A stretch of 64,000 nucleotides of DNA, from the NCBI GenBank assembly GCA_964398815.1, contig CAYNNZ010000004.1, forward strand, positions 8,074 to 72,073. The letters run 5' to 3'. Made by a program: the position numbers and the translations under genes. Below, piece by piece: positions 1 through 64,000 of this stretch (within the stretch, counting starts at the first letter, position 1; the number at the start of each line of letters is the position of its first letter). The notes under the pieces are model-generated. The model saw nothing but the letters and a program-made list of their open reading frames with translations. It ran no database searches and was not told the origin of the DNA. Origin of the DNA: an uncultured Candidatus Saccharibacteria bacterium (GTDB lineage: Bacteria; Patescibacteriota; Minisyncoccia; Phycocordibacterales; Phycocordibacteraceae).

Positions 1-636
1 AATCTTCGCAATGGTGAACACGCGCTCGAACGCACCTACCATTATCTGTTTGTAGAGCTGGGGCGAGGTGGCAAGGAATGCCGTCTGGTCGTTAAAGTAT
101 TCGACCCTAAAGACTGCGGCTCCACCTTCAGCGTCGCCACCGACGAGCGCAGGAGCCACGAACTCGAGAAGACCCTGGCGTCGGAGCGAATTACGGTATG
201 CGTTAAGGATGGTGGCCTGTACCGCGAAAATATCGCGGTCGCGCTGACTGCGCAGCGTGTAGGGACGATTATCGAGACGAGTTTCGAGAGTGAGCTCCGC
301 ATCCTTATCAAACGGAATCTCGTGAGCAGCTGACAGCACGGTCATTCCAGTAATCTCGAGCTCAATGTCGCCGTTCTGCTTATCCGTCTGGATGTTCTTC
401 TCCGGACGCTTGTTTACGATTCCTTCGACGGACACGACGTATTCCGTGCGCGACTCCTTCGACGTGTCGGTGGCTGGAGAGCCCGGTAAGACAACACCCT
501 GCACTTTTCCAGAGCGGTCCCGGAAATCGAAGAAGACCAGTTTACCCTGGTCACGTCGCACATCTACCCACCCACAGATGGTCACTGTCTCTCCCACGTG
601 AGCGGAAAGCTCACCAATAAGTACCCTGCCCTTCAT
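1..636 (-). CDS. aspS: aspartyl-tRNA synthetase, archaeal/eukaryal type, N-terminal 212 codons (rest lies beyond window start)
   Basis: Not in the ORF track because it runs off the window. Hand translation of the minus strand from ATG 636-634 is open to position 1: MKGRVLIGELSAHVGETVTICGWVDVRRDQGKLVFFDFRDRSGKVQGVV (OB-fold N-domain) ... AAVFRVEYFNDQTAFLATSPQLYKQIMVGAFERVFTIAKI (SPQLYKQ block typical of type-2 AspRS). Confidence 0.85.
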   Translation of the reverse strand, partial: MKGRVLIGELSAHVGETVTICGWVDVRRDQGKLVFFDFRDRSGKVQGVVLPGSPATDTSKESRTEYVVSVEGIVNKRPEKNIQTDKQNGDIELEITGMTVLSAAHEIPFDKDAELTLETRLDNRPYTLRSQRDRDIFAVQATILNAYRNSLRRQGLLEFVAPALVGGDAEGGAAVFRVEYFNDQTAFLATSPQLYKQIMVGAFERVFTIAKI

Positions 637-658
637 ATAGGACTAAAATAGCACGTTA

Positions 659-1612
659 TTACGCGACGCCAATTGCCTTTCGAATCTGGGTCAGCTTCTT
701 GTCCGCCCGAGCGCGTGCGGACTCAGCACCCTGCCGTAGAACGCTCTCTACCATGGCGGAGTCGGTATCAAGGCGCTCGTACTCCTCGCGCATTGGGGCG
801 ATGAAGGTGTCGAGGTCTTCCACAAGGGCGTCCTTGAGCGCCTTGTACTTCCCTGCATGCTCGGCATACAGCGGTGCGAGCTCACGTTCTGATTTGAGGA
901 GCCGATGAATGGCGTAGACGTTCTCGGGACGTTCCCCAGACGAGTCTGTCACGATGCTCATTACCGCTTTGGTGATTTCCTCGCGCGTAGCGAAAAGTGG
1001 GATGGTGTTTCCGTATGACTTACTCATCTTTCTTCCATCGATACCTGGCACCACGGCTACTTCGGGCATGATGTAGGGCTCAGGGAGCGCGAATGTCTCA
1101 CCGAATATACGATTGAACTTCTCAGCAGTATCGCGTGCGTATTCGATATGCTGCTTTTGGTCCTGACCGACCGGCACTGCCGCTGCGTCGTAGAGCAGAA
1201 TGTCGGCTGCCATAAGCATCGGGTAATTGAAGGTCCCGACGTTGATTTCCTTGTCTTTAGCCTCAGCATCCTTGAACGCATGTGCGCGCATGAGGTACGG
1301 CATGGTGGTGATGGTGTCGAATATCCACGCCACCTCCGTATGTGCGGGTACATCTGACTGCTTGAAGATGGTTACGCGCTCTGGGTCGAGGCCGATAGCG
1401 AGTAGGGTACGCGCAAGCTCGCGCGTGAGTGCATGCATTTGTCCGGCGTCCTGGATGAAATTCAGAGCGTGGTAGTCCGCGAGCATGAAGTAGCAGTCGA
1501 ATTCACCTGCATTCTGGAGGTCCACCCACTGCTTGAGCGCGCCGAAATAATTCCCGATGTGGGCAATGCCGGTTGGCTTCATGCCGGAGAGCAGTATGGC
1601 GCGGTCTGACAT
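659..1612 (-). CDS. trpS: tryptophanyl-tRNA synthetase
   Basis: MSDRAILLSGMKPTGIAHIGNYFGALKQW (HIGH-type motif) and GRKMSKSYGN (KMSKS). The track ORF extends to 1894, but the conserved protein begins at the internal ATG at 1612. Confidence 0.93.
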   Translation of the reverse strand: MSDRAILLSGMKPTGIAHIGNYFGALKQWVDLQNAGEFDCYFMLADYHALNFIQDAGQMHALTRELARTLLAIGLDPERVTIFKQSDVPAHTEVAWIFDTITTMPYLMRAHAFKDAEAKDKEINVGTFNYPMLMAADILLYDAAAVPVGQDQKQHIEYARDTAEKFNRIFGETFALPEPYIMPEVAVVPGIDGRKMSKSYGNTIPLFATREEITKAVMSIVTDSSGERPENVYAIHRLLKSERELAPLYAEHAGKYKALKDALVEDLDTFIAPMREEYERLDTDSAMVESVLRQGAESARARADKKLTQIRKAIGVA

Positions 1613-1692
1613 ATGGCTACGATACCACGGGCCACAAACATAGAAGCCGCACCCTCGGGAGGATGCGGCTTTGTGCCTTGCGGCAGATGGTG

Positions 1693-2046
1693 TCAGGCGA
1701 GGGCCTGGCGCCGCTGCTGACGCAACGGGTGGTCGGGGTGCCAGTAGCCCACGCTCTTGGTCGGGGTGATGAGCACCGCGTCTTCTTCCGGCGGAAGCTT
1801 GATGGCGGTGATGGTGTGTTCCGCCACGTTGCATTCCGGCATAGAAAGTTCGGCTTTGGCGCCGACACCCTGGCCCATGAGCGGACCGAGCCAATCCGCG
1901 GCGACAGTGGGCGGGACCGTTTTGGAGTCCGCACCCCGTTCACCGACACGAAACGTGTCTTCGCGATCAGTGCCATCGCAGGCTTTCCAGGCAAGCTGGA
2001 CCAGATGACCGGGCTCGAGCCGGTCGGTTTGAATCGGACGGGTCAT
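1693..2046 (-). CDS. small protein with GreA/GreB C-terminal-like domain
   Basis: 117 aa. VAADWLGPLMGQGVGAKAELSMPE..HTITAIKL resembles the GreA C-terminal block S-P-x-G-x-A-L-x-G-x-x-V-G-D...I..I. Sits in a G+C-rich island (by eye). Confidence 0.5.
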   Translation of the reverse strand: MTRPIQTDRLEPGHLVQLAWKACDGTDREDTFRVGERGADSKTVPPTVAADWLGPLMGQGVGAKAELSMPECNVAEHTITAIKLPPEEDAVLITPTKSVGYWHPDHPLRQQRRQALA

Positions 2047-2194
2047 AACCCAATCTCCCTGTTTGTACGTTGCCCGGTGCCGTGTCGGGATAGATGCTAG
2101 AACTTATCAGCTTACGCAAAAGTTGCCAAGAAAAGAGCAGGCGCCGAACGGAGAGGTTCCGTCCGGCGCCCTTGTTCTTAGTTATGCACGAAGA

Positions 2195-2794
2195 TCAGTG
2201 TGCGGCTGGTTGTGCGGCCTTCTTGCCGACAGCGGTCGCGGGTTGCGCCGAGATTTCCGTCGTCGGGTTGAAGATTTTGCGGATTTCCACCGCATAGGGC
2301 TTGCCGGACGGCGGGGTGATGGTGATTTCCTCGCCCACCTCCTTGCCGAGCAGGGCCTTGGCGAGCGGGCCGAGGCAGCTGAGCGTATGCGGCTCCGACG
2401 TGGAGTCGTTCTCGCCGGGACCCCCGACGATGATGCGCTCAATGGCGCCCATGTCGAGTCTGGAGTTGTCGTCCAGATGTTCCAGTTCGACGCCAGCTCC
2501 GGATTGGACCCGGACCAGATTCGCCGGCAGCTTGACCGGCCGCAAACGGGCGACCAGATTGTGAGCCGCCGCCCATTCACCGCGTTTCAGCTCACATTCG
2601 TCCTTGTGAGCCGTCAGGTCTTGCGCACGCGCATCCGTAGGCGAGCCGGTGTGGCATTCACCATCACCGTGCTGCCTCATGCACGCGTCGTACACAGCCT
2701 TTTTCCTCGCGAGGTCTTGCTTCGCGCGGTCGATGCCTTGCTGGGTCCAAGGAAGCGGCCCAGTCGTGTTATCAGTTGCCACTAGCGTTTGCAC
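2195..2794 (-). CDS. GreA/Rnk-like transcription factor family protein
   Basis: 199 aa with a GTG start preceded by GGGGGA. C-terminus LSCLGPLAKALLGKEVGEEITITPPSGKPYAVEIRKI matches the GreA/Rnk C-terminal domain signature. N-terminal half is helical and Cys/His-containing. Confidence 0.6.
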   Translation of the reverse strand: MQTLVATDNTTGPLPWTQQGIDRAKQDLARKKAVYDACMRQHGDGECHTGSPTDARAQDLTAHKDECELKRGEWAAAHNLVARLRPVKLPANLVRVQSGAGVELEHLDDNSRLDMGAIERIIVGGPGENDSTSEPHTLSCLGPLAKALLGKEVGEEITITPPSGKPYAVEIRKIFNPTTEISAQPATAVGKKAAQPAAH

Positions 2795-2969
2795 TAGGTA
2801 TTCCCCCTAACAGAGCTATCCCTGGGTACACCCCCAGAGCTTCGGACAACCACTGCCCGAAGCCCTTACCATACGCCTGCTTTGGCCAAATTTCAAAGCC
2901 TTCCTGGGGACGCGGAAAAGCGTCTAGCGAATCGGCCGTCTAATTGCTATAGTGCCCAAGTTAGCAATT

Positions 2970-3055
2970 GCGTCGGTGGTAGAGTGGTCAATTACAACAG
3001 GCTGTAAACCTGTCGGCTTCGGCCTACGAAGGTTCGAATCCTTCCCGGCGCACCA
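2970..3055 (+). tRNA. tRNA-Tyr (anticodon GTA), long variable arm, CCA encoded
   Basis: Hand-folded cloverleaf: acceptor GCGTCGG/CCGGCGC; anticodon arm ACAGG-CTGTAAA-CCTGT; variable arm CGGCTTCGGCCTACG; T arm GAAGG-TTCGAAT-CCTTC; ACCA end. Confidence 0.93.
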
Positions 3056-3062
3056 AGAAAAG

Positions 3063-3086
3063 AACTCCCGTTCGGGAGTTTTTTCT
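3063..3086. terminator. bidirectional intrinsic terminator shared by tRNA-Tyr and tyrS
   Basis: AACTCCC-GTTC-GGGAGTT followed by TTTTTC on plus and preceded by AAGAAAAG (T-rich on minus). Confidence 0.7.
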
Positions 3087-4317
3087 ATTTGAAGCGGACG
3101 AGCAGCTTCTCGGACTTCCCTTTCTGCAGGACCGCGAGGCCGTCATTCAGGTCCGCCTCCCGGAGCGGTCGGTCCTCGGTAATCTGCTCACCATTCAAGC
3201 GAATGCCTTTGCCCTCGATAAGCCGGCGCGCCTCAGACTTTGATGCGACGAAGCCAGCGCCAGTGAGCGCATCGATAATGGACGTCTCAGCGACCACACT
3301 CGCAGAAGGTACGGAGGCGAACAGTGAGTCTCGCTCAGATGCTGAAAGCGAAGTGAAGGGAGCGGCGCCGAAGAGGACATCCGTGAATTTCTCGGCACGC
3401 GATGCCTCTGCCGCACCATGGACGAGCGCCGTGACCTCATCAGCGAGTTTTCGCTGCGCCGTGCGACGTTCAGGATTGCGGCCATGGAGTTCCATGAGCG
3501 CATCTATCTCAAACGGCGGGAGAAAGGTGAAATACTTCAGGTATTTGCCGACGATATCGTCAGGCTGATTTACCCAAAACTGGTAGAACGCAAACGGCGA
3601 GGTCTTCTTGGGGTCGAGCCAGACTGCATTCCCTTCTGACTTACCGAATTTTTTACCAGTTGAGTCCGTTACGAGCGGCGTTGTAAATGCGAATGCCTCC
3701 TTACCTGCCTTGCGTCGAATGAGCTCGACTCCTGAGAGGATATTGGTCCACTGGTCGGACGCACCTATTTGCACGTCACACCCGTATTTCTGATTGAGCA
3801 CGAGATAGTCGTATCCCTGGAGCAGTGAGTAGGCGAATTCAGTGTATGAAATGCTCTCATCGGGTGTTTCAAGGCGACGGCGGATGATATCGCGCTTCAC
3901 GAGCTCGTTCACCGTGAAGTGCTTGCCGATATCACGCAGGAAATCTACCAATTTAATCTTGAGAAGCCAGTCTGCGTTATTCACGAGGGTGACTTTTGCG
4001 CCGATAATGCGCTGCATTTGCTCGCGAAGCGCCTTTGCGTTCTTCGCTATGACACGCGCGTCTGCCAGTTGTCGTTCACCGCTCTCACGAGGATCGCCAA
4101 TCATGCCGGTACCGCCACCAACCAGCAGGATGATGCGATGACCCGCATCCGCAAGGCGCTTCATAGTAAGCACCACCATGAGATGTCCCGCATGCATGGA
4201 GTCCGCAGACGGGTCTACACCCAGATAGACCGTGCGCTTCGTCTCGAAAATCTTTGCAGGCTCTGCCGAGTGATGCTCGACGAGACCTCGGGCTTCCAAG
4301 TCTTTAAGTAAATCCAT
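3085..4317 (-). CDS. tyrS: tyrosyl-tRNA synthetase
   Basis: 410 aa. GVDPSADSMHAGHL (HIGH region), KFGKSEGNAVWL (KMSKS variant), and a C-terminal S4-like KSEARRLIEGKGIRLNGEQI. Confidence 0.95.
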   Translation of the reverse strand: MDLLKDLEARGLVEHHSAEPAKIFETKRTVYLGVDPSADSMHAGHLMVVLTMKRLADAGHRIILLVGGGTGMIGDPRESGERQLADARVIAKNAKALREQMQRIIGAKVTLVNNADWLLKIKLVDFLRDIGKHFTVNELVKRDIIRRRLETPDESISYTEFAYSLLQGYDYLVLNQKYGCDVQIGASDQWTNILSGVELIRRKAGKEAFAFTTPLVTDSTGKKFGKSEGNAVWLDPKKTSPFAFYQFWVNQPDDIVGKYLKYFTFLPPFEIDALMELHGRNPERRTAQRKLADEVTALVHGAAEASRAEKFTDVLFGAAPFTSLSASERDSLFASVPSASVVAETSIIDALTGAGFVASKSEARRLIEGKGIRLNGEQITEDRPLREADLNDGLAVLQKGKSEKLLVRFK

Positions 4318-4335
4318 AGCGCGAGTATAGCAGAC

Positions 4336-5079
4336 CTACTCGGTCGCTTCCTTGAGCACATTCCGCACATGGCGCTCTGAAGTCTCGAATCGCTCGATAG
4401 TTTCGGCGCAGTACGGATTGAATCGATACACATCCTCGAACAGTGCGCGGTCATGCTTCACGCTGTCGACTGCGTCCATAAGGAATCCGAAGGACACCGT
4501 ATCAATCTCCGTGCGCTCAAAGCCTGATGCGTGAACGATTTGGCCAATGTAGTGGGTGAGAAAGAGTGTGTCTGCAAGATGCTTATCATGCTGGTCAGAG
4601 GACATGGTAACGACATCGAACCCAATGCCGCGCAGACGATCGAGAAAGGCATCGACCTCATCTTGCGTGAGTGTATGCTCAGTAACCACAATGCGCATGC
4701 CAGCCACGTTTTCTTTACGCTTTGCGTAACTCTCCGGGCCGAACATCGGGTGCGTGGCAATGTAGCGGCGAGCGCCCAGAATCTCTTTCAGGAGACCTGC
4801 TGTGTAGGACTTTACGGTCGATACATCGACAACGATGGTGTCAGCCCCAAGCAAGGGAGCCGCCTTCCGGAGCGTGTCTCCGAACGCATGGATGGGCACA
4901 GCCAGAATGACCGCATCTGCCTTGCAGACATCTTCAAATGAATGGAAGAGTTCGCCAGCAGGAGCCTGGCGCGAAGAGTGCACGAGAATGCGCACTTCTG
5001 GCGCAAAGCGCTTAATGAGGACTGCCAGAAAGGCGCCGAAGGCGCCGTATCCGATTATGCCGATGCTGCCCAATTTCAT
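4336..5079 (-). CDS. tyrA: prephenate/arogenate dehydrogenase-like NAD(P)-binding protein
   Basis: 247 aa. N-terminal GIIGYGAFGAF dinucleotide fold, DVSTVK, THPMFGP and HDKHLADTLFLTHYI blocks typical of the TyrA family. Confidence 0.8.
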   Translation of the reverse strand: MKLGSIGIIGYGAFGAFLAVLIKRFAPEVRILVHSSRQAPAGELFHSFEDVCKADAVILAVPIHAFGDTLRKAAPLLGADTIVVDVSTVKSYTAGLLKEILGARRYIATHPMFGPESYAKRKENVAGMRIVVTEHTLTQDEVDAFLDRLRGIGFDVVTMSSDQHDKHLADTLFLTHYIGQIVHASGFERTEIDTVSFGFLMDAVDSVKHDRALFEDVYRFNPYCAETIERFETSERHVRNVLKEATE

Positions 5080-5104
5080 GGGCGCATCCTAGCACAAGCT
5101 GCCG

Positions 5105-6568
5105 CTATGCGGCTGGGAGTTCAACAATGAAGTGAGAACCCTTTCCGCTTCCTGCGGATTCAATCCATGTCTTACCGCCATTACCCTCTACTAGCTGCTT
5201 CACCACGTAGAGACCAAGGCCTGTACCGGTCGTATTGACCTTGTTGGCATCGCGAGCACGAGTGAATTTAGAGAATAGCTTAGGGATATCTTCCTTCGAG
5301 ATACCCACGCCCGTATCCGCGACTGTGACGCGTACTCCGGTAGGTGCCTTAGCAACAGAGACCGTAACACTACCCTGCTTTGTGTACTTAATTGCGTTAT
5401 CAATAAGGTTTGTGAGGACCTGCTTTATCTTGCCGATGTCGGCATTTACCATTGCCGCCTCGCCTCCTCCGTACACGAACGCAATGCTTTTTTGCTTAGC
5501 AACAGCTTGGAATTCGTTCACCACTTTCTGAGAAAGTTCCGCAAGGTCAAACTTGCTCTTCTCATACTTCATGCGGCCCTGCTCAATGCGTGAGATGTTC
5601 AGGTAATCCTCGATAGAATTGACCATGAGACGAGACGACTCCTGAATAACCGACAACGGGTCAACAAGATATGGTGGAATCGCACCATACGTGCCATCAA
5701 TCATGTTTGCTGCGTAGCCGCGGATTGCCGTAATAGGCGCACGCAGCTGGTGGGTAGCCACCGACAAGAATTCGCTCTTAAGGCGATCAAGTTCCGCAAG
5801 ATTCTCAGCACGACGCTCCCAGATGTAAATGAGTGTAAGTGCGAGAAGTGAAATAACTACGACGAGGAAAGCAATGAACAAGAGGAACGGATAGAGCGTT
5901 GCCTGGGTAATGGTAAAGAAGTCGTCGGCCTTAATGTCAGTAGCGAGAATAGCGACAACCGTTCCGCTCGCGTTTCGGATAGGTGCATAACCAGTGAGCA
6001 CCGTCCCATAATCATCCGTATAGAGGTCCTTCACCGTAAGCGGGCCGTCGTAAGCCTGAAAAGCCTCTGGGATATCTACCGCCTCAGGATATGGCTGACC
6101 TGGCCACTGCAACTTGTCCGGCCCGTCAGGTTCTATCTTCCCATCGCGATTCACATCAACATCGTTGTTTGGATTTGCATCCGTATTTGCATACGGGTCA
6201 ATGGAGTCCGCATCAGCGATGTATTCCATCTCATTCGGGTTGTTCGCCATCTTGCGGAACATGTACATGTACACGATGCCGCTATTGGCATACTTGGACC
6301 GATTAAGTTCGTTGACGACGCGTGCCCATTCAGGCTTCTTGGCATCTGCTTCAGTATGGAGCGCCTCTAGATCAACGGGCGATATCGCTGTTGCGGTCGT
6401 TATGGAAACCGTGAGGAGCCGCTCACGAAGGTTCTCCGTGAGCAGCTTGATGGTCTGCTGATACAGGAGCCAGGAGGCTGCCGCAGCAATAAGAATAATG
6501 ACAATGGAGAAGGCGCTCCCGAACCATACGAGGCGCCGCAGTTTCTGTGCTTGAGTTTGAGTATTCAT
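5105..6568 (-). CDS. sensor histidine kinase with large extracytoplasmic domain
   Basis: 487 aa. Two TM segments flank an extracytoplasmic domain of about 190 aa. H-box ATHQLRAPITAIRGYA, N-box LIDNAIKYT, G-boxes DTGVGI and GTGLGL. No response regulator in the window. Confidence 0.85.
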   Translation of the reverse strand: MNTQTQAQKLRRLVWFGSAFSIVIILIAAAASWLLYQQTIKLLTENLRERLLTVSITTATAISPVDLEALHTEADAKKPEWARVVNELNRSKYANSGIVYMYMFRKMANNPNEMEYIADADSIDPYANTDANPNNDVDVNRDGKIEPDGPDKLQWPGQPYPEAVDIPEAFQAYDGPLTVKDLYTDDYGTVLTGYAPIRNASGTVVAILATDIKADDFFTITQATLYPFLLFIAFLVVVISLLALTLIYIWERRAENLAELDRLKSEFLSVATHQLRAPITAIRGYAANMIDGTYGAIPPYLVDPLSVIQESSRLMVNSIEDYLNISRIEQGRMKYEKSKFDLAELSQKVVNEFQAVAKQKSIAFVYGGGEAAMVNADIGKIKQVLTNLIDNAIKYTKQGSVTVSVAKAPTGVRVTVADTGVGISKEDIPKLFSKFTRARDANKVNTTGTGLGLYVVKQLVEGNGGKTWIESAGSGKGSHFIVELPAA

Positions 6569-6617
6569 CTCCGCAAGCCGTTGCCGGTACCCTTACAGCC
6601 TAGCACGCGGCTAGAGG

Positions 6618-8480
6618 CTATACGTCAAGCAGGTGGGATATTTCCCGAGAGTCAATTTCTGAAAGGAATTCAGCCAGGCGAGGACCTGAGCGCGCAGCAA
6701 ACAGAAGCTGGTACACGTGCTGGAAGAAACGTAGCTGCATTTCCTTCTTCTCGCCGGCAGACACCCCGCGCGCCACCGGTATTGCATATAGTTTCGTTTT
6801 GAATGCTTCGAACTCCATCGCATCACGATTCTCGAGAAGCGTGCGGAGTCCCTGTATCCAAGCGAGTTCATACGGCTGCATCTGCGCGATGTAGTCTGCG
6901 TTCGGCTCCGCGAGCAGATTGTACGCATGCTCCTTGTCGAGGCGCACATAGCGACTGCCACCGGTAATGACGCGGGTATCGAGATAGGTCGTAGTGGTTT
7001 CCTTACCCGCATCTTCTGCCTGATTCGCATCAGACTTAATGCGTAAAAGCTTTGCGATATTCTTGCGGCTAATCTGCGTGCATGCTGCTGCTTTCTTCCG
7101 CAATCCGGCAAGAGACTTCACGCGCTCGAGCGGGCGTGCGACCCATTCATATATATCTCGCTGCGGAAGAGTGGCCTTCGCGATAAGGCGTCCGTTTATG
7201 GAAAGGCTCGATGCGCCGTAACCCAAGCCACCGTAGGGCTCAGTACCGCGCTCATTACCGGCTGCGTGCAGGTGGGTGTTATGCAGGAATGAGCGGCGAT
7301 CATGCAGTACCACGCCATTGATTTTGCGACCAATAAGCTTCTTAACGTATGCACTACCGCCATACAGCGTGACGTACATAGCGTTCGTCGCGTATTTAGG
7401 GTCTTCAAAGTAGTTCTTCAGGTCTTCATCGCGCATGTAGGTCTGCAGGAATATGACGGGGGCAAATATTTCATTGAAATTGCCTCCCTCAGAAAGAGGT
7501 TTTGCGATGATGGTCGGCTGCAGCGTCGCATCCTGTGCACGCATTACGCCCGGGGTCGTTGAGTCGAGCCAACGGCGATTATCTATGAGGAAATCTTGGA
7601 TGCGCACGAGGTCATGCGGGTCGCTGATAGGACCCACGCGGCAAGTACGGTCGCGGTAATCGCCGACTCCAACCGCACGGATACCATCACGTAGTTTGTG
7701 AAGGAAGAGCGGGAGGACGTCGTTGTGCACGAGCACTGCATTTGGAGCGGCACAGTCCTGTCCCTGGTTGTAGAGTTGGAGCGTAAGCACCGCATCTACG
7801 GCCTTATCGATGTTTGCGTCTTTGCCGACGACGACCGGGTTGTGGCCAGAGCCGTTACCGATGAAAAGAGTACGCTGGTCGAACACGAATCGCAGCTGGT
7901 CGGCATGCACCGGAGTACCGGTGAAGATGACCGCCTCAGTGACCGGCATGCTTTCCTTCGTCTTCGGATTAATACGCAACGCGGTGCGCTCACGGAGAAA
8001 GTCCGCACGCGTCGCGTGGGAAACGACGATATTCGGAAAGCGCTCGAACACCTCGAGAAGCGCGAGCATCTTTGGGAAGAAGTGGCGCATGCTGTGCGGG
8101 ATGCGGAAATGCACCGAGCTTCCCATGAAGGACGGGATGATGACGAAGCAGGCAAATGCGTAGAGCGGCTGATTACGTGGAAGGAATGCAGCAACTTGGC
8201 CGATGCGTGTTTTGAAATATTCTTTGTTCTCGTCGAGACTACGCAGGAGGTCGAGTGTGCGCGAGACTTCGTCTACGACTACTTCGTAGCTTTCGTACTC
8301 AAGGAGGATATGTGCGAGCGCTTCAAAGTTCGATTCGATGTGCTCAGCAAGCGCTTCGCTCTGGCTTTTGATTTTCTTGTAGTTAAGCGGGGTGTAGGCA
8401 GCGTAGGACGCTTTCGACACTGCTTTTTTTGCCGCTGCCGGACGCGTGCGCTTCCGTGCGGTTTTTTTCTTCGCAGCCAT
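6618..8480 (-). CDS. fusion protein: acylating-type aldehyde dehydrogenase-like domain + class I LysRS C-terminal-like helical domain
   Basis: ALDH blocks VIFTGTPVHADQL, FIGNGSGHNPVVVGKDANIDKAV, LYNQGQDCAAPNAVLVH (catalytic Cys context) and EPYGGLGYGASS. The last 59 residues align ungapped with the LysRS C-terminus at 10878-12443, with 25 identities by hand count, including FF..VY.LL....GPRL..FL and a common end LL-x-V. Start taken at MAAKKK (ATG 8480); the track ORF extends to 8528. Confidence 0.8.
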   Translation of the reverse strand: MAAKKKTARKRTRPAAAKKAVSKASYAAYTPLNYKKIKSQSEALAEHIESNFEALAHILLEYESYEVVVDEVSRTLDLLRSLDENKEYFKTRIGQVAAFLPRNQPLYAFACFVIIPSFMGSSVHFRIPHSMRHFFPKMLALLEVFERFPNIVVSHATRADFLRERTALRINPKTKESMPVTEAVIFTGTPVHADQLRFVFDQRTLFIGNGSGHNPVVVGKDANIDKAVDAVLTLQLYNQGQDCAAPNAVLVHNDVLPLFLHKLRDGIRAVGVGDYRDRTCRVGPISDPHDLVRIQDFLIDNRRWLDSTTPGVMRAQDATLQPTIIAKPLSEGGNFNEIFAPVIFLQTYMRDEDLKNYFEDPKYATNAMYVTLYGGSAYVKKLIGRKINGVVLHDRRSFLHNTHLHAAGNERGTEPYGGLGYGASSLSINGRLIAKATLPQRDIYEWVARPLERVKSLAGLRKKAAACTQISRKNIAKLLRIKSDANQAEDAGKETTTTYLDTRVITGGSRYVRLDKEHAYNLLAEPNADYIAQMQPYELAWIQGLRTLLENRDAMEFEAFKTKLYAIPVARGVSAGEKKEMQLRFFQHVYQLLFAARSGPRLAEFLSEIDSREISHLLDV

Positions 8481-8493
8481 AAGTGGTGTCCGC

Positions 8494-8522
8494 AGAATAC
8501 CTGATTTTATCGAAAACGTCAA
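8494..8522 (-). promoter_or_regulatory. putative sigma70-type promoter of the ALDH-fusion gene
   Basis: Minus-sense TTGACG-N17-TATTCT, with the -10 element ending 13 nt upstream of ATG 8480. This implies a very short leader with no SD. Confidence 0.35.
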
Positions 8523-8608
8523 TAGCAAGCCCTCGGGTGTGTATAAAAGAAGACCGCGCCGTGTTACGGGCGCGGTCAGGTAGTTGCTCTACCGAGGGAG
8601 GCAGAGCG

Positions 8609-8998
8609 TTAGGCGGGGGTCGGTTTGCCGAACTGGGTCATCAGGATGCCGATGACCACCGCGGCGACACCGACCTTCTGGGCGAGGGACATGGTGTTCC
8701 ACTCATTCCGGAAGATGATGGCGACGCCGATAGTCGCGACCGTCAGCAGGGCGTCCACGTTGGCGGAGCCGAGCGCGAGGCCCAGTCGGTCAGCCGTGGC
8801 CCCGAAGGTGATGAACACCAGCGGGGCGATGATGAGCATCGGCGCAAGCCAGATGTTCGCCCACTGGGAGCTCCAGTTCCCCGAAGCTGTTTCGGCCCAG
8901 CGGGTCGCGATGACGTTGGCCGCCAGCGCGATGCCGACAGTGACCGCGACATAGAGCCAGGACAGCATAAGGTCCTGGGAGATTCCGAATATACGCAT
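8609..8998 (-). CDS. small 4-TM membrane protein (SMR/DMT-like)
   Basis: 129 aa from MRIFGISQD, with GAGGAGG 6-7 nt upstream. Four hydrophobic segments. A hairpin plus T-tract terminator lies at about 8551-8576 downstream. Confidence 0.5.
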   Translation of the reverse strand: MRIFGISQDLMLSWLYVAVTVGIALAANVIATRWAETASGNWSSQWANIWLAPMLIIAPLVFITFGATADRLGLALGSANVDALLTVATIGVAIIFRNEWNTMSLAQKVGVAAVVIGILMTQFGKPTPA

Positions 8999-9095
8999 GT
9001 GTGCCTCCTCGGCAGCTAGAGCATGTAGCACCTATCGGCTACTATGATATTACTATAGCACACTATGTACTAAAAATCAAGCCCTCGGAAACGGC

Positions 9096-9272
9096 CTAGT
9101 TGAACGATACGTCGCCGGACTCTTCGAGACTCCACCCAATGATGCCGATAACCGTGAACGCATAGCCGAGGCCTGACACGATGCCGGAGATGATGGCTAC
9201 GTGATGGAAGAAAAAGGAGAAAAATCCCGCAATCATGAGGAAGATTCCGAACCGCATGATGGTAAGTGGCAT
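9096..9272 (-). CDS. 58-aa two-TM membrane peptide (below the ORF-track cutoff)
   Basis: Hand translation: MPLTIMRFGIFLMIAGFFSFFFHHVAIISGIVSGLGYAFTVIGIIGWSLEESGDVSFN. TATACT lies 6 nt upstream of the ATG (possible leaderless start). No SD. Confidence 0.3.
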   Translation of the reverse strand: MPLTIMRFGIFLMIAGFFSFFFHHVAIISGIVSGLGYAFTVIGIIGWSLEESGDVSFN

Positions 9273-9294
9273 ATGTCTAGTATATACCGGCCCA

Positions 9295-10851
9295 CTACTC
9301 TTCCGTCAGGTACTGTCGATAATGGTCCTCGGGCTCGATGTCAGACGTGTACGGGTGTAGATATTCGGAGAGTGTTCCAAGCGCAACGCGTATCTTCTTA
9401 TCCTCGAGTACCCATAACTTCCCTGCTATCGCATCGATGAATGCGCGGTCATGCGTGATAGCGAGCACCGTGCCGTCGTATCCCTGTATTGCTTCGACAA
9501 TTGCCTCCCACGTGGGTGGGTCTACATGATTGGTCGGCTCGTCGAGGATGAGGAACTCGGGAGCGAGCGCGAACGTGAGCGCGAGCTTGAATCTCGCCTG
9601 CTGTCCGCCAGAGAGCTGCCAGAGCGGGCGGTCCATAACTGACGGAGCAAGACCATAGCGGCGCAGTGCGCTTCTGCATCTGACTTCGTCCCAGTCGAGC
9701 GTCGACCGCATAACCTCGAGCGCGCTTTGCGTTTCATCAATTCCCTTCAGATGGTCCTGCGTCATTACCTGCCATCGGATATCGTTGCCGATTCGAACCG
9801 TTCCAGAAGAGGGAGTAAGCATTCCCGTGATGAGGGAGAGGAGTGTGGACTTTCCTGAGCCATTCCTGCCAAACACTACTACTTTCTCTCCGAAGCGCAG
9901 TTCGGCATTTGCGTTCTTGAATACTTCTTTCGTTCCATAGGCGAACGAAAGGTCCTTAATTTCGACAAGCAACTTTCCTCCCTTCTGCACGACTGTCGAG
10001 AGCCTGATTTTAGGTTTGTCCGGTTCGGTTCGCGGTGGAGCGTCTGCATGACTCTCTTTCAGTTCCTCGTAGCGACGCTTGGTCTGGCGATAGGTGGCGA
10101 CGCCGCTATCGCTCACCCGAGTTTTCATCTTGAGCATCTCGACGGTCTTCTTTAGGCGTTCCAGTGTTTTGCGTTCCATCTCCCAGTCGCGTCCTGCACC
10201 GGTGAGCACACGGACTTTCTCATCGAGATATTCCTCGTACGTCATGGAGTAGACCGTCAGGTGACCGTTCGCCAGTTCGATGATGGAGTCTGCGAGCGCA
10301 TCAATGAGGTACTGGTCATGTGAAATAAATACGAGACCGCCTCGGTATGCCGAGAGCGCGCGTACGAGCCATTCGATGGTCTGGTAGTCGAGATGGTTTT
10401 CAGGCTCATCGAGCGCAAGAAATGCGGAACCCGTGGCAAGTCCGGCGGCCATTTCTAGTTTCTTAAGTTCCCCGCCAGAGAGGTCTCCGCAGCGCGCACC
10501 TTTGAGACGTTCCTGTGATGCTCCGAGTTCGAATGCGCAGTCAGCCAAAAGCGAAATCGCCTTGCTCACACCGCTCGCAGGCATCCGCGACGCGAGAAAG
10601 TCGTAGGGCGATTGCTCTTCGTCGCCCGAGAAGTCCTGCGGAATATAGACGCATCCAGCATCGAGTCCGAACAATTCCCCCTCATCTGGTTCGAGTTTTC
10701 CGCACAGAATCTTGAGGAGCGTCGATTTGCCTGCACCGTTCTCGCCAACGATTGCCATCTTGGCACCCATGGCAAGCGTGAAAGAAACCCCGGAAAGCGC
10801 CGGAGTCGGTCCGTAGGACTTATGAATATTTTTGAGCGTGATAGTACGCAT
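9295..10851 (-). CDS. ABC-F family ATPase (two tandem ABC domains, no TM domain)
   Basis: 518 aa. Walker A GENGAGKST and GRNGSGKST, signature LSGGELKK and LSGGQQAR, and a charged linker between domains. Confidence 0.9.
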   Translation of the reverse strand: MRTITLKNIHKSYGPTPALSGVSFTLAMGAKMAIVGENGAGKSTLLKILCGKLEPDEGELFGLDAGCVYIPQDFSGDEEQSPYDFLASRMPASGVSKAISLLADCAFELGASQERLKGARCGDLSGGELKKLEMAAGLATGSAFLALDEPENHLDYQTIEWLVRALSAYRGGLVFISHDQYLIDALADSIIELANGHLTVYSMTYEEYLDEKVRVLTGAGRDWEMERKTLERLKKTVEMLKMKTRVSDSGVATYRQTKRRYEELKESHADAPPRTEPDKPKIRLSTVVQKGGKLLVEIKDLSFAYGTKEVFKNANAELRFGEKVVVFGRNGSGKSTLLSLITGMLTPSSGTVRIGNDIRWQVMTQDHLKGIDETQSALEVMRSTLDWDEVRCRSALRRYGLAPSVMDRPLWQLSGGQQARFKLALTFALAPEFLILDEPTNHVDPPTWEAIVEAIQGYDGTVLAITHDRAFIDAIAGKLWVLEDKKIRVALGTLSEYLHPYTSDIEPEDHYRQYLTEE

Positions 10852-10877
10852 GGGTGCGCTGCCGAATGTGCAGCCGA

Positions 10878-12443
10878 CTAGACGGAAAGAAGTTTCAGAA
10901 TCTGCTTGCGGTCGCTTGCCCAGAGGAACGTGCCGAGGCGCGGTCCGGTATCACGACCGATGAGCAACATGTAGACATCCTTGAAGAATGCGCGTTGAAC
11001 TCGCTTCAACTCCGCCTCCTCGATTCCAGCTTCCTTCGGTATGTCATAGACGAGCGTTTCGAGTTCCCCGACCGTATCGCCTGCAGTCTCGAGTGCGCTT
11101 CGTAGTCGCTCGATACGCGCTTTCTGTTCGCTACCGAGCGAGTTCGCATACTGTGTGTCTGCCTGTGTTCGTAGTGCAATAACCTCGTCTGGGTTGTACT
11201 TCACGAGCCAGTTGCGCGCGAGTGGCAGTCTCCGCTCAATACTTTCCGTTGAATAGGAAAGTGACAGTGCTTCGAGTATCGCACCGAGTTTGTCTGCCTG
11301 CCATCCCACAATCTGACCAAACGAGACTGCCTGACGGAATGGAATGGCGTCAGTTGCGCCGCGCTCCGTATCAAACTCATCATATTGGCGATAGATTTCG
11401 GTATTGAATGCTAGTTCGAAAGATTGGTCAGGACTCTTGCGGAAATAGAGCCACTTGAGCAGTTCCGGCTCATAGATATCGAGAAGTTCGAGCGGAGAGA
11501 CTGCATTCCCCTTTGAGCCTGACATTTTTGCGCCGAGCCCCTGGATACCCACGAACTTATACTCGACGAATATCGGTGCGGCGTACTCGTAGATGTCGTG
11601 TGCGACAGTCGAGGCGACATCGTAACTGCCTCCTGGCGACGCGTGGTCATGCCCACCCGGCTCGAAGTGAACTTTCTCGTGGCGCCAACGCATCGGCCAG
11701 TCGATTTTCCACGCGAGCTTTGCGATATGTTCCTCGGCTATGTCGACCGTCTCAGTCTGTTTGGTGTCGACACAGAGATAGGTAACGTTCGTACCATCCA
11801 CCTTCTGGACCTTCGTGATGTCCGTTCCCGTAAAGCGGGAATAAACCGCTATCGGGTAGTACGTCTCGCGATATGCCGCCGGATCGATGCCTTTTTCGCC
11901 CTTCGCCTTATCAGTCATGAACGAGAGCAGGATGTCTGCAATCTCAAGTCTTCGGTCGAGTGCTTCACGTATCGCCGCATCATATGCACCACTCTCATGG
12001 AGCTCGGTCTGATTACGGTATTCGATGTCTATGCCGAGCTTTGCCATCGCTTCCACGAACGGTGCCTGGAAGTGTTCCGCGTAGGAGGCATGCTCACCGC
12101 AGAAGTCCGGAATCTTTGAAAGCGGCTTGCCGATATGTTCGACATAGGATTCCGGAACGCCCGCAGGGACTTTGCGGAAGCGGTCAAAGTTGTCCCAAGA
12201 GAATATGAGGCGTGCGTTTTTACCCTTCTCTACAAGCGCATTGCGTACGAGGTGCGCGGTCACTATGTCGCGGAAGTTACCGAAGTGCACGACGCCCGAT
12301 GGACTGATGCCGGCCGCGCAGGTATAGAGCGACTCGTCGGGATGCTGGCGGATTACCTCATCAGCAACATCGCTCGCCCAATTACTGGTCGATTTCAGCT
12401 TTCCGAGGTCAAATCTATTGGTATAGCCTGCGCTTTCTGCCAT
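10878..12443 (-). CDS. lysK: lysyl-tRNA synthetase, class I
   Basis: 521 aa. GISPSGVVHFGNFRD (HIGH-type), KMSGSKGN (KMSKS), and C-terminal FFKDVYMLLIGRDTGPRLGTFL typical of class I LysRS. Confidence 0.93.
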   Translation of the reverse strand: MAESAGYTNRFDLGKLKSTSNWASDVADEVIRQHPDESLYTCAAGISPSGVVHFGNFRDIVTAHLVRNALVEKGKNARLIFSWDNFDRFRKVPAGVPESYVEHIGKPLSKIPDFCGEHASYAEHFQAPFVEAMAKLGIDIEYRNQTELHESGAYDAAIREALDRRLEIADILLSFMTDKAKGEKGIDPAAYRETYYPIAVYSRFTGTDITKVQKVDGTNVTYLCVDTKQTETVDIAEEHIAKLAWKIDWPMRWRHEKVHFEPGGHDHASPGGSYDVASTVAHDIYEYAAPIFVEYKFVGIQGLGAKMSGSKGNAVSPLELLDIYEPELLKWLYFRKSPDQSFELAFNTEIYRQYDEFDTERGATDAIPFRQAVSFGQIVGWQADKLGAILEALSLSYSTESIERRLPLARNWLVKYNPDEVIALRTQADTQYANSLGSEQKARIERLRSALETAGDTVGELETLVYDIPKEAGIEEAELKRVQRAFFKDVYMLLIGRDTGPRLGTFLWASDRKQILKLLSV

Positions 12444-12592
12444 AAAAAGCAGTATGCCACAGGCACGGGCTGCCTAAAACTCCATCTCCTTTGTTACTTC
12501 CTTCTCTCAAACACTCACCGTGCTCAGAGTACGGCTCGTATTTTCGCTCTGTCGCGTCGCGGATATGAAATTTTTGACAGCCCGTGATGTAG

Positions 12593-13117
12593 TTAGTGAA
12601 CAAAAAGGAGAAGGCCGATAAGTGGTGCAGCAAACCACCAGAAGAAGTACTGGTCGGGAGCGAAGAGCGTATTCATCGGCTCCGGGAACGTATAGATATT
12701 CGTGACATGAAAGACATGGTACGCAAGCGCCATCAGGAACGCAGCCGAAAGGAAGGAAAGCACGATACGAGGAAAGATAGATATCATGCCGATACCTCCT
12801 CCAACAAGCCGCTCGCAAAAGATGAACGCAGGAATACAGCCGATACCGAATATGGCGACACTTATGACTGCCTTTATCATCGGCTCACCACCTGCAGCGA
12901 CAATGTCCTTGGTATACGGGAAGACCAGAAAGAGTCCGTACCCGACATAGAAGGACAGCAGGAGCGAAATGATACTCATTCCCGAACGGGAACGGTAGGT
13001 GACGATAATGAAAAGAAGCGTGAGTCCTGCCAGAATGATGAAATTGCTGGCAATGCTCCAGGAATTGTTCACCACCATGAGGGTGACGTCCGAGACCTGC
13101 TGGGCTATTTGGTCCAT
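12593..13117 (-). CDS. multi-pass membrane protein, unknown function
   Basis: 174 aa with five to six hydrophobic segments. No recognisable motif. Confidence 0.6.
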   Translation of the reverse strand: MDQIAQQVSDVTLMVVNNSWSIASNFIILAGLTLLFIIVTYRSRSGMSIISLLLSFYVGYGLFLVFPYTKDIVAAGGEPMIKAVISVAIFGIGCIPAFIFCERLVGGGIGMISIFPRIVLSFLSAAFLMALAYHVFHVTNIYTFPEPMNTLFAPDQYFFWWFAAPLIGLLLFVH

Positions 13118-13134
13118 ACGGGACAGTATAGCCC

Positions 13135-14967
13135 CTACACTTCTACCGTATCGTTATTGTCCTCCGTCTCGTTTCTTTCCTCTTCTCCACCAAGGAACCC
13201 GCCCGCCTGGATGCTCCACAGTTTGTGATAGAGCCCACGCTGCGCCAGCAGCTCGTCGTGCGTACCCTTAGCGACAATGGCGCCATCTTCCATCACAACA
13301 ATCCGGTCCATTTTCATGATGGTTGAGAGGCGGTGCGCGATGACAATGACCGTCTTGCCCTGCATGAGAGTATCGAGCGCTTCCTGGATGTAGTGCTCGC
13401 TCTCGGAATCGAGCGATGAGGTCGCCTCATCCAAGATAAGGATTGGTGCATTCTTCAGGATTGCGCGCGCAATAGCGACACGCTGACGCTCGCCACCGGA
13501 CAACTTCACTCCGCGCTCACCGACGTAGGTCTGGTACCCATCTTTGAAGGAAGAGATGAATTCATGCGCATGGGCCTGTTTCGCCGCTGCGATAACTTCC
13601 TCGTCAGTCGCATCACGTCTGCCATAGCGAATGTTCTCCATGAGCGTGCGATGGAAAAGTATTGGCTCTTGTGGGACGTAGCCAATTGCCGCACGCAAAC
13701 TTTCCTGCGTCACAGTGCGGATGTTCTGGTCGTCTATCTCGACCGCTCCTGCGTTCACGTCATAGAAACGCAGAAGCAGCTTTGTAACAGTGGACTTACC
13801 CGCACCTGACGGTCCGACAAGCGCGACCTTAAGCCCACCTGGTATCACCATCGAGTAATCACGCATAACCGGACTACCATCATGGAATCCGAAATCAACT
13901 TGGCGGAATGCCACTTCTCCACGAATGACATTGAGCGGCTTCGCGTCAGGCAAATCCTTCACGCCATGCGGCTCTTCGAGAATTTCCACCATCTCGCTTG
14001 CGTCTGCGAGCGCAGAGAAGAACCGGCGCAGGTTCATGTTGATGAACACGAGTCGATCGAAGGTGGTGATGAGATACGCCTGAATGAGAATGAAGTCACC
14101 CACGGTAAGACCTCCCTGCTGCCAGAGGTGTATCGCGAGCCAGAGCACGCTGATTTCCGTCAGCATGAATACGATGCCAAGCGCTGACCATATGACCTCG
14201 TCTGCCGTCCAGGACCGGTTCGTAACCTTTCGCCATTGCTCGACCGCTTTGCGGAACAGCTCGTGCTCATGATGCTGGCCCGAGAAGAGCGTGACGGTTG
14301 TCTGGTTGCTTATCGCGTCAGCAAGCGCGCCAGAGACCTTACTTTCCTCTTCGGACGCAGCAACGCGTAGCGGCTGGCGCCAGCGTGCCAGCTGCACCTG
14401 CAGAATGGTGATGATGACTGCCCATACGAGAAGCGCCATACCCAGCATCGCGTTCCTTTGCCAGAGCACCCATATGGCACCGACAATGAACGTAACTGCA
14501 GGTAAAAACTGAAGGAATACATTGTCTGTAATGGTCTCGAAGGCATCTGCGAGCTTGCGCACGCGCCTCGTAAGCGTCCCCGTGAACTGGTTCGCAAAGA
14601 ACTGCTGCGAGTGCGCCATCAGGTATTCGAATGCCTGAGTGGAGAGGTCCGCCATGATGCGGGTCTCCATCATCATGATTGCGAAATTTCCTATGCGGCG
14701 TGCCACCCACTCGAGCACGTACATGAGTGCGAGGAATCCAAGCACATGGATGAGTCCCGAGACGATTTCAGGTGAGGGAGTTGCCTGCGCAATCGTGTTG
14801 AAGAGCTGACGCAGGAAGAGCGGTGCTGCAAGTTGGGTGAGCTGCAGGCCGATACTTGCGAGAACGACAATGGCAACAAGCCCCAGGTGCTTCCTGAGTG
14901 CTTTTGTATACACCGTCATTACGGAGCGAAAACTCGCCCCCTTCTTTTTGGGAGCCGACATGGCCAT
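13135..14967 (-). CDS. ABC exporter, fused permease/ATPase (MsbA-like type)
   Basis: 610 aa. Six-TM N-domain, Walker A GPSGAGKST, signature LSGGERQR, Walker B ILILDEATS. Confidence 0.9.
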   Translation of the reverse strand: MAMSAPKKKGASFRSVMTVYTKALRKHLGLVAIVVLASIGLQLTQLAAPLFLRQLFNTIAQATPSPEIVSGLIHVLGFLALMYVLEWVARRIGNFAIMMMETRIMADLSTQAFEYLMAHSQQFFANQFTGTLTRRVRKLADAFETITDNVFLQFLPAVTFIVGAIWVLWQRNAMLGMALLVWAVIITILQVQLARWRQPLRVAASEEESKVSGALADAISNQTTVTLFSGQHHEHELFRKAVEQWRKVTNRSWTADEVIWSALGIVFMLTEISVLWLAIHLWQQGGLTVGDFILIQAYLITTFDRLVFINMNLRRFFSALADASEMVEILEEPHGVKDLPDAKPLNVIRGEVAFRQVDFGFHDGSPVMRDYSMVIPGGLKVALVGPSGAGKSTVTKLLLRFYDVNAGAVEIDDQNIRTVTQESLRAAIGYVPQEPILFHRTLMENIRYGRRDATDEEVIAAAKQAHAHEFISSFKDGYQTYVGERGVKLSGGERQRVAIARAILKNAPILILDEATSSLDSESEHYIQEALDTLMQGKTVIVIAHRLSTIMKMDRIVVMEDGAIVAKGTHDELLAQRGLYHKLWSIQAGGFLGGEEERNETEDNNDTVEV

Positions 14968-15004
14968 AAAGTATTTATGTTAGCACGCGCACGTGTTTGG
15001 ATTT

Positions 15005-16078
15005 TTATAATCCCTCAGATTTCAGGTCTTCAATTGCTTTTTTTGCTTTGCCGGAAAGTTTCTTCGGCAGTGTTGTCGTAACACGGATGAGCAGGTCTCC
15101 TGTACCGTGCTCGTAGTGCACTCCCTTGCCGCGTATGCGCAGAATCTCTTCAGTCTTTGACATGGGTGGAACCTTCACTTCAAGTACCTTGTCATCAATA
15201 GTCGTGACCGATACGGAGGTGCCGAGAAGCGCATCGGTAAGCTTCACCGGAAGATCCATAGTGAGATGCGCGCCTTCCTTTCGGAACACGGCATGCGGCT
15301 TCACGTGCACCTTTACATAGAGGTCGCCCGAGACGCCGCCCTTTACCGCCTCTCCCATTCCTGGCATGCGAATCATCTCGCCGCCATCGATTCCGCGCGG
15401 AATGTCGATATTGAGCTCGACTTCGCGTTTAAGGACTCCATGACCTTTGCAGTTCTCACAGACTTCCTTCGGTACCTTGCCGGAGCCTTCGCAGGCAGGA
15501 CAGACCGTCTGCATCTGTATCGCGCCCATGATGGTCTGACGCGTCTCGTGGATGCGGCCGGCACCATTACAGGTCTTGCAAGTCTCGAGCTCGGTGTTCG
15601 GCTTCGCACCGGTGCCCGTACAGACTTCGCACTTGTCTACCTTGCTAATCAGGATAGAACGCTTACCGCCCAATATGGATTCCTTGAACGTCACCTCGAT
15701 GTCTACGGAGATATCACGCCCTCGCTTCATACGCGTTCCGCGGGAGCCGCCAAAGATGTCGCCGAAGCCTTCGAAGATATCACCGAAGTCGAACTCCACT
15801 CCGCCGTTATTGAATCCACTGAACTGTGAAGGATCGAATCCGAACCCGCCAGCAGGACCACCTCCTCCCCCATTGAATGTCTGGCCGTAGGAGTCGTACT
15901 CACGACGCTTCTTCTCGTCGGAAAGCACGGAGTAGGCCTCCGTGATTTCCTTGAAGCGCGCCTCATCGCCACCTTTGTCCGGGTGGTGCTTCTGGGCGAG
16001 TTTGCGGAACGCCTTCTTTATGTCGTCCTGAGTCGCTTTCTTTTCGACTCCGAGCGTTTCGTAGTAGTTCTTAGCCAT
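15005..16078 (-). CDS. dnaJ: chaperone DnaJ
   Basis: J domain KNYYETLGV...HHPDKGG, G-rich linker, four CxxCxGxG zinc motifs. Start taken at MAKNYY (16078). Confidence 0.95.
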
Positions 16079-16174
16079 GAGGTGGTCAGTATACCCCAAG
16101 CGATTTTTTGTATCAAAAGAGACGCCGCCCGGATATTCTCCGGGCGGCAGGCCGAACAGGTCGGCGATTGTTGT

Positions 16175-16453
16175 TCAGGCGGTGTGTTCGTAGCCAGCGA
16201 TGGTCCCACGGGCGCCGCGGCGATGCCGCTTCAGGTCGGGGTGCTGCTTTTGCAGGCGACGAGTCGCCTCGTTCACCTCGTCGAGAGTCGGTGCACGAAT
16301 CTCAAAGAGCGTCCTCGGAAACCAGATGCCCCAGAACGAGAGGTTCTGCCGACGATGCCGGATTTTCCGGACCTCCTTGCACACGTCCTGCTGTGAGATG
16401 GTGCCATCCTTGGCGCGGATGACCTCCCACACATCCTCATCGAGCTGCCTCAT
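16175..16453 (-). CDS. hypothetical protein (92 aa)
   Basis: Strong SD AGGGAGGA 8 nt upstream. ATGA start/stop overlap with the upstream ORF. No recognised motif. Confidence 0.5.
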   Translation of the reverse strand: MRQLDEDVWEVIRAKDGTISQQDVCKEVRKIRHRRQNLSFWGIWFPRTLFEIRAPTLDEVNEATRRLQKQHPDLKRHRRGARGTIAGYEHTA

Positions 16454-16773
16454 TGGTCGTCCTCCCTTTTCTTACGGAACCATGAGCGGTTCAGCTTTGC
16501 GGGTTTCTCACCCTCTTGGCTCATGGTTGCGCCCATGAGCACGCGTCCGTCCGCATGCAGAAGTGTCAGCATGAACGGAGTCTGGCAATGTCTGCGGGAT
16601 TGTCCCTCGACCAGCTCGATGGTCTCAACAAAGAACGGCCCGTTCGACTGGTACTTGCGCTTCATGCTTTCGAGAAGTCCCGTATCCTCCTTGCGGGCGG
16701 GCGGGTCCTCGAAGTAGAGCGGTTCGCCGACGACGACGTCGGGAACCGGGTCTGGTTCGATGTCATCGCTCAT
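16450..16773 (-). CDS. hypothetical protein (107 aa)
   Basis: SD AAAGGA about 7 nt upstream. Acidic N-terminus. No recognised motif. Confidence 0.5.
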   Translation of the reverse strand: MSDDIEPDPVPDVVVGEPLYFEDPPARKEDTGLLESMKRKYQSNGPFFVETIELVEGQSRRHCQTPFMLTLLHADGRVLMGATMSQEGEKPAKLNRSWFRKKREDDQ

Positions 16774-16791
16774 AGCGAGTTCCTTTCAGGG

Positions 16792-17154
16792 TTATGCCGG
16801 GACAAAAATCGGCGGGATGAAAACGCGACGACGCTTCTTGGGCGGCATTCGCGGCGCATCAGGCGAAATTCTCCACTCGAGCGCGCTGTGGCTTTCGTCG
16901 GAATATTGGGACTCTGCACGTCCGAGACGACGAAGTCCCTCAAGGGCGCTGTGCACGCGACCGAGCGATACACGGTGCCCACAGTTCCAGAGAACCCCAC
17001 GGATGCGAGGCTCGCTCCACCAGCTGCTGCCGGTGTAGCCGACGGCCGTCTGGATGAAGAATGCAGTCTGGTTGATACGCGCATTCAAGATGCGAGGCAC
17101 CGCAAGCGCGACGGTGATGAGCCCAATGAGGGCCAACAGAGGCAAAATGTTCAT
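16792..17154 (-). CDS. hypothetical protein with N-terminal signal/anchor (120 aa)
   Basis: SD AGGAGG 9 nt upstream. N-terminus is MNILPLLALIGLITVALAV. Confidence 0.45.
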   Translation of the reverse strand: MNILPLLALIGLITVALAVPRILNARINQTAFFIQTAVGYTGSSWWSEPRIRGVLWNCGHRVSLGRVHSALEGLRRLGRAESQYSDESHSALEWRISPDAPRMPPKKRRRVFIPPIFVPA

Positions 17155-17229
17155 GGCTTGTGCCCTCCTGCCCGTGTTATAGCACAGCAGAAAGCAAAAG
17201 CGACCTGGTTTCCCAGGTCGCTTTTGTAG

Positions 17230-19137
17230 TTACCCTGCCTTCGGCTCTTCCGGCGGTTTCTCCGTGAATTCCGCGTCCGTTGCGCCTCCTTCTGGCTGAG
17301 CACCGGCGTCAGGCGCTGCTCCCTGTGCCTGCTGGTCCTTCATCATCGCCTCGCCAATCTTGCTGAGCGATGCACCAAGCGCATCAGATGCCGACTTGAT
17401 AGCATCGAGGTCTTCGCCTTCATGTGCAGTACGAAGCGTTGCGACCTTCTCGTTCACCTCGGTCTTCACGTCATCAGCGACCTTGTCGCCCGCATCCTTG
17501 ACTGCCTTCTCTGCGGTGTAGATAAGCTGCTCAGCGATGTTCTTCGCTTCGACGATATCTTTACGCTTTGCGTCGTCGGATGCATGCGCCTCAGCATCTG
17601 CCTTCATCTTGTCGATGTCAGCCTGCGAGAGTCCGGTCGAGCCCTCGATGCGAATGCTCTGCTCCTTTCCGGTCGTCTTCTCCTTTGCCTTCACGGTGAG
17701 GATGCCGTTAGAGTCCACGTCGAAGGTCACCTCAACCTGCGGCATGCCACGCGGTGCTGGCGGGATGCCATCGAGCATGAAGTTGCCGAGCGACTTGTTG
17801 TCGGCAGACATCGCGCGCTCTCCCTGCGTGACGTGGATTTCCACGCTCGTCTGGTTATCGCTTGCAGTCGAGAACGTCTGCGAGCGCGAGGTAGGAATGG
17901 CAGTGTTACGCTCGATGAGCTTGGTGGCGACACCTCCCATGGTCTCGATAGAAAGAGAAAGAGGAATCACGTCGACGAGGAGAATGTCCTTCACATCACC
18001 TTGGAGGATGCCGGCCTGGATAGCGGCACCGATAGCGACCACTTCGTCCGGATTCACACCCATGTGCGGCTCCTTGCCGAAAAGTTCCTTCACGCGCTGC
18101 TGAATGAGCGGCATGCGCGTCTGACCGCCCACCATGACGATTTCATTGATATCACCCGGCTTCATGCCAGCGGCCTCGAGCGCGCGCTTGGTGATTTCCA
18201 TCGAGCGGTCGATGTATTCGCCTGCGAGGCTCTCGAGCGTCGCGCGGCTGAGCTTAATCAGAAGATGCTGCGGCGTACCGTCCTGACCAACCGTGATGAA
18301 CGGAATGTTCACCTCGGTCTCGCTTGCGGACGAAAGCTCGTGCTTTGCCTTTTCTGCCGCCTCATCCATGCGCTGAAGCGCGAGTGGGTCCTTTGCAATA
18401 TCGAGTCCAGACTCTTTCTTGAACTCATCTGCAATCCACCGGACAATTTTCTGGTCGATGTCGCGACCACCCATGTGGCTGTCACCGTCAGTGGATTTCA
18501 CTTCAATGACGTCGTCGCCCACTTCAAGAATCGAGACGTCGAAGGTACCGCCCCCGAAGTCGTAGACGGCGATTTTCTCATCCTTCTTCTTATTGAATCC
18601 GTATGCGAGCGCTGCGGCCGTCGGCTCGTTGATGATGCGCTTCACATTGAGGCCAGCGACCTCACCTGCTGCCTTGGTCGCTGCGCGCTGCGCATCGTCA
18701 AAGTATGCCGGTACCGTAATGACTGCTTCGGTGATTTTCTCACCGAGCTTTGCTTCCGCGTCGGCCTTCAGCTTGCCGAGAATCATTGCGGACACTTCCT
18801 CAGGACGATAGTCCTTATCACCCAAGTGCACCTGCACGCCACCATCAGCTCCTGCCTTTATCTCGTACGGGACAATGTCCTTGTCCTTCGTAACGACGTC
18901 ATCGCCGAAGCGATGGCCCATGAAGCGCTTGATGCCGTAGATGGTGTTCTTCGGATTCGTTACGGCCTGACGCTTCGCGAGTGTGCCGACAAGACGCTCG
19001 CCGTTCTTCGCGATAGCAACAATGGATGGAGTAGTGCGCTGACCCTCAGCATTCTCGAGAACGCGTGGCTCACCACCCTCCATGATTGCCATGGCGGAAT
19101 TAGTCGTGCCCAAATCGATACCAAGTATCTTTGCCAT
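17230..19137 (-). CDS. dnaK: chaperone DnaK (Hsp70)
   Basis: 635 aa. [29 protein letters not shown]. Confidence 0.97.
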
Positions 19138-19227
19138 ATCAAATGCTTCTTAGCGGTTAGTAATCGGGCTGCCCAAATGTGCCCTGTTGTCTCTTATTTT
19201 ACGCCTGTTGAATGAAGGCTTCAAGTT

Positions 19228-19758
19228 CTAGCCCTCGAAGTGTCCAACGCGGACTTTAGCTGGCCGAACCACGACGCCACCGGCGCGCCAGCCATGCTCG
19301 AGTACCGCGGTTACCGTATCGTCCTCACGTGCTGAGGACACTGGGTCCTGTCCCAGTGCCTCATGCATCGTCGGGTCAAACTGTTCACCCGTCGTACCGA
19401 ATTGCTCAAGCCCAAGACTCTTCGCACCCTCGTGGAGCTGTCGCGCAATGCCCGCGAATGCCTCAGGAATTTCTCCCGCAGCTTCTGCGCGAGCCAGCGA
19501 GTCCATCGCTGGTAAGAATGCGCGAGCGGAGCGGACGACACCCATACCGACGGCGGCGCCCTTTTCCTCATCGAAGCGCTTAAGCGCGTTTACATAGTCT
19601 GCCTTTGCGCGCTGCCAGCCATCGAGGTACTCCTGCTTTTCTTTACGCGCGCGCTCGAGGTCTTCTTTCATTTTGCCGAGCTTGTCCTTCACACCCTTGC
19701 CCTCGGCACCGAGCTCCTCAGAACCGTCGGCTTCAATAGTGAGTTCGTCGTCCTGCAT
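19228..19758 (-). CDS. grpE: nucleotide exchange factor GrpE
   Basis: 176 aa. Coiled-coil N-terminus, YLDGWQRAKADYVN, and C-terminal beta domain ending GGVVVRPAKVRV. Confidence 0.93.
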   Translation of the reverse strand: MQDDELTIEADGSEELGAEGKGVKDKLGKMKEDLERARKEKQEYLDGWQRAKADYVNALKRFDEEKGAAVGMGVVRSARAFLPAMDSLARAEAAGEIPEAFAGIARQLHEGAKSLGLEQFGTTGEQFDPTMHEALGQDPVSSAREDDTVTAVLEHGWRAGGVVVRPAKVRVGHFEG

Positions 19759-19926
19759 ATATAGAGAATATGCCTGAATGCTTGAGGCGCGTCAAAGTTA
19801 TGTAAAAAGGAAAAGACCTACTGGCGCGGCTGCGTTTTCGGTCTTCTTGCTTGGTATGCCTTCTTTTCCAAGCGTGTGTGGGTCGTCCGGTGCCATTTAG
19901 TTCAGGCAGCACTCGGTCGCGTGGGC

Positions 19927-20112
19927 TCATCCGCAGTAACGCTGGAGGAGCAGGTCGGCCTCTTCGGCTCGACCGTGGTTTTCCAGATACAGCATGTGCC
20001 GCATCCAGTCTTCCTCGGTCTTGAGCGTCGGAATCGGACATACCCGGAACCCTTCGGTCCACGAGTAGATCACGAGCCTCCCCTTTACACGCTTAATCTT
20101 GCGATCAGCCAT
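19927..20112 (-). CDS. hypothetical small protein (61 aa)
   Basis: Internal ATG at 20112 (MADRKIKRV...); the longer track ORF starts at TTG. Weak SD. No motif. Confidence 0.3.
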   Translation of the reverse strand: MADRKIKRVKGRLVIYSWTEGFRVCPIPTLKTEEDWMRHMLYLENHGRAEEADLLLQRYCG

Positions 20113-20291
20113 GGCGTTTGCTTCGTGTGTCTCAGGCGATGTGCCTAGGACAGTGCATACAAGCTCCAATGCTTGCTGCTAAGCGCCTGCGTACTTGCAG
20201 GCCTCCATGTGTGCCATTGCTTCTAACTGATCAAGAACTCGACCCGAGCGGACATTAACACATCATTTTGAGGTGTCAATGGAACGAATCT

Positions 20292-20313
20292 GGGCCCCGC
20301 CGAAGCGGGGCCC
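20292..20313 (-). terminator. GC-rich hairpin downstream of 20341 gene
   Basis: GGGCCCCGC-CGAA-GCGGGGCCC. The same 9-bp stem sequence occurs at 29195-29215. The T-tract is weak. Confidence 0.4.
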
Positions 20314-20340
20314 ATGGGTCTGTTGCGCGGTGCAGGTCGG

Positions 20341-20847
20341 CTAAGCCGCCATGTCCTCCACGATTTCTTTGATGCGGTGCATCTGTTCACCCCGCATACT
20401 CGCAGGAAGGTCAGTGACCGGGTAGAACGTACCCGGACCCTCGAACTTTCCCGCCGTGAAGCAGATGTACGGCAGCGCCACCGACGGTGCGTCAGGCGAC
20501 GCTTCGCGACTCACATCAGCAGCGTTGCAGGCGCGAGCCGGCGTGACGCTGTCGAAGATGCCGAGGTCCGAAAGGAGCGCGTTAACCGCGTCCTTGGGCG
20601 TCTCATCCGCGAGGATGATGCGCTCCGGCAATTGCCAGACCGGCTGCTCGCCGACCGCCGCTGCGTTCAGCAGGAGGACATGCATGTTCGATTGGCCTCC
20701 CTGGAAGAGGACAACCTCGACGTGCACGGTCTTGATGCGCCGCATGATGGCCTTGCGGACAGCCGGCGACGCACGCGCAAGGTCGAAACGTTCGAGATAG
20801 AGCAGCAGATGCCGCTCGGTTTCAGGTGTGTAGAGCGGATCGCCCAT
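20341..20847 (-). CDS. hypothetical protein, possibly a degenerate Nudix-fold protein
   Basis: 168 aa from MGDPLY (SD AAGGA upstream). WQLPERIILADETPKDAVNALLSDLGI resembles a Nudix box that has lost its catalytic RE..EE residues. Confidence 0.45.
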   Translation of the reverse strand: MGDPLYTPETERHLLLYLERFDLARASPAVRKAIMRRIKTVHVEVVLFQGGQSNMHVLLLNAAAVGEQPVWQLPERIILADETPKDAVNALLSDLGIFDSVTPARACNAADVSREASPDAPSVALPYICFTAGKFEGPGTFYPVTDLPASMRGEQMHRIKEIVEDMAA

Positions 20848-20931
20848 CGAGTAGTCCTTGTGCAGAGATGAGAACGAAAAGAATCGGTTCTTCTGCACAA
20901 TCGCACGATTTCAGGCTTTGGTCAATTACGA

Positions 20932-21411
20932 CTAAAGTTTTTCGTATGCAGTTATCTGCCAGCCATCGAGTCCCTTCGAGAGGGTGAATTTCACCGGCAC
21001 GGTGCCAACGACTTCCTGTCCGTTTGCGCCATTGGCCATTTCTACTATGTTCGCAGTTGCCACATACGTGCCATTCTTCCCTTTCGTCACCTGGGTGACG
21101 TCGATGCGGTCCGGCCACGGACTCGATACCTGTCGTCCAGGCGCCTCAGACGGATTCGCCTTCCACTTATTCAGGAGGTCCGGATGCACATAGAGCGCGT
21201 AGTACTGGTCCATCGCAAACGCGACAATGTTAGGAGGAGCGATGAGCGGCACCTTCTGGAGTTGGTCGCCGAGACCCGCTACCGTGATGCGCACCTGCGC
21301 CGTATCGGAATTAGAGGATTGCGAGAACGTGTACGTGTAATACCCATAAGCCGCCCCCGTGGCGACTACTGCCGCGAGCGCGACAACTGCATAGCGTTTC
21401 CAAATAGTCAT
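20932..21411 (-). CDS. hypothetical exported/anchored protein
   Basis: 159 aa. N-terminal hydrophobic segment YAVVALAAVVATGAAYG. Confidence 0.55.
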   Translation of the reverse strand: MTIWKRYAVVALAAVVATGAAYGYYTYTFSQSSNSDTAQVRITVAGLGDQLQKVPLIAPPNIVAFAMDQYYALYVHPDLLNKWKANPSEAPGRQVSSPWPDRIDVTQVTKGKNGTYVATANIVEMANGANGQEVVGTVPVKFTLSKGLDGWQITAYEKL

Positions 21412-21434
21412 ATCGTTACAGTATACGACGTGTT

Positions 21435-22094
21435 TTATGAAGGACTCTTACAAAAAAGAGAGTTGCTTCCATTTACGCTACGGAGCGCCATCGTATTAGT
21501 TATTACATTGAGTGAGCATCCAAATTTAAACATGTTCCACTCGACTGACGGTAAAGAAACGAAGTCGCCATATTCCTCTTTGTTCAAGGAGAGAATTCTA
21601 TCATTTAGAACTAGCACTATCTGCTTTTCATCCTCATAGGCCACACATAACTGTTCGGTTTGGATTGGACTTGCGGATTTGATGGCAAAATTGTTCAAAT
21701 ATTCTATTTGCGCGGGTGTTCCAACAATGGCAAATGCTCGAGGCGCTCCACCTCCGAAAGCACCAGGAATGAATGGAAACAACAATAATGAGTACAGAAA
21801 AAGAAGTAACAGACTACATATGGTTGCGGCTTTTGGATGTGGCTTCTTAAGCAGTTTGCTCCACGTAGCTGCACAAGCCGTATAAACAATAGCGAAAGCA
21901 AGGCCACTATAAATAAACACTGGTTGGAAAAGATCCTTTGTAAGGAATCCAAGACTTTGTAGATAAATACTCCACACGACAAATCCAAGGGCAAAACTGA
22001 GGATGCCCACGCATGTCAACAGAGTAAATATCGACTCGAAAGTTGATTTACCCTGTCTTACAAATGCAAAGAAGCTTTGGAACGCGCTCATCAT
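21435..22094 (-). CDS. multi-pass membrane protein, compositionally atypical (AT-rich by eye)
   Basis: 219 aa with four N-terminal TM segments followed by a soluble C-domain. Codons are visibly AT-richer than the flanking ribosomal genes. Confidence 0.6.
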   Translation of the reverse strand: MMSAFQSFFAFVRQGKSTFESIFTLLTCVGILSFALGFVVWSIYLQSLGFLTKDLFQPVFIYSGLAFAIVYTACAATWSKLLKKPHPKAATICSLLLLFLYSLLLFPFIPGAFGGGAPRAFAIVGTPAQIEYLNNFAIKSASPIQTEQLCVAYEDEKQIVLVLNDRILSLNKEEYGDFVSLPSVEWNMFKFGCSLNVITNTMALRSVNGSNSLFCKSPS

Positions 22095-22101
22095 ATTAAG
22101 T

Positions 22102-22127
22102 ACAAAACGCCCTTTCGGGCGTTTTGT
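22102..22127. terminator. hairpin terminator after rpsI
   Basis: ACAAAACGCCC-TTTC-GGGCGTTTTGT. Confidence 0.6.
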
Positions 22128-22135
22128 AAAGTGCT

Positions 22136-22543
22136 CTAACGCTTCGACCAGGATGGTCGCTTGCGGGCCTTCAGGAGACCCGGCTTCTTGCGCTCCACAG
22201 CACGTGGGTCGCGCTTCAGGTAGCCTGCTGACTTGAGTGCGCCGCGGGCAGTTGGGCCCTCTGCATCTACTGAAAGAAGTGCGCGAGAGATGGCGTGGCG
22301 GACTGCCTCTGCCTGTGCGGACTTGCCGCCACCCTGTACTCGAGCCTCTACGGTGTAGTTCTGCTTGGTCTCGAGCGCCTTGAAGGCATCCATGGTGATG
22401 GAGTCGCGCTCTGCAGTCGCGAAGTACTCGCGAGCAGGCTTGCCGTTGACCGTGACGGTGTTCTTGTCCGCGGGCGTAAGCTTTACGCGTGCGCTTGCGG
22501 TCTTGCGGCGACCTACTGCAGTGGTGTATCGGATATCAGCCAT
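22136..22543 (-). CDS. rpsI: 30S ribosomal protein S9
   Basis: 135 aa. GRRKTASARV near the N-terminus and C-terminal PGLLKARKRPSWSKR. Confidence 0.96.
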   Translation of the reverse strand: MADIRYTTAVGRRKTASARVKLTPADKNTVTVNGKPAREYFATAERDSITMDAFKALETKQNYTVEARVQGGGKSAQAEAVRHAISRALLSVDAEGPTARGALKSAGYLKRDPRAVERKKPGLLKARKRPSWSKR

Positions 22544-22551
22544 AGTAATTA

Positions 22552-22953
22552 TTATGCGACTACCGTGAGGCGCTTCATGCGTTCCTTGCGAAGCTTGTTG
22601 CGGGGAATCATGCCATCCACCGTCTTGCGGAAGACTTCCTCAATGCCCTTCTTCTCAATCATCATCTGCATGGAGGTGGTGATGAGACCGCCCGGGTAGC
22701 CGGTGTAGCGGACATAGTTCTTGTTTGCGATGCGCTTTTCGCCCATCTTCAGCTTGCTCACGTTCTCGACGCGGACCTCGATAGGAAGCACCTCGTTCTG
22801 GACGTAGGTAACGGACTTCTTGCCGAGCAAGATAGAAGCCGCTTCGCTTGCCACGCGGCCGAGCGACTTGTCTGCGGCGTCGATAGTGAAGAGCTTGCGG
22901 TCACCCGACTGCACGTATCCGCCCTTATTCGTCTTTTTTGGAGTTTCAGCCAT
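22552..22953 (-). CDS. rplM: 50S ribosomal protein L13
   Basis: 133 aa. LGRVASEAASILLGK, YVRYTGYPGG. Confidence 0.96.
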   Translation of the reverse strand: MAETPKKTNKGGYVQSGDRKLFTIDAADKSLGRVASEAASILLGKKSVTYVQNEVLPIEVRVENVSKLKMGEKRIANKNYVRYTGYPGGLITTSMQMMIEKKGIEEVFRKTVDGMIPRNKLRKERMKRLTVVA

Positions 22954-22959
22954 ACCGGT

Positions 22960-23313
22960 TTATACGAAGGAAATATACGCGTTGCGGCGTGCAGTAGTCG
23001 CATCCGGAGCTCGCTTGGTGATGCGGGTGTATCCGCCTGGGCGCTCTGCGTAGCGAGGAGCGATAGACGAGAAGAGCTTCTTCACAATCTCATCGTCGTT
23101 ACCGACGCGTGCTGCGACGAGGCGGCGAGCCGCTACCGTGTCCTTACGAGCTGCCGTGACAAGCTTCTCGATGATTGGGCGGAGTTCCTTGGCCTTTGCC
23201 TCGGTGGTGGAGATGCGCTCGTGAATCACGAGGGACTTCACAAGGCCACGGAAAAGAGCCTCGCGCTGGTCGTGCGAGCGATTGAAGCTTCGTCCTTTGT
23301 GGCTATGTCGCAT
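22960..23313 (-). CDS. rplQ: 50S ribosomal protein L17
   Basis: 117 aa. MRHSHKGRSFNRSHDQREALFRGL, TTEAKAKELRP, GGYTRI. Confidence 0.95.
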   Translation of the reverse strand: MRHSHKGRSFNRSHDQREALFRGLVKSLVIHERISTTEAKAKELRPIIEKLVTAARKDTVAARRLVAARVGNDDEIVKKLFSSIAPRYAERPGGYTRITKRAPDATTARRNAYISFV

Positions 23314-23366
23314 ATCTTTTGTGTCAGTACCCTATCACGAGTCGCTTATTTCCTCAATTTTCCAGC

Positions 23367-24323
23367 TTATTCGCCCTTCAAGACGTGACCGAGCTTGGCA
23401 AGAGCCTCCTCGATTTCCTCGATAGCCTTGTCTCCGACGCCATCAAGCTCCTTGAGGGCGCTTGCGGTCTTCTTGGAGAGGCCAGCGACGGTCTTAATGC
23501 CGCCCTCGGTAAGTGCCGATGCGATGCGTGCGGAAAGGCCGAGGTCGTCGATTTTCATCTTGGACGCATCCTTTGCAGCCGGCATGCCCATCATGTCGCT
23601 CGCGGAACCAGCAGACGAAGACGACTGCTCTGCCTCCTCCTGGAAGCCGACAATGGCCTTGAGCTGGTGAATCATAATCTCAATCGACTTCTCGAGCGCC
23701 TCACGTGAGGTGAGGGTGCCGTTGGTCTCGATGAGGATGCGCAGGCGGTTGAAGTCTGTGCGGTCTCCAACGCGCATGTTCTCTACTTCGTAGTTCACGC
23801 GGCGAATCGGGGTAAAGGTCGCATCAAGCGCAATCGTGCCGATGTCTACCTTCTCCTTCGTGAGTACCTCGCGCGGCACGTAGCCGAGACCGCGCTCGAT
23901 GGTTGCCTCGAGTTCGAGCGTAATCTTGCCGGACACATCGCAGATGTGCTGGTCCGGGTTCGTAATGGAAACCTGGCTCGGGAGGGTGAGGTCAGCTGCA
24001 GTAACCACCTTCGGACCCTTCACCGTGAGGCGGATAACCTGCGGCTCATCGCCCTGGAGGGCGAAGTGCACGCGCTTCAGGTTGAGGAGAATCTCCATGA
24101 CGGACTCATGGACGCCCTCGATGGTAGCGAACTCGTGCTGAATACCCTCGATTTTCACCGAAGTAATAGCCGCGCCAGAAAGCGAGGAAAGGATAATGCG
24201 GCGAAGCGAGTTGCCGAGGGTGTGGCCGTAGCCCGGATAGAGCGAATCTATCTCGTAAACGCCCTGAAGACCTTCTTCAGATACAACGCGAGGCTTGCTG
24301 GGTAGTGTGATGTGATATTCCAT
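23367..24323 (-). CDS. rpoA: DNA-directed RNA polymerase alpha subunit
   Basis: 318 aa. PGYGHTLGNSLRRILLSS-type block (GYGHTLGNSLRRIILSSL) and a C-terminal HhH domain DDLGLSARIASAL. Confidence 0.96.
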   Translation of the reverse strand: MEYHITLPSKPRVVSEEGLQGVYEIDSLYPGYGHTLGNSLRRIILSSLSGAAITSVKIEGIQHEFATIEGVHESVMEILLNLKRVHFALQGDEPQVIRLTVKGPKVVTAADLTLPSQVSITNPDQHICDVSGKITLELEATIERGLGYVPREVLTKEKVDIGTIALDATFTPIRRVNYEVENMRVGDRTDFNRLRILIETNGTLTSREALEKSIEIMIHQLKAIVGFQEEAEQSSSSAGSASDMMGMPAAKDASKMKIDDLGLSARIASALTEGGIKTVAGLSKKTASALKELDGVGDKAIEEIEEALAKLGHVLKGE

Positions 24324-24368
24324 AACTCAATCGTCTTTATCGTTTAGTAAAAATTCGGCGCGTGAGGC

Positions 24369-24408
24369 TCCGTATGGAGGACACGATTGCTCGCATCCTC
24401 CATACGGA
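24369..24408 (-). other. 13-bp stem hairpin in the rpsD-rpoA intergenic spacer
   Basis: TCCGTATGGAGGA - 14 nt - TCCTCCATACGGA (perfect inverted repeat). Confidence 0.5.
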
Positions 24409-24420
24409 ACCCCAATGCGA

Positions 24421-25035
24421 CTAGCGGCTGTAGAACGAGAGCACCATCGGGTAGTCGCCAGCGACATCTGCCGACTCCGGAGTCGGGAGCTCAATCATGC
24501 CACCGGTCATCTCCTTCGGATTCCAGGTGAGCCACGACGGAAGCGGACGCTCCATGAACTTCTCGCTGAAGTTATCGAAGTATGCGCGGTTCTTAGAACC
24601 CTCGCGTACTGCGATGCGATCACCAATCTTGATTGCCTGAGAAGGAATCGTGGACTTCTTGCCGTTCACGGTGATGTGGCCGTGGGAGACCATCTGGCGA
24701 GCAGCACGGCGAGTAGGCGCGAGGCCGAGGCGGTAGACGATATTGTCGAGGCGCATCTCGAGCTGACGATGGAGGACTTCAGACGGATTCACACCGTGAG
24801 CACCCATGGCGTTCTCGACATAGCCGTAGAACTGCTTCTCAGAAAGACCGTAGGTAACGCGTACCTTCTGCTTTTCGAGGAGCTGCTTGCCGAACTCAGT
24901 CTGGTTGCTGCGGCGGCCGCTCTTCTTATTCATGGCAGCACGCTCCGCTGAGACAGCGAACTTCTGGCTCATCGTCTTCTCGAAGATGGTTGCTCCGAGG
25001 CGCTTGGCGAGTTTGTATTTAGGTCCGAGTTTCAT
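24421..25035 (-). CDS. rpsD: 30S ribosomal protein S4
   Basis: 204 aa. GPKYKLAKRLG, RLDNIVYRLGLA, S4 RNA-binding domain. Confidence 0.96.
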   Translation of the reverse strand: MKLGPKYKLAKRLGATIFEKTMSQKFAVSAERAAMNKKSGRRSNQTEFGKQLLEKQKVRVTYGLSEKQFYGYVENAMGAHGVNPSEVLHRQLEMRLDNIVYRLGLAPTRRAARQMVSHGHITVNGKKSTIPSQAIKIGDRIAVREGSKNRAYFDNFSEKFMERPLPSWLTWNPKEMTGGMIELPTPESADVAGDYPMVLSFYSR

Positions 25036-25043
25036 ACAGAAGA

Positions 25044-25478
25044 TTAGACGCGACGAGGCTTAGGGGCGCGCGGTCCGTTGTGCGGAACCGGGGTCGCGTC
25101 CTTGATAGCGCGGATAGCGATGCCCTTGCCTGCGAATGCGCGAAGTGCAGACTCGCGGCCGGCACCGACGCCGCGGATGATAACGGATGCCTCCTTTACG
25201 CCGATAGCGAGAGCGCGATCGCCGAGAAGCTCGCCGACCTTAGCGGCAGCATACGGAGTGGACTTGCGAGCGCCGGAGAAACCGAGTGCGCCTGCAGAGG
25301 ATGCCATGACAGCATTTCCCTTCTCGTCCGTGAGAACGGCCTTGGTGTTGTTGAACGTAGCCTCCACGTGGAGTACGCCGCGCTCGAGGCGCTTCTTGAC
25401 GGCCTTGCCGAGGGCACGCTCCTTGCGTCCCTGGTCCATGCCGCGCCCGCTCTTCTTGATGATTCGTTTCTTTCCCAT
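25044..25478 (-). CDS. rpsK: 30S ribosomal protein S11
   Basis: 144 aa. HVEATFNNT, GFSGARKSTPYAA, DATPVPHNGPRAPKPRR. Confidence 0.96.
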   Translation of the reverse strand: MGKKRIIKKSGRGMDQGRKERALGKAVKKRLERGVLHVEATFNNTKAVLTDEKGNAVMASSAGALGFSGARKSTPYAAAKVGELLGDRALAIGVKEASVIIRGVGAGRESALRAFAGKGIAIRAIKDATPVPHNGPRAPKPRRV

Positions 25479-25501
25479 AGGTAGTTAAAAGCAGTGCAGA
25501 A

Positions 25502-25882
25502 TTATGTCTTCTCGAGTGTGCGGCGACCAGAGCCCATCGTCTTACGCGTGTTACCACGGACGGTGCGGGAATTGGTCTTGGTGCGCTGATTGCGGACCGG
25601 GAGGCGGCGCTCATGGCGCATGCCACGAAGCGAACGGATGTCCTTCAGGCGCTTGATGTTGTTACCGACTTCGCGCTTGAGCTCACCCTCGATGGTGTAT
25701 GCCTCTGCAAGCGTGCGGATTTTCTGCTCCTCGTCTGCCGTGAGGTCCTTGCCCTTGGTGGTCTCCTTCACCTTTGCTTCTGCGAGAATCTGCTTCGCGC
25801 GAGTAAAGCCGATGCCATAGATAAGAGGCAGCGCGAATACGAGCTGCTTGTCATCGGGAAGTGTTACTCCGGCGATACGCAT
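25502..25882 (-). CDS. rpsM: 30S ribosomal protein S13
   Basis: 126 aa. MRIAGVTLP, IYGIG, GMRHERRLPVRNQRTKTNSRT. Confidence 0.96.
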   Translation of the reverse strand: MRIAGVTLPDDKQLVFALPLIYGIGFTRAKQILAEAKVKETTKGKDLTADEEQKIRTLAEAYTIEGELKREVGNNIKRLKDIRSLRGMRHERRLPVRNQRTKTNSRTVRGNTRKTMGSGRRTLEKT

Positions 25883-25918
25883 GTTGTACTTAAATAGTGT
25901 TAGGTGATGAGCACGTGA

Positions 25919-26035
25919 TTAGCCCTGACGCGCTTTGCGGCGCGGATTGCGCTTGTTGATGCGGTAGAGACGGCCGCGTCGGCGGACAATAATGTCGCCT
26001 GGCTGCTGCTTCTTGATTGATGCGCGGACTTTCAT
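25919..26035 (-). CDS. rpmJ: 50S ribosomal protein L36, cysteine-free (C-minus) form
   Basis: Below the ORF-track cutoff. Hand translation: [38 protein letters not shown] (38 aa). Sits in the canonical infA-rpmJ-rpsM position. Confidence 0.85.
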
Positions 26036-26054
26036 TTAGGTAAATTGCTTACAC

Positions 26055-26270
26055 TTAGGATAGGCGTCGAACGATGCGAGCACGTCCGCCGTATGGATCG
26101 AGGACCAGTTCAACTGTGTCCCCTACCAATACACGGATGCGGTGCAAGCGCATTTTTCCGGCTAGGTAGCTGAGTATCAACTCCCCAGTCGGCATTCGAA
26201 CGCGAAACAACGAATTGGGAAGCACCTCTTCTACGGTGCCTGTTACCGCATCGTTTGCCTTATCCTCCAT
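26055..26270 (-). CDS. infA: translation initiation factor IF-1
   Basis: 71 aa. [40 protein letters not shown] (S1-like OB fold). Confidence 0.95.
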
Positions 26271-26317
26271 GTGAAGCTTGTCTATAGTATATCACTGACT
26301 AAAAACCCGCAAGCAGG

Positions 26318-27634
26318 CTATTTCCCTGCCGGCTGGTCGGTCACGCTGACCTTGATTTTTGCTGGGTCCCCAGGGAAATGCTGGGCCCAGAACGGGCGCA
26401 GGACGAGGGTCGCCTTACCCACCTCTGGGAAGGATTCAAGGGCAATTTTGGCGGAATTACGGTCTTTCCCGGCGACTGCTGAGGAAATCTTCCCGGAATC
26501 CACTATCCAGACGATGGTCGTGGAGCCTGACAGATTAAAGGCAAATTCCGTCGCGTCTGGAGCGATGGTCGGCTGAACCGGCTTCACCGTAAGGCCCTCG
26601 ACCGACTTGAGCGTCACGGGCTGGCCACCATAGGTACCGACCGACTTGAATGCGATGTTACGCGCGAGCGCCTCTGCTGGGAATACGACTGCGATAACCT
26701 TGCCAGTCTCGGAGAGCGCCACAGTGCCTGACGCACCCGCAGCATCCGTGCCCGGGGTGAAGGTCGTGAATGACGAGCCCGGAAGCATGATGTAGCCCTC
26801 CGGCACCTTTGTCGCGAGCTCCTTTGCGAGTTCAGCGGAAAGCTTGCCCTGCATGTCGGCATACTGTTTGTCCTTGGTCGCCTGAGCGACTGACGGGCGC
26901 GTACCGGAGAATCCGCCAGTCATAGGGGCATCAGACTTGGCCGTCACCTGATCAAATGCTGCAGAACCCTTCAGGCCCGGCACTGTGAACGACGTAGGGC
27001 CAATATTGTACTTATCGCCTGCTTCGTCCGCATAGACGGTAGTGGTGATGCTGCCGCCGGCCGGAATGGAGACGGTGTCGCGCACACGGAATACCAGCCC
27101 GTCAGCCGTCTGGAAGCGGGTGTTCTTGATGAGGCCCTGAGCCTTCGTCTGGCGGTTCGTAATGGTTATCTTCCCGGATGCTGGGTCTGACGCAGTGACT
27201 GTGCTCTCAGCCGGGACGTTTGCGCTCGCAGTTTTCTCAACTGTAACGAGCTGGAACGGCAAATCGCCAGTGCCGAGCGTGGCCGTCAGGTCAGTTGCCA
27301 CGGTCGCCGAGTTCATAACTGGCGTGATAGTGACCTTTGCGCCCTGGAAGGCGTAGAGGACCACACCGCAGGCGACTATAACGAGGACCGCGATAAGGGC
27401 AGTGCCGATCGGGAATCCACGACCACCACCGAATGAGAAGCGCTTCCTTCTCGGCATCTTCGGCATCGGTGCAGCCGCCTGCATAGGCTCGAGTGGTGCA
27501 GACTCGCGCATCGGCGCGGGAGCAGCAGGACGCATGTCCATGGTGGGGCCGGACGGAGCCGCCGACTGAGCCGGTCCCATGTCCATAGCCTTGCGGCGTG
27601 AGGGCGGAATGATGTCGTTAAGGTCGCGATGCAT
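26318..27634 (-). CDS. hypothetical N-terminally anchored extracytoplasmic protein
   Basis: 438 aa. Pro/Ala/Met-rich cytoplasmic N-terminus, a single TM (IGTALIAVLVIVACGVVLYAF), then a T/S/G-rich beta-type region. Confidence 0.6.
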   Translation of the reverse strand: MHRDLNDIIPPSRRKAMDMGPAQSAAPSGPTMDMRPAAPAPMRESAPLEPMQAAAPMPKMPRRKRFSFGGGRGFPIGTALIAVLVIVACGVVLYAFQGAKVTITPVMNSATVATDLTATLGTGDLPFQLVTVEKTASANVPAESTVTASDPASGKITITNRQTKAQGLIKNTRFQTADGLVFRVRDTVSIPAGGSITTTVYADEAGDKYNIGPTSFTVPGLKGSAAFDQVTAKSDAPMTGGFSGTRPSVAQATKDKQYADMQGKLSAELAKELATKVPEGYIMLPGSSFTTFTPGTDAAGASGTVALSETGKVIAVVFPAEALARNIAFKSVGTYGGQPVTLKSVEGLTVKPVQPTIAPDATEFAFNLSGSTTIVWIVDSGKISSAVAGKDRNSAKIALESFPEVGKATLVLRPFWAQHFPGDPAKIKVSVTDQPAGK

Positions 27635-27688
27635 AGATATTCAGCCAGCGAATAATGACGGAACTAATATGAAGACAGTATACCAGCC

Positions 27689-28825
27689 CTACGGATGAGA
27701 TTTGGCTGCAAGGGCGAGTATCGCCAGCGCGGAGTCTCCGGGGCTCGCACTGCCTTCCGCGAGGAAGGTCGCGAACTGACCCGGTAGAATTGGCAGGATT
27801 GAGAGCGCCTCATCAGAAAGCCAGAGGCTGCGGAGCTGCGGAGCGTCCACCAGATGCTTTAGGAAGTCCCTGACATTGTCCTCTGCCATGAGGAACACCG
27901 TGCGCGGGAGTGGTTCCTGCTTTGCGAGCGAGCCGAGCGATGAGCTCATTTCTGTGAGCCACGCGGTCTCCGTCGCATCCATATGCTCGGCAAAATTGCC
28001 GCCACGACTCATGTCGACTGCGGGACCTTCTGGACGCAGCGTAGGCACGGATGCAGACGACACACCCCCGCCGCGCGCTGCGCGCGTAATTTCTCCAACG
28101 CCATGCGGCATGCAGGTCGCGGAGATAAGGAGGCCATGCTTCACGAGAAGAACGTCCGTCGCTTCGTTTCCGACATCCATGATGAGGAAGTCTCTCTGAT
28201 GCGGATACAGATTGCGGAAGACGAGATATGCCTCAGGCATGAAGGCATTCCAGGAGATGTGGTGCTGATGCAGTGACTTCCGGACCGCTTTCTCGACGAT
28301 TTCGCGCGTGGCGTCCTCCACGCTCGACGAGAGCATGATGAGTTCAGCACGACTGGCCTTCTTCCCGAATGGATTCTGTACCTCGTATCCGTTCAGGAGG
28401 GTCGCAATAATCATCTCACTTACCTGCGTATAGCCTTCTACCCCCTTTGGAGCCTCCTTTTCCGTCTCGTGCAGCACTTCCTTGCTGAATATGAACGGCT
28501 TTTCCTTCTCTATGGTCTTGCTATAGACCACTGAATACTGCCAGGGCGCGGTGATAGTGACCAGAACGCGGTCAGTCTTAGCGTTTCCGGCAATTTTACG
28601 GAGTACGGGTGCGCCTTCGGTGACGAGTGTATGGAGTGTGCGCTCGAGCGTCCGCGGGAATGCTTCTGCAATGGGCTCAGTTGCATGTGGGTCTATAGGA
28701 GTGCGCGTGACGTACGCGAGCGTCGGTGCGCCGTCTTTCGGACACACCACGAAACCGGCGCCGATAGACGACGAACGAATATCGAGAACTGCGACAGTCT
28801 CGCTTCCCTTACCGAACAATGCCAT
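27689..28825 (-). CDS. actin-like ATPase fold protein (PilM/FtsA-like)
   Basis: 378 aa from MALFGKG (ATG 28825). VAVLDIRSSSIGAGF (phosphate-1-like) and FLIMDVGNEATDVLLV (phosphate-2-like). Confidence 0.55.
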   Translation of the reverse strand: MALFGKGSETVAVLDIRSSSIGAGFVVCPKDGAPTLAYVTRTPIDPHATEPIAEAFPRTLERTLHTLVTEGAPVLRKIAGNAKTDRVLVTITAPWQYSVVYSKTIEKEKPFIFSKEVLHETEKEAPKGVEGYTQVSEMIIATLLNGYEVQNPFGKKASRAELIMLSSSVEDATREIVEKAVRKSLHQHHISWNAFMPEAYLVFRNLYPHQRDFLIMDVGNEATDVLLVKHGLLISATCMPHGVGEITRAARGGGVSSASVPTLRPEGPAVDMSRGGNFAEHMDATETAWLTEMSSSLGSLAKQEPLPRTVFLMAEDNVRDFLKHLVDAPQLRSLWLSDEALSILPILPGQFATFLAEGSASPGDSALAILALAAKSHP

Positions 28826-28904
28826 TACCTCTAGTATACCGTTTCGCTTTCTTATTTTGCAGGAATTGTGTACTCTCTGGGCTGGACTGCAACCAAGGGG
28901 AAGT

Positions 28905-29165
28905 ATGTACATGCCATTTCCAGGCAATCGTCAGAGCATCGGCGCGCGCGTCAAAATCGTCGAACAGCGCGCGGCAGAAAAGAAGGAGAACAGCGAAATC
29001 GCCATCCGCATGTTTGCACTCGGCTGCCGCCACTCGAATCCGAGGACCGGCACCCGCTGCTGCGAGGCGACCGAGCCGGGTGAATCCCGGTGCGTGAGGC
29101 ACAAGGGCAGCAGCCCAGCCGTCATCCATGGCCTCGGCAGCACCCTCGCTCTGCTCCACGGCTAA
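28905..29165 (+). CDS. small Cys/His-rich hypothetical protein (86 aa)
   Basis: This is the 3' third of track ORF 28551..29165. ATG preceded by AAGGGGAAG. LGCRHSNPRTGTRCCEATEPGESRCVRHKG is a possible metal-binding knuckle. A hairpin follows at 29195-29215. Confidence 0.4.
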   Translation: MYMPFPGNRQSIGARVKIVEQRAAEKKENSEIAIRMFALGCRHSNPRTGTRCCEATEPGESRCVRHKGSSPAVIHGLGSTLALLHG

Positions 29166-29194
29166 CAGCCGCCGGCTTCTGACAACGACGAAAC

Positions 29195-29215
29195 GGGCCC
29201 CGCAATGCGGGGCCC
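29195..29215 (+). terminator. GC-rich hairpin after the Cys-rich ORF
   Basis: GGGCCCCGC-AAT-GCGGGGCCC then GAATCTGTTTG. The stem is identical to the one at 20292-20313. Confidence 0.4.
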
Positions 29216-29277
29216 GAATCTGTTTGACACATTGGCTAAATATGTCATGCTCACGTCAGCAATTTTCTTGGAAGGAA

Positions 29278-29523
29278 ATGTTCATGGCCGCACACATTGT
29301 TCATCTGCTCGCCCAAAAGGGCCCTGTCATCCGCCTGGTCGCCATCGATTCCGCCATCGCTCCGGCGGTGGGCCAGGAGTTCGACGCCGTCTACGAAAGT
29401 GTGGAGGGTATGTGGACCGTTCTCAAGCGGTACAACGAGCACGAGCAGAAGACTCTTAACGCCCTGGAGGAACTGCTTCCGGACTACACGTTCTATGGCC
29501 TGTTCAAGGTCACTGGAAGGTAG
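29278..29523 (+). CDS. hypothetical protein (81 aa)
   Basis: ATG preceded by GGAAGGA. MFMAAHIVHLLAQKGPV... A hairpin plus T-run lies downstream, shared with the alaS end. Confidence 0.4.
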   Translation: MFMAAHIVHLLAQKGPVIRLVAIDSAIAPAVGQEFDAVYESVEGMWTVLKRYNEHEQKTLNALEELLPDYTFYGLFKVTGR

Positions 29524-29577
29524 CCGCACAAAACGGGGCGGACGGGTAAAGGGTCGGATACCATCCGGCCCTTTTGC

Positions 29578-31497
29578 TTATTCAAGCACTGCTTTGATGC
29601 GCCGGATGCCGGCTGCGACCGCTTCCTCTTTCTGGATTTTGAATCGCTTCCCTCCCTCGTGAATCTGGGAGGTATTGGTCACATGAGGACCACCACAGAA
29701 TTCGAGCGAGAATGCATTTGGAATATCAGGAGCATCTTCGGTCGCATGAGCAGGACCGACTGAGTAGACCGACACCATATCCGGATACTTCACGCCGAAT
29801 TCCATCTGCGCACCCAACTTCTCCGCCTCCTCGCGCGGCATGACCGTCCGTGTTACCGGCAAATCCTGATACACGACTTCGTTTACGATATTTTCCACTT
29901 CTTCTTTCTGCTCAGGAGTCATTTTGCCCGGAGCATTGAAATCGATGCGCAGGCGTTCGCTCGTAATATTCGAGCCGCGCTGCTTCACTTCAGTGCCGAG
30001 AACTTTCTGCAACGCTGCAAGCAGAATATGGTGCGTCGTGTGGTAGCGGACGGTCTGCTCGCTGTGGTCCGCGAGACCTCCTGCGAATTTCTGTGCCGCA
30101 CCTGCACGGCTCTCGTCCTGATGCTTCTTCATAGCATCGAGGAAGTCCTGCTCGTCTATTGAAATACCCAACTCTCCTGCACGCTCAGCCGTGAGCTCAA
30201 ACGGGAAGCCGTAGGTGGTAAAGAGAATGAATGCTTCCTCCCCTGACATGCGGCCAGCCTTCTGGAACTTATCGAATTCGCGAAGTCCCTTCTCGAGTGT
30301 CTTTCTGAATTGCTCCTCCTCCTTTGCGAGTTCATCGCGAATCTTATCTGCGTGCTCAAGTACATGCGGATACTGGTCTTTGTACATCTCGCCGTACCCG
30401 CGTGCGATGTCCGGAAGCACCGCATCCTTGATACCGAGGCGGTCTGCTTCGCGAATGGCACGGCGAATGAGGCGACGCAGGACATACCCTGCCTCCGTAT
30501 TCGAAGGAATGATGTCTTCCGCGAGCATGAATGACGCTGCGCGCATATGGTCGAGGATGATGCGCATTGCCTTGGTAGTTGCCTCATCTTCGCCATACTT
30601 CTTGCCGGTACGTGCTTCGAGTACGCCGCGTGCAGCGTCAAAGACGTCTATATAGAACGCATCCGGACTACCGATGGTCGCCATCGTGAGACGCTCGAGT
30701 CCGCCACCGAAGTCCACGTTCTGTTTCGGCAGATTGGAGAAGGTGCCATCCTCGTTTTTCACGAACTGCATGAAGACGGAGTTACCAATCTCGACAAAGC
30801 GTCCGCAATCGCAGTTCGGGTGGCAGTTCGCTCCCCACTTCGTGTCGTGCGGCAGTCCGAAGTCATAGAACACCTCGCTGTCCGGTCCGCCTGGCTCACC
30901 TGTCGGCATCTGCGCCGGCGTGCCCGAGCGACTCCACCAGTTCTTCTTCGACTCGTAAGCAAAGATGCGATCGTTTCCGTTCATTCCTTTCTCGTAGCCC
31001 TGTGCTTCGCTACCGATATTCGCAAACTCTGCATCGATTCCTTTTGATTTAAAGAGTTCCTTCCAGATTTCGACTGCCTCCATGTCTGCCTCCATGCCAG
31101 CGCCCTCGTCACCTGCGAATACGGTCACGTAGAGTTTCGACGGATCGAGGCCGAGACCTTCTGACTCGCTCGTAAGAAATTCGAAGAACCACGGAAGCTG
31201 TTCCTTCTTGAAGTAGTCACCGAGCGACCAGTTGCCAAGCATCTCGAAGAATGTCGTGTGGCGGTTATCACCCACTTCCTCGATGTCGCCCGCACGGAAG
31301 GAGAGCTGTGAGTCTGTAACGCGATTACCCTCTGGGTGATCCTTGCCGAGGAGGTACGGAATCAGCGGCTGCATGCCTGAGGAGGTAAAGAGAGTGGTCG
31401 GGTCATTACCCGGCACGATAGGCGCGGACGGGATAATCACGTGGCCGCGGGCCTTGAAGAATTCGAGATATCGCTTGCGTACGTCGCTGACAGTCAT
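29578..31497 (-). CDS. alaS: alanyl-tRNA synthetase, short form lacking the C-Ala domain
   Basis: 639 aa. FTSSGMQPLIPYLLG, editing-domain HTTHHILLAALQ and CGGPHV. Ends about 35 aa after CGGPHV. Confidence 0.95.
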   Translation of the reverse strand: MTVSDVRKRYLEFFKARGHVIIPSAPIVPGNDPTTLFTSSGMQPLIPYLLGKDHPEGNRVTDSQLSFRAGDIEEVGDNRHTTFFEMLGNWSLGDYFKKEQLPWFFEFLTSESEGLGLDPSKLYVTVFAGDEGAGMEADMEAVEIWKELFKSKGIDAEFANIGSEAQGYEKGMNGNDRIFAYESKKNWWSRSGTPAQMPTGEPGGPDSEVFYDFGLPHDTKWGANCHPNCDCGRFVEIGNSVFMQFVKNEDGTFSNLPKQNVDFGGGLERLTMATIGSPDAFYIDVFDAARGVLEARTGKKYGEDEATTKAMRIILDHMRAASFMLAEDIIPSNTEAGYVLRRLIRRAIREADRLGIKDAVLPDIARGYGEMYKDQYPHVLEHADKIRDELAKEEEQFRKTLEKGLREFDKFQKAGRMSGEEAFILFTTYGFPFELTAERAGELGISIDEQDFLDAMKKHQDESRAGAAQKFAGGLADHSEQTVRYHTTHHILLAALQKVLGTEVKQRGSNITSERLRIDFNAPGKMTPEQKEEVENIVNEVVYQDLPVTRTVMPREEAEKLGAQMEFGVKYPDMVSVYSVGPAHATEDAPDIPNAFSLEFCGGPHVTNTSQIHEGGKRFKIQKEEAVAAGIRRIKAVLE

Positions 31498-31520
31498 GAT
31501 TTAGAGACGATATCACGTCT

Positions 31521-31562
31521 TTATATAAATAATGAAGCCTCCGATCAATTTCGGAGGCTTCC
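31521..31562 (-). terminator. intrinsic terminator upstream of alaS start
   Basis: GAAGCCTCCGA / TCGGAGGCTTC stem followed on the minus strand by ATTATTTATATAAA. Confidence 0.6.
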
Positions 31563-31585
31563 GTGCCCATGCCCTGCATCGGGCT

Positions 31586-31735
31586 CTAGTCGTCCTTCAT
31601 AACATGAAGGGTCAGCAGGATGCAGATGGTGGCCAAGCCCACACTCAGACTTGCCCAGGCGTTGTGAGAAAGCTGGAAGGTGGCGACACCCACCACAAGC
31701 CCACTCAGAAAACTCATCCCTAAAACTGGCCACAT
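31586..31735 (-). CDS. possible 49-aa two-TM membrane peptide
   Basis: Hand translation: MWPVLGMSFLSGLVVGVATFQLSHNAWASLSVGLATICILLTLHVMKDD. Below the ORF-track cutoff. Start uncertain. Confidence 0.25.
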   Translation of the reverse strand: MWPVLGMSFLSGLVVGVATFQLSHNAWASLSVGLATICILLTLHVMKDD

Positions 31736-31820
31736 GTTCCTAATCAATCGGTAGTGCACGATGCACTCATCAATCCGATTGTCCTTTCATTTATACTTAT
31801 ACACCATTTAAATGCAAAAG

Positions 31821-33089
31821 TCAAGTATTAGGAAACGTTCCCGCCGCTGCTAGAGACAGCTTCTGAAGTGGGATGAGGTCTGCTGCATCCTGCAAATCCT
31901 TTACCGTAATCGCATTCAAAAGGGTGATGTAGTCATCTATATAGGAGAGGTCGCGATGGCGACGACCAATCTGATGGAGTGCTGCCGCGAGCCCGCGCGT
32001 GGTCGAAAGCCCGACCACGTAAAGCCCAGACATTTCTTCTTTCCGCTCTTCTAGTTTCTTCTTGGTGATGCCGCCCTTAAAGAATATATCTATCTCGCGG
32101 CGGAGCGCAGCAACGCTTTCGTCGTAGCGTGCCGGCGAGAACGTCGCCCAGACTTTGAAGGCGCCATCACCGCCGCCCGTAAACCCGGACGGGCGGGCGT
32201 ATACGCCGTAGGTGAGTCCATCACGCTCACGAATGGTGGACATGAGGTGACTGGTGAATCCCCTACCGCCGAGCATCTCGGTCGTAACTATGAACGGCAG
32301 GAAGAGTGGGTCGTTATAGGTGAGCGGTACGGCAGCTCCGAGGAACACGTCCACATTTGCCTTATCGGCAATTGAAACATGCTGGGTTAATACTTCCGGC
32401 TGCTTTGTATTCATCTCCTTTGCCGGGGCTTCCGGTGTTCCGGCAGGAAGCCGTGCGAAAGCCGTCTCAACCGCCTGAGCGACCTTTGCGGTGTCGATAT
32501 CGCCTACTACCGCGATAACGAGTCCGCCACGGCCAATCATCTTCTTGAATGACATCAGGTCAGCTCGCTCAACCTTCGCGAGGTCACGAATGCGCTCCTC
32601 GGTAGTCTCGTCATAGTTCACATGCGACGGGTCATACACGAGACGCGAGAAGGCGATGCCTGCCTGCACGCGTGTATCCGACTTCTCCTCGACGAGTTCA
32701 CCGCGGATACGCTCCATGGCAGACTTCACCTCGCTCGCTGGAAATGCTGCTTCGCCGAGACACTCAACGAGCACTGAAAGGAGGTGGGAAACATCTTCCG
32801 GAAGGCATGAACCGCGGAAATAGGTACGCTCATCGCCTGACGAGAATGAGAGCGTAGCGCCACGAGACGCGAGCGCTTCGCGTATTGCATCCTTCCCCTT
32901 CTTCTTCGTGCCAGCATCAAACAATTCTGCTGCGAGCACCGACACTTCACCCTTCCTGCGCGGGAGCATGTTCCAGCCACCGAGCACGCTACCCTCCAAA
33001 TAGACCAAATCCTTCACTCCGGTACGCGCGAGGAATAGACGCCCTCCGGCGACACTCTTCTCTATGATGCTTTCGGACATGCGTTCCAT
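31821..33089 (-). CDS. M16 (pitrilysin) family peptidase-like protein, non-catalytic type
   Basis: 422 aa from MERMSES (ATG 33089, one nt after the upstream stop). M16 fold blocks are present but there is no HxxEH motif. Confidence 0.85.
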   Translation of the reverse strand: MERMSESIIEKSVAGGRLFLARTGVKDLVYLEGSVLGGWNMLPRRKGEVSVLAAELFDAGTKKKGKDAIREALASRGATLSFSSGDERTYFRGSCLPEDVSHLLSVLVECLGEAAFPASEVKSAMERIRGELVEEKSDTRVQAGIAFSRLVYDPSHVNYDETTEERIRDLAKVERADLMSFKKMIGRGGLVIAVVGDIDTAKVAQAVETAFARLPAGTPEAPAKEMNTKQPEVLTQHVSIADKANVDVFLGAAVPLTYNDPLFLPFIVTTEMLGGRGFTSHLMSTIRERDGLTYGVYARPSGFTGGGDGAFKVWATFSPARYDESVAALRREIDIFFKGGITKKKLEERKEEMSGLYVVGLSTTRGLAAALHQIGRRHRDLSYIDDYITLLNAITVKDLQDAADLIPLQKLSLAAAGTFPNT

Positions 33090-33090
33090 G

Positions 33091-34419
33091 CTATTTTGCA
33101 GAATTATGGAAATACCCGATCGTCGCCTGGTCGTCCTTGAAGTACTTCTGCGCGACTGCACGGATGTCGGAAGCGGTGACCTTCATAATCGCTTCGCCAG
33201 CCTTAAAGAAGTACGTCCAATCGCCGGTAGCGATACTCTCATTAATCACTGAGAGGAACTGATACGGGCCATCGCGTCGTTGCGCGAGCGCAGTACGCAG
33301 AAGACGACGCGCACGAGACAGCTCGGCCGTCGTGACGTTCGTCTTCATAAGCTTCGCGTACTCTGCCCGGATTATTTTCTCCACCTCCTCATGCTTCACA
33401 CTCGGCGTGAGCGATGCGTAGGTCATGAAGAGACCAGGGTCATGGAGTTCGTAGCAATAGACCGACACATCAGTCGCAAGCGCCTTATCGACGAGTGCAC
33501 GATAGAGTCGGCTCGTCTTTCCATTATCAAGAATGGCCGACAGCATAAGCAGTGCTGGCATATCCGCATGGAGCGCATTCGGAATCTTGTGCGCAATACC
33601 GACCATATCGTTACCCGCACGACGGACTTTGACACGGCGCTCACCTTCCTGTGGCGGTTCCTCCGTATACATCTGCGGATACCCCGCAGGATTTTTTGAA
33701 TGCGTACTGAATTCCTTTGCAATGAGCGTCAACGCCTCTCCCTCATTGAAATCACCCACGACCGTCACCGTCGCGTTATCCGGCCAGTAGAACTCGTTAT
33801 AGAACTGATTGAGTCGCTCGATGGAGACACCTTCAATGTCGCTCTTCCAACCAATAGTGGAGTGATGGTACGGATGCGCCTGGTATGCGAGCGCCCATAT
33901 CTGCTTATCGAGCGCCTCGATAGGCAAATTCTCTCCACGCTCAAACTCATTGCGTACGATAGGCATCTCATCTGACCGGTCCTTCTCCGTCATGATGGCG
34001 GTGCGCATGCGGTCTGCCTCCCACGCCACTGCCTGCGGCAACAAATGCGAAGGCATCACCTCGAAATAATTCGTGCGATCAAACCACGTCGTCGCGTTGA
34101 TGTAGGCACCCTTGGCTTCAAGAAAATCCTTCGGATTCTTGAAATTCTTCGACTTCTTGAACATCAGGTGCTCAAGCAAGTGTGTTGCACCTGTGTACCC
34201 AATTGCTTCATTACGCGAACCGACATGGTAGGTAACCATGAAGCCGACGACCGGTACTGAACGGTCCGATGCGAGGAGAATTCGCAGGCCGTTTTTATCA
34301 AGGCAATACTCGCGCACCCCACCGACTTCTCGTACGAACGATGCGCCGCTCTGCGGGGCTTTTTTGTTCGGCGATTTCTTCACCGTCTTCTTCACTGCCG
34401 TACGAGCCATATCCTTCAA
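33091..34419 (-). CDS. M16 family zinc peptidase (catalytic type)
   Basis: 442 aa. GATHLLEHLMFK (HxxEH zinc motif), NATTWFDRTNY. Confidence 0.9.
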   Translation of the reverse strand: MKDMARTAVKKTVKKSPNKKAPQSGASFVREVGGVREYCLDKNGLRILLASDRSVPVVGFMVTYHVGSRNEAIGYTGATHLLEHLMFKKSKNFKNPKDFLEAKGAYINATTWFDRTNYFEVMPSHLLPQAVAWEADRMRTAIMTEKDRSDEMPIVRNEFERGENLPIEALDKQIWALAYQAHPYHHSTIGWKSDIEGVSIERLNQFYNEFYWPDNATVTVVGDFNEGEALTLIAKEFSTHSKNPAGYPQMYTEEPPQEGERRVKVRRAGNDMVGIAHKIPNALHADMPALLMLSAILDNGKTSRLYRALVDKALATDVSVYCYELHDPGLFMTYASLTPSVKHEEVEKIIRAEYAKLMKTNVTTAELSRARRLLRTALAQRRDGPYQFLSVINESIATGDWTYFFKAGEAIMKVTASDIRAVAQKYFKDDQATIGYFHNSAK

Positions 34420-34477
34420 AGATACCAGCCGCCCTCCCGCATATCAAAGCGCCGCCTTTGCGCGACTCCGACTCCCC

Positions 34478-34499
34478 AAAAAGGTGCCAGCCACCTTTT
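34478..34499. terminator. hairpin terminator
   Basis: AAAAAGGTG-CCAGC-CACCTTTT. Confidence 0.55.
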
Positions 34500-34501
34500 A
34501 T

Positions 34502-34993
34502 TTAGTTTCGTTCGATATACTCTCGCGCCATCTGCGCATATAGGTCTGCCTGCTCCTCGGCAGCACTAATGGTCGCCTGCCACTGTTGGCGATATGGTTC
34601 CGGATTGAGCGGCTTCGCTGCGTTTGGATCATCGAGCGAGTCCATGTTCCTTTTTGCCTCTGCGTACTGCGAATTGCGCGCGAGTGTCCGCTCGCGTACC
34701 GCTTGAAGCGCGACTTCCTGTATGAGCTCTGGATTGCCGGCGAGGAATCCATGCTGTCCCAGTTCCTGCTTTAGTTCCGTCGCCATACGTTCAAGACCGT
34801 TGCGATCATTCGGCAGCCCAGCAATGCCACGATCGACAGCCGCGTCGATTGCTCCTTTGCGTGTAATTCGTTCAAGAATCGTTTCTGGGTCGGTTAGACC
34901 CTTCTCTGCATCCTCGATTTCCTCAGGAGCGAGAGTTCGTTCCTGACCCTCTTCTACAACGTGCACCTTGCGAAACGGCTGTTCTATTCCCAT
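34502..34993 (-). CDS. hypothetical protein (163 aa)
   Basis: Start taken at MGIEQPF (ATG 34993) to avoid a long overlap with ung. Helical and charged. No motif. Confidence 0.55.
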   Translation of the reverse strand: MGIEQPFRKVHVVEEGQERTLAPEEIEDAEKGLTDPETILERITRKGAIDAAVDRGIAGLPNDRNGLERMATELKQELGQHGFLAGNPELIQEVALQAVRERTLARNSQYAEAKRNMDSLDDPNAAKPLNPEPYRQQWQATISAAEEQADLYAQMAREYIERN

Positions 34994-35013
34994 GGAGAGA
35001 GTATAGCAATCGA

Positions 35014-35679
35014 TTACTGCCAATCTATCGGGGTTTGGCCGCTCTCTGTTAGATAGGCGTTTGCCTTGCTGAAGGGTTTGCTCCCGAAAAAGCCGTTATA
35101 CGCGGAAAATGGGGACGGGTGCGGAGATTCAATGACGAGGTGTTTGCTGGTATCGATGAGTGATTTCTTTCCACGTGCGTAGTTCCCCCAGAGGATAAAC
35201 ACGAGATGCTCGCGCTCATCTGAGAGTTTCTTGATTACCGCATCGGTAAATCGCTCCCATCCCTGTCCCTGATGCGAGCCTGCGGCGCCTGCGCGCACCG
35301 TAAGCGTCGCGTTTAGTAGAAGCACTCCCTGCTTGGCCCAGCGCGACAAATCCCCTGATTCGTTCGCTGGCTTTCCGGTGTCTGTCGCAATCTCTTTAAA
35401 TATATTCTGGAGCGATGGCGGATTTCGCACACCTTCTGTAACGGAAAACGAAAGACCATGCGCCTGCTTAGGTCCGTGATAGGGGTCCTGGCCCAGTATG
35501 ACGACTTTCACGGCATCGAACGGCGTTAAGTCGAATGCAGCAAAGAGATTTTTCGGGTGCGGATAGACAGTCGCTGTTTCATATTCCTTCTTAACGAATG
35601 CGGCGAGTTCCTTGAAATACGACTCCTCAAATTCGTTTGCAAGATGTTCCCGCCACGAGGTTTCTATTTTCACTTCCAT
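35014..35679 (-). CDS. ung: uracil-DNA glycosylase, family 1
   Basis: 221 aa. [41 protein letters not shown]. Confidence 0.95.
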
Positions 35680-35713
35680 ACAGGAACTATACCAACCACC
35701 AATTAGAGAGACA

Positions 35714-35753
35714 GGAGTGTTAACCTTGCGATATATCGCAAGGTTAACACTCC
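35714..35753. repeat. 40-nt perfect palindrome
   Basis: GGAGTGTTAACCTTGCGATATATCGCAAGGTTAACACTCC equals its own reverse complement. Shares GTTAA-N3-TGCGATATATCGCA-N3-TTAAC with 50327-50362. Confidence 0.95.
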
Positions 35754-35787
35754 GGTTGCGTGAGGTATCTCAATGTCTCAATGAGAG

Positions 35788-36579
35788 TTACTTCTTTACG
35801 ACCTTCATGCCGGCACCATGAAGCAATTTTTTTGCGGCTGTTTCGCGGTAGGGACAGAACTCACATTTCGGACCAGAGGGGGGAATGTCCGAAGAGTCGA
35901 GCGTCTCTTTAATTTTTGGCAGTACGTCATCTATCCAGTCAGCTTTCCCGGTGCTCGGCACCACCGTGACTTCGAACTCCAGCTGCCCGTCGAATGCTTT
36001 CTTATCGGTCGTTGCATTCGCATAGACGAAATATCCGGTATCAGAGACCTTGAATCCGTTATTCCGTAGGAGCCACTGATACACGCCCATCTGGCGCTGA
36101 TACTGCTCATTCCACGATGAGTCCTCGAGCGTGGTGATGGTTCCTGCCTTTGAGGTCGACTTGTAGTCCACGACCATGAGTTCCCCTGCCGGGTTCACCC
36201 AGATGTCGTCCACAGCACCCGAGATAGTGAATCCAGTCGGCTCATGGAAATATTCAACGCCCTCGAAATTTTCCCGCCACGTGTCGATATCCTTATGCTG
36301 ATACGGAACCGCATCGATGCCGTACTGAGTCATGAGTGGATGCGGCGTGCCTGCAGCTCGATGCACATCGAACTCCTTCTTAAAGAGGGCATCTACAGCG
36401 ATGTTGAGAGTGAATGCAGGTCCGCGCGGGCGCCCGGTACCGAGTTTGTTGTCCAAGTAGAAGCAACGCGGACATTCGTTGAATAGCTCGATCTTTGAGC
36501 GCGAGAGGCGCCACTTTGCTCCGCCGTAATTCCAGTCGCTGCTTCTATTTGGGTTGTACTTCTTTACGAAATCGCTCAT
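35788..36579 (-). CDS. PD-(D/E)XK nuclease family protein (Cas4/RecB-like) with 2+2 cysteines
   Basis: 263 aa. N-terminal ECPRCFY, core GAVDDIW...ELMVVDYKST, QMGVYQWLL, C-terminal PKCEFCPY. Confidence 0.75.
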   Translation of the reverse strand: MSDFVKKYNPNRSSDWNYGGAKWRLSRSKIELFNECPRCFYLDNKLGTGRPRGPAFTLNIAVDALFKKEFDVHRAAGTPHPLMTQYGIDAVPYQHKDIDTWRENFEGVEYFHEPTGFTISGAVDDIWVNPAGELMVVDYKSTSKAGTITTLEDSSWNEQYQRQMGVYQWLLRNNGFKVSDTGYFVYANATTDKKAFDGQLEFEVTVVPSTGKADWIDDVLPKIKETLDSSDIPPSGPKCEFCPYRETAAKKLLHGAGMKVVKK

Positions 36580-36582
36580 GCC

Positions 36583-37419
36583 TTAGGCGTAACTATTACA
36601 CAAGGAATTCGCCTCGGCCAATATGCCCCCGATGCGCTCCGGAGATATGGAAATAGCGCGCAACAGGTCGCGATTCTGGCGAACCTGCTCGCAGGTAACT
36701 ACGCCCTGATCTATGAGTAGTCGCTTTTCCGCCTTCTTCAACATAGTGAGCGCAGTAATGGGATAGAGACCGGTCGCTACAATACGGTCATACAGACTTC
36801 CCTCTGACGGATAACTCCAGCCGAGGAGTTGGATACCGGAGCACTTGGCGAATTGGACCGCATCACGCGTGAATTTCGTATTGGTGATGAGGAATCCATG
36901 GTCCACCTTACAGGTCTTGTCCTCTTTCGGGTCGCACTGCCAGATATCGTCGAATCGCGCCTTCACATAGAGTGCGACTTTTACGTCGGTCTTGTAGCCG
37001 GGGTCGTTGTGGTATTTCAGTTCTGCTGCGAGATATTCTCCCTCGCGGTGCGCGTACACGTCCACTTCATGGGTAACGCACTTTCCGGGAATCATGCGCC
37101 GATACTCGACTTCCCATCCCTCTGCTTTGAATAATTCAGAAATGTAATTCTCGAATGGGTGGCCGGAAGGACCGAATTCAAAAAGCGCACGGCGTAGGCT
37201 GTAGCGCGCCGCTGCAGGACGTGCATCATGGCGCAGCATCTGGAATGCGCGCTTGTATATTTCTTGCGTCATCGCGCCGGCTGCAATGGAGCCCTCGATG
37301 GTATGTCGGATGCGCTCTGCAGTGTGCGTTGTCGCGCCCGCGCGGCGTAGCGACCATTCGAGCTTCATCCCGTCGAATGGCTCGACGCTTCCATCGGTCT
37401 TAACAATCTCAACGGACAT
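36583..37419 (-). CDS. ATP-cone domain fused to restriction-endonuclease-like (Mrr-type PD-(D/E)XK) domain
   Basis: 278 aa. N-terminus VKTDGSVEPFDGMKLEWSLRRAG...TQEIYKRAFQML (ATP-cone). Core FENYISELFKAEGWEV...HEVDVYA...YLAAELKY (D...ExK). HGFLITNTKFTRDAVQFA. The start overlaps the mnmA stop (TAATG). Confidence 0.75.
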   Translation of the reverse strand: MSVEIVKTDGSVEPFDGMKLEWSLRRAGATTHTAERIRHTIEGSIAAGAMTQEIYKRAFQMLRHDARPAAARYSLRRALFEFGPSGHPFENYISELFKAEGWEVEYRRMIPGKCVTHEVDVYAHREGEYLAAELKYHNDPGYKTDVKVALYVKARFDDIWQCDPKEDKTCKVDHGFLITNTKFTRDAVQFAKCSGIQLLGWSYPSEGSLYDRIVATGLYPITALTMLKKAEKRLLIDQGVVTCEQVRQNRDLLRAISISPERIGGILAEANSLCNSYA

Positions 37420-38441
37420 TACTCGATGATACCACCGCCAACTACGGTATCTCCGTTGTATATGACGAGTGACTGGCCCGAAGCAGCTGGCTCAGGGAGT
37501 AACGTATCCGGCGTGAACGTCTGTTCGGTATAGGTGCCTGACACTAAAGGACCATGGTAGCGATATTGCGCCTCTACTTTCTGTCCAGGAGTTTGGAACC
37601 AATTTGCTTCGGTAAGTCTGATTGCGAACGCTGGTGCCTGTGAGGCGCGTTCATTCGAGACGACGAGCGTGTTTGTCTGGATGTCCTTCGCGATTACGTA
37701 CCATGGGCCTGCTGTAGCATCCTGTAGCGGCGCGCGTTCACCAAGTGTGTAGAGAAGCGCTCCGTCATGCGTTCCTACCTTCTTCCCCATTGAGTCCACG
37801 GCCTCGCCGGGCGTAACGGGAAATTCCGCACGCAGAAAATCATCCATCGAGACAGGTCCGAGGAAGCATATGCCCTGGCTGTCGCGCTTTTCGGCATTCG
37901 GAAGCCCCAGACTCTTTGCTTCGGTTCGTACTGCGGATTTATGCATTCCGCCGAGCGGAAAAAGGGTGTGAACGAGCGCTTCCTTGCCTATCGCCCAGAG
38001 GAAATAGCTCTGGTCCTTTTCTGGATCTACGCCTCGTAGAAGGCGACCGTCTTCTTGCCGCGCATAATGGCCAGTGGCGATGAAATCTGCACCATGTTCC
38101 ATCGCAAATCGATAGAACACGCCGAATTTCACGTCGCGATTGCACATAATGTCGGGGTTAGGCGTTCGGCCAGCACCATATTCCCGTATGAGGTAGTCGA
38201 TGACCGACTGTTTATATTCCTTCGATGCATCAAGCGTGTGGAATGGTATGCGCAGGTGCGCCGCAACGCGCATGGCGTCCTTTCTATCCGCTGCCCAGGT
38301 GCACGGCAGACCTTCCGGGTACCACCCCTTAATGAATACGCCTACGACTTCTGCGCCTGACTTCTGCAGTAGTGCAGCAGTGACCGCAGAGTCTACTCCG
38401 CCTGAGAGTCCGACGAATATTTTCTTACCCGCGACGTTCAT
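37419..38441 (-). CDS. mnmA: tRNA-specific 2-thiouridylase MnmA
   Basis: 340 aa from MNVAGKK (ATG 38441). VGLSGGVDSAV PP-loop, DSQGICFLG. Confidence 0.93.
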   Translation of the reverse strand: MNVAGKKIFVGLSGGVDSAVTAALLQKSGAEVVGVFIKGWYPEGLPCTWAADRKDAMRVAAHLRIPFHTLDASKEYKQSVIDYLIREYGAGRTPNPDIMCNRDVKFGVFYRFAMEHGADFIATGHYARQEDGRLLRGVDPEKDQSYFLWAIGKEALVHTLFPLGGMHKSAVRTEAKSLGLPNAEKRDSQGICFLGPVSMDDFLRAEFPVTPGEAVDSMGKKVGTHDGALLYTLGERAPLQDATAGPWYVIAKDIQTNTLVVSNERASQAPAFAIRLTEANWFQTPGQKVEAQYRYHGPLVSGTYTEQTFTPDTLLPEPAASGQSLVIYNGDTVVGGGIIE

Positions 38442-38530
38442 GTTCCCTGTATAGCATCCTTGACAGACGGTAGGAAGTTGTAATGATTTAGGTATCAGAA
38501 CGACATTCAAAGTCTGAACCCTGAAAGGAG

Positions 38531-38890
38531 GTGAGTTCTTTGAAACAAGGCTCTATTGAACGACAGAAATTGGAAGTCTTCGTCAATCCTGGCAAGGACT
38601 TGCAGTTGCGCAAGCCGGAACAGGCGAGCGACAAGTCCGTCGTGCGCGGCCCCTGCACACTGCGTGGCGAGGTAATCCTCTACGGCGAGGAGGAGTGGAT
38701 GATGGTCCCCAGCATGCCTGGGTACGGCATCCCACTCTATGAACGGAAACTCGGCGCCCTACCTAAAGGGAAAGACCGACAAGCGCGTCCAAGCACCATC
38801 ACCCAGCGCTCACTCCACGAAGACTGGGGAGAAGAGCGGATAGAGGTGAGCTGTCTCAATGATGACGGCACCACGGAGGAATTCTTCTGA
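38531..38890 (+). CDS. hypothetical protein (119 aa)
   Basis: GTG start preceded by GAAAGGAG. Terminator downstream. No motif. Confidence 0.5.
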   Translation: MSSLKQGSIERQKLEVFVNPGKDLQLRKPEQASDKSVVRGPCTLRGEVILYGEEEWMMVPSMPGYGIPLYERKLGALPKGKDRQARPSTITQRSLHEDWGEERIEVSCLNDDGTTEEFF

Positions 38891-38911
38891 TGTCTAGGAA
38901 GGGCCACACGG

Positions 38912-38955
38912 GTCGCGAGCCGCTGCCACCTGGCATGCTCGCGACTTTTCTTTTA
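38912..38955 (+). terminator. intrinsic terminator
   Basis: GTCGCGAGC - 15 nt - GCTCGCGAC followed by TTTTCTTTTATTT. Confidence 0.6.
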
Positions 38956-39951
38956 TTTGAAATACTTTTTTTGGTTCGAGATATGCTCCGCGAACGTCTT
39001 TGCGTAATGCATTTGTCCGTCGTCTCCGGTGAGGTAGTAGAGATAGTCCGTTTTTGCAGGCGTCAGCGCCGCCAGAAGTGACTCTCGACCCGGATTGTTT
39101 ATAGGCGTCGGTGGAAGTCCCTTGTATCGATAGGTGTTATAGGCGGAGTTCGATTTGAGATCTGCCTGGGTGGGCGCATAGCCGGTCCTGCCATAGATAT
39201 ACCCAAATGCCGCGTCCACCTGAAGCGGCATACCGATTGCCATGCGCTTCCAGAGTATTCCAGCGATGACGCGCCTATCCTCAAGCGTCTTCCCTTCTGC
39301 CTCAAGCAGCGAGGCCATGATTACCACATCACGCTCAGGGTGTGGTGATGCACGGAATTCTGCTTCGAGGCCCTGATTCGCATACGCAGCCTTCATGATG
39401 CTGATGACCTGCGTGGTGGTTGCGTCAGCGCGGAAGAAATATGTATCCGGGAACAGATACCCTTCTTCTGGAATTGCGACACTATCGAATTTCTGCTCAT
39501 CAATTTTCGGTAGATGTTGTGCGAGTGTCGCACCCATCTGGCGAACGGTCGTTCCCTCAGGGAATGTAATGCGCACCTGCGGGACTTCCGATGTTCCGTA
39601 TGCGAGAGCGCGTGCAAGCGCGAGTTCGCCCACTGGCTGCGGGAATACATAGTATCCGCTCCGTACACCATGCTGCCCCGGCAAGACTCGATAGAGCACA
39701 CGAAACAGGAGAGTTGAACGAATCAGCCCTGCGTTCTTAAGCACAGCTGCTTCGTGACGAACACTAACACCCTCATCCACGCCGATAGTCGTATTGGGAT
39801 GGAAAGTTACAGGCGACACAAAGAGATACCAAAACACGACAGCCGCCGGAACGACGAGTACGAGCAATGCACCTAGATACATCGTCCGCAGACGGCGAAA
39901 ATGGATGGAGAGGACAAGCGAAGCAACACGCAAAAAAGAAACAGGACTCAT
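38953..39951 (-). CDS. mltG: endolytic murein transglycosylase MltG (YceG-like)
   Basis: 332 aa. N-terminal TM, SLLEAEG, SAYNTYRYKGLPPTPINNPG, YLYYL. Confidence 0.9.
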   Translation of the reverse strand: MSPVSFLRVASLVLSIHFRRLRTMYLGALLVLVVPAAVVFWYLFVSPVTFHPNTTIGVDEGVSVRHEAAVLKNAGLIRSTLLFRVLYRVLPGQHGVRSGYYVFPQPVGELALARALAYGTSEVPQVRITFPEGTTVRQMGATLAQHLPKIDEQKFDSVAIPEEGYLFPDTYFFRADATTTQVISIMKAAYANQGLEAEFRASPHPERDVVIMASLLEAEGKTLEDRRVIAGILWKRMAIGMPLQVDAAFGYIYGRTGYAPTQADLKSNSAYNTYRYKGLPPTPINNPGRESLLAALTPAKTDYLYYLTGDDGQMHYAKTFAEHISNQKKYFK

Positions 39952-39958
39952 ACCACTA

Positions 39959-41320
39959 CTACGTCGGCAGGTTAGACGGCGCTTCGGAGGTCGAGGATTG
40001 TATACGCGGTAGCGACGGCGTTGTGACGCCCGATGATGGGATATGGAATATCGTCGCGAGCTCTTCAGTGTTCATGACCTGCCATGGCATCTTGTACGGC
40101 TCATTGAAGTAGGAACGGCGGCGGTATGAGTCCACCAGTCCATGCGCGGAATGGTGATGATGATGGCCCTTCGGGTCCTCCCATGGCCAGTCATCGAAAT
40201 TGGCAAACCAGCGCGTAATACCGAATGAATTACCCTGCGCGGACGCGATTGGATTCCAAAGTCCGATAAGGTGCGAGACGACGATACCCTGATAGGCATC
40301 CTTCGGTGCGGTGTAAATAGAGCGAATGCCCACATCGAAGAGCGGCTTACTGAGTTTGCGCTCGAGCGCCTCCATCTGATTCATCTGGCCCTTTGTGGGG
40401 TTCGGGAAGCTTTCCGTCTCGAATGTCTTGCCGGTCGCTGGGTCCACATGGGTCTGCTTACGCGTAATTGACTTGCGGATTGCCTCAAGCTCTTCGTTCT
40501 TCTCGTCGAATATCGTGTACTGCTTACCGGAAGAATTCTTCTTGCCGATGTATTTATCATCCTTGGTCACGCGTACGAGGATTTGAATCCAGAATTGCTC
40601 TTTAGGCGAAAGCGAGCCAAGCATTTCGAATATCTGAGCAAGCGGATCGACCTGCTCTTCAGGCTTCGCGAGTGGCGAATCCGGCTTCATGAACTCAGCG
40701 TAGGTGCGAATTGGATAGACATCCTTCGCCGTGAATTTATACTCGCAGCCCCACAAATCCCAATCATGTGCGGTGGGGTCTACCTTGAGGCTGTAGTCTT
40801 CCGCTTCAATGATTTCAACGCCAGGGTACTGCGCATAGATATAGCTCTCGAGACCACGACGGAAGCCGACGCGCGTACGAACGAATAGATGCACGCGTCC
40901 ACCGAGCGAGACGATTTCATAGGACCACGATGGGCGTACCGCACCTATCACGAGACGCTTCCACCACGTGGATTCTCCCGGACGAAGGTGCATGGACGAG
41001 AACACAGCCTCCATCGCGAGTGGCGTCTTGCGGACGTCGCGCGGAATGCGGATTTCGAGCAGGACGTACTCCTGGCGAGCAATGAACGCGAGGCGGTTCG
41101 CAGTCACCCAACGTAGGAATGCGAATTTTCCGAGGACAATCGGGAGCCAGAGCGGCGAGATGACCGCAAGAAATTCAATGTTCCGCCACGTCTGGAGCGG
41201 GTCGAGCGTGAGGAATGCAATATTCGCCGCAATGAAGCAGATAATGAACGGCTGCGCAGAGACGAATATGCCTCGCTGGTGCGCAGCATGCAGGATGTCG
41301 AACCCGCCTCCGGAACTCAT
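39959..41320 (-). CDS. conserved-looking membrane protein of unknown function
   Basis: 453 aa. Three N-terminal TM segments, LLEIRIPRDVRKTPLAMEAVFSSMH block, and a KGHHHHHSAHG histidine run near the C-terminus. Confidence 0.65.
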   Translation of the reverse strand: MSSGGGFDILHAAHQRGIFVSAQPFIICFIAANIAFLTLDPLQTWRNIEFLAVISPLWLPIVLGKFAFLRWVTANRLAFIARQEYVLLEIRIPRDVRKTPLAMEAVFSSMHLRPGESTWWKRLVIGAVRPSWSYEIVSLGGRVHLFVRTRVGFRRGLESYIYAQYPGVEIIEAEDYSLKVDPTAHDWDLWGCEYKFTAKDVYPIRTYAEFMKPDSPLAKPEEQVDPLAQIFEMLGSLSPKEQFWIQILVRVTKDDKYIGKKNSSGKQYTIFDEKNEELEAIRKSITRKQTHVDPATGKTFETESFPNPTKGQMNQMEALERKLSKPLFDVGIRSIYTAPKDAYQGIVVSHLIGLWNPIASAQGNSFGITRWFANFDDWPWEDPKGHHHHHSAHGLVDSYRRRSYFNEPYKMPWQVMNTEELATIFHIPSSGVTTPSLPRIQSSTSEAPSNLPT

Positions 41321-41338
41321 GAGGAAAAGTATAACAAA

Positions 41339-41368
41339 CGAAAAGCCGCCCTTTCGGGCGGCTTTTCG
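41339..41368. terminator. bidirectional hairpin terminator
   Basis: CGAAAAGCCGCCC-TTTC-GGGCGGCTTTTCG. Confidence 0.65.
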
Positions 41369-41377
41369 TTTGGCTGA

Positions 41378-42445
41378 TTAAACAGCGGAGTAGGTGCCGT
41401 CTTTCGCCTTCTTGAAATAGCGCGTGTCGTTGAGGTTCACGAGGATGGTGTTGTCCTTCACATAGCGAACTTTCTTCACTGCTTCGATGACCTCGTCGCG
41501 CGTAAGTGCCTTGCCTGCGAGCACCTTCTTGATGACATCGCGCACGACACCTGGCTGGTAGCCCCACTCAGCGAGCGCGTAGAGACCGCGACCGACAAGC
41601 ACGAAACGAGAGTCCTTGATGAGCTCATTGTGCGTCGTTGCAACATGCGCCTTCTTGGAGAAGGTCTCGCTGATAGCCTTCGCCACATCAGAGAAGTGCA
41701 TCGGGGAGCCCTCCTTCTTAATGACGAGGTAGGCATAATCGCGAATACCCTTGGTGCGGATAGCAGGCGCGTGCGCCTTACCCCACTCAGCAAGCGGGTT
41801 CTTCGCGATGTTCTTTGAGATAGAAAGCCAACGCTTGAGGATTTCCTCATTGCGGTATGCAGCGTTCACCTCCTTGAGCTCCTCGAGGAACTTGTTGATG
41901 ATTTCACCTTCCGGAAGAACCTCAGCATCATCGAGCTGCGCGTAGAGACGCGTAAGCGCTGCATGGACCATGTCCGCAGTGCGGGAGTCGACATGCCAAC
42001 GTGCATAGAAATCATCGGTCTCGCGCTCGCGGAAGAACGCAGAACCGACTACGAGGAGAAAACGAAAACGGTTGCGGCTCTTCTCGTCAGACGCGAGGCC
42101 TGCGAGAAGCGCATCCTCAGGGACGATGGCGCCCTGCGCGTCGATGTAGGCGCGAAGCTCCTCAAAGGAACCCTCTACCTCACGGAACGCACGGGAGTGG
42201 CGGATGGCCTCAATGCCGGATGCCTCAATCTGGCGGACGCGCTCGCGCGTGATGCCCCAGCGCTCGCCAATGGCCTCGAGAGTCTCGCGCTCAGAGGAAG
42301 TGCCCAGTCCAAAGCGATAGACCAGGACCTCGCGGGCACGCTCAGGCACCTCCGCGAGGAGCTTCTTCACGAGGGCAGCGCTGTCGAACGAGAGCGAGCT
42401 CTTCGCCTTGCTGACCGCCTTTGATTTAGCCACTTTTTTCGCCAT
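41378..42445 (-). CDS. sigma-70 region-4-like HTH protein with C-terminal HARE-HTH-like domain
   Basis: 355 aa. ERAREVLVYRFGLG...TLEAIGERWGITRERVRQIE (region 4.2-like). C-terminus SPMHFSDVAKAI...FVLVGRGLYALAEWGY (HARE-HTH-like, as in the RNAP delta subunit). Confidence 0.7.
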   Translation of the reverse strand: MAKKVAKSKAVSKAKSSLSFDSAALVKKLLAEVPERAREVLVYRFGLGTSSERETLEAIGERWGITRERVRQIEASGIEAIRHSRAFREVEGSFEELRAYIDAQGAIVPEDALLAGLASDEKSRNRFRFLLVVGSAFFRERETDDFYARWHVDSRTADMVHAALTRLYAQLDDAEVLPEGEIINKFLEELKEVNAAYRNEEILKRWLSISKNIAKNPLAEWGKAHAPAIRTKGIRDYAYLVIKKEGSPMHFSDVAKAISETFSKKAHVATTHNELIKDSRFVLVGRGLYALAEWGYQPGVVRDVIKKVLAGKALTRDEVIEAVKKVRYVKDNTILVNLNDTRYFKKAKDGTYSAV

Positions 42446-42508
42446 ATTTCGTAATTAGTTGTGTGTTGTAGTTATATCAAATGTATTGCAAATCGTCAAA
42501 TACCCGCA

Positions 42509-45346
42509 TTAGACCACAAGATTGAGGATTCGGCCGGGCACGTAAATGACACGTGAAGGCCTCACTTTACCAAGTGAAGTCTTCACACTGGCAATCTGGA
42601 TGGCCATATCCACTGCATCTGCCTCGGATGCATCCGGAGCGATGGTTATTTCCCCACGTTTCTTGCCGTTTACCTGCACGGTAAGCACCACCTCATCTGC
42701 GACGAGAAGCGACTCATCCGCTGTCGGCCATGCCGCAGCGTGGACACTTCCCTCTTCTCCCAGAGTGCCCCAGAGATGCTCTGTGAGATGCGGAGCAAAC
42801 GGTGCGAGCAAAACCAGAAGGGTACGAACTGCCTGTCGCGGTACCGCTGGCAGTGCTTCGAGGTCGCGCACGAGCACCATGAGCGCAGAGAGGGCGGTAT
42901 TGAATTTAAAGCGGTCGATTTCGCCAGTTACTTTACTCGTCGCCAGTGCGAGTGCGCGTAGTGTTGCTTCGTTCGGCTCGCTGTCGTCTGCCTTACTGGC
43001 GAGTGCATACACGCGATCGAGGAATTTGCGCATCGACAGCGTTCCGTCCAGATTCCATGGGTAGTGACCTGGCTCGTTATATGGACCGATGAATGCGAGG
43101 TACATGCGCACCGCGTCAGCGCCGAATTTCGCCACTACTTCGTCCGGGTTCACGACATTCCCCTTCGACTTACTCATCTTCGCGCCGTCCGTGCCGAGCA
43201 CGATGCCGCGATTGAATCGTTCGGAGAATGGTTCCGACACCGGTGAGAGTGCGAGGTCGTAGAGCACCTTCGTAAAGAACCGTGCATACAGGAGATGCAT
43301 CGTTGTGTGCTCGCTGCCGCCTGAGTAGCGGTCTATCGGCATCCACTTCTTCATGAGCGCAGCGTCGGAGAAATCATGCTCATCCTTCGGGTCGAGATAG
43401 CGGAAGAAATACCAGGATGAGTCTACGAAGGTATCGAGCGTGTCGTATTCCGGTGTCCAGCCTTCGCCGAATATGCGCGTAACGCGCTCCTGGAGTTCTT
43501 TAGAAGACGCGAGCGGGGACTTTCCTTCGCCTGCAGCACCCGGCGTCATGTCGACATCTTCCGGAAGCAACCACGGGAGATGCTCAGATGGGATAGGGTG
43601 CGGATTACCTTCTGGGTCATAGACGACCGGTATCGGACAGCCCCAGTATCGCTGTCGACCAACTGACCAATCGCGTATACGGAACTGCTTCACCCGCTCG
43701 CCTCCGGCGGCCTCAGCGATATCCCAGATGGCTTCGCGGTTTGGCTTTCCGGTAAAGTCTCCGGAATTCGTGAGCAGACCATCGCCAGTGTAATGACCCT
43801 TTCCGAGGAATCGGGCGAGTGCGTACTGATGCTGGTCATCATGTATCTCCTTCACCGCAACCTCCGGCGTTACCCACTCCACGGTGAATTTACCCTTCTC
43901 ATCTTCTTCGAGCTCCTGCTCGCTCTGTGTATCGGATGCGAGCTTGAAATGCAGAATGGTCGTATGCGCGAGCGTTGCTTGATTCTTCGAGAATGCAAAA
44001 TAGGAATGATGGACCTTTTCGTCCGCACGTTCGATGAGCTCTAATTCCTTGTAGCCGGTCTCTTCGCCTATTTCTCGGCTCGCGGTAATTGCTGGGTCTT
44101 CACCCTCATTTACTGTCCCGCCCACGAGCAGGCGCCCACCGAGCTCTTTCGGCCAGTTGATGGTGAGCACTTTACCGTTGTGCTCGACAACGGCGACGAT
44201 TTTCTCCTTATGTTTCGGGTCGACTTGCTCTTCACCGGTAATCGGGTCGATGACGTAGCGAATTGGTAGGTTGTACTTCTTCGCGAACTCATAATCGCGC
44301 TCGTCGTGCGCAGGCACCGCCATAACAGCGCCTGTACCGTATGAGGCAAGTACGTAATCAGCGACATAGACCGGAATGGATTCCTTGGTCGCAGGGTTTG
44401 TTGCAGTGAGGCCATCGAGCACCACACCAGTCTTCTCTTTGTTCTCACTGCGCTCGCGCTCGGTCTTCTTCCCGGTCGCCTTCTGATATGCGCGAACCGC
44501 ATCGACATTGGTCGCGTGCGCAAGAAGCGATTCGAGTGCCGGGTGCTCCGGAGCGAGTACGAGGTAGGTGGCGCCATAGAGGGTGTCAGGACGGGTAGTG
44601 AACACCTGGATATCCGTAGTCTCCGATCCAGTCGCAACCGGGAATGTAATTTTCGCGCCGTCTGACTGCCCTATCCACGCGCGCTGCGCTTCTTTTATCT
44701 CATTCGGCCAGGCGAGCCCGTCGAGGTCAGCAAGGAGACGCTCCGCGTACGCGGTGATTTTGAGGAACCACTGCGTGAGCATCTTGTCTTCGACTTCATG
44801 TCCGCAGCGTTCGCATTTTCCATCCACTACCTGCTCGTTGGCGAGCACCGTCTTATCATTCGGGCACCACTTCACCGATGCGAGCCTGCGCTCTGCGAGT
44901 CCGTGCTCGAGGAACTTCGTGAAGAGCCACTGCGTCCACTTGTAGTAGGAAGGGTCGCAGGTGATGACTTCCTTCGACCAATCCATGGATGCGCCCATCG
45001 TCTCCAGCTGGCGACGCATGTTCGCCATGTTGTCGTAGGTCCATTTCTTCGGGTCGAGACCACGCTTTATCGCCGCATTCTCAGCCGGCAGCCCGAACGC
45101 GTCGAATCCCATCGGGAAGAGTACGTTCTTCCCTGCCATGCGCAGTTTGCGGGCGTAGATGTCCGTAAGTGCGAACGCATACCAGTGCCCGATATGCAGA
45201 TCTCCTGATGGATACGGAAATTCAAAGAGGAGGTAGTACTTCTCTTTGGTCTCATCCGTGAGGTCGGTCTCGTACAGATTGAGGCCTGCCCACTTTTGGC
45301 GGGCTGCCTGTTCTATCTCTACGTGATTGAACGACTCTCGCGCCAT
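42509..45346 (-). CDS. leuS: leucyl-tRNA synthetase with an inserted Nudix hydrolase domain
   Basis: 945 aa. PSGDLHIGHWY (HIGH), TTRPDTLYGATY and GTGAVMAVPAHDERD (CP1 editing), KMSKSKGN. Residues about 378-515 carry a perfect Nudix box GTVNEGEDPAITASREIGEETGY. Confidence 0.96.
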   Translation of the reverse strand: MARESFNHVEIEQAARQKWAGLNLYETDLTDETKEKYYLLFEFPYPSGDLHIGHWYAFALTDIYARKLRMAGKNVLFPMGFDAFGLPAENAAIKRGLDPKKWTYDNMANMRRQLETMGASMDWSKEVITCDPSYYKWTQWLFTKFLEHGLAERRLASVKWCPNDKTVLANEQVVDGKCERCGHEVEDKMLTQWFLKITAYAERLLADLDGLAWPNEIKEAQRAWIGQSDGAKITFPVATGSETTDIQVFTTRPDTLYGATYLVLAPEHPALESLLAHATNVDAVRAYQKATGKKTERERSENKEKTGVVLDGLTATNPATKESIPVYVADYVLASYGTGAVMAVPAHDERDYEFAKKYNLPIRYVIDPITGEEQVDPKHKEKIVAVVEHNGKVLTINWPKELGGRLLVGGTVNEGEDPAITASREIGEETGYKELELIERADEKVHHSYFAFSKNQATLAHTTILHFKLASDTQSEQELEEDEKGKFTVEWVTPEVAVKEIHDDQHQYALARFLGKGHYTGDGLLTNSGDFTGKPNREAIWDIAEAAGGERVKQFRIRDWSVGRQRYWGCPIPVVYDPEGNPHPIPSEHLPWLLPEDVDMTPGAAGEGKSPLASSKELQERVTRIFGEGWTPEYDTLDTFVDSSWYFFRYLDPKDEHDFSDAALMKKWMPIDRYSGGSEHTTMHLLYARFFTKVLYDLALSPVSEPFSERFNRGIVLGTDGAKMSKSKGNVVNPDEVVAKFGADAVRMYLAFIGPYNEPGHYPWNLDGTLSMRKFLDRVYALASKADDSEPNEATLRALALATSKVTGEIDRFKFNTALSALMVLVRDLEALPAVPRQAVRTLLVLLAPFAPHLTEHLWGTLGEEGSVHAAAWPTADESLLVADEVVLTVQVNGKKRGEITIAPDASEADAVDMAIQIASVKTSLGKVRPSRVIYVPGRILNLVV

Positions 45347-45352
45347 GACTCT

Positions 45353-46348
45353 CTAGAGCGGCTTTGCGGCTGGAATGGGCGGGAATTTATCCGGGTCGAT
45401 AGTACGTGTGAAGCACGCAGTTCCTGCTTCGTGCTGCCAGTTGTCATCCATTCCGCCAAAGCTTGGAGAGGTTGGGTAGGCGATGTCGCGTCCCATACCT
45501 ACAGAACCACGTCCCTTCATGTCAGCTGCAGCCGTCTTGAAGTCGGCGCAGAGCTTGAACGTAAGCGGAGCAGTGCGTTCATACGTGTAGTTTGCACCTG
45601 TCTGCGGGTCGACCGGCACAATGAAATTCGAGAGCGGGTCATTGAGCAAATCAAGCGACTCAGGAAGCTTCTGCTTCTGCTGATAGTAGTACGTCAGCTG
45701 GTACTGAATGCTGGTGAGATCTGACACACGCTGGCTATCGAGGCGCAGGTCGCGCACATGGCCCGGAGTTCCAATGATGAAGAATCCAGCGACCACAGTT
45801 GCGAGTGCGGCAATACCGACAATGATGCCGACGAGATTTCCCTTCTTTGCGTTGCGTACCCAGTAGCCCTTCAGGTCAAGATAGAAGTAACCGAAGGTAA
45901 GGAGTGCGACTACGAGCACGGCGAGGACCTTCAGACCAAAGCGAATGGTTATCTCACCGCCAAGGAATGTATTGATAAGCGTAGCGAGGTCGATGAGCGC
46001 AGCGACGACTGCAATGAAGAGCGTGAGCACGAGCGCCCAGCGACGCACCCAGATGTTTGCCTTACCAGACTCTGCGATTATCGAGCCGCGAATGAGACGG
46101 AAAAGCACGAGCATCGTAGGGACGAGCACTATGAGTGCTGCCATAGAGGTGCGCACGGCGCCACCATATGGGTCTCCATATCCAGCGAGCGCATCCGGGA
46201 AAAGATAGTTAATGTACTCAAACTTAAGCGCGAGAACGGAAGTAACAGAGCCGTAGAGCGCGATGATGGCACCAAGCCAGAGGAAGAAATCGCGCGGGGT
46301 TGTTTTTGAGGAATTGCTTGCAGGAGCTGGAGCGGGTGTGTTTTCCAT
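45353..46348 (-). CDS. multi-pass membrane protein with C-terminal extracytoplasmic domain (DUF5671-like by recollection)
   Basis: About 331 aa from MENTPAP. Five to six TM segments, then a region resembling pilin/pseudopilin-associated domains (SDLTSIQYQLTYYYQQKQKLPESL). Confidence 0.6.
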   Translation of the reverse strand: MENTPAPAPASNSSKTTPRDFFLWLGAIIALYGSVTSVLALKFEYINYLFPDALAGYGDPYGGAVRTSMAALIVLVPTMLVLFRLIRGSIIAESGKANIWVRRWALVLTLFIAVVAALIDLATLINTFLGGEITIRFGLKVLAVLVVALLTFGYFYLDLKGYWVRNAKKGNLVGIIVGIAALATVVAGFFIIGTPGHVRDLRLDSQRVSDLTSIQYQLTYYYQQKQKLPESLDLLNDPLSNFIVPVDPQTGANYTYERTAPLTFKLCADFKTAAADMKGRGSVGMGRDIAYPTSPSFGGMDDNWQHEAGTACFTRTIDPDKFPPIPAAKPL

Positions 46349-46388
46349 AGTGCGCGGATTATACCACAAAAAAGTTTCGCCCGCCGTC

Positions 46389-47078
46389 TCATGAAGAGTC
46401 GGCGGGCGTCTCGCGTGCGGCGAATAGTTCAGCTATGAGATCACTGACCAGTGGATAAAGTTCCTGGTCAAAGAGCGAAATGGGCGCACTTTTATCCTTA
46501 CCAAAGACCGATGTTTGGAGTTCATTGTACTCGGCCTCACTGAACGCAATGCCGAGGTAGCGGTTCCATTCGCAGCCGATATACATGCTCCAGTCGATGG
46601 CCCTGTCGTCTGTCAGACTGTACGTATTCCACGCATGGAGCATAGGGTTGGCCAGGTAACCGCAGACCATACCCTCCACGTAGCACAGACGGTTAGTGTC
46701 CTTATGCCGTCTTGCACCTTTATTGACGTTTCGCATCCACACCTGCGAATTGCCGAAGCATTCGCCGGCGAGAGGCTGACGGGGGAAGGTTCGGAATTTT
46801 GGTGATAATTCTGGAGTGGAGCGGTAATGGCGTCCTTGTTTCAGCAAGAGTTCAAGAGCATCCGGATGAAAGACGCACTTTCCAGGCATCGATGGTTGCA
46901 GCGCGAAGCCACTCCTCATGTGGGCGAGTTCAACGAGGGCGATATGCCCGATGAGACTATCGTGGCCGTCCGGAAAGTTCTGACTGAACCACTCATCAGC
47001 CTTGAACTTAAATTCTGGGTCCTCGTAGACGTAGTTCCATGCCTCCTCGTAGGAGGTGAAGGGTTCTTGGTCGGACAT
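46389..47078 (-). CDS. hypothetical protein with transglutaminase/papain-like Cys-His-Asp arrangement
   Basis: 229 aa from MSDQEPF. GECFGNSQVW ... YVEGMVCGY...MLHAWNTY...DRAIDWS parallels the transglutaminase-core order C...H...D. Confidence 0.45.
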   Translation of the reverse strand: MSDQEPFTSYEEAWNYVYEDPEFKFKADEWFSQNFPDGHDSLIGHIALVELAHMRSGFALQPSMPGKCVFHPDALELLLKQGRHYRSTPELSPKFRTFPRQPLAGECFGNSQVWMRNVNKGARRHKDTNRLCYVEGMVCGYLANPMLHAWNTYSLTDDRAIDWSMYIGCEWNRYLGIAFSEAEYNELQTSVFGKDKSAPISLFDQELYPLVSDLIAELFAARETPADSS

Positions 47079-47165
47079 GTTCACCTCCTTGGCTGTCCGC
47101 CTGCAATAGAACACGAACGGGATGGAAAGTAAATCGACGCCAGGGTAACCGTATATACTTTAGGA

Positions 47166-47369
47166 ATGGAACCCACTGAACAGAAACTCGCTGCCCTTGA
47201 GCAGAAGATTGATGCAATTTATGTATCGGTAGAGAAAACGCGGAAGTATTTCCTCTGGACGATGGTTGTAACTATCGTCCTGTTTGTCCTTCCGCTGATC
47301 GGACTCGTATTCGCCATTCCGGCCTTCATGACCAATTACCTCGGTCAAATAAACAGCCTGGGTCTGTAG
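47166..47369 (+). CDS. small membrane protein (67 aa)
   Basis: N-terminal helix followed by two hydrophobic segments. Confidence 0.5.
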   Translation: MEPTEQKLAALEQKIDAIYVSVEKTRKYFLWTMVVTIVLFVLPLIGLVFAIPAFMTNYLGQINSLGL

Positions 47370-47382
47370 TTCGGTTTTTGGA

Positions 47383-48480
47383 CTAGCTGTGCAGAAACAC
47401 CATCACGTCACCGTCTTTGACCTCGTAGGTCTTCCCTTCGGTGCGTATATCCCCCTTATCGCGCGCAGCGCTCCATGAGCCGTCAGCAAGCAGCTTGTCC
47501 CACGCGACCACCTCGGCGCGAATAAACTTGTCGCGGAAGTCCTCATGGATAGCAGCACCCGCGTCAGGCGCGAGCGCGCCCTGCTTCACGGTCCACGCGC
47601 GACTTTCCTTCGGTCCGGTCGTGAAGAACGTGAGGAGACCGAGCGTCTCGTATGCGCCGCGGATGAGGTCTTTAATACCGTCATCCTGTACTCCGAGCTC
47701 TGAGCGGAACATATCCTTGTCGCTGTCTGCGACATCATTCAGTTCATGCTCGGTGCGTGCGTCTATAAGAACGTAGCTTCCGCCGAGGGACTTCACATAG
47801 TCATATGCCTTTTGCGCGCGGCCATCATTCATTTCCGCGAGGTTGTGTCCACCGGACTTACCATTGAATGCGTAGAGGATCGGCTTCAACGTGAGGAGAT
47901 TGAGGGATTTTATGAGCTTCGCTTCCTCAGATGTTAGTCCCGCCGTTATGGCGAGCTTTCCGGACTCCAGTTCAGTAGCAACCTTAACCAAAGCTGCTTT
48001 CTCCTCCAGTGCTTCCTTCTTGTTCATTGCGACGTCGCGCACGAGTTTCTCGAGGCGGCGATCCACACTATCCTTGTCCGCAAGAATCAGTTCGAGATTA
48101 ATCACCTCGATATCCTGCATCGGGTCAATTTCGCCATGCACGTGCGTAATATCCGGATCCTCAAAGAAACGGACCATGTGGAGGATTGCGTCCGTCTCAC
48201 GGATGTTCGAGAGGAATTGGTTACCGAGGCCTTCGCCCTCGCTTGCTCCCTTCACCAAGCCTGCAATATCGACGAATTCAATGACTGCAGGAACGGTCTT
48301 CTCGGATTTCGAAAGCTCCGCGAGCTTATCCAGGCGATCGTCCGGCACCGTAACGACACCCACGGAGGGGTCTATGGTTGCGAATGGATAGTTCGCCACG
48401 AGTGCGTTCGCTCGTGTGAGCGCATTGAAAAGGGTCGACTTCCCGACATTGGGAAGTCCTACGATTCCTATCTTAAGCAT
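47383..48480 (-). CDS. ychF: ribosome-binding ATPase YchF
   Basis: 365 aa from MLKIGIVGLPNVGKSTLFNALT (ATG 48480); the track ORF extends spuriously to 48642. TGS-like C-terminus. Confidence 0.95.
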   Translation of the reverse strand: MLKIGIVGLPNVGKSTLFNALTRANALVANYPFATIDPSVGVVTVPDDRLDKLAELSKSEKTVPAVIEFVDIAGLVKGASEGEGLGNQFLSNIRETDAILHMVRFFEDPDITHVHGEIDPMQDIEVINLELILADKDSVDRRLEKLVRDVAMNKKEALEEKAALVKVATELESGKLAITAGLTSEEAKLIKSLNLLTLKPILYAFNGKSGGHNLAEMNDGRAQKAYDYVKSLGGSYVLIDARTEHELNDVADSDKDMFRSELGVQDDGIKDLIRGAYETLGLLTFFTTGPKESRAWTVKQGALAPDAGAAIHEDFRDKFIRAEVVAWDKLLADGSWSAARDKGDIRTEGKTYEVKDGDVMVFLHS

Positions 48481-48506
48481 TATCCCTACCTTACGGTGTT
48501 CGTCAG

Positions 48507-48735
48507 AAAAGGAAAAGGGCCGGCGCTTGCGCGTCCGGCCCAATCCAACCCTTCGTCTGGGAGAGCATAGGGTTGAGTGGCTCGGTGCTGTAGTGCGCAT
48601 GTCTCCGAGGTGCCTAGGCCTCGATGGGCACCACAGCGACAAGCCAGAGGCATCCTATACCAGCATCCTTCATGGGTCTACCTATTCAGTACCTAAACCG
48701 CACCAACTAGGTGCTTACTCACTAACGCTACACAT
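48507..48735 (-). ncRNA. candidate structured RNA (independent sRNA or ychF leader) ending in an intrinsic terminator
   Basis: Minus-sense rod-like fold. GGCTTG/CGAGCC plus GCTGTGGTG/CACTACAGC (two G-U pairs that are valid only on minus) enclose CGAGG-CCTAGGCA-CCTCG. Outer ATAGG/CCTAT. 5' hairpin GCACC-TAGTT-GGTGC. Terminator GGGCCGGaCGC-GCAA-GCGCCGGCCC plus TTTTCCTTTTC lies at 48507-48541. No Rfam-class motif recognised. Confidence 0.4.
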
Positions 48736-48874
48736 ATGACGACAGAAGAAATGAAGAAGAAGGAGGCTGATGAGGCAAAGAAGAAAGAGGAGGAAGTGGC
48801 GAAGAATTCTTCAGATAAGAAGTAAGCTCGCTCGGGCAAGCTCGCACAGAAAAGCCGCCTATGGCGGCCTTTGT

Positions 48875-48991
48875 GTATATAAAAAGAAAAGGCCCTACGT
48901 GAGGGCCTTGGGGGGTTGGGAGGTGGGATGGGGTGGTCGTGGGGTGACCGCGCCGTTGTCGGGGGGGCGTCAGCTGGCGCTCCCACCTCCC
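48875..48991 (-). ncRNA. candidate small RNA with C-rich loops
   Basis: Promoter-like TTGCAT-N17-TATAAC (49026-48998). The transcript would start at the 12-nt arm TGGGAGGTGGGA, which pairs with TCCCACCTCCCA 52 nt downstream. Inner GCGCC/GGCGC stem. C-runs in the loops. Terminator AAGGCCCT-CACGT-AGGGCCTT plus TTTCTTTTTATAT. Confidence 0.4.
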
Positions 48992-48997
48992 AGAATG

Positions 48998-49026
48998 GTT
49001 ATAACATCTCCTTGCTGATTATGCAA
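48998..49026 (-). promoter_or_regulatory. putative promoter of the C-rich sRNA candidate
   Basis: Minus-sense TTGCAT (49026-49021), 17-nt spacer, TATAAC (49003-48998). Confidence 0.35.
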
Positions 49027-49051
49027 GTATGTTTCCGGACCGAGGCGTATA

Positions 49052-49080
49052 TTGACTTTTCCCGCATTTTATGCTATTAA
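49052..49080 (+). promoter_or_regulatory. putative promoter of the 49110 gene
   Basis: TTGACT-N17-TATTAA, then GGGAG 8 nt before ATG 49110. Confidence 0.4.
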
Positions 49081-49109
49081 ATACCCAACGTCATTCTGGG
49101 AGATAGACA

Positions 49110-49508
49110 ATGACTAAGAACATTCCGTTCAAATTCACCGTTGCGTTCACCTTCCTCTTGGGCTTCGGCTTGCTTGCCTTCGCCTGCTTCCTGCAGTGGG
49201 ACATCACGGACTACCCGAATAGGGTCTATATGTCCGAGATGATCGCCCGCGGCTGGTCCGCCACTGCCGGCGCCCTGCCGGCCTCGACGACTGCCCGCTT
49301 CCCCATGCTCGGCGACGGGTATCTGGGCGTCTGCGCCCCGATCGTCTTCGCCATCATGGGCTTCGCCATGCTGGTGCTCGGCTGGCATCTCCTCGATGCC
49401 GTCCATAAGGACGACGAGGAAGAGCCGGAAGAGCCGGCGCGTGAGCCCGTGGCGACGGACGACAACGTCCGCCACATGGGTGAAGGCGCCCGCGACATCG
49501 CGGCCTAG
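49110..49508 (+). CDS. hypothetical membrane protein (132 aa)
   Basis: Two to three hydrophobic segments and an acidic C-terminal tail. Own promoter, SD and terminator. Confidence 0.5.
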   Translation: MTKNIPFKFTVAFTFLLGFGLLAFACFLQWDITDYPNRVYMSEMIARGWSATAGALPASTTARFPMLGDGYLGVCAPIVFAIMGFAMLVLGWHLLDAVHKDDEEEPEEPAREPVATDDNVRHMGEGARDIAA

Positions 49509-49532
49509 CAACACCAACAGCGCATCATGCGC

Positions 49533-49570
49533 GAGCCCCTGCCATCACGGCGGGGGCTCTTAGTTTTATA
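49533..49570 (+). terminator. intrinsic terminator
   Basis: GAGCCCCTGCC-ATCAC-GGCGGGGGCTC followed by TTAGTTTTATAT. Confidence 0.6.
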
Positions 49571-49609
49571 TAAAAAGGAAAAGGGGTCGACGCCAAAGAC
49601 GTCGACCCC
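49568..49609 (-). terminator. intrinsic terminator of the 49688 gene
   Basis: GGGGTCGACG-7 nt-CGTCGACCCC, followed on the minus strand by TTTTCCTTTTTATA. Confidence 0.6.
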
Positions 49610-49687
49610 CGCTCCGAGGCCATAGAGGCTGGGAAGTGCCAGCCCCGGAGTTCGTCAGCTGGGAGGCTGAACAAGCACAGAATTGCA

Positions 49688-50269
49688 CTACTTAGCTGCG
49701 CGCGCAAGCGACGCAATGGCCTTCAGATAGCGTGCTTTGCGTGCTGGGGTGCAACTCTCTGAATTTCCAAACTGCGTAAGGCTCACCTTATAGCCAGACA
49801 TACCAAGAGTGGCGTAGGAGATTTCGTTCGTGAAGTCACCGAATACGAGACGTATGAAAATTGGCGGCATCTTGGAAAGCGTAATGACTCGCGCCGTCTT
49901 CCCCGTCATCATGCGGTCCCATCCCATACCGTTCTTCCAGAAATGGAACGCAAAGCTGGGAAGCCAGATACGGTCAAAGAATCCCTTGAGTAGCGCAGGC
50001 ATTGCCGACCACCAGACTGGATACAGGAGCACGAAGTGGTCCGCCCACTTCATATCCTCCTGCACTTTCTTCAGGTCCGGCTCGAGTTCTTGAATTACCT
50101 TGTAGCCCTTGTGGAGAATGGGGTCGAACGAAAGGTCCCCGATATTCGCACGTCGCACGTAGTGGCCAGCATCGGCGGCCGCCTTTTCGTATGCATCGGC
50201 AAGTTCGTTCGTAAGTGTACCGTCCTTATCGGGATTACCCATCAGGATATAGATGTTCTTCTGCTTCAT
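49688..50269 (-). CDS. flavodoxin-like fold NAD(P)H dehydrogenase (quinone)-type protein
   Basis: 193 aa. IYILMGNPDKD, ADHFVLLYPVWWSAMPALLKGFFDR. Confidence 0.8.
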   Translation of the reverse strand: MKQKNIYILMGNPDKDGTLTNELADAYEKAAADAGHYVRRANIGDLSFDPILHKGYKVIQELEPDLKKVQEDMKWADHFVLLYPVWWSAMPALLKGFFDRIWLPSFAFHFWKNGMGWDRMMTGKTARVITLSKMPPIFIRLVFGDFTNEISYATLGMSGYKVSLTQFGNSESCTPARKARYLKAIASLARAAK

Positions 50270-50326
50270 GCCGTAACTTTATCATGCGACCACCCCCATC
50301 TCCGTGTCGACTTTAGGGCGACTGGA

Positions 50327-50362
50327 AAAGTTAATAGTGCGATATATCGCACTATTAACTTT
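50327..50362. repeat. 36-nt perfect palindrome
   Basis: AAAGTTAATAGTGCGATATATCGCACTATTAACTTT equals its own reverse complement. Same core and GTTAA/TTAAC flanks as 35714-35753. Confidence 0.95.
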
Positions 50363-50403
50363 CTGTGTTGGTGGTGCCATCTATCGCAAGCCGTAGCGAA
50401 GAC

Positions 50404-50637
50404 CTATTTCTGCATTAAAGCCGCGAGTTCACTGCGGTATTTTTTCATTACTTCCATCGTCGCCTTCATCTGTGGCTCGCCTCCCTTTTTGACGCGGCGA
50501 TCCACCTCTTCGCCAATCTTCTTAAACAGTTCCGGGTCCTTCGTCACAAGCGCCATAATCTGCTCGCGCTGCGCCTCCGGCACGTCTTTCATTTTCGCCT
50601 TCATCATCTGGCGCAGGAAAAAATCTTGTACTCCCAT
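50404..50637 (-). CDS. hypothetical small helical protein (77 aa)
   Basis: Lys/Glu-rich helical sequence. No motif. Confidence 0.5.
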   Translation of the reverse strand: MGVQDFFLRQMMKAKMKDVPEAQREQIMALVTKDPELFKKIGEEVDRRVKKGGEPQMKATMEVMKKYRSELAALMQK

Positions 50638-50671
50638 AGTCGGTTCAGTATAGCAAAAAGGGTTGGGCCCG

Positions 50672-51079
50672 CTACCAGCGGGCCCATTCCTCTTCCTTTC
50701 GTTCCTGCAGAATTGCTTTTTTGCGGAGCCGTTCCAGCCGATGAGAGATGCGCTGCATCGTCATGTTCTGAATTTCAGCCGGGGTATCGGTCTCGTAGAC
50801 GGTAATCATGACCGCATCGCTGTTCGGCCTTGCGGCCACATGCTTGTCGACGCAGTCACGAGACGAGGTCACTTGGAGCGGGATACGCCCGTATTCCGTA
50901 TAGACCCACCCATCGATGCCGAGAAATAAGTCCTCGTATACGGTGCCGCGTTCGACGCGGTAGACGTCGTCGAGCAGTTCGACAGGAAATTTGTAGAAGG
51001 CGTCGAAGAACTGCTGTTCGCGCGCCTGACCGATTTGGACCCGCTCAAGGCCGGTGAATCGGGAAGTGATGTAGTTCAT
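50672..51079 (-). CDS. hypothetical protein (135 aa)
   Basis: Start at MNYITSRF with GGAAGGAG 6 nt upstream. Lies 66 nt downstream of atpC on the same strand. Confidence 0.5.
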   Translation of the reverse strand: MNYITSRFTGLERVQIGQAREQQFFDAFYKFPVELLDDVYRVERGTVYEDLFLGIDGWVYTEYGRIPLQVTSSRDCVDKHVAARPNSDAVMITVYETDTPAEIQNMTMQRISHRLERLRKKAILQERKEEEWARW

Positions 51080-51145
51080 CGCTTGCTCCTTCCGCGCGCG
51101 TTGCTGTCCACACAATACAACCCGCGCCCGGGATGACAAGGCGGA

Positions 51146-51388
51146 CTACAGCAGGACTGTGGCTTGGTTGCTCGAGACCTCCGCAATCCCTTTCTCAATT
51201 GAGAAGGTCTGCTTCTCTCCGTTCTCGGTCTCGACGACAGCATCACCTGCCTTAAGCGGCGTCACGAACGCCTCGTGGTTGGCCATCACGGTGAACACAC
51301 CTTCCTCGCCCGGAAGCGTAACGGCCACCGCTTCTCCGTCAAAGAGGTTCTCTCCGACTTTCGCGATAGTGAGATGAAAGGTTTTCAT
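51146..51388 (-). CDS. atpC: ATP synthase epsilon subunit, N-terminal beta-sandwich only
   Basis: 80 aa. LTIAKVGENLFDGEAVAVTLPGEEGVFTVMANHEAFVTPLKAG. No C-terminal helical hairpin. Confidence 0.85.
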   Translation of the reverse strand: MKTFHLTIAKVGENLFDGEAVAVTLPGEEGVFTVMANHEAFVTPLKAGDAVVETENGEKQTFSIEKGIAEVSSNQATVLL

Positions 51389-51395
51389 AAATTAA

Positions 51396-51617
51396 TTAGA
51401 TTACGTGCCAATACACGAGACCCCACGCAAGAATAAGAAAAAACAATAAGAATGGTATTGCATTCGGATACCATAGCGGTGACGCCTCTCGGGCACTTTT
51501 TGTTCCGAAATACGATTCCCATTTCTGTCCTTTGTATTTCGTCTGGAACAGCCAGAACATCACTGCAAGACACAATGTCGGTATCACTAGACCAAGAAGA
51601 GTTACGACTATTTCCAT
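51396..51617 (-). CDS. small two-TM membrane protein inserted between atpD and atpC
   Basis: 73 aa. MEIVVTLLGLVIPTLCLAVMFWLF ... AIPFLLFFLILAWGLVYW. Visibly AT-richer than its neighbours. Confidence 0.5.
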   Translation of the reverse strand: MEIVVTLLGLVIPTLCLAVMFWLFQTKYKGQKWESYFGTKSAREASPLWYPNAIPFLLFFLILAWGLVYWHVI

Positions 51618-51639
51618 GAGTAGTACCCTTTCGTTGCGA

Positions 51640-53945
<2,306 letters not shown>

Positions 53946-53969
53946 AGATGGGAGATAGGTAGAGAGTGA

Positions 53970-55520
53970 TTACTCGCCAGTGCGCTCGACGAACTGGTCG
54001 AGCTTCGCGCGAAGGTCCTTCTCGATGGTCTCGTTGATTTCGCGCGTGGTGCGGATTGCCGCGAGCACGTCATTCGCTTCGCGCGAAAGATACTCCTGCA
54101 GGCGCTCCTCTGCCTGACTTGTCTTCTCCGGCGGGAATCCATCGAAGTAGCCGTTCACTGCAGCGAAGATGACTGCTGCTTCCATCTCAAACGGAAGCGG
54201 CTTGCCGTTTGGCTGCTTGAGCATCTCCGTCATGCGGCGGCCAGAGTCAATCTGCTTCTTCGTGTTCTCATCGAGGTCGGATGCGAACTGCATGAACGCC
54301 TCAAGTTCGCGGAACTGTGCGAGCTCGAGCTTAATCTTTCCGGACACCTTCTTCATAGCCTTCGTCTGTGCAGCAGAACCCACGCGAGACACGGAGTTAC
54401 CAACGTCGATAGCCGGACGGAGTCCTTGGTTGAAGAGGTTGGTGAGCACGAATATCTGTCCGTCCGTGATGGAAATCACGTTCGTCGGAATGTAGGTCGA
54501 GATGTCGCCTTCCTGCGTCTCGATGATAGGAAGTGCGGTGAGCGAACCACCACCCTTTTCCTTAGAGAGCTTTGCGGCGCGCTCGAGGAGGCGGGAGTGG
54601 AGGTAGAAGATGTCTCCCGGGTATGCCTCGCGGCCCGGCGGGCGACGAAGAAGGAGCGACATCTGGCGGTATGCCACGGCCTGCTTGGAGAGGTCGTCGT
54701 AGATGACGAGTGCGTCCTTGCCCTGCTCCATGAAGTGCTCGCCGATAGCAGCACCTGCGAACGGTGCGAGGTACTGGAAGGCAGCCGGAGAGGATGCCGG
54801 TGCAGTGACGACGATGGTGTACTCCATTGCGCCCTTGTCTGCGAGCTCTGCAACGAGCTTCGCGGTCTTCGACTCCTTCTGGCCGATAGCAACGTACACA
54901 CAGATAGGACGATTCTCAGCCGGCTCAGACTTCTGGTTGATGATGGTGTCTATCGCGATGGTGGTCTTACCCGTTCCGCGGTCACCAATGATGAGCTCGC
55001 GCTGGCCGCGACCAATTGGCACCATGGCGTCGATAGCCTTAATGCCCGTGTGAAGCGGCGTGTTCACCGGAGAGCGGTCCATAACGCCGTATGCTTCGGA
55101 CTCGATAGGACGAATCTTGTCGGCACCCGTCGGGCCCTTGCCGTCTACCGGCTCGCCGAGCGGATTCACCACGCGACCGACGAGCGAGTCACCTACTGGG
55201 ATGGAGAGTAGGCGGCCGACGCGACGCACGAGCATGCCCTCATAGACGCGAGCATTGTCTCCGAGCACGACGGCACGCACGCCGTCTTCCTCGAGGTTGA
55301 GCACGAGGCCGTAGATGGGGTCAGCATCTTTGAGCGCAGCCTCGAGAGTGCGGTCGAACGTAGGATCAAAGAGCACCATCTCGTTCATGATGGCTCCCTC
55401 CAGTCCGTCTATCTCCGCGATACCGTCTCCAGTAGCGCGCACAATACCTGTCTCCTGCACGTCGCCTTTCGGGGCGAAGCCTGCGATTTCACTCTCGATG
55501 CGCTTGATAATGCTCTCCAT
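53970..55520 (-). CDS. atpA: ATP synthase alpha subunit
   Basis: 516 aa. GDRGTGKT Walker A, PGREAYPGDIFYLHSRLLER. Confidence 0.97.
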   Translation of the reverse strand: MESIIKRIESEIAGFAPKGDVQETGIVRATGDGIAEIDGLEGAIMNEMVLFDPTFDRTLEAALKDADPIYGLVLNLEEDGVRAVVLGDNARVYEGMLVRRVGRLLSIPVGDSLVGRVVNPLGEPVDGKGPTGADKIRPIESEAYGVMDRSPVNTPLHTGIKAIDAMVPIGRGQRELIIGDRGTGKTTIAIDTIINQKSEPAENRPICVYVAIGQKESKTAKLVAELADKGAMEYTIVVTAPASSPAAFQYLAPFAGAAIGEHFMEQGKDALVIYDDLSKQAVAYRQMSLLLRRPPGREAYPGDIFYLHSRLLERAAKLSKEKGGGSLTALPIIETQEGDISTYIPTNVISITDGQIFVLTNLFNQGLRPAIDVGNSVSRVGSAAQTKAMKKVSGKIKLELAQFRELEAFMQFASDLDENTKKQIDSGRRMTEMLKQPNGKPLPFEMEAAVIFAAVNGYFDGFPPEKTSQAEERLQEYLSREANDVLAAIRTTREINETIEKDLRAKLDQFVERTGE

Positions 55521-55534
55521 AATGTGCGTGGTTA

Positions 55535-55900
55535 TTAAGTAGTTACCTTTCGATAGAGCTCAATGAGCCCCTGCTTGGCGCTCCTATCTATGAGCGTCCC
55601 TCCTGTGCGTGCGCGCCATCCGCGGATGAGCGCCGGGTTCACGGTCGCGTGCGCGACCTCGATACCCTCTGCCTTTGCAGCCTTTACGGCGGCTGCCGCC
55701 TCCTTCTCGCTCGCTGCTTCTACAGACGGGGCGAGTTTTGCCTTGCGGGCTTCCAGGACGCGCAGATGGCGCAGGATTCCGGGGAGTAGCTTTACGCGTC
55801 CGGTCTCGGTGAGGTGCTTCGTCAATTCAGCGACAAGCTTCTTCTCGTCGCTTCCTTGTGCGAGCAGGTTCTCGATTGCCTTTGCGTAGAGCTTCTCCAT
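55535..55900 (-). CDS. atpH: ATP synthase delta (OSCP) subunit, short form
   Basis: 121 aa in the operon position between b and alpha. C-terminal LIRGWRARTGGTLIDRSAKQGL matches the OSCP C-terminal block. Confidence 0.75.
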   Translation of the reverse strand: MEKLYAKAIENLLAQGSDEKKLVAELTKHLTETGRVKLLPGILRHLRVLEARKAKLAPSVEAASEKEAAAAVKAAKAEGIEVAHATVNPALIRGWRARTGGTLIDRSAKQGLIELYRKVTT

Positions 55901-55902
55901 GA

Positions 55903-56346
55903 CTATTTATCGCGGAGCACCTTCTCTGCGGCGAGCACGGCCATGCGCGCGATTTCCTTTTCGCTTTCGCGAAGCGTGCGAGCCGCCTCTTCCTTTGCGC
56001 GAGCCTCAGCATCCTTCTCGACGCTTGCTGCACGCGCTTCTGCCTCCTTCACGATGCGAGTGCGCTCCTGCTGCGCGCTTTCGCGTGCGGTAGCAACGAT
56101 GCCCTCTGCTTCGCTTTCTGCACCCTGCACGACCTTCGCCGCCTCGTCGTCTGCCTTTGCAGCCTTCGCCTCAGCCTCTTCGGCTGCACGAACACCCGCT
56201 GCAATCTTTTCTTTGCGCGCCTCGAGCGTAGCCATCACTGGCTTATAGAGGAGGTACCAGAGCACCGTCATCAGCACGCCGAAGTTCACCAGCTGCGCGA
56301 TGAGGAGCGGTACTTGGAGACCGAATGCTGCGAAGAGGTCAGACAT
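55903..56346 (-). CDS. atpF: ATP synthase subunit b
   Basis: 147 aa. A single N-terminal TM followed by a long Ala/Glu/Lys coiled coil. Confidence 0.85.
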   Translation of the reverse strand: MSDLFAAFGLQVPLLIAQLVNFGVLMTVLWYLLYKPVMATLEARKEKIAAGVRAAEEAEAKAAKADDEAAKVVQGAESEAEGIVATARESAQQERTRIVKEAEARAASVEKDAEARAKEEAARTLRESEKEIARMAVLAAEKVLRDK

Positions 56347-56495
56347 AGAATTGGTAAGTGAGGTTTAGTTAGAGAGTGCGATTACAAAGTTTCTTATGCA
56401 AGGCATGGGTGAACGATGAGCGGAGACGTATGTGCTATACGGCGAAGCGAAGCGTTGGGACCCATAACGTAGCAGAAGGAACTTTTAATCGTGCT

Positions 56496-56732
<237 letters not shown>

Positions 56733-56789
56733 TTACTTTTTAATTTTCGAACTCCATCCCGGAGCCGCATGAAGGCACTAGCCAAATGG

Positions 56790-57596
56790 CTAATGCGCCT
56801 CGTGCGGGTCAGTGACAGACAGCTTGATGAAGAACATGGTGAGCATAGCGAACACCAAGGCCTGAATCGCGCCGATGAACATCTCGAAGCCCATGAGCGG
56901 CACCGGAAGCAGATACGGCAGGAAGTAGCCGGCGACCAGAATCATCACCTCGCCGGCAAAGATGTTGCCGAAGAGACGGAACGAGAACGAGACGAGGCGG
57001 GAGAGATTCGAGACAACTTCGATGAGGCCCACGACGAAATTGACCGGTGAAGTAACGTTAACAAACCGGCCGACATACTTCCACCATCCGAGTACCGCGA
57101 TGCCGGTGATTTCGATGACGAAGAAGGAGATGAATGCGAGTGCGAGCGTGAAGTTCAGGTCTGCCGCAGGCGCGCGGAAGAGCGGCTCGAACTCCGTTCC
57201 GTGGAAAAGACCGATGGAGCCGATACCCGGAAGGAACGCGAGCTCATTCCCTACGAGGATAAAGAGGAAGATGGTCGCGATGAGCGGGAAGAAGCGCTTC
57301 GCGAGTGCTTCGCTCTCGAAGGTCTCCATGACATAGCCGTAAGCACCTTCGAATACCCATTCCACCGCTGCCTGCAGCTTGCCCGGAATCATTTTGAGCG
57401 TTCCGCGGAACCAGATAGCGAAAATGATGAGCACCGCCATGACGAGCCAGGTCATGAGGAGCGAGTTCGTAATTGGGAAGCCGAACAGGTGCCCAAGCAC
57501 TTCGGCTTTGAGCGATACGTGGATAGGGCTTTCGTGCACCGCCTCGGTGGCGGTTGCGATAGCGGTCGTCGAAGCTGCGACTAGCTCAACGTCCAT
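56790..57596 (-). CDS. atpB: ATP synthase subunit a
   Basis: LSRLVSFSFRLFGNIFAGE (essential Arg block). Start uncertain: ATG 57596 is preferred, and the track ORF reaches a TTG at 57668. Confidence 0.88.
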   Translation of the reverse strand: MDVELVAASTTAIATATEAVHESPIHVSLKAEVLGHLFGFPITNSLLMTWLVMAVLIIFAIWFRGTLKMIPGKLQAAVEWVFEGAYGYVMETFESEALAKRFFPLIATIFLFILVGNELAFLPGIGSIGLFHGTEFEPLFRAPAADLNFTLALAFISFFVIEITGIAVLGWWKYVGRFVNVTSPVNFVVGLIEVVSNLSRLVSFSFRLFGNIFAGEVMILVAGYFLPYLLPVPLMGFEMFIGAIQALVFAMLTMFFIKLSVTDPHEAH

Positions 57597-57704
57597 ACGA
57601 AAAAGAGACCCGTCTGGGCCGATACCCCTGTCATAGGGCCATTCTAGCAAAGGAGTCGCTATCCACAAAGAACATCAGGCCCGTAGGCGGCATGTGTCCT
57701 AATT

Positions 57705-57733
57705 TTGACGCGGGAAATAAAACATGGTAGATT
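57705..57733 (+). promoter_or_regulatory. putative promoter of the cold-shock gene
   Basis: TTGACG-N17-TAGATT. The -10 element ends 9 nt before ATG 57743, which implies a leader of only a few nt. Confidence 0.4.
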
Positions 57734-57742
57734 CATTACATT

Positions 57743-57946
57743 ATGCAGCGCGGCAAGATTTCCCAGCTGGGCGACCGCGAATCCGGCTTCATCAAGCGGG
57801 ATGGCGCGAAGGAGGACCTCTTCTTCCATTCTGATGCGCTTCAGGGCATCACCTTCCGCGAGCTCAAGAAGGGGGACAAAGTGGTCTACACCGAAATCAA
57901 GAGCATGAAGGGTCCCTACGCGACTAAGGTCCTCAAGGACAAATAA
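57743..57946 (+). CDS. cold-shock domain protein
   Basis: 67 aa. GKISQLGDRESGFIKRDGAKEDLFFHSDAL (RNP1/RNP2-like) and KKGDKVVYTEI. Confidence 0.85.
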   Translation: MQRGKISQLGDRESGFIKRDGAKEDLFFHSDALQGITFRELKKGDKVVYTEIKSMKGPYATKVLKDK

Positions 57947-57949
57947 CAA

Positions 57950-57975
57950 AACAGCCCCTCGGGGCTGTTTTGCTT
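57950..57975. terminator. bidirectional intrinsic terminator
   Basis: ACAGCCCC-TC-GGGGCTGT followed by TTTGCTTTT, and preceded by AACAAAA. Confidence 0.7.
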
Positions 57976-57979
57976 TTGG

Positions 57980-58519
57980 CTACTGCTTTGGCTTTTTGAG
58001 CGCTTCGAGATCAGCGAGGAGTTTCTGCACATCGCTTGAGAGCTGCTCGAGAAGTGCCGCCTCATCGAGTGCGGCTTTCTCCCGTTTCTCTTTCCGCTGC
58101 TTCTGCTGCGTCACTTTCTGTTCCGCCTTCTCCTCTTCGCTCATTTCCTCGACATCTTCCTGAATCTCGTCGATGTCCTCACTGATTTCCTCGATGTCTT
58201 CCTGAATGTCCTCGACATCCTCCCCGAGCTCTTCGACATCTTCCTGAATTTCGTCGATGTCCTCCTCGACTTCGCGCAGCTGCTCGGTGTTACGGTTGAC
58301 CGCAATCTGGATGAAAATAGCCATATATATCGCCTCGAGCGAGACGACGGTGGTGAGGACCAGCAGCATCATCTGCCACTCCACGATGCCGAGCAGGGAG
58401 AGCAGGAAACACGCCACGAAAAAAATCGAGTGCAAAATCAAGGACGCTACCGATCCGATGGATGCGATAGCGGCCTCGATGAATGGAGTTTTCGGGCGCT
58501 CCTTTCTCATCAATCGCAC
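57980..58519 (-). CDS. DUF1003-like membrane protein with acidic tandem-repeat tail
   Basis: 179 aa. Two TM segments, SLEAIYMAIFIQIAVNRN block, then a repeated EDIDEIQEDVEE motif (exact twice) within a run of E/D-rich 7-mers. Confidence 0.7.
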   Translation of the reverse strand: MRLMRKERPKTPFIEAAIASIGSVASLILHSIFFVACFLLSLLGIVEWQMMLLVLTTVVSLEAIYMAIFIQIAVNRNTEQLREVEEDIDEIQEDVEELGEDVEDIQEDIEEISEDIDEIQEDVEEMSEEEKAEQKVTQQKQRKEKREKAALDEAALLEQLSSDVQKLLADLEALKKPKQ

Positions 58520-58740
58520 CGTATCTCTGTAACGCGTGTTTGTCTACCACTTCACTGATTGCGACAGTGCATAACATCAAACAAGTCGACCATGAGCGCG
58601 CATTCTGGAAAGTTTGAGTGCGAGGCGCGGGCAATCGAAGAGCGTAGGCGTATTCATATACGACGGAGCGAGGAGATGGGCGTCCGCAACGACGCAATCG
58701 AGCTTTGCAGTTGCGTGCGCTTTACTGTTAAAATTTGCAC

Positions 58741-59802
58741 ATGCCGGGCCCCCAAAGGACCTTAATGCCCCATACGTTTGGGCCTCAAAAGAAAAAACCG
58801 AGCTCGCAAGTTCGGAAAGCTTTGGTGTCTACCGGACCGGTTGTACTCTCCACGCTCGTGATGGCAATCGCGCTCTTCTCGCTTCCTTCTATTCTTTCGT
58901 TCGACCTACGCGCCGATGAGTTATCGCAGCGTGCGAAGGCGCCATTCCCCGTATCGGTCGACCCTGCACGCAAAGTCATTGTCGAGAGTCCTACTGCTGA
59001 CGCACTGCTGCGCGAGGGTACAAACCCCGCCCTTTCTGCAGCTGCTACACAGGCGAGTACCTTCATCGCATGGCTCGCCTCGAAGATTGCTGACTTCCCT
59101 GTCTATCGCCTGCTTGCAGGTGCGGACGTGAATTTCGTGACCATCCAGCCAGGGTACCGACAGGAACAGGTTGCTTCTGCGTTCGCGAGCAGTCTCGGCT
59201 GGAGTGTGAAGGAGCGCCAGGCATTCCTTGCAAACGTAAAATCGACGCCACCAACGCTTTCCGAAGGAGAGTTCGTGCCGGGCACGTATGAGGTGCATGG
59301 AGCAATGACGCCTACGGAGGTGCAGAACATGCTGAACGACCGCTTTACCGCGGAAATATTGAATCGCTACAGCACCACGACTTCAGAACAGGTTCCGCTC
59401 ATGGATGCGCTCACCATCGCTTCGCTCATCGAGCGCGAGACTGGCGGCACCGACGATATGCGTATGATTTCCGGAATTATCTGGAATCGTCTCTTTGTGA
59501 ATATGAACCTGCAGATTGATGCGACGCTGCAGTATGCGAAGTCCGCAAATACCAAATCATGGTGGCCACCCGTGAAGCCAGCCGATAAATACATAAAGTC
59601 CGCATATAACACCTATGCGCATCCGGGCCTCCCGCCAGGACCTATTGCGAGCCCTTCAGTTGCTGCGGTTATCGCTGCACTCAATCCGAAGCCGACGGAC
59701 TGCATCTTCTATTTCCATGACAAGTATGGAAACTTCCACTGCTCCGAGAATTACTCCGAGCACGTGAAGTCACTTAAAAAGTATTACGGTCAGGGGAAAT
59801 AA
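58741..59802 (+). CDS. MltG/YceG-like endolytic transglycosylase, second paralog
   Basis: SLIERETG, SAYNTYAHPGLPPGPIASPS, CIFYFH. ATG 58741 is preferred (the track start at 58735 is TTG). TGTTAAAAT extended -10 ends 6 nt upstream. Confidence 0.85.
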   Translation: MPGPQRTLMPHTFGPQKKKPSSQVRKALVSTGPVVLSTLVMAIALFSLPSILSFDLRADELSQRAKAPFPVSVDPARKVIVESPTADALLREGTNPALSAAATQASTFIAWLASKIADFPVYRLLAGADVNFVTIQPGYRQEQVASAFASSLGWSVKERQAFLANVKSTPPTLSEGEFVPGTYEVHGAMTPTEVQNMLNDRFTAEILNRYSTTTSEQVPLMDALTIASLIERETGGTDDMRMISGIIWNRLFVNMNLQIDATLQYAKSANTKSWWPPVKPADKYIKSAYNTYAHPGLPPGPIASPSVAAVIAALNPKPTDCIFYFHDKYGNFHCSENYSEHVKSLKKYYGQGK

Positions 59803-59812
59803 GTAGAAGCGG

Positions 59813-60052
59813 TCACCCGGATGACCGCTTCACCACTTTGACTTCGCGTCTGCGGATGAACTTATCCATACCCGCAACGTGATAGCTCGGGATGCCCTCG
59901 GGATCATCTTCTTGATTGCGTCCCTTCACGCGCACCTGCGTTCCGATAAGTTCGCAGACACACCCCGGATTGTCGCCGTGGACCTGAGCTTCGCAGCTGT
60001 GAATGACCACGTCCTCGCCGATGATCTTGTCATCGTATGTCCAGCACAGCAT
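59813..60052 (-). CDS. hypothetical small protein (79 aa)
   Basis: ATG 60052 preceded by AAGGGGAAGG. Cys-containing (CWTYDD, HSCEAQVHGDNPGCVCE). Confidence 0.45.
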   Translation of the reverse strand: MLCWTYDDKIIGEDVVIHSCEAQVHGDNPGCVCELIGTQVRVKGRNQEDDPEGIPSYHVAGMDKFIRRREVKVVKRSSG

Positions 60053-60066
60053 GGCCTTCCCCTTCA

Positions 60067-60094
60067 ATTATCACAACGTGCCTGTTGTGATAAT
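60067..60094. promoter_or_regulatory. 11-bp inverted repeat upstream of the 60052 gene
   Basis: ATTATCACAAC-GTGCCT-GTTGTGATAAT. Possible operator or 5' hairpin. Confidence 0.3.
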
Positions 60095-60129
60095 CTCACA
60101 CCATTCGGATGTAAGCATACTTACCTCTG

Positions 60130-60290
60130 ACATTCGGGCCGTATCCATTGCTTGCATGGATACGTTCCCTCGTTCCGGAGAAACCGTACAAGCATACTTG
60201 TCCGATTCTCCTACTCTCGGGCCGTATGTAGGCATACGACCTTTCATTCCGCTCGAATATCAAAAGCTTTTTTGATATTCTCGCTACATT
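60130..60290 (+). repeat. two tRNA-Pro 5'-fragment repeats embedded in a hairpin array
   Basis: ACATTCGGGCCGTA at 60130-60143 is identical to 60286-60299 (the leader plus first 9 nt of tRNA-Pro-GGG). TCGGGCCGTAT recurs at 60217-60227. Unit spacings of 83 and 73 nt are tRNA-sized. Neither upstream unit has a matching 3' acceptor strand. Confidence 0.5.
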
Positions 60291-60361
60291 CGGGCCGTAG
60301 TATACCGGTAGTACGCGTCCATGGGGTGGATGTAGACCGAGTTCGATTCTCGGCGGCCCGA
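60291..60361 (+). tRNA. tRNA-Pro (anticodon GGG), CCA not encoded
   Basis: Acceptor CGGGCCG/CGGCCCG (C1-G72); D arm GTAT-ACCGGTA-GTAC; anticodon arm CGTCC-ATGGGGT-GGATG; T arm CCGAG-TTCGATT-CTCGG; A73. Confidence 0.9.
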
Positions 60362-60365
60362 CAAA

Positions 60366-60773
60366 TCACATTTTGAAAACTTTGGTCGCAACGATGTAGG
60401 TGAGCCCTGAAGTGACGGCAGTCATAATTGTTCCCCACGCAATATCGATAAGCGCACCATAGAGCGGCCAGCCAGTGAGCGTCGCAATATTCGTGAGGTC
60501 ATACGTCATGTATGCAGTCGCGCCGAGAACGGCACCCCATATAACGGCTGTGGATAACGAACGGAGGGCGAGTGCGGGTTTGAGCACGAAGAAAATGAGC
60601 GAGAGCGAGTAGACGACGTAAAAGATTCCAGCAGCCCACAGGACCGGGTCAGGACGGAAGAACGCACCGAACTGCGCATGATAGAACCCGCTTGCGATGA
60701 CGCCTATCCAGCTCGCGTCGAGCGCGACCGAAATAGGAAGTGCGAGACAAAAAAGTTTGAGATACGTTCTCAT
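60366..60773 (-). CDS. DUF2177-like four-TM membrane protein
   Basis: 135 aa. LDASWIGVIASGFY, MTYDLTN blocks (recalled family resemblance). Confidence 0.65.
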   Translation of the reverse strand: MRTYLKLFCLALPISVALDASWIGVIASGFYHAQFGAFFRPDPVLWAAGIFYVVYSLSLIFFVLKPALALRSLSTAVIWGAVLGATAYMTYDLTNIATLTGWPLYGALIDIAWGTIMTAVTSGLTYIVATKVFKM

Positions 60774-60775
60774 AG

Positions 60776-61246
60776 CTACGGGTTAAGAAGAATAATACCG
60801 AGATTGAGGCTGGACGCGTACGTAACCCACAGTAAGTACGGAATAAGTAGATAGGTCGCGCGATGTGAGAATCGCCAGAAGAAAATCATCATCGCGACGA
60901 TGAGGAGCCAAAGCGACTTGATGATTACTAGAGCCGATACGACATCCTCGAGACCGAAGAACACGACTGACCACGCGATATTAACGCCTAAATGCAGCAC
61001 AAATAGCGCAATAGCCCACTCACGACCCTTGCTACCAGAATTCCACACGAATCCGGCCGAGAGACCCATAAGGATGTAGAGCGTGTTCCAGACCGGACCG
61101 AAGACCCAGTTCGGCGGAGTCCACGAAGGATGTACCAACCCTGCGTACCATGAGCCTATTGCTGGAAAGGTGAATAACGATCCGATGCCTCCTGCTGCGA
61201 GCGAAAGTGCCACAAAAAAAGCGAATGGTTTCCAGGCAGTTTTCAT
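60776..61246 (-). CDS. tspO: TspO/MBR family tryptophan-rich sensory protein
   Basis: 156 aa from MKTAWKPF. WYAGLVHPSWTPPNWVFGPVWNTLYILMG, LHLGVNIAWSVVFF, YLLWVTYASSLN. Confidence 0.9.
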   Translation of the reverse strand: MKTAWKPFAFFVALSLAAGGIGSLFTFPAIGSWYAGLVHPSWTPPNWVFGPVWNTLYILMGLSAGFVWNSGSKGREWAIALFVLHLGVNIAWSVVFFGLEDVVSALVIIKSLWLLIVAMMIFFWRFSHRATYLLIPYLLWVTYASSLNLGIILLNP

Positions 61247-61295
61247 ATATGCATTATAGCCATTTGAGGCTCCATTTGTTATCGTGCGCAATACT

Positions 61296-61370
61296 GGACG
61301 ATTAGCTCAGTTGGTAGAGCGTTCGCTTCACACGCGAAAGGTCACAGGTCCGAGCCCTGTATCGTCCACC
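61296..61370 (+). tRNA. tRNA-Val (anticodon CAC) with unusual T-loop TCCGAGC
   Basis: Acceptor GGACGAT/ATCGTCC; D arm TAGCTCAGTTGGTAGAGC; anticodon arm TTCGC-TTCACAC-GCGAA; T arm ACAGG-TCCGAGC-CCTGT; A73 then CC. Confidence 0.85.
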
Positions 61371-61404
61371 CGGGTTAACCCGAATAGCCCGGCCCAACAA
61401 CTAA

Positions 61405-61478
61405 CGGGGCGTAGTATACCGGTAGTACGCACGCTTCGGGTGCGTGAAGACCGAGTTCGATTCTCGGCGTCCCGACCA
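61405..61478 (+). tRNA. tRNA-Pro (anticodon CGG), CCA encoded
   Basis: Acceptor CGGGGCG/CGTCCCG; same D arm and T arm as tRNA-Pro-GGG; anticodon arm CACGC-TTCGGGT-GCGTG; ACCA end. Confidence 0.9.
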
Positions 61479-61531
61479 GTGCTTTATACTAATGAGAGTT
61501 ACTTTACCGCTTGCAACTAAACAACATTCAT

Positions 61532-61780
61532 ATGGCACCAAACGCAGGATTCGCAAAACCAATGACCCTCTCGCCTGAGCTTGAGGCAGTTATCGGCGCA
61601 GGACCCCTTCCGCGCTCTGAAGTTACCAAGAAGATCTGGGAGTACATCAAGAAACATGACCTCCAGAACCCAGCCAACAAGCGCAACATCCTCGCAGATG
61701 ACAAGCTGAAGGCAATCTTCGGAAAGGATGAGGTCACCATGTTCGAGATGACGAAGCTCGTCTCCGGACACCTCTCGTAA
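61532..61780 (+). CDS. SWIB/MDM2 domain protein
   Basis: 82 aa. LSPELEAVIGAGPLPRSEVTKKIWEYIKKHDLQNPANKRNILADDKLKAIFG. Confidence 0.85.
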   Translation: MAPNAGFAKPMTLSPELEAVIGAGPLPRSEVTKKIWEYIKKHDLQNPANKRNILADDKLKAIFGKDEVTMFEMTKLVSGHLS

Positions 61781-61800
61781 TCTGAATCCGTTCGAATGCA

Positions 61801-61826
61801 AAAGACCGCCCGAGGGCGGTCTTTTG
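61801..61826. terminator. bidirectional intrinsic terminator
   Basis: AAAGACCGCC-CGAG-GGCGGTCTTTT. Confidence 0.7.
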
Positions 61827-62384
61827 CTATTTGAACTTCACCGAATCGAGAACATCGCTCACCTCCTTTACGACGACATCGTCTGCCGAGAGCCAGGTGT
61901 AGCTGAATACGTATATATGGTCCCCGAAGGAGACAATGCTGCTATTGCCTTCATAGAGGCCAGACCAGTCGAACGAGACTGCCGGAAGGCCGCCAATCAC
62001 GATTCCGTCACGAACTATCGATTGCTTGGTCCAGTTCGTATCCTGCCGCATCCATTCCTCTGGCGTGAGGTGCTGCGGGTTCTTATAGATATCGATGGTA
62101 ATGCTCGGAGGTCCTTCTCCCGCTACCGGCGCAGTGCTGTTTAGGATTGCGCGATTACTTTCCGAATTTTCCACAAGAACGACTGAGCGTTCCAGCTTTG
62201 CTTCGTTCGCGACGCGCTCCTTCATGTAGAGCGTGGGTCGATAGGTGAACGTAAGGCCCGCATTCGAGTATGTGAGCGTCCCTACCGTAGGCGGATTAGC
62301 CGTCTGGCGTGACTGGTAATGCCAGTATGCGAGTCCGACAAACACAAGAACGATTACTAGCAGGACAGCAAGTTTCTTCTTCAT
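61827..62384 (-). CDS. hypothetical exported protein
   Basis: 185 aa. N-terminal signal/anchor MKKKLAVLLVIVLVFVGLAYW. Confidence 0.6.
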   Translation of the reverse strand: MKKKLAVLLVIVLVFVGLAYWHYQSRQTANPPTVGTLTYSNAGLTFTYRPTLYMKERVANEAKLERSVVLVENSESNRAILNSTAPVAGEGPPSITIDIYKNPQHLTPEEWMRQDTNWTKQSIVRDGIVIGGLPAVSFDWSGLYEGNSSIVSFGDHIYVFSYTWLSADDVVVKEVSDVLDSVKFK

Positions 62385-62386
62385 AC

Positions 62387-62746
62387 TTACTCAACAATCG
62401 TCTTGAATCCGCCGTAGCTGAAGTGCCTCGTGTCTACCGGCATCTTCTCGTGCTTATATTTGTCGTTGAAGTACTTCATCACCTGCTTATTCACCTTGTC
62501 GCGATGCGCGCGCGACTTGTAGACGATGTAGGAGAAGACGACAACTTCATTTGGTTTTGCGTTTGTCATCTTCCGGAACGGGTTCGGTACATACTTCCCG
62601 CCCGCTAAGTCATCTCCGATGCACTCCTTGTAATCGAGCGCGCCATATTTCATCCACATTTTCTTCCCTTCCGTCGCCATTTTCTTGTATGCAGCGAGCT
62701 GGGTCTTCGGGAAGGTAATTACGAATCCATCAACGTAGGTAGCCAT
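62387..62746 (-). CDS. DUF1428 family protein
   Basis: 119 aa. YVDGFVITFPK, GALDYKEC, VVFSYIVYKSRAHRD, GGF. Confidence 0.8.
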   Translation of the reverse strand: MATYVDGFVITFPKTQLAAYKKMATEGKKMWMKYGALDYKECIGDDLAGGKYVPNPFRKMTNAKPNEVVVFSYIVYKSRAHRDKVNKQVMKYFNDKYKHEKMPVDTRHFSYGGFKTIVE

Positions 62747-62757
62747 AGGTATGTAGG

Positions 62758-62979
62758 TTAGCGAAGCGGACCATCCAGGAGCGAGTCTATCTCGCGCACA
62801 GCGCGACGCAGATACTCTCGCATGCCCGTGCGCTTTTCGCGTGCATTCTCCTCGGATGTAGGGTCGTTGTAGTAGTAATCGATGACTTCGCGGGTAAGCG
62901 AGTCGCGGATGCCCGTCACGCGATTAATAAGGTCGCGATGCTCGCTTGCCGCACGGGAAAGGTCGAATTCGTCTGCCAT
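62758..62979 (-). CDS. hypothetical small protein (73 aa)
   Basis: Charged, helical. No SD and no motif. Confidence 0.45.
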   Translation of the reverse strand: MADEFDLSRAASEHRDLINRVTGIRDSLTREVIDYYYNDPTSEENAREKRTGMREYLRRAVREIDSLLDGPLR

Positions 62980-63114
62980 AGGGAAATGGTACCACTCGCC
63001 TCATACGAAAATTTGTCTCTCGTAAATTGCTTTTTTATAAAATCGTGGTATTTTCTGCTCGTCATGTCTTCCGTTGTGGCGGACCTCTGACCTGGGTTAT
63101 GAAAGGACCTTGTT

Positions 63115-63729
63115 ATGCACTCAGCTCTCTGCCAAGCAGGCGGACTCCTGAAACACCTCATCGACAACCTCGATGGGAAGAACGGCGAAGAATGGTTGGA
63201 GATCTTGCGGCGAGCGCTTCGCCGCCAGAACCCATTCGAACTTCCGCAGCCCGATTTCGACACGGCGTTTGTGCTGGAGATGAGGAGCCGGAATTTCGAT
63301 GAGGTCTTCGCCCAGCTCAGGACGCACCTCTTCGGTATCTCCGACCGATACCTTCGTGCGAGTGGCGGCGAGGGAATCTTCTTCGGCGGCATACCCTTCG
63401 ACCAGCACATCGTCCTGGTCACTCCGGCGCAGCTGGGTGTGCGCACCCTGATGGGGAACGCTTCGGATCTTGCTCACCTGTGGGTGCGAGCCGAGGAGTT
63501 TGGTCTCAAGCCCTGCTTGCCGGCGACCGCACCCCTCGCGGTGCTCCAGCATCCGGATTGGTTCGCTTCACGAGAGTACGTGTACTTCGCGAGTCGGCCG
63601 TTCGAAGACGAGAAGGTCTGGTACACCCACAAGCACAACGGGAAGGTGACGCTCGACACCTGTCCCGCGGCATTGGACACCGAGGTCTTCCCGGACGAGC
63701 AGTGGGCCTTCTGGCTCCCTAACGGATAG
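63115..63729 (+). CDS. hypothetical protein (204 aa)
   Basis: SD GAAAGGA upstream and a terminator downstream. No motif recognised. Confidence 0.5.
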   Translation: MHSALCQAGGLLKHLIDNLDGKNGEEWLEILRRALRRQNPFELPQPDFDTAFVLEMRSRNFDEVFAQLRTHLFGISDRYLRASGGEGIFFGGIPFDQHIVLVTPAQLGVRTLMGNASDLAHLWVRAEEFGLKPCLPATAPLAVLQHPDWFASREYVYFASRPFEDEKVWYTHKHNGKVTLDTCPAALDTEVFPDEQWAFWLPNG

Positions 63730-63756
63730 CCAGCAGCACATCAGGGCAAAAGCCCA

Positions 63757-63790
63757 GAGCCCCGCGTAGTATGCGGGGCTCGATTTTTTA
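63757..63790 (+). terminator. intrinsic terminator
   Basis: GAGCCCCGC-GTAGTAT-GCGGGGCTC followed by GATTTTTTATA. Confidence 0.7.
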
Positions 63791-63867
63791 TAGGTTAATG
63801 GTGACTGTCCCTATTTTCTCTATTTCCTGTGAGGACGTCCCCGACGTCGCCTAGGTCCTGAGGTGAC

Positions 63868-64000
63868 TTAATCCGATAGGCCGTGATCGCGGAGACAGCT
63901 TCGGTAATTCAAGTCGATGTCAGATGTCTGCAGAACACTCTGATAGCAGGTGCGCCGTATATTCATAATTTGCTCGTTACTCGAGTAGCTCATCCATGCC
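63868..64000 (-). CDS. possible C-terminal fragment of an ORF entering from beyond the window end
   Basis: The minus frame is open from 64000 to the stop at 63868-63870 (...MSYSSNEQIMNIRRTCYQSVLQTSDIDLNYRSCLRDHGLSD). No motif. Confidence 0.2.
   Translation of the reverse strand, partial: AWMSYSSNEQIMNIRRTCYQSVLQTSDIDLNYRSCLRDHGLSD

What the first reader, a model, noticed from the sequence alone, without database searches (positions are those of the whole stretch)
48875..49026. Self-contained small-RNA gene candidate with C-rich loops (promoter, 12-bp stem, intrinsic terminator)
All elements lie on the minus strand, in an intergenic gap with no credible ORF:
- A promoter-like TTGCAT-N17-TATAAC lies at 49026-48998.
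- About 7 nt downstream the sequence TGGGAGGTGGGA (48992-48981) begins. It is perfectly complementary to TCCCACCTCCCA (48928-48917), 52 nt further on.
- The enclosed segment has an inner GCGCC/GGCGC stem and unpaired C-runs (CCCCCCC, CACCCCACGACCACCCCA).
- A further C-run is followed by the hairpin AAGGCCCT-CACGT-AGGGCCTT and TTTCTTTTTATAT.

This layout predicts a transcript of about 117 nt. Unpaired C-rich motifs are what known trans-acting sRNAs use to mask G-rich Shine-Dalgarno sequences.

On the opposite strand the same tract is a textbook G-quadruplex motif (G6-TT-G3-AGGT-G3-AT-G4, 48910-48933).
Basis: partly seen in the sequence, partly recalled or inferred. Interest (0 to 1): 0.6.

Follow-up and report, generated by a model that had tools for sequence, protein, structure and literature searches.

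The report
Small structured RNA gene near ychF
The flagged stretch is very probably a real gene for a small RNA of about 110 nt; it belongs to a previously undescribed RNA family that sits just upstream of the conserved ATPase gene ychF in a group of tiny-genome (CPR/Paceibacteria) bacteria, but what the RNA does is still inferred rather than shown.

Summary
The 12-bp stem and the terminator are solid. The promoter is weak by consensus (3/6 and 5/6, no T at position 6 of the -10).

The window comes from a Patescibacteria/Paceibacterota genome. No Rfam family matches. Contigs of the same species are 100% identical here, so they say nothing.

Sister species, however, carry a unit of the same build between the flavodoxin-like gene and ychF:
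- a TTGnnn-N16/17-TAnnnT promoter ending 6 nt before a long hairpin;
- a C-rich linker;
- an intrinsic terminator.

I built a covariance model from seven of these, leaving the window out. In the 64-kb window it picks out exactly 48992..48881(-): 26 bits, E about 1e-5, next hit 10 bits. Held-out relatives score 23-33 bits. In 11 sequences the closing stem is 96% paired, and 8 of 10 pairs show compensatory changes.

The closest relative (L229 module 1) keeps the unpaired UGACGC7-8GAC and ACCCCC segments, while 7 of 12 stem pairs have changed on both sides.

A free-standing structured RNA gene is therefore supported. Masking of Shine-Dalgarno sequences in trans is plausible but untested. A role as a ychF leader or attenuator is the main rival.

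The parts
49021..49026 (-). -35-like hexamer TTGCAT
   Evidence: Sequence. Matches the consensus at 3 of 6 positions. Eight of the 11 family members carry a TTGnnn at the same distance (TTGCAA, TTGCGA, TTGCCA, TTGCTT, TTGATT).
48998..49003 (-). -10-like hexamer TATAAC, 17 nt after the -35 and 5 nt before the stem
   Evidence: Sequence. Not flagged by the promoter scan because it has no T at position 6. Ten relatives have a -10-like hexamer ending exactly 6 nt before the first stem base.
48881..48992 (-). Predicted RNA, about 112 nt, from the base of the closing stem to the end of the T tract
   Evidence: Model R1, built without the window, matches exactly 48992..48881 over the full model: 26 bits, E about 1e-5. 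MFE -52 kcal/mol, z = -6.7.
48981..48992 (-). Closing stem, 5' arm UGGGAGGUGGGA (contains a Shine-Dalgarno-like GGAGGUG)
   Evidence: The GAGG core is nearly invariant in the family; the pairs covary.
48950..48980 (-). Inner stem GCGCC/GGCGC enclosing a mostly unpaired AGCUGACGCCCCCCCGACAAC (C7 run at 48967-48961)
   Evidence: Fold. UGACGC7-8GAC is shared with L229 1345-1363. Among 231 loci, GACGCCCCCCC occurs only in same-species contigs and in L229.
48935..48949 (-). Small hairpin GGUC-ACCCCAC-GACC with a C-rich loop
   Evidence: Fold. L229 module 1 has an equivalent hairpin, CCAGGG-UCCCUC-CCCUGG.
48929..48934 (-). Unpaired ACCCCA
   Evidence: Fold.
48917..48928 (-). Closing stem, 3' arm UCCCACCUCCCA (contains CACCUCC)
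48910..48916 (-). Single-stranded C-rich linker ACCCCCC between the closing stem and the terminator
   Evidence: Fold. Most family members have an AC + C-rich linker at this place: ACACCC, GCACCC(CC), ACACCCCC.
48881..48909 (-). Intrinsic terminator AAGGCCCU-CACGU-AGGGCCUU plus UUCUUUUU
   Evidence: Terminator scan. Near-identical terminators in L229 module 2 (AAGGCCGU-CACA-CGGCCUU, with a compensated C-G to G-C change) and in L230.
48850..48872 (-). Second hairpin AAAGGCCGCC-AUA-GGCGGCUUUU, a back-up (and bidirectional) terminator 8 nt after the first T tract
   Evidence: Sequence. The scan flags this stem on the plus strand. On the minus strand it is followed by UUUUCUGU.

Best explanation
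The element is a gene for a structured small RNA of about 110 nt.

Inferred from position and from conservation in relatives:
- Transcription starts 5-7 nt downstream of a sigma-70-type promoter, at the base of a 12-bp closing stem.
- It ends at an intrinsic terminator, which is backed up by a second one.

Shown by the covariance model and by covariation:
- It is a member of an RNA family that is not in Rfam. The family lies between a flavodoxin-like gene and ychF in Paceibacteria (Patescibacteria).
- The family is defined by a closing stem with a GAGG/CCUC core, a variable interior with small hairpins, a single-stranded AC + C-rich linker, and a terminator.

In this genome the copy corresponds to the upstream member of a tandem pair, like module 1 of L229. 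It is cut off from ychF by two terminators, about 370 nt, and a second RNA unit (B) with its own promoter-like site. It is therefore most likely released as a free RNA rather than acting as the ychF leader.

Inferred, not tested: the RNA works by base pairing. Its stems drift with compensation, while three unpaired C-rich segments are kept: the UGACGC7GAC loop, the ACCCCAC/ACCCCA segments, and the ACCCCCC linker. Of its 38 unpaired core bases, 25 are C and 1 is G. These segments would pair with G-rich sequences such as Shine-Dalgarno regions and block translation initiation, as C-rich sRNAs of Firmicutes do.

My sub-confidences:
- homologous member of a conserved structured-RNA family: about 0.8;
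- made as a discrete transcript: about 0.65;
- acts through its C-runs by pairing with G-rich targets: about 0.3-0.35.
For: Structure:
- MFE z = -6.7.
- It is the only long-loop perfect 12-bp inverted repeat in the window.
- Terminator flagged by the scan.

Family membership:
- Model R1 was built from 7 sister-species RNAs, without the window.
- It hits 48992..48881(-) over the full model at 26 bits, E about 1e-5. The next window hits score 10 bits.
- Held-out relatives score similarly: L229 1333-1435 33 bits, L231 28 bits, L001 23 bits.
- Negative control: 392 kb of metagenome loci, each carrying an exact GGAGGTGGGA...TCCCACCTCC hairpin (the 10-nt core of the arms), reach at most 15 bits.

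Covariation in 11 sequences:
- Closing stem 96.4% paired; 8 of 10 pairs changed on both sides.
- 0 of 500 shuffles reach the observed values.
- Slid controls give 41-53% paired.

Promoter: a -10-like hexamer ends 6 nt before the stem in all 10 relatives, and TTGnnn lies 16-17 nt upstream in most.

Conserved single strands:
- UGACGC7-8GAC and the ACCCCC linker are shared with L229 module 1, while 7 of 12 closing-stem pairs differ on both sides.
- Across these RNAs the unpaired bases are 181 C against 48 G.

Autonomy: no co-oriented gene lies upstream. There are two tandem terminators, and unit B has its own promoter-like site before ychF.

Precedent for the mechanism: unpaired C-rich motifs of RsaE bind Shine-Dalgarno regions and block formation of the initiation complex (PMC2790875).
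Against: - There are no expression data of any kind.
- The promoter is weak by consensus.
- About 20 contigs of the same species are 100% identical over 48410-49105, but so are the flanking genes, so this says nothing about selection.
- Part of the 26-bit score comes from the linker, terminator and T tract, which are generic features.
- The covariation counts were made on an alignment fitted to the model.
- Only one close A-type relative (L229 module 1) is available.
- In 10 of 11 family copies the RNA is tightly linked to ychF (23-28 nt for the proximal copies), which argues for a cis role for the family.
- Target scans in the window found no outstanding site, and ychF's own start region ranks low.
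- The most anti-Shine-Dalgarno-like sequence (CACCUCC) is locked inside the 12-bp stem.
Confidence: 0.45

Rival explanations
1. Cis-acting leader/attenuator of ychF. In this reading the family is the 5' leader of the ychF mRNA, and its strong terminator is read through conditionally, for example when a protein (perhaps YchF itself) binds the conserved GAGG/CCUC stem and the CACCC linker. The window copy would be the first part of a long composite leader (A, then B, then ychF), or an upstream tandem attenuator.
For: - In the sister species the T tract ends only 23-28 nt before the ychF ATG. That leaves room for the Shine-Dalgarno sequence but not for a separate promoter. I found no consistent -10 element there in L107, L230, L229, L231 or L106.
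- The RNA-ychF linkage holds even in distant members (L028 and L033, whose YchF is 56-57% identical).
- The most conserved part is the closing stem, not a loop.
Against: - For this copy, two consecutive terminators, about 370 nt and a second promoter-like site (TAGACC-N17-TAGGAT) lie between it and ychF.
- By eye I found no recurring antiterminator alternative in the members I inspected. This was not a systematic computation.
- In L028 and L033, ychF has no Shine-Dalgarno sequence, and a TACACT -10-like hexamer lies about 10 nt before the ATG. That suggests an own, nearly leaderless promoter and therefore an independent upstream RNA.
- In L229 the downstream module has its own TACAAT right after module 1's terminator.
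Confidence: 0.25
2. Protein-binding or decoy RNA. The conserved GAGG/CCUC-cored stem and the CACCC linker would be the binding site for a protein, and the C-runs would be incidental. Candidates are a ribosome-associated factor such as YchF, which has nucleic-acid-binding domains (my own knowledge, not tested), or an RNase.
For: Sequence conservation is concentrated in the paired closing stem and the adjacent linker. The family is strictly associated with ychF.
Against: No protein partner can be tested here. The window copy departs from the consensus stem sequence (UGGGAGGUGG against GUCGAGGCGG) while keeping the C-rich single strands it shares with L229 module 1.
Confidence: 0.1
3. Non-functional by-product. 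The element would be a decaying duplicate of the flavodoxin-gene 3' region and terminator, left behind when the 132-aa gene cassette was inserted. In that case it is effectively just an orphan terminator cluster.
For: - Sister species have flavodoxin, RNA and ychF contiguous, with no 132-aa gene.
- The 3' end and 3' region of the flavodoxin-like gene (49720-49560, minus strand) share collinear blocks with the element: cTTGC...CAGC.AAG.AG, ATTCTG, the 10-mer CCAGCTGACG, and the tail CCTTTTC(C)TTTTTATATA.
- With the tail included, the local alignment gives z = 4.5-6.
Against: - A decaying copy would not keep a perfect 12-bp closing stem, a perfect 5-bp inner stem and a perfect 8-bp terminator.
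- Its stem differs from that of L229 module 1 only by compensated changes.
- The family model scores it like other members.
- Without the terminator tail, the similarity to the flavodoxin 3' region is not significant.
Confidence: 0.1
4. DNA-level element. The G-rich plus strand forms a G-quadruplex (or the C-rich strand an i-motif) that affects replication or transcription, and the RNA fold is secondary.
For: A canonical G4 pattern lies at 48903-48944(+). It is the only such cluster on that strand in the window.
Against: - The family is defined by covarying base pairs, a strand-specific promoter and a strand-specific T tract.
- Most family members are much less C-rich, so G4 potential is not a family feature.
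Confidence: 0.03

Closest known systems
RsaE/RoxS and other C-rich sRNAs of Firmicutes (Rfam RF01820; PMC2790875)
   Same: - About 100 nt long.
- A 5' hairpin and a stable 3' intrinsic terminator.
- Several unpaired C-rich motifs that are the most conserved single-stranded parts.
- In RsaE these motifs bind Shine-Dalgarno regions and block the initiation complex.
   Different: - No detectable homology: nothing from RF01820 even at E <= 10.
- Different phylum (Patescibacteria).
- The C-runs are longer (C6-C8 rather than UCCC).
- The family is fixed next to ychF, often directly upstream of it.
- No target or expression evidence.
Transcription-attenuation leaders with an intrinsic terminator, such as ribosomal-protein leaders like rplJL (PMC4538822) and premature-terminator leaders (PMC2965389)
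   Same: In sister species the order is promoter, structured RNA, strong terminator, then about 25 nt with the Shine-Dalgarno sequence, then the gene (ychF). This is the classic leader layout.
   Different: - I found no conserved antiterminator alternative.
- The interior sequence is not conserved, so there is no ligand-pocket-like core.
- This particular copy is about 400 nt from ychF, behind two terminators and another promoter-like site.
Tandem or multicopy sibling sRNAs, such as LhrC of Listeria (PMC4132741)
   Same: - Two related promoter-hairpin-terminator units lie in tandem in one intergenic region: L229 modules 1 and 2, and two hairpin-plus-terminator units in L106, of which only the downstream one matches the family model. 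In the window, A is followed by B.
- They have C-rich single strands.
   Different: The window's second unit (B) is not recognisably homologous to A: 5.5 bits with filters off. Nothing is known about regulation or targets.

Membership tests
ychF-upstream hairpin-terminator RNA of Paceibacteria (family defined here; models R1/R2; not in Rfam) | Significant full-length match to a covariance model built without the candidate | tested here: met
   R1 scores 26 bits, E about 1e-5, model positions 1-118, at 48992..48881(-). The next window hit scores 10.4 bits. Held-out members score 23-33 bits. The control with hairpins carrying the exact 10-nt core of the arms reaches at most 15.2 bits.
ychF-upstream hairpin-terminator RNA of Paceibacteria | Closing stem of at least 10 bp with a GAGG/CCUC core, supported by covariation | tested here: met
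   The candidate has 12 perfect pairs including GAGG/CCUC. In the family, 96.4% of cells are paired and 8 of 10 pairs show double changes.
ychF-upstream hairpin-terminator RNA of Paceibacteria | Promoter-like -10 ending about 6 nt before the stem, with TTGnnn 16-17 nt upstream | tested here: met
   The candidate has TTGCAT-N17-TATAAC followed by 5 nt. The 10 relatives are listed. The -10 of the candidate lacks the T at position 6.
ychF-upstream hairpin-terminator RNA of Paceibacteria | Single-stranded AC + C-rich linker followed by an intrinsic terminator | tested here: met
   The candidate has ACCCCCC followed by AAGGCCCU/AGGGCCUU and a T tract.
ychF-upstream hairpin-terminator RNA of Paceibacteria | Location between the flavodoxin-like gene and ychF, on the ychF strand | tested here: met
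   Flavodoxin-like gene at 49688-50269(-) and ychF at 47383-48480(-). The 132-aa gene is an insertion specific to this lineage.
ychF-upstream hairpin-terminator RNA of Paceibacteria | T tract 23-28 nt from the ychF start codon (holds for the ychF-proximal copies) | tested here: not met
   The candidate is about 400 nt upstream. It resembles the distal copy L229 module 1, which lies 173 nt upstream.
RsaE/RoxS (Rfam RF01820) | Match to the Rfam covariance model | tested here: not met
   No RF01820 hit at the gathering threshold or at E <= 10.
RsaE/RoxS (Rfam RF01820) | Unpaired C-rich motifs, a 5' hairpin and a 3' terminator | tested here: met
   for the candidate. The definition comes from PMC2790875. 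This is a resemblance in design only.
RsaE/RoxS (Rfam RF01820) | Binding of the C-rich motif to Shine-Dalgarno regions of target mRNAs | not testable with these tools
   Energy scans gave no outstanding target. Toeprinting or reporter assays are needed.
Transcription attenuator / 5' leader | Lies in the 5' untranslated leader directly upstream of the regulated gene | tested here: not met
   Two terminators, about 370 nt and unit B with its own promoter-like site lie in between. The feature is met by the sister-species copies.
Transcription attenuator / 5' leader | Mutually exclusive antiterminator and terminator structures | tested here: inconclusive
   Inspection of the folds showed no recurring alternative pairing. 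This was not examined systematically.
Composite of terminators of flanking genes | A co-oriented gene ends just upstream of each terminator | tested here: not met
   The upstream neighbour (49110-49508) is on the opposite strand and diverges from the element.
G-quadruplex-forming DNA | Four or more G3+ runs with short loops | tested here: met
   48903-48944(+). Actual formation and function cannot be tested here.

The most novel reading that the evidence does not exclude
This is the first recognisable riboregulator family of CPR/Patescibacteria, and it is tied to the universally conserved ribosome-associated ATPase YchF. One possibility is a C-run 'anti-Shine-Dalgarno' sRNA system in a lineage with very small genomes. 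Another is an autoregulatory leader whose GAGG/CCUC stem is read by YchF or by the ribosome. In either case, tandem copies such as this one would have become free trans-acting RNAs.
Probability: 0.3. Interest if true: 0.65.

Novelty: new member of a known kind. Interest (0 to 1): 0.5.

Why it matters
I found no described regulatory RNA of candidate-phyla-radiation bacteria in the searches made here. These organisms are uncultured, have genomes of about 1 Mb, and Rfam 15 has no family for this element. The literature searches found none either.

A covarying RNA with a fixed position next to ychF gives two things:
- a concrete, model-searchable family for annotating these genomes;
- a handle on how ychF, a universally conserved gene, might be controlled there.

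If the C-run single strands do pair with Shine-Dalgarno regions, that would extend the strategy beyond Firmicutes, where it is documented, to a deeply separated phylum.

Tried and rejected
1. **Rfam.** I searched the whole window at gathering scores, the 500-nt region at E <= 10, and eight sister loci at E <= 1. Nothing relevant was found.

2. **Variation within the species.** About 20 contigs carrying the identical YchF or the 132-aa protein are 100% identical across 48410-49105. Variation comes in blocks (49106-50300 is variable; 44900-48200 is also invariant). This gives no signal of selection and no covariation.

3. **Direct sequence search.** BLAST and nhmmer of the element against 80 ychF loci from GTDB species genomes gave no significant hit.

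4. **Metagenome scan.** The pattern GGAGGTGGGA-N35-65-TCCCACCTCC hit more than 120 unrelated hairpins and no homologue. These loci served later as a negative control.

5. **MAFFT/RNAalifold on divergent members.** Arms and terminators were misaligned. The structure had to be set by hand, and the final alignment came from the covariance model.

6. **Duplicate of the flavodoxin 3' region.** Collinear blocks exist, but without the terminator tail the similarity is not significant, and my first global-alignment test was uninformative. I kept this only as a weak rival.

7. **Other units in the window.** Unit B and the flavodoxin 3' region are not members by the model: 5.5 and 11 bits with filters off, the latter covering the terminator only. 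A second model that includes the candidate found no further members in 433 kb.

8. **Target prediction.** I used duplex energies against crude start-site calls, neighbouring genes and all 40-nt windows. No site stands out. A 13-14-bp complementarity that I noticed by eye to a G-rich stretch in the flavodoxin 5' region (50304-50287) is not exceptional and is absent from the sister species.

9. **Small-ORF reading.** The GUG-started 97-aa ORF through the element is not conserved and has no support.

Full report
**Observation**

- TTGCAT (49026-49021), 17 nt, TATAAC (49003-48998), then 5 nt;
- a 12-nt arm UGGGAGGUGGGA (48992-48981) that is perfectly complementary to UCCCACCUCCCA (48928-48917);
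- an inner GCGCC/GGCGC stem around a C7 run;
- a small hairpin GGUC-ACCCCAC-GACC;
- a single-stranded ACCCCCC;
- an 8-bp terminator hairpin (48909-48889) followed by UUCUUUUU.

Tests against chance:
- The RNA folds to -52 kcal/mol, against -31.5 +/- 3.1 for shuffles (z = -6.7).
- The terminator passes the scan.
- The 12-mer is found only at the two arms.
- Among the nine perfect inverted repeats of at least 12 nt in the window, this is the only one that encloses a long (52-nt) interior.
- The G4 pattern on the opposite strand is real and is the only such cluster on that strand in the window.

The one weak point is the promoter. It matches at 3/6 and 5/6, has no T at the last -10 position, and was not picked up by the scan.

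**Context**

The flanking genes are:
- ychF, 47383-48480, minus strand (Pfam YchF-GTPase_C and MMR_HSR1);
- a divergent 132-aa membrane ORF, 49110-49508, plus strand;
- a flavodoxin-like gene, 49688-50269, minus strand.

The closest genomes are Parcubacteria/Paceibacterota MAGs; the best has YchF 84% identical. No co-oriented gene ends upstream of the element, so it is not the terminator of a neighbouring gene.

Downstream on the same strand come, in order:
- a second terminator hairpin (48872-48850);
- a CU-rich stretch;
- a second promoter-hairpin-terminator unit, B (about 48680-48507);
- 26 nt containing a Shine-Dalgarno sequence;
- the ychF start codon.

**Known families**

Rfam 15 gives nothing, neither for the window at gathering scores, nor for the region at E <= 10, nor for eight sister loci at E <= 1.

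**Relatives: what did not help**

About 20 contigs of the same species from different samples are 100% identical over the whole intergenic region. Large flanking coding blocks are identical too, and variation is confined to a block at 49106-50300. This is therefore uninformative. A direct sequence search against 80 ychF loci found nothing. A metagenome scan for the two arms returned more than 120 unrelated hairpins.

**Relatives: what did help**

I fetched the ychF neighbourhoods of sister species whose YchF is 84-88% identical, plus two distant ones at 56-57%. In these, the flavodoxin-like gene, an RNA-like unit and ychF are contiguous, and the 132-aa gene is absent.

Each unit has the same build as the finding:
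- a -10-like hexamer (TACAAT, TACGGT, TACATT, TATAGT, GAATAT, CATAAT, TACTTT, TACAGT, or TTTAGT twice) ending 6 nt before the first base of a long hairpin;
- usually a TTGnnn 16-17 nt upstream; where the unit directly follows the flavodoxin-like gene (L105, L107, L229 module 1, L230), this lies inside that gene's last codons;
- a closing stem GUYGRGG.../...CCYCRAC;
- a linker starting with AC and rich in C;
- a strong terminator;
- then only 23-28 nt to the ychF ATG.

Two species carry two hairpin-plus-terminator units in tandem (L229 and L106). In L106 only the downstream unit matches the family model.

**Membership test**

I built covariance model R1 from seven of these RNAs, leaving out the window and three further relatives.
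- In the 64-kb window its only significant hit is 48992..48881(-), over the full model: 26 bits, E about 1e-5. The next hits score 10 bits.
- The held-out relatives score 33, 28 and 23 bits.
- The 392 kb of metagenome loci that carry the exact 10-nt core of both arms never exceed 15 bits, so the hit is not just 'a G/C-rich hairpin'.
- In the 11-sequence alignment the closing stem is 96% paired, and 8 of 10 pairs changed on both sides. No shuffle out of 500 reaches the observed values, and slid controls fall to 41-53%.

Caveats: the alignment was fitted to the model, E-values from the shortened calibration are rough, and part of the score comes from the generic terminator.

**Closest relative**

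The closest relative is L229 module 1, the upstream unit of a tandem pair in a species whose YchF is 88% identical.
- Its closing stem, GCCGAGGGGCUG/CAGCCCCUCGGC, differs from the window's at 7 of 12 pairs, all compensated.
- The unpaired UGACGC8GAC (C7 in the window) and the ACCCCC linker are kept.
- A small hairpin with a C-rich loop occupies the same place.
- Among 231 loci, GACGCCCCCCC occurs only in same-species contigs and in L229.

Drifting stems with conserved single strands are what one expects if the single strands are the working part. Across these RNAs the unpaired positions hold 181 C against 48 G. In the window copy the figures are 25 C against 1 G, out of 38.

**How it most likely works**

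Shown:
- It is a homologue of a covarying structured-RNA family.
- It has a terminator.
- No gene lies upstream on its strand.

Inferred from conserved position:
- A promoter with a start at the base of the stem, giving an RNA of about 110 nt.

Inferred from layout:
- This copy is free-standing, because two terminators and another promoter-like site separate it from ychF. It corresponds to the distal tandem copy seen in L229.

Inferred by analogy only:
- The conserved C-runs pair with G-rich sequences such as Shine-Dalgarno regions, as shown for the unpaired C-rich motifs of RsaE (PMC2790875).
- My target scans gave no outstanding site.

**Rivals**

- The main rival is that the family is a ychF leader/attenuator. 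In most sister species there is no room for, and no sign of, a separate ychF promoter between the T tract and the ATG. In L028 and L033, however, ychF appears to have its own -10 and no Shine-Dalgarno sequence, and I saw no recurring antiterminator.
- A protein-binding role for the conserved GAGG/CCUC stem is possible.
- A relic of a duplication of the flavodoxin 3' region is suggested by collinear blocks. It is hard to reconcile with perfect stems and with the model score.
- A purely DNA-level G4 role does not fit the strand-specific, covarying family.

**Novelty**

The kind is known: a small RNA or leader with its own promoter and terminator, with C-rich single strands. The family is not. 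It is absent from Rfam 15, and I found nothing about it in the literature searches. I rate it a new member of a known kind, of moderate interest, mainly because I found no described regulatory RNAs of CPR bacteria and because of the fixed link to ychF.

Noticed in passing
window 48507-48680 (minus strand): A second promoter-hairpin-terminator unit, 'B', lies directly upstream of ychF. It has TAGACC-N17-TAGGAT, a 69-nt hairpin, a second hairpin, and a terminator with a T tract, followed by 26 nt containing the Shine-Dalgarno sequence AAGGTAGGG before the ATG at 48480. Fold z = -3.2. It is not in Rfam and is not recognised by the family model (5.5 bits). Its start (GAUGCC...) resembles the first unit upstream of ychF in L003 and L001.
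   Followed up: partly
window 49560-49720 (minus strand): The 3' end and 3' region of the flavodoxin-like gene form a strongly folded stretch (z = -6.2) with its own terminator. They share collinear blocks with the finding: cTTGC..CAGC.AAG.AG, ATTCTG, the 10-mer CCAGCTGACG, and the tail CCTTTTC(C)TTTTTATATA. This hints that a segment was duplicated when the 132-aa gene was inserted.
   Followed up: partly
window 49106-50300: The 132-aa membrane ORF (49110-49508, plus strand) exists only in this species cluster (4 protein clusters, 79-98% identical) and is absent from sister species. It sits at the start of a block that varies between strains. The adjacent 48410-49105 and 44900-48200 are invariant in up to about 20 contigs. 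The boundary falls at 49106, 4 nt before the gene's start codon.
   Followed up: partly
window 48987-48997 and 49092-49102: An exact 11-nt inverted repeat, CATTCTGGGAG. As a result, the first bases of the predicted RNA and the 5' UTR/Shine-Dalgarno region of the divergent 132-aa gene are identical. The two copies flank the shared 94-nt promoter region symmetrically.
   Followed up: partly
window 50327-50362: A 36-nt stretch forming a perfect hairpin, with arms of at least 16 nt, lies between the 77-aa ORF and the flavodoxin-like gene. Several public assemblies of this species break at 50356.
   Followed up: no
window 48740-48829 (plus strand): Gene callers annotate a 29-aa Lys/Glu-rich ORF (MTTEEMKKKEADEAKKKEEEVAKNSSDKK) in several contigs. 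It has no Shine-Dalgarno sequence. Its antisense strand is a CU-rich tract lying between the two RNA units. It is probably not a real gene.
   Followed up: no
L157, L174, L164, L173, L145, L180, L148 (metagenome loci): A recurring type of long hairpin in soil metagenomes. The 5' arm has periodic GGGAGGT/GGGATGT repeats, the centre is GATCAGATCTGATC-like, and the 3' arm is C-rich. It is unrelated to the finding (at most 15 bits with R1) but looks like a family of its own.
   Followed up: no
L003 3455-4000: A 545-nt gene-free, strongly structured region lies between the flavodoxin-like gene and ychF in a more distant Paceibacterota MAG. It starts with a good TTGACA-N17-TAGGAT promoter and ends with a hairpin plus terminator. 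It may be a larger RNA of the same locus.
   Followed up: no
L028 and L033, about 10 nt upstream of the ychF ATG: In these distant relatives ychF has no Shine-Dalgarno sequence, and a TACACT -10-like hexamer lies about 10 nt before the ATG. That suggests a nearly leaderless ychF mRNA whose promoter overlaps the T tract of the upstream RNA.
   Followed up: no

What the first reader, a model, noticed from the sequence alone, without database searches (positions are those of the whole stretch)
60053..60290. Hairpin-dense 240-nt spacer with tandem tRNA-Pro 5'-fragment repeats upstream of tRNA-Pro(GGG)
Repeats:
- The 14-mer ACATTCGGGCCGTA (4-5 nt of leader plus the acceptor 5' strand and positions 8-9 of tRNA-Pro-GGG) occurs at 60130 and again at the real tRNA start (60286).
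- TCGGGCCGTAT occurs a third time at 60217.
- Spacings between the CGGGCCG starts are 83 and 73 nt, which is tRNA-sized.
- The piece before the middle copy (CCGATTCTCC) resembles the tRNA T-loop/3' region (TCGATTCTCGG).
- Neither upstream unit has a 3' acceptor strand or an anticodon arm, so they are not functional tRNAs.

Hairpins: each unit instead contains well-formed hairpins.
- GTATCCAT-TGCTTGC-ATGGATAC.
- GTATG-TAGG-CATAC.
- GGAGAA...TTCTCC enclosing ACAAG-CATA-CTTGT.
- A twin GTAAG-CATA-CTTAC.
- GAATATCAAAA-GCTT-TTTTGATATTC.
- An 11-bp inverted repeat (60067-60094) next to the divergent gene.

Possible readings are decayed tandem tRNA duplications, scars of repeated integration and excision at the tRNA, or a tRNA-derived structured RNA.
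Basis: seen in the sequence. Interest (0 to 1): 0.5.

Follow-up and report, generated by a model that had tools for sequence, protein, structure and literature searches.

The report
Repeated tRNA-leader hairpin modules, Patescibacteria
The spacer before this proline tRNA gene holds two and a half copies of a folded leader unit, each beginning with a copy of the tRNA's own first bases; the same unit sits in front of proline, alanine and arginine tRNA genes in many related uncultured bacteria and matches no catalogued RNA family.

Summary
TCGGGCCGTA occurs exactly three times in 64 kb, all in this spacer. All six hairpins exist. The spacer is identical in eight independent assemblies.

It is not decayed tRNA genes and not integration scars. 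It is a tandem array of a 70-90 nt module. Each module has:
- P1, a 10-13 bp hairpin whose 5' strand copies nt 1-7/10 of the downstream tRNA.
- P2, a long hairpin that ends 2-11 nt before the next P1 or the tRNA.

A metagenome scan found 45 loci with a non-tRNA 5' copy before tRNA-Pro. Unselected tRNA-Ala and tRNA-Arg genes carry the same module, matched to their own acceptor strand. Both hairpins show compensatory changes.

A covariance model built without window sequences hits the window only at 60135-60217 and 60218-60286. Elsewhere it hits only directly upstream of tRNAs. Rfam and the literature searched have nothing.

An extended -10 motif (TGnTAnnnT) lies 8-11 nt before many P1s and tRNAs. 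In the window it lies at 60088 and 60273.

Best reading: duplicated promoter/tRNA-5'-end cassettes kept as a structured leader. Their function is unproven: insulation of the spare acceptor strand, or an RNase P/Z-type minihelix signal.

The parts
59813..60052 (-). Divergent small ORF (79 aa from the ATG; 84 aa from the TTG at 60067). It bounds the spacer and is not part of the module array.
   Evidence: ORF list. No Pfam match. Called as a 79-aa gene in 6 of the 8 loci that carry the identical DUF2177 protein. Absent from relatives L011/L012.
60067..60094 (.). P2a: a perfect 11-bp palindrome (ATTATCACAAC / GTTGTGATAAT). It is homologous to P2c. Its right arm carries extended -10-like TGTGATAAT/TGATAATCT (60086-60096) on the + strand. 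The mirror TGTGATAAT lies on the - strand, facing the small ORF.
   Evidence: I4 and D2. Pattern hit at 60088-60096. Sites of this pattern elsewhere in the window lie at the 5' ends of ORFs.
60105..60130 (+). P1a: a degenerate P1 hairpin (CGGATGTAAG-CATA-CTTACCTCTG). It starts about 9 nt after the predicted -10. It has a mismatch at the fifth position and only partial identity to the tRNA 5' end.
   Evidence: MFE. D6 (87% to 60223-60237). Position relative to the -10 read.
60130..60143 (+). Direct repeat copy 1: ACATT plus CGGGCCGTA (leader -5..-1 plus tRNA nt 1-9).
60135..60217 (+). Module b, made of three pieces: P1b at 60135-60169 (GGG.CGTATCCAT / ATGGATACG..CCC, 12 bp, 7-nt loop); the linker TCGTTCC; P2b at 60177-60211 (GGAGAA..ACAAG-CATA-CTTGT..TTCTCC) with the tail TACTCT.
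   Evidence: Covariance model R1, built without window sequences: 28.4 bits, E 1.2e-5, full length. MFE. Module z = -4.3.
60218..60290 (+). Module c, made of three pieces: P1c at 60218-60242 (GG.CGTATG-TAGG-CATACG.CC); the linker TTTCATTCCG; P2c at 60251-60284 (core palindrome 60255-60280) with the tail CTACATT.
   Evidence: R1: 19.2 bits, E 0.003. MFE. z = -4.3. Identical to locus L149 recovered by the metagenome scan.
60273..60281 (+). Extended -10-like TGATATTCT in the 3' arm of P2c, 9 nt before tRNA +1. The predicted start is near A60288, which would give a leader of about 3 nt.
   Evidence: The same motif at the same distance occurs in 11/27 modules before the tRNA and 11/27 before P1, against 3.6% of shuffled 40-mers.
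60291..60362 (+). tRNA-Pro(GGG), intact, with no encoded CCA.
   Evidence: ARAGORN. RF00005 49.1 bits.

Best explanation
What it is (shown):
- The spacer is a tandem array of a 70-90 nt tRNA-leader module that is widespread in Patescibacteria/Paceibacteria-type genomes.
- Each module starts with P1, a 10-13 bp hairpin. Its 5' strand repeats the first 7-10 nt of the downstream tRNA, and often also the 1-5 nt before it.
- P2 follows: a 10-18 bp hairpin of very variable sequence.
- A pyrimidine-rich CTC tail ends the module exactly where the next P1 or the tRNA begins.
- The window carries, in order: promoter palindrome P2a, degenerate P1a, module b, module c, tRNA-Pro(GGG).

How it works (inferred):
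- AT-rich P2 versions carry an extended -10 promoter (TGnTATTCT) 8-11 nt before the next 'CGGG'.
- So the repeated cassette is 'promoter, then a 2-4 nt leader, then the acceptor 5' strand'.
- New cassettes arise by duplication of the promoter/tRNA-5' junction. Unequal exchange keeps them similar to the tRNA.
- In the window, transcription would start near 60101-60103 and near 60288. That gives a long precursor with five hairpins and a nearly leaderless one.
- The leader is kept folded by selection. P1 locks each spare acceptor strand into a local helix so that it cannot compete with the genuine 5' strand for the tRNA's 3' strand.
- P1 also gives the primary transcript a tRNA-top-half-like 5' helix.
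- The leader is then removed when RNase P cuts at tRNA +1.
For: Family membership:
- Model R1, trained only on other loci, hits the window at exactly 60135-60217 and 60218-60286 and nowhere else in 64 kb.
- In 331 kb of related loci, all 47 non-redundant hits at E<0.01 lie on the tRNA strand. 35 abut a tRNA and 12 abut another module.

Spread:
- 45 of 53 pattern matches are a non-tRNA copy followed by a true tRNA-Pro with anticodon GGG, CGG or TGG.
- Among tRNAs not selected for, 5/36 tRNA-Ala have an exact copy of their own nt 1-9 at 69-76 nt upstream (about 0.04 expected). One tRNA-Arg has 8/9. tRNA-Val has 0/18 and tRNA-Gly 0/17.
- L012, a close relative, has a module before tRNA-Ala(GGC) that was found by the model alone.

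Structure:
- P1: 83.5% of cells paired against 72.3% in shuffles (0/500). 8/12 pairs show double changes. Slid controls score <=0.09 against 0.272.
- P2 subfamily: 93.7% against 75.2%. 10/13 pairs show double changes. A U.G wobble in 7/11 sequences indicates a sense-strand RNA.
- Median module z-score is -5.0.
- A diverged P1 still has a compensated stem (L178).
- In L175, three adjacent P1s have unrelated inner stems but identical outer strands.

Direction:
- P1 matches the downstream tRNA, not the upstream one (L135 and L184).

Promoter:
- TGnTAnnnT lies 8-11 nt before the tRNA in 11/27 modules and before P1 in 11/27, against 3.6% in shuffles.
- In the window this motif sits at gene 5' ends.

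Duplication is ongoing:
- Arrays of two to three copies occur in L142, L146, L160, L175, L182 and the window.

Competition is physically plausible:
- The MFE of leader plus tRNA pairs upstream copy b with the tRNA's 3' acceptor strand.
Against: - There are no expression data. Start sites, co-transcription and processing are all inferred.
- If the spare acceptor strands were merely harmful by-products, mutation should erase them. Instead they stay exact while the neighbouring inner stems diverge completely (L175), which suggests the copied sequence itself is useful.
- The inner P1 hairpin (TAAGC-RAA-GCTTG) is shared by Pro, Ala and Arg modules while the outer stem follows each tRNA. Independent local duplications do not easily explain this.
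- About a third of modules have no recognisable -10 on either side.
- P2 as a whole has more A.C than G.U mismatches (37 against 13). That does not favour the sense RNA for the AT-rich versions.
- The set of tRNA-Pro modules was found by requiring the exact 9-mer, so identity there is partly ascertainment. Modules found by the model alone show 0-5 mismatches to the tRNA.
Confidence: 0.45

Rival explanations
1. P1 is a functional mimic of the tRNA's acceptor/T-stem 'top half' (a minihelix). In this reading it is a cis-acting processing or decoy site recognised by RNase P, RNase Z and/or the CCA-adding enzyme, in the manner of plant-mitochondrial t-elements or mascRNA. It would punctuate the precursor, release a small P1(-P2) RNA, or titrate an acceptor-binding factor.
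For: - The P1 helix is about 11-13 positions long, close to the 12-bp acceptor plus T-stem stack. Some are exactly 12 bp (CGGGGCGTAAGC-AAA-GCTTGCGCCCCG in L164).
- P1 sits after the same kind of short CTC-rich leader as the tRNA, and the -1 base matches in 18 of 26 modules (my count on the sequences).
- The outer stem tracks the cognate tRNA across Pro (C5 or G5), four Ala acceptor variants and Arg.
- The copied strand is kept exact where inner stems have turned over.
- tRNA-Pro(GGG) here does not encode CCA. Many Candidate Phyla Radiation (CPR, = Patescibacteria) RNase P RNAs lack the CCA-binding UGG (PMC8172020). So a CCA-less minihelix would not be disqualified.
Against: - RNase P, RNase Z and the CCA enzyme read shape, not acceptor sequence, so sequence tracking is not required by this model.
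- P1 loops are 3-7 nt and not T-loop-like.
- C1 is unpaired in 17/31 modules and position 5 is mismatched in 16/31.
- All five Ala P1s replace the G3.U70 identity pair with G3-C.
- No discriminator-like base is conserved after P1.
- No cleavage data exist.
Confidence: 0.25
2. The array is a non-adaptive by-product. Hairpin-rich DNA next to the tRNA repeatedly duplicates by slippage or unequal exchange, and the copies then decay. The units do nothing.
For: - The orthologous interval in relatives lacks the repeats or even the tRNA.
- Distal modules are more diverged from the tRNA than proximal ones (window P1a; L164, L182 and L178).
- Near-identical neighbouring units in L142/L170 show recent duplication.
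- Longer fragment classes, running through the D arm or to the anticodon loop, look like plain partial duplications.
Against: - Compensatory changes in both hairpins and compensated diverged P1s show selection on pairing.
- The architecture is shared by dozens of lineages and three tRNA families with otherwise unrelated P2 sequences.
- Exact outer strands persist beside fully diverged inner stems.
Confidence: 0.15
3. The elements act as DNA or on the opposite strand. The palindromes would be bidirectional promoters or operators, or the functional RNA would be antisense to the leader.
For: - The perfect palindrome 60067-60094 carries TGTGATAAT on both strands, facing the small ORF and the tRNA.
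- P2 overall has 37 A.C against 13 G.U positions.
- The antisense strand folds as well as the sense strand.
Against: - P2 sequences are unrelated between lineages, so there is no conserved protein half-site.
- Spacer lengths within P1 vary from 3 to more than 12 nt.
- The U8.G wobble in P1 (13/31) and U.G in P2 (7/11) fit the sense RNA only.
- In the TGnTATTCT versions the bulged 'n' makes only the sense strand a properly spaced extended -10.
Confidence: 0.08
4. The units are decayed tandem tRNA-Pro genes, or scars of integration and excision of mobile elements at the tRNA.
For: - The period of 73-83 nt is tRNA-sized.
- GTCCGATTCTC at 60200 resembles the T arm GTTCGATTCTC (10/11; D7).
- True tandem tRNA-Pro(CGG)-tRNA-Pro(GGG) pairs exist in five loci.
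Against: - There is no tRNA-like signal in 60054-60292 at E<=10.
- The acceptor copy pairs locally.
- The 'T-loop' piece lines up with the TATTCT arm of P2 in other modules.
- The repeated part is the 5' end, at 43-94 nt spacing, with no integrase nearby.
- tRNA-Ala and tRNA-Arg genes have the same module with their own acceptor sequence.
Confidence: 0.04

Closest known systems
tRNA-like processing signals inside longer transcripts (plant-mitochondrial t-elements; the MALAT1 mascRNA type). From my own knowledge; RF01684 gave only a chance-level hit on the tRNA itself.
   Same: A hairpin resembling the acceptor part of a tRNA is embedded in a precursor next to other RNA. Its helix length is close to the 12-bp acceptor plus T stack.
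   Different: - This element is bacterial.
- It is linked in cis to the cognate tRNA, whose acceptor strand it copies.
- It has no T-loop or cloverleaf.
- It is often tandemly repeated.
- No cleavage has been shown.
Tandem promoters of bacterial stable-RNA operons (for example rrn P1/P2). From my own knowledge.
   Same: Two same-strand promoter-like sites lie 185 nt apart upstream of a stable-RNA gene (60088 and 60273). The extended -10 type is also found at other gene starts in this window.
   Different: Here each cassette also repeats the first 7-10 transcribed bases of the tRNA and closes them into a hairpin. The -10 sits in the 3' arm of a long hairpin.
tRNA gene fragments left at attachment sites of integrative elements.
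   Same: Short direct repeats of tRNA sequence lie beside an intact tRNA gene.
   Different: - att repeats are 3' portions that flank kilobases of element with an integrase.
- Here the repeats are 5' portions at 43-94 nt, with no integrase and with conserved hairpins.
- The same design occurs at three tRNA families.
tRNA pseudogenes and tandem tRNA arrays.
   Same: The period is close to tRNA length, and the units start with the acceptor strand.
   Different: No D, anticodon or T arm is present. RF00005 and ARAGORN are negative. The acceptor copy pairs about 20 nt downstream.
Intergenic palindromic repeat families (REP/BIME, MITE-like).
   Same: Hairpin units are repeated in non-coding DNA.
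   Different: These units are not dispersed: the model finds them only immediately upstream of tRNAs and on the tRNA strand. There are no terminal inverted repeats or target duplications of fixed sequence.

Membership tests
tRNA-leader module family defined here (model R1) | A full-length match to a covariance model built from modules of other loci. | tested here: met
   60135-60217 scores 28.4 bits (E 1.2e-5). 60218-60286 scores 19.2 bits (E 0.003). The next-best hit in 64 kb scores 8 bits (E 2.5).
tRNA-leader module family defined here (model R1) | The module lies on the tRNA strand and ends 0-11 nt before a tRNA or before another module. | tested here: met
   Module c ends 4 nt before tRNA +1 and module b abuts module c. 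The same holds for all 47 hits elsewhere.
tRNA-leader module family defined here (model R1) | The P1 5' strand equals the first 7 or more nt of the downstream tRNA. | tested here: met
   Modules b and c match 9/9. P1a matches only about 5/10.
tRNA gene or pseudogene (RF00005 / ARAGORN) | A cloverleaf with D, anticodon and T arms. | tested here: not met
   No hit in 60054-60292 at E<=10. ARAGORN finds only 60291-60362.
Integrative-element att scars at a tRNA | Direct repeat of the 3' part of the tRNA. | tested here: not met
   The repeats cover -5..+10, that is, the 5' end.
Integrative-element att scars at a tRNA | Integrase or element genes between or beside the repeats. | tested here: not met
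   The neighbours are YceG, a 79-aa ORF, DUF2177, TspO and SWIB. The repeats are 73-83 nt apart.
Intrinsic terminator | A GC-rich hairpin followed by a U tract. | tested here: inconclusive
   Only P1c is flagged, weakly (ACCTTTCATT tail). Tails after P1 in other loci are not U-rich.
Extended -10 (TGn) sigma-70-type promoter | TGnTAnnnT at a fixed distance from the transcribed feature. | tested here: met
   Sites at 60088-60096 and 60273-60281. The motif lies 8-11 nt before P1 or the tRNA in 22 cases, against 3.6% in shuffles. In the window it sits at ORF 5' ends.
Extended -10 (TGn) sigma-70-type promoter | Transcription actually starts there. | not testable with these tools
   No transcript data. 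The generic -35/-10 scan found nothing.
RNase P / RNase Z minihelix substrate (t-element-like) | About 12 stacked base pairs that mimic the acceptor plus T stem. | tested here: met
   P1 has 8-13 pairs, typically 10-12, over 11-13 helical positions.
RNase P / RNase Z minihelix substrate (t-element-like) | A T-loop-like apical loop and a discriminator/CCA-like 3' tail. | tested here: not met
   The loops are 3-7 nt and unrelated to TTCGAAT. No base is conserved after P1.
RNase P / RNase Z minihelix substrate (t-element-like) | Cleavage at the helix ends. | not testable with these tools
   This needs enzyme assays or end mapping.
Any Rfam 15 family | A match at or near the gathering score. | tested here: not met
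   Nothing on the modules in the window or in 16 other loci.

The most novel reading that the evidence does not exclude
P1 hairpins are a new class of cis-encoded acceptor-stem mimics. They would co-evolve with their cognate tRNA (Pro, Ala, Arg) in Patescibacteria and act in tRNA biogenesis. Possible roles are RNase P/Z punctuation or entry sites, released minihelix RNAs, or decoys for an acceptor-reading factor. In that case the tandem copies in this window would be functional dosage of that signal rather than relics.
Probability: 0.3. Interest if true: 0.8.

Novelty: new variant of a known kind. Interest (0 to 1): 0.62.

Why it matters
- Patescibacteria have tiny genomes with single-copy tRNA genes and diverged RNase P RNAs. 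How they express and mature tRNAs is poorly known.
- This is a leader module that copies the tRNA's own acceptor strand. It is conserved with covariation across many lineages and three tRNA families, and it is absent from Rfam and from the literature searched.
- It is therefore a concrete, testable handle on tRNA transcription and processing in this group.
- If the mimicry is functional, it would be a bacterial counterpart of the tRNA-like processing signals known from organelles and eukaryotes.
- If not, it is a clear case of concerted evolution of promoter/5'-end cassettes.
- The module also explains contig breaks and possible mis-joins at tRNA-Pro genes in assemblies.

Tried and rejected
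Most hits were chance or coding repeats in high-GC genomes. Only L103 was useful.
- Fetching close relatives through the adjacent DUF2177 protein gave identical strains, contigs too short (L009, L010) or rearranged loci (L011-L013, L187-L190). Two samples gave no DNA.
- MAFFT plus RNAalifold recovered P1 but not P2, because P2 varies in length and has bulges. I used per-sequence folding and a geometry-matched subfamily instead.
- A strict 7-mer plus reverse-complement scan and an MFE-parsing scan for two-hairpin leaders were too crude. They missed most known modules.
- The G.U against A.C strand test gave opposite answers for P1 and P2.
- A sigma-70 -35/-10 scan found nothing. TCGGA as a -35 was rejected because its distance to TATTCT varies from 20 to 26 nt (read).
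- I considered a leader peptide with SD-like GGAG plus ATG in some P2 5' arms. I dropped it because it is absent from the window's modules.
- I considered IS200/IS605-type or MITE insertion with target duplication. I rejected it because P1's 3' strand is specific to each tRNA and there are no terminal inverted repeats.
- I considered aaRS mimicry. I rejected it for Ala because G3.U70 is replaced by G3-C in all five modules.
- Four literature searches found no description (paper checked).
Full report
**1. The observation**

- The sequence is as described. ACATTCGGGCCGTA lies at 60130-60143 and 60286-60299. TCGGGCCGTAT lies at 60217-60227.
- The repeat finder reports a three-copy family with spacings of 83 and 73 nt (D1).
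- The exact 10-mer TCGGGCCGTA occurs three times in the 64-kb window, all three here.
- ARAGORN places tRNA-Pro(GGG) at 60291-60362. RF00005 scores it 49.1 bits when the searched stretch is small. It was lost by the speed filters in larger searches.
- All six hairpins exist (I4, I5, I8, I13). The leader folds far better than shuffles (z = -5.8).
- The spacer is identical in eight independent assemblies that carry the same DUF2177 protein.
- The genome is a Parcubacteria/Patescibacteria type, judging by the source names on homologues.
- The local gene order is YceG(+), a 79-aa ORF(-), the spacer, tRNA-Pro(GGG)(+), DUF2177(-), TspO(-), tRNA-Val, tRNA-Pro(CGG), SWIB.

**2. Anatomy in the window**

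- Each acceptor-strand copy is the 5' arm of a hairpin.
  - P1b spans 60135-60169: GGG.CGTATCCAT / ATGGATACG..CCC.
  - P1c spans 60218-60242: GG.CGTATG / CATACG.CC.
- Each P1 is followed by a second hairpin. P2b spans 60177-60211 and P2c spans 60251-60284.
- Upstream there is a degenerate P1a at 60105-60130, preceded by the perfect palindrome 60067-60094.
- The right arm and tail of that palindrome are 78% identical to those of P2c (D2).
- So the spacer reads P2a-P1a-P1b-P2b-P1c-P2c-tRNA.

**3. Relatives at the same locus**

- The DUF2177-YceG interval is variable.
  - L011/L012 (DUF2177 76% identical) have an identical tRNA-Pro(GGG) plus tRNA-Ala(CGC), but no repeats.
  - L013 is rearranged.
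  - L188 and L189 have no tRNA there. L187 has only tRNA-Ala. L190 has a 138-aa gene.
- Taken alone, this would suggest lineage-specific drift.

**4. The same design elsewhere**

- A genome scan gave one informative hit. It is a Candidatus Paceibacteria MAG (L103) with a non-tRNA CGGGCCGTA 77 nt before tRNA-Pro(CGG).
- I then scanned metagenomes for CGGGSCGTA, a gap of 55-85 nt, then CGGGSCGTAGTATACC. This returned 52 loci.
- ARAGORN classification shows 45 cases of a non-tRNA copy followed by a true tRNA-Pro (GGG, CGG or TGG). Only 5 are true tandem tRNA-Pro pairs.
- About 27 distinct 'classical' units share the window's layout. Every one folds as P1 plus P2. The median z-score is -5.0.
- Other classes carry longer 5' fragments, through the D arm or to the anticodon loop, or have different hairpins.

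**5. Not only proline, and not only by ascertainment**

- In the same loci I tested tRNAs that played no part in the search.
  - 5 of 36 tRNA-Ala genes have an exact copy of their own first 9 nt at 69-76 nt upstream. About 0.04 are expected by chance.
  - tRNA-Val has 0/18 and tRNA-Gly has 0/17.
- Each Ala copy forms a P1 followed by a P2.
- A tRNA-Arg in L182 has a module with 8/9 identity.
- Four different Ala acceptor sequences are each matched by their own P1.
- Pro modules with G at position 5 precede tRNAs with G5, and those with C precede C5, with one exception.
- Where a different tRNA-Pro lies just upstream (L135, L184), P1 matches the downstream tRNA.
- The inner P1 hairpin TAAGC-RAA-GCTTG is shared by Pro, Ala and Arg modules, while the outer 7 bp differ.
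- All five Ala P1s have G3-C instead of the tRNA's G3.U70.

**6. Structure is under selection**

- P1:
  - 83.5% of cells are paired against 72.3% in shuffles (0/500).
  - The covariation score is 0.272 against 0.112, and at most 0.09 when partners are slid.
  - 8 of 12 pairs have changes on both sides.
  - A U8.G wobble occurs in 13 sequences.
  - Position 5 is mismatched in 16 of 31.
- P2, in a subfamily with matched geometry:
  - 93.7% are paired against 75.2%.
  - The covariation score is 0.627 against 0.248.
  - 10 of 13 pairs have double changes.
  - A U.G wobble in 7 of 11 fits the sense RNA only.
- A P1 that has drifted from its tRNA keeps a compensated stem (GGACACA/..GTGTCC in L178).
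- In L175, three P1s in a row share exact outer strands but have unrelated inner stems.

**7. A model test**

- I built a covariance model from 28 modules of other loci, with no window sequences.
- In the window it finds only 60135-60217 (28.4 bits, E 1.2e-5) and 60218-60286 (19.2 bits, E 0.003).
- In 331 kb of related loci, all 47 non-redundant hits at E<0.01 are on the tRNA strand.
  - 35 abut a tRNA: Pro GGG/CGG/TGG, Ala CGC/GGC or Arg CCG.
  - 12 abut another module.
- The model also finds a module in L012, a close relative of the window's organism, before tRNA-Ala(GGC). That P1 begins GGGCCTATA, which equals tRNA nt 1-9.
- Two- and three-copy arrays like the window's occur in L142, L146, L160, L175 and L182.

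**8. Promoter signal**

- TGnTAnnnT (mostly TGnTATTCT) lies 8-11 nt before the tRNA in 11/27 modules and 8-11 nt before P1 in 11/27. It occurs in 3.6% of shuffled 40-mers.
- In the TGnTATTCT versions, the 'n' is the bulged base of P2's 3' arm, so only the sense strand has the correct spacing.
- In the window the pattern TGNTAWWMT has 11 sites. Of the nine outside the spacer, six or seven sit at the 5' ends of same-strand ORFs.
- The two sites in the spacer are 60088-60096 and 60273-60281, both on the + strand.
- I infer starts near 60101-60103 (about 3 nt before P1a) and near 60288 (3 nt before the tRNA).
- GC-rich P2 versions have no such motif, and some P1s directly follow another tRNA (L135, L154, L184). 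So at least in those cases P1-P2 must be transcribed as a leader or spacer.

**9. What it is not**

- Rfam 15 has nothing on the modules, in the window or in 16 other loci.
- No tRNA-like signal is detectable in 60054-60292.
- No integrase is nearby.
- Only P1c looks faintly terminator-like.
- Literature searches found no description. The one Candidate Phyla Radiation (CPR, = Patescibacteria) paper read in detail reports diverged RNase P RNAs, about two thirds of which lack the CCA-binding UGG (PMC8172020). A 2026 survey of Patescibacteria tRNA genes deals with group I introns only (PMC13011429).

**10. Mechanism**

- Shown:
  - A conserved, tRNA-linked, two-hairpin module.
  - Its first strand copies the tRNA's acceptor strand.
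  - It is tandemly repeated in the window.
- Inferred: the cassette 'extended -10, short leader, acceptor strand' duplicates, and unequal exchange keeps it like the tRNA.
- The resulting leader is kept folded. The MFE of leader plus tRNA pairs upstream copy b with the tRNA's 3' strand, so free copies could compete with the genuine 5' strand. P1 prevents that.
- The main rival is that P1 is a functional minihelix mimic for RNase P/Z-type enzymes, or a decoy.
  - Its length of about 12 bp, its tRNA-like context and the persistence of the exact strand favour this.
  - The lack of a T-loop, the frequent mismatches, the absence of identity elements and the shape-based recognition of those enzymes count against it.
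- The excess of A.C over G.U in AT-rich P2s remains unexplained.

**11. Verdict**

- The finding is real, and it is more interesting than a one-off oddity.
- The window holds 2.5 copies of an undescribed, clade-wide tRNA-leader module.
- Its function is unproven, so I place it as a new variant of tRNA-derived or tRNA-mimicking cis elements.

Noticed in passing
window 60067-60094 and 59813-60052: The perfect 11-bp palindrome carries TGTGATAAT on both strands. On the minus strand it ends 14 nt before the ATG of the 79-aa ORF, which is preceded by GAAGGGGAAGG. So it may be a bidirectional promoter with a very short 5' UTR. The ORF has no Pfam match and is absent from relatives L011/L012.
   Followed up: partly
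L010 983-1054 versus L009 1135-1190: Two contigs encode the same DUF2177 protein (96% identical to the window's) but carry different tRNA-Pro genes beside it. L010 has anticodon TGG and L009 has GGG. The two tRNAs share their acceptor and T arms and the sequenced part of the D arm. L010 also starts exactly at tRNA nt 1. This could be a real variant, or a mis-join or contig break at the 31-nt-plus shared segments.
   Followed up: no
window 60291-60362; L149: RF00005 did not report this tRNA in the 3-kb and multi-locus searches, but scores it 49.1 bits in a 151-nt search. This is an effect of the speed filters, not a defect of the tRNA.
   Followed up: yes
L144, L161, L163, L173; L147, L180; L168, L169, L174: Other kinds of upstream 5' copy exist.
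- One runs through the D arm and an anticodon-arm-like hairpin with a 13-nt loop (AAGTGC...GCATTT).
- One stops in the anticodon loop of tRNA-Pro(TGG).
- One is CGGGCCGTAGCCCCGAC... followed by two GC-rich hairpins.
I did not analyse these further.
   Followed up: no
L011 916-989, L012 516-589 versus window 60363-60366: In relatives, tRNA-Ala(CGC) follows tRNA-Pro(GGG) by 24 nt. In the window the DUF2177 stop codon lies 4 nt after the tRNA, and no tRNA-Ala is present in the 64 kb. In other loci the order is Val-Pro(CGG)-Pro(GGG)-Ala (L151). So this tRNA cluster has been broken up and rearranged in the window's lineage.
   Followed up: partly
window 59806-59831: An 11-bp hairpin (GAAGCGGTCA.CC/GG.TGACCGCTTC) lies between the convergent YceG gene and the 79-aa ORF. 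It is flagged as terminator-like on the minus strand and is probably a shared terminator.
   Followed up: no
modules in A1 (for example L162, L179, L146; L178 3385-3457): P2 stems contain 37 A.C against 13 G.U positions, typically A in the purine-rich 5' arm opposite C in the pyrimidine-rich 3' arm. One proximal Ala P1 has two A.C mismatches. This could reflect an antisense or DNA-level constraint, or a sequence constraint on the 3' arm. It is unexplained.
   Followed up: partly
window 60113-60122 and 60190-60199: The exact 10-mer AAGCATACTT forms the core of both the P1a hairpin and the P2b hairpin, and the flanking stems differ by compensatory changes (GTAAG/CTTAC against ACAAG/CTTGT). This suggests one was derived from the other within the array.
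   Followed up: no
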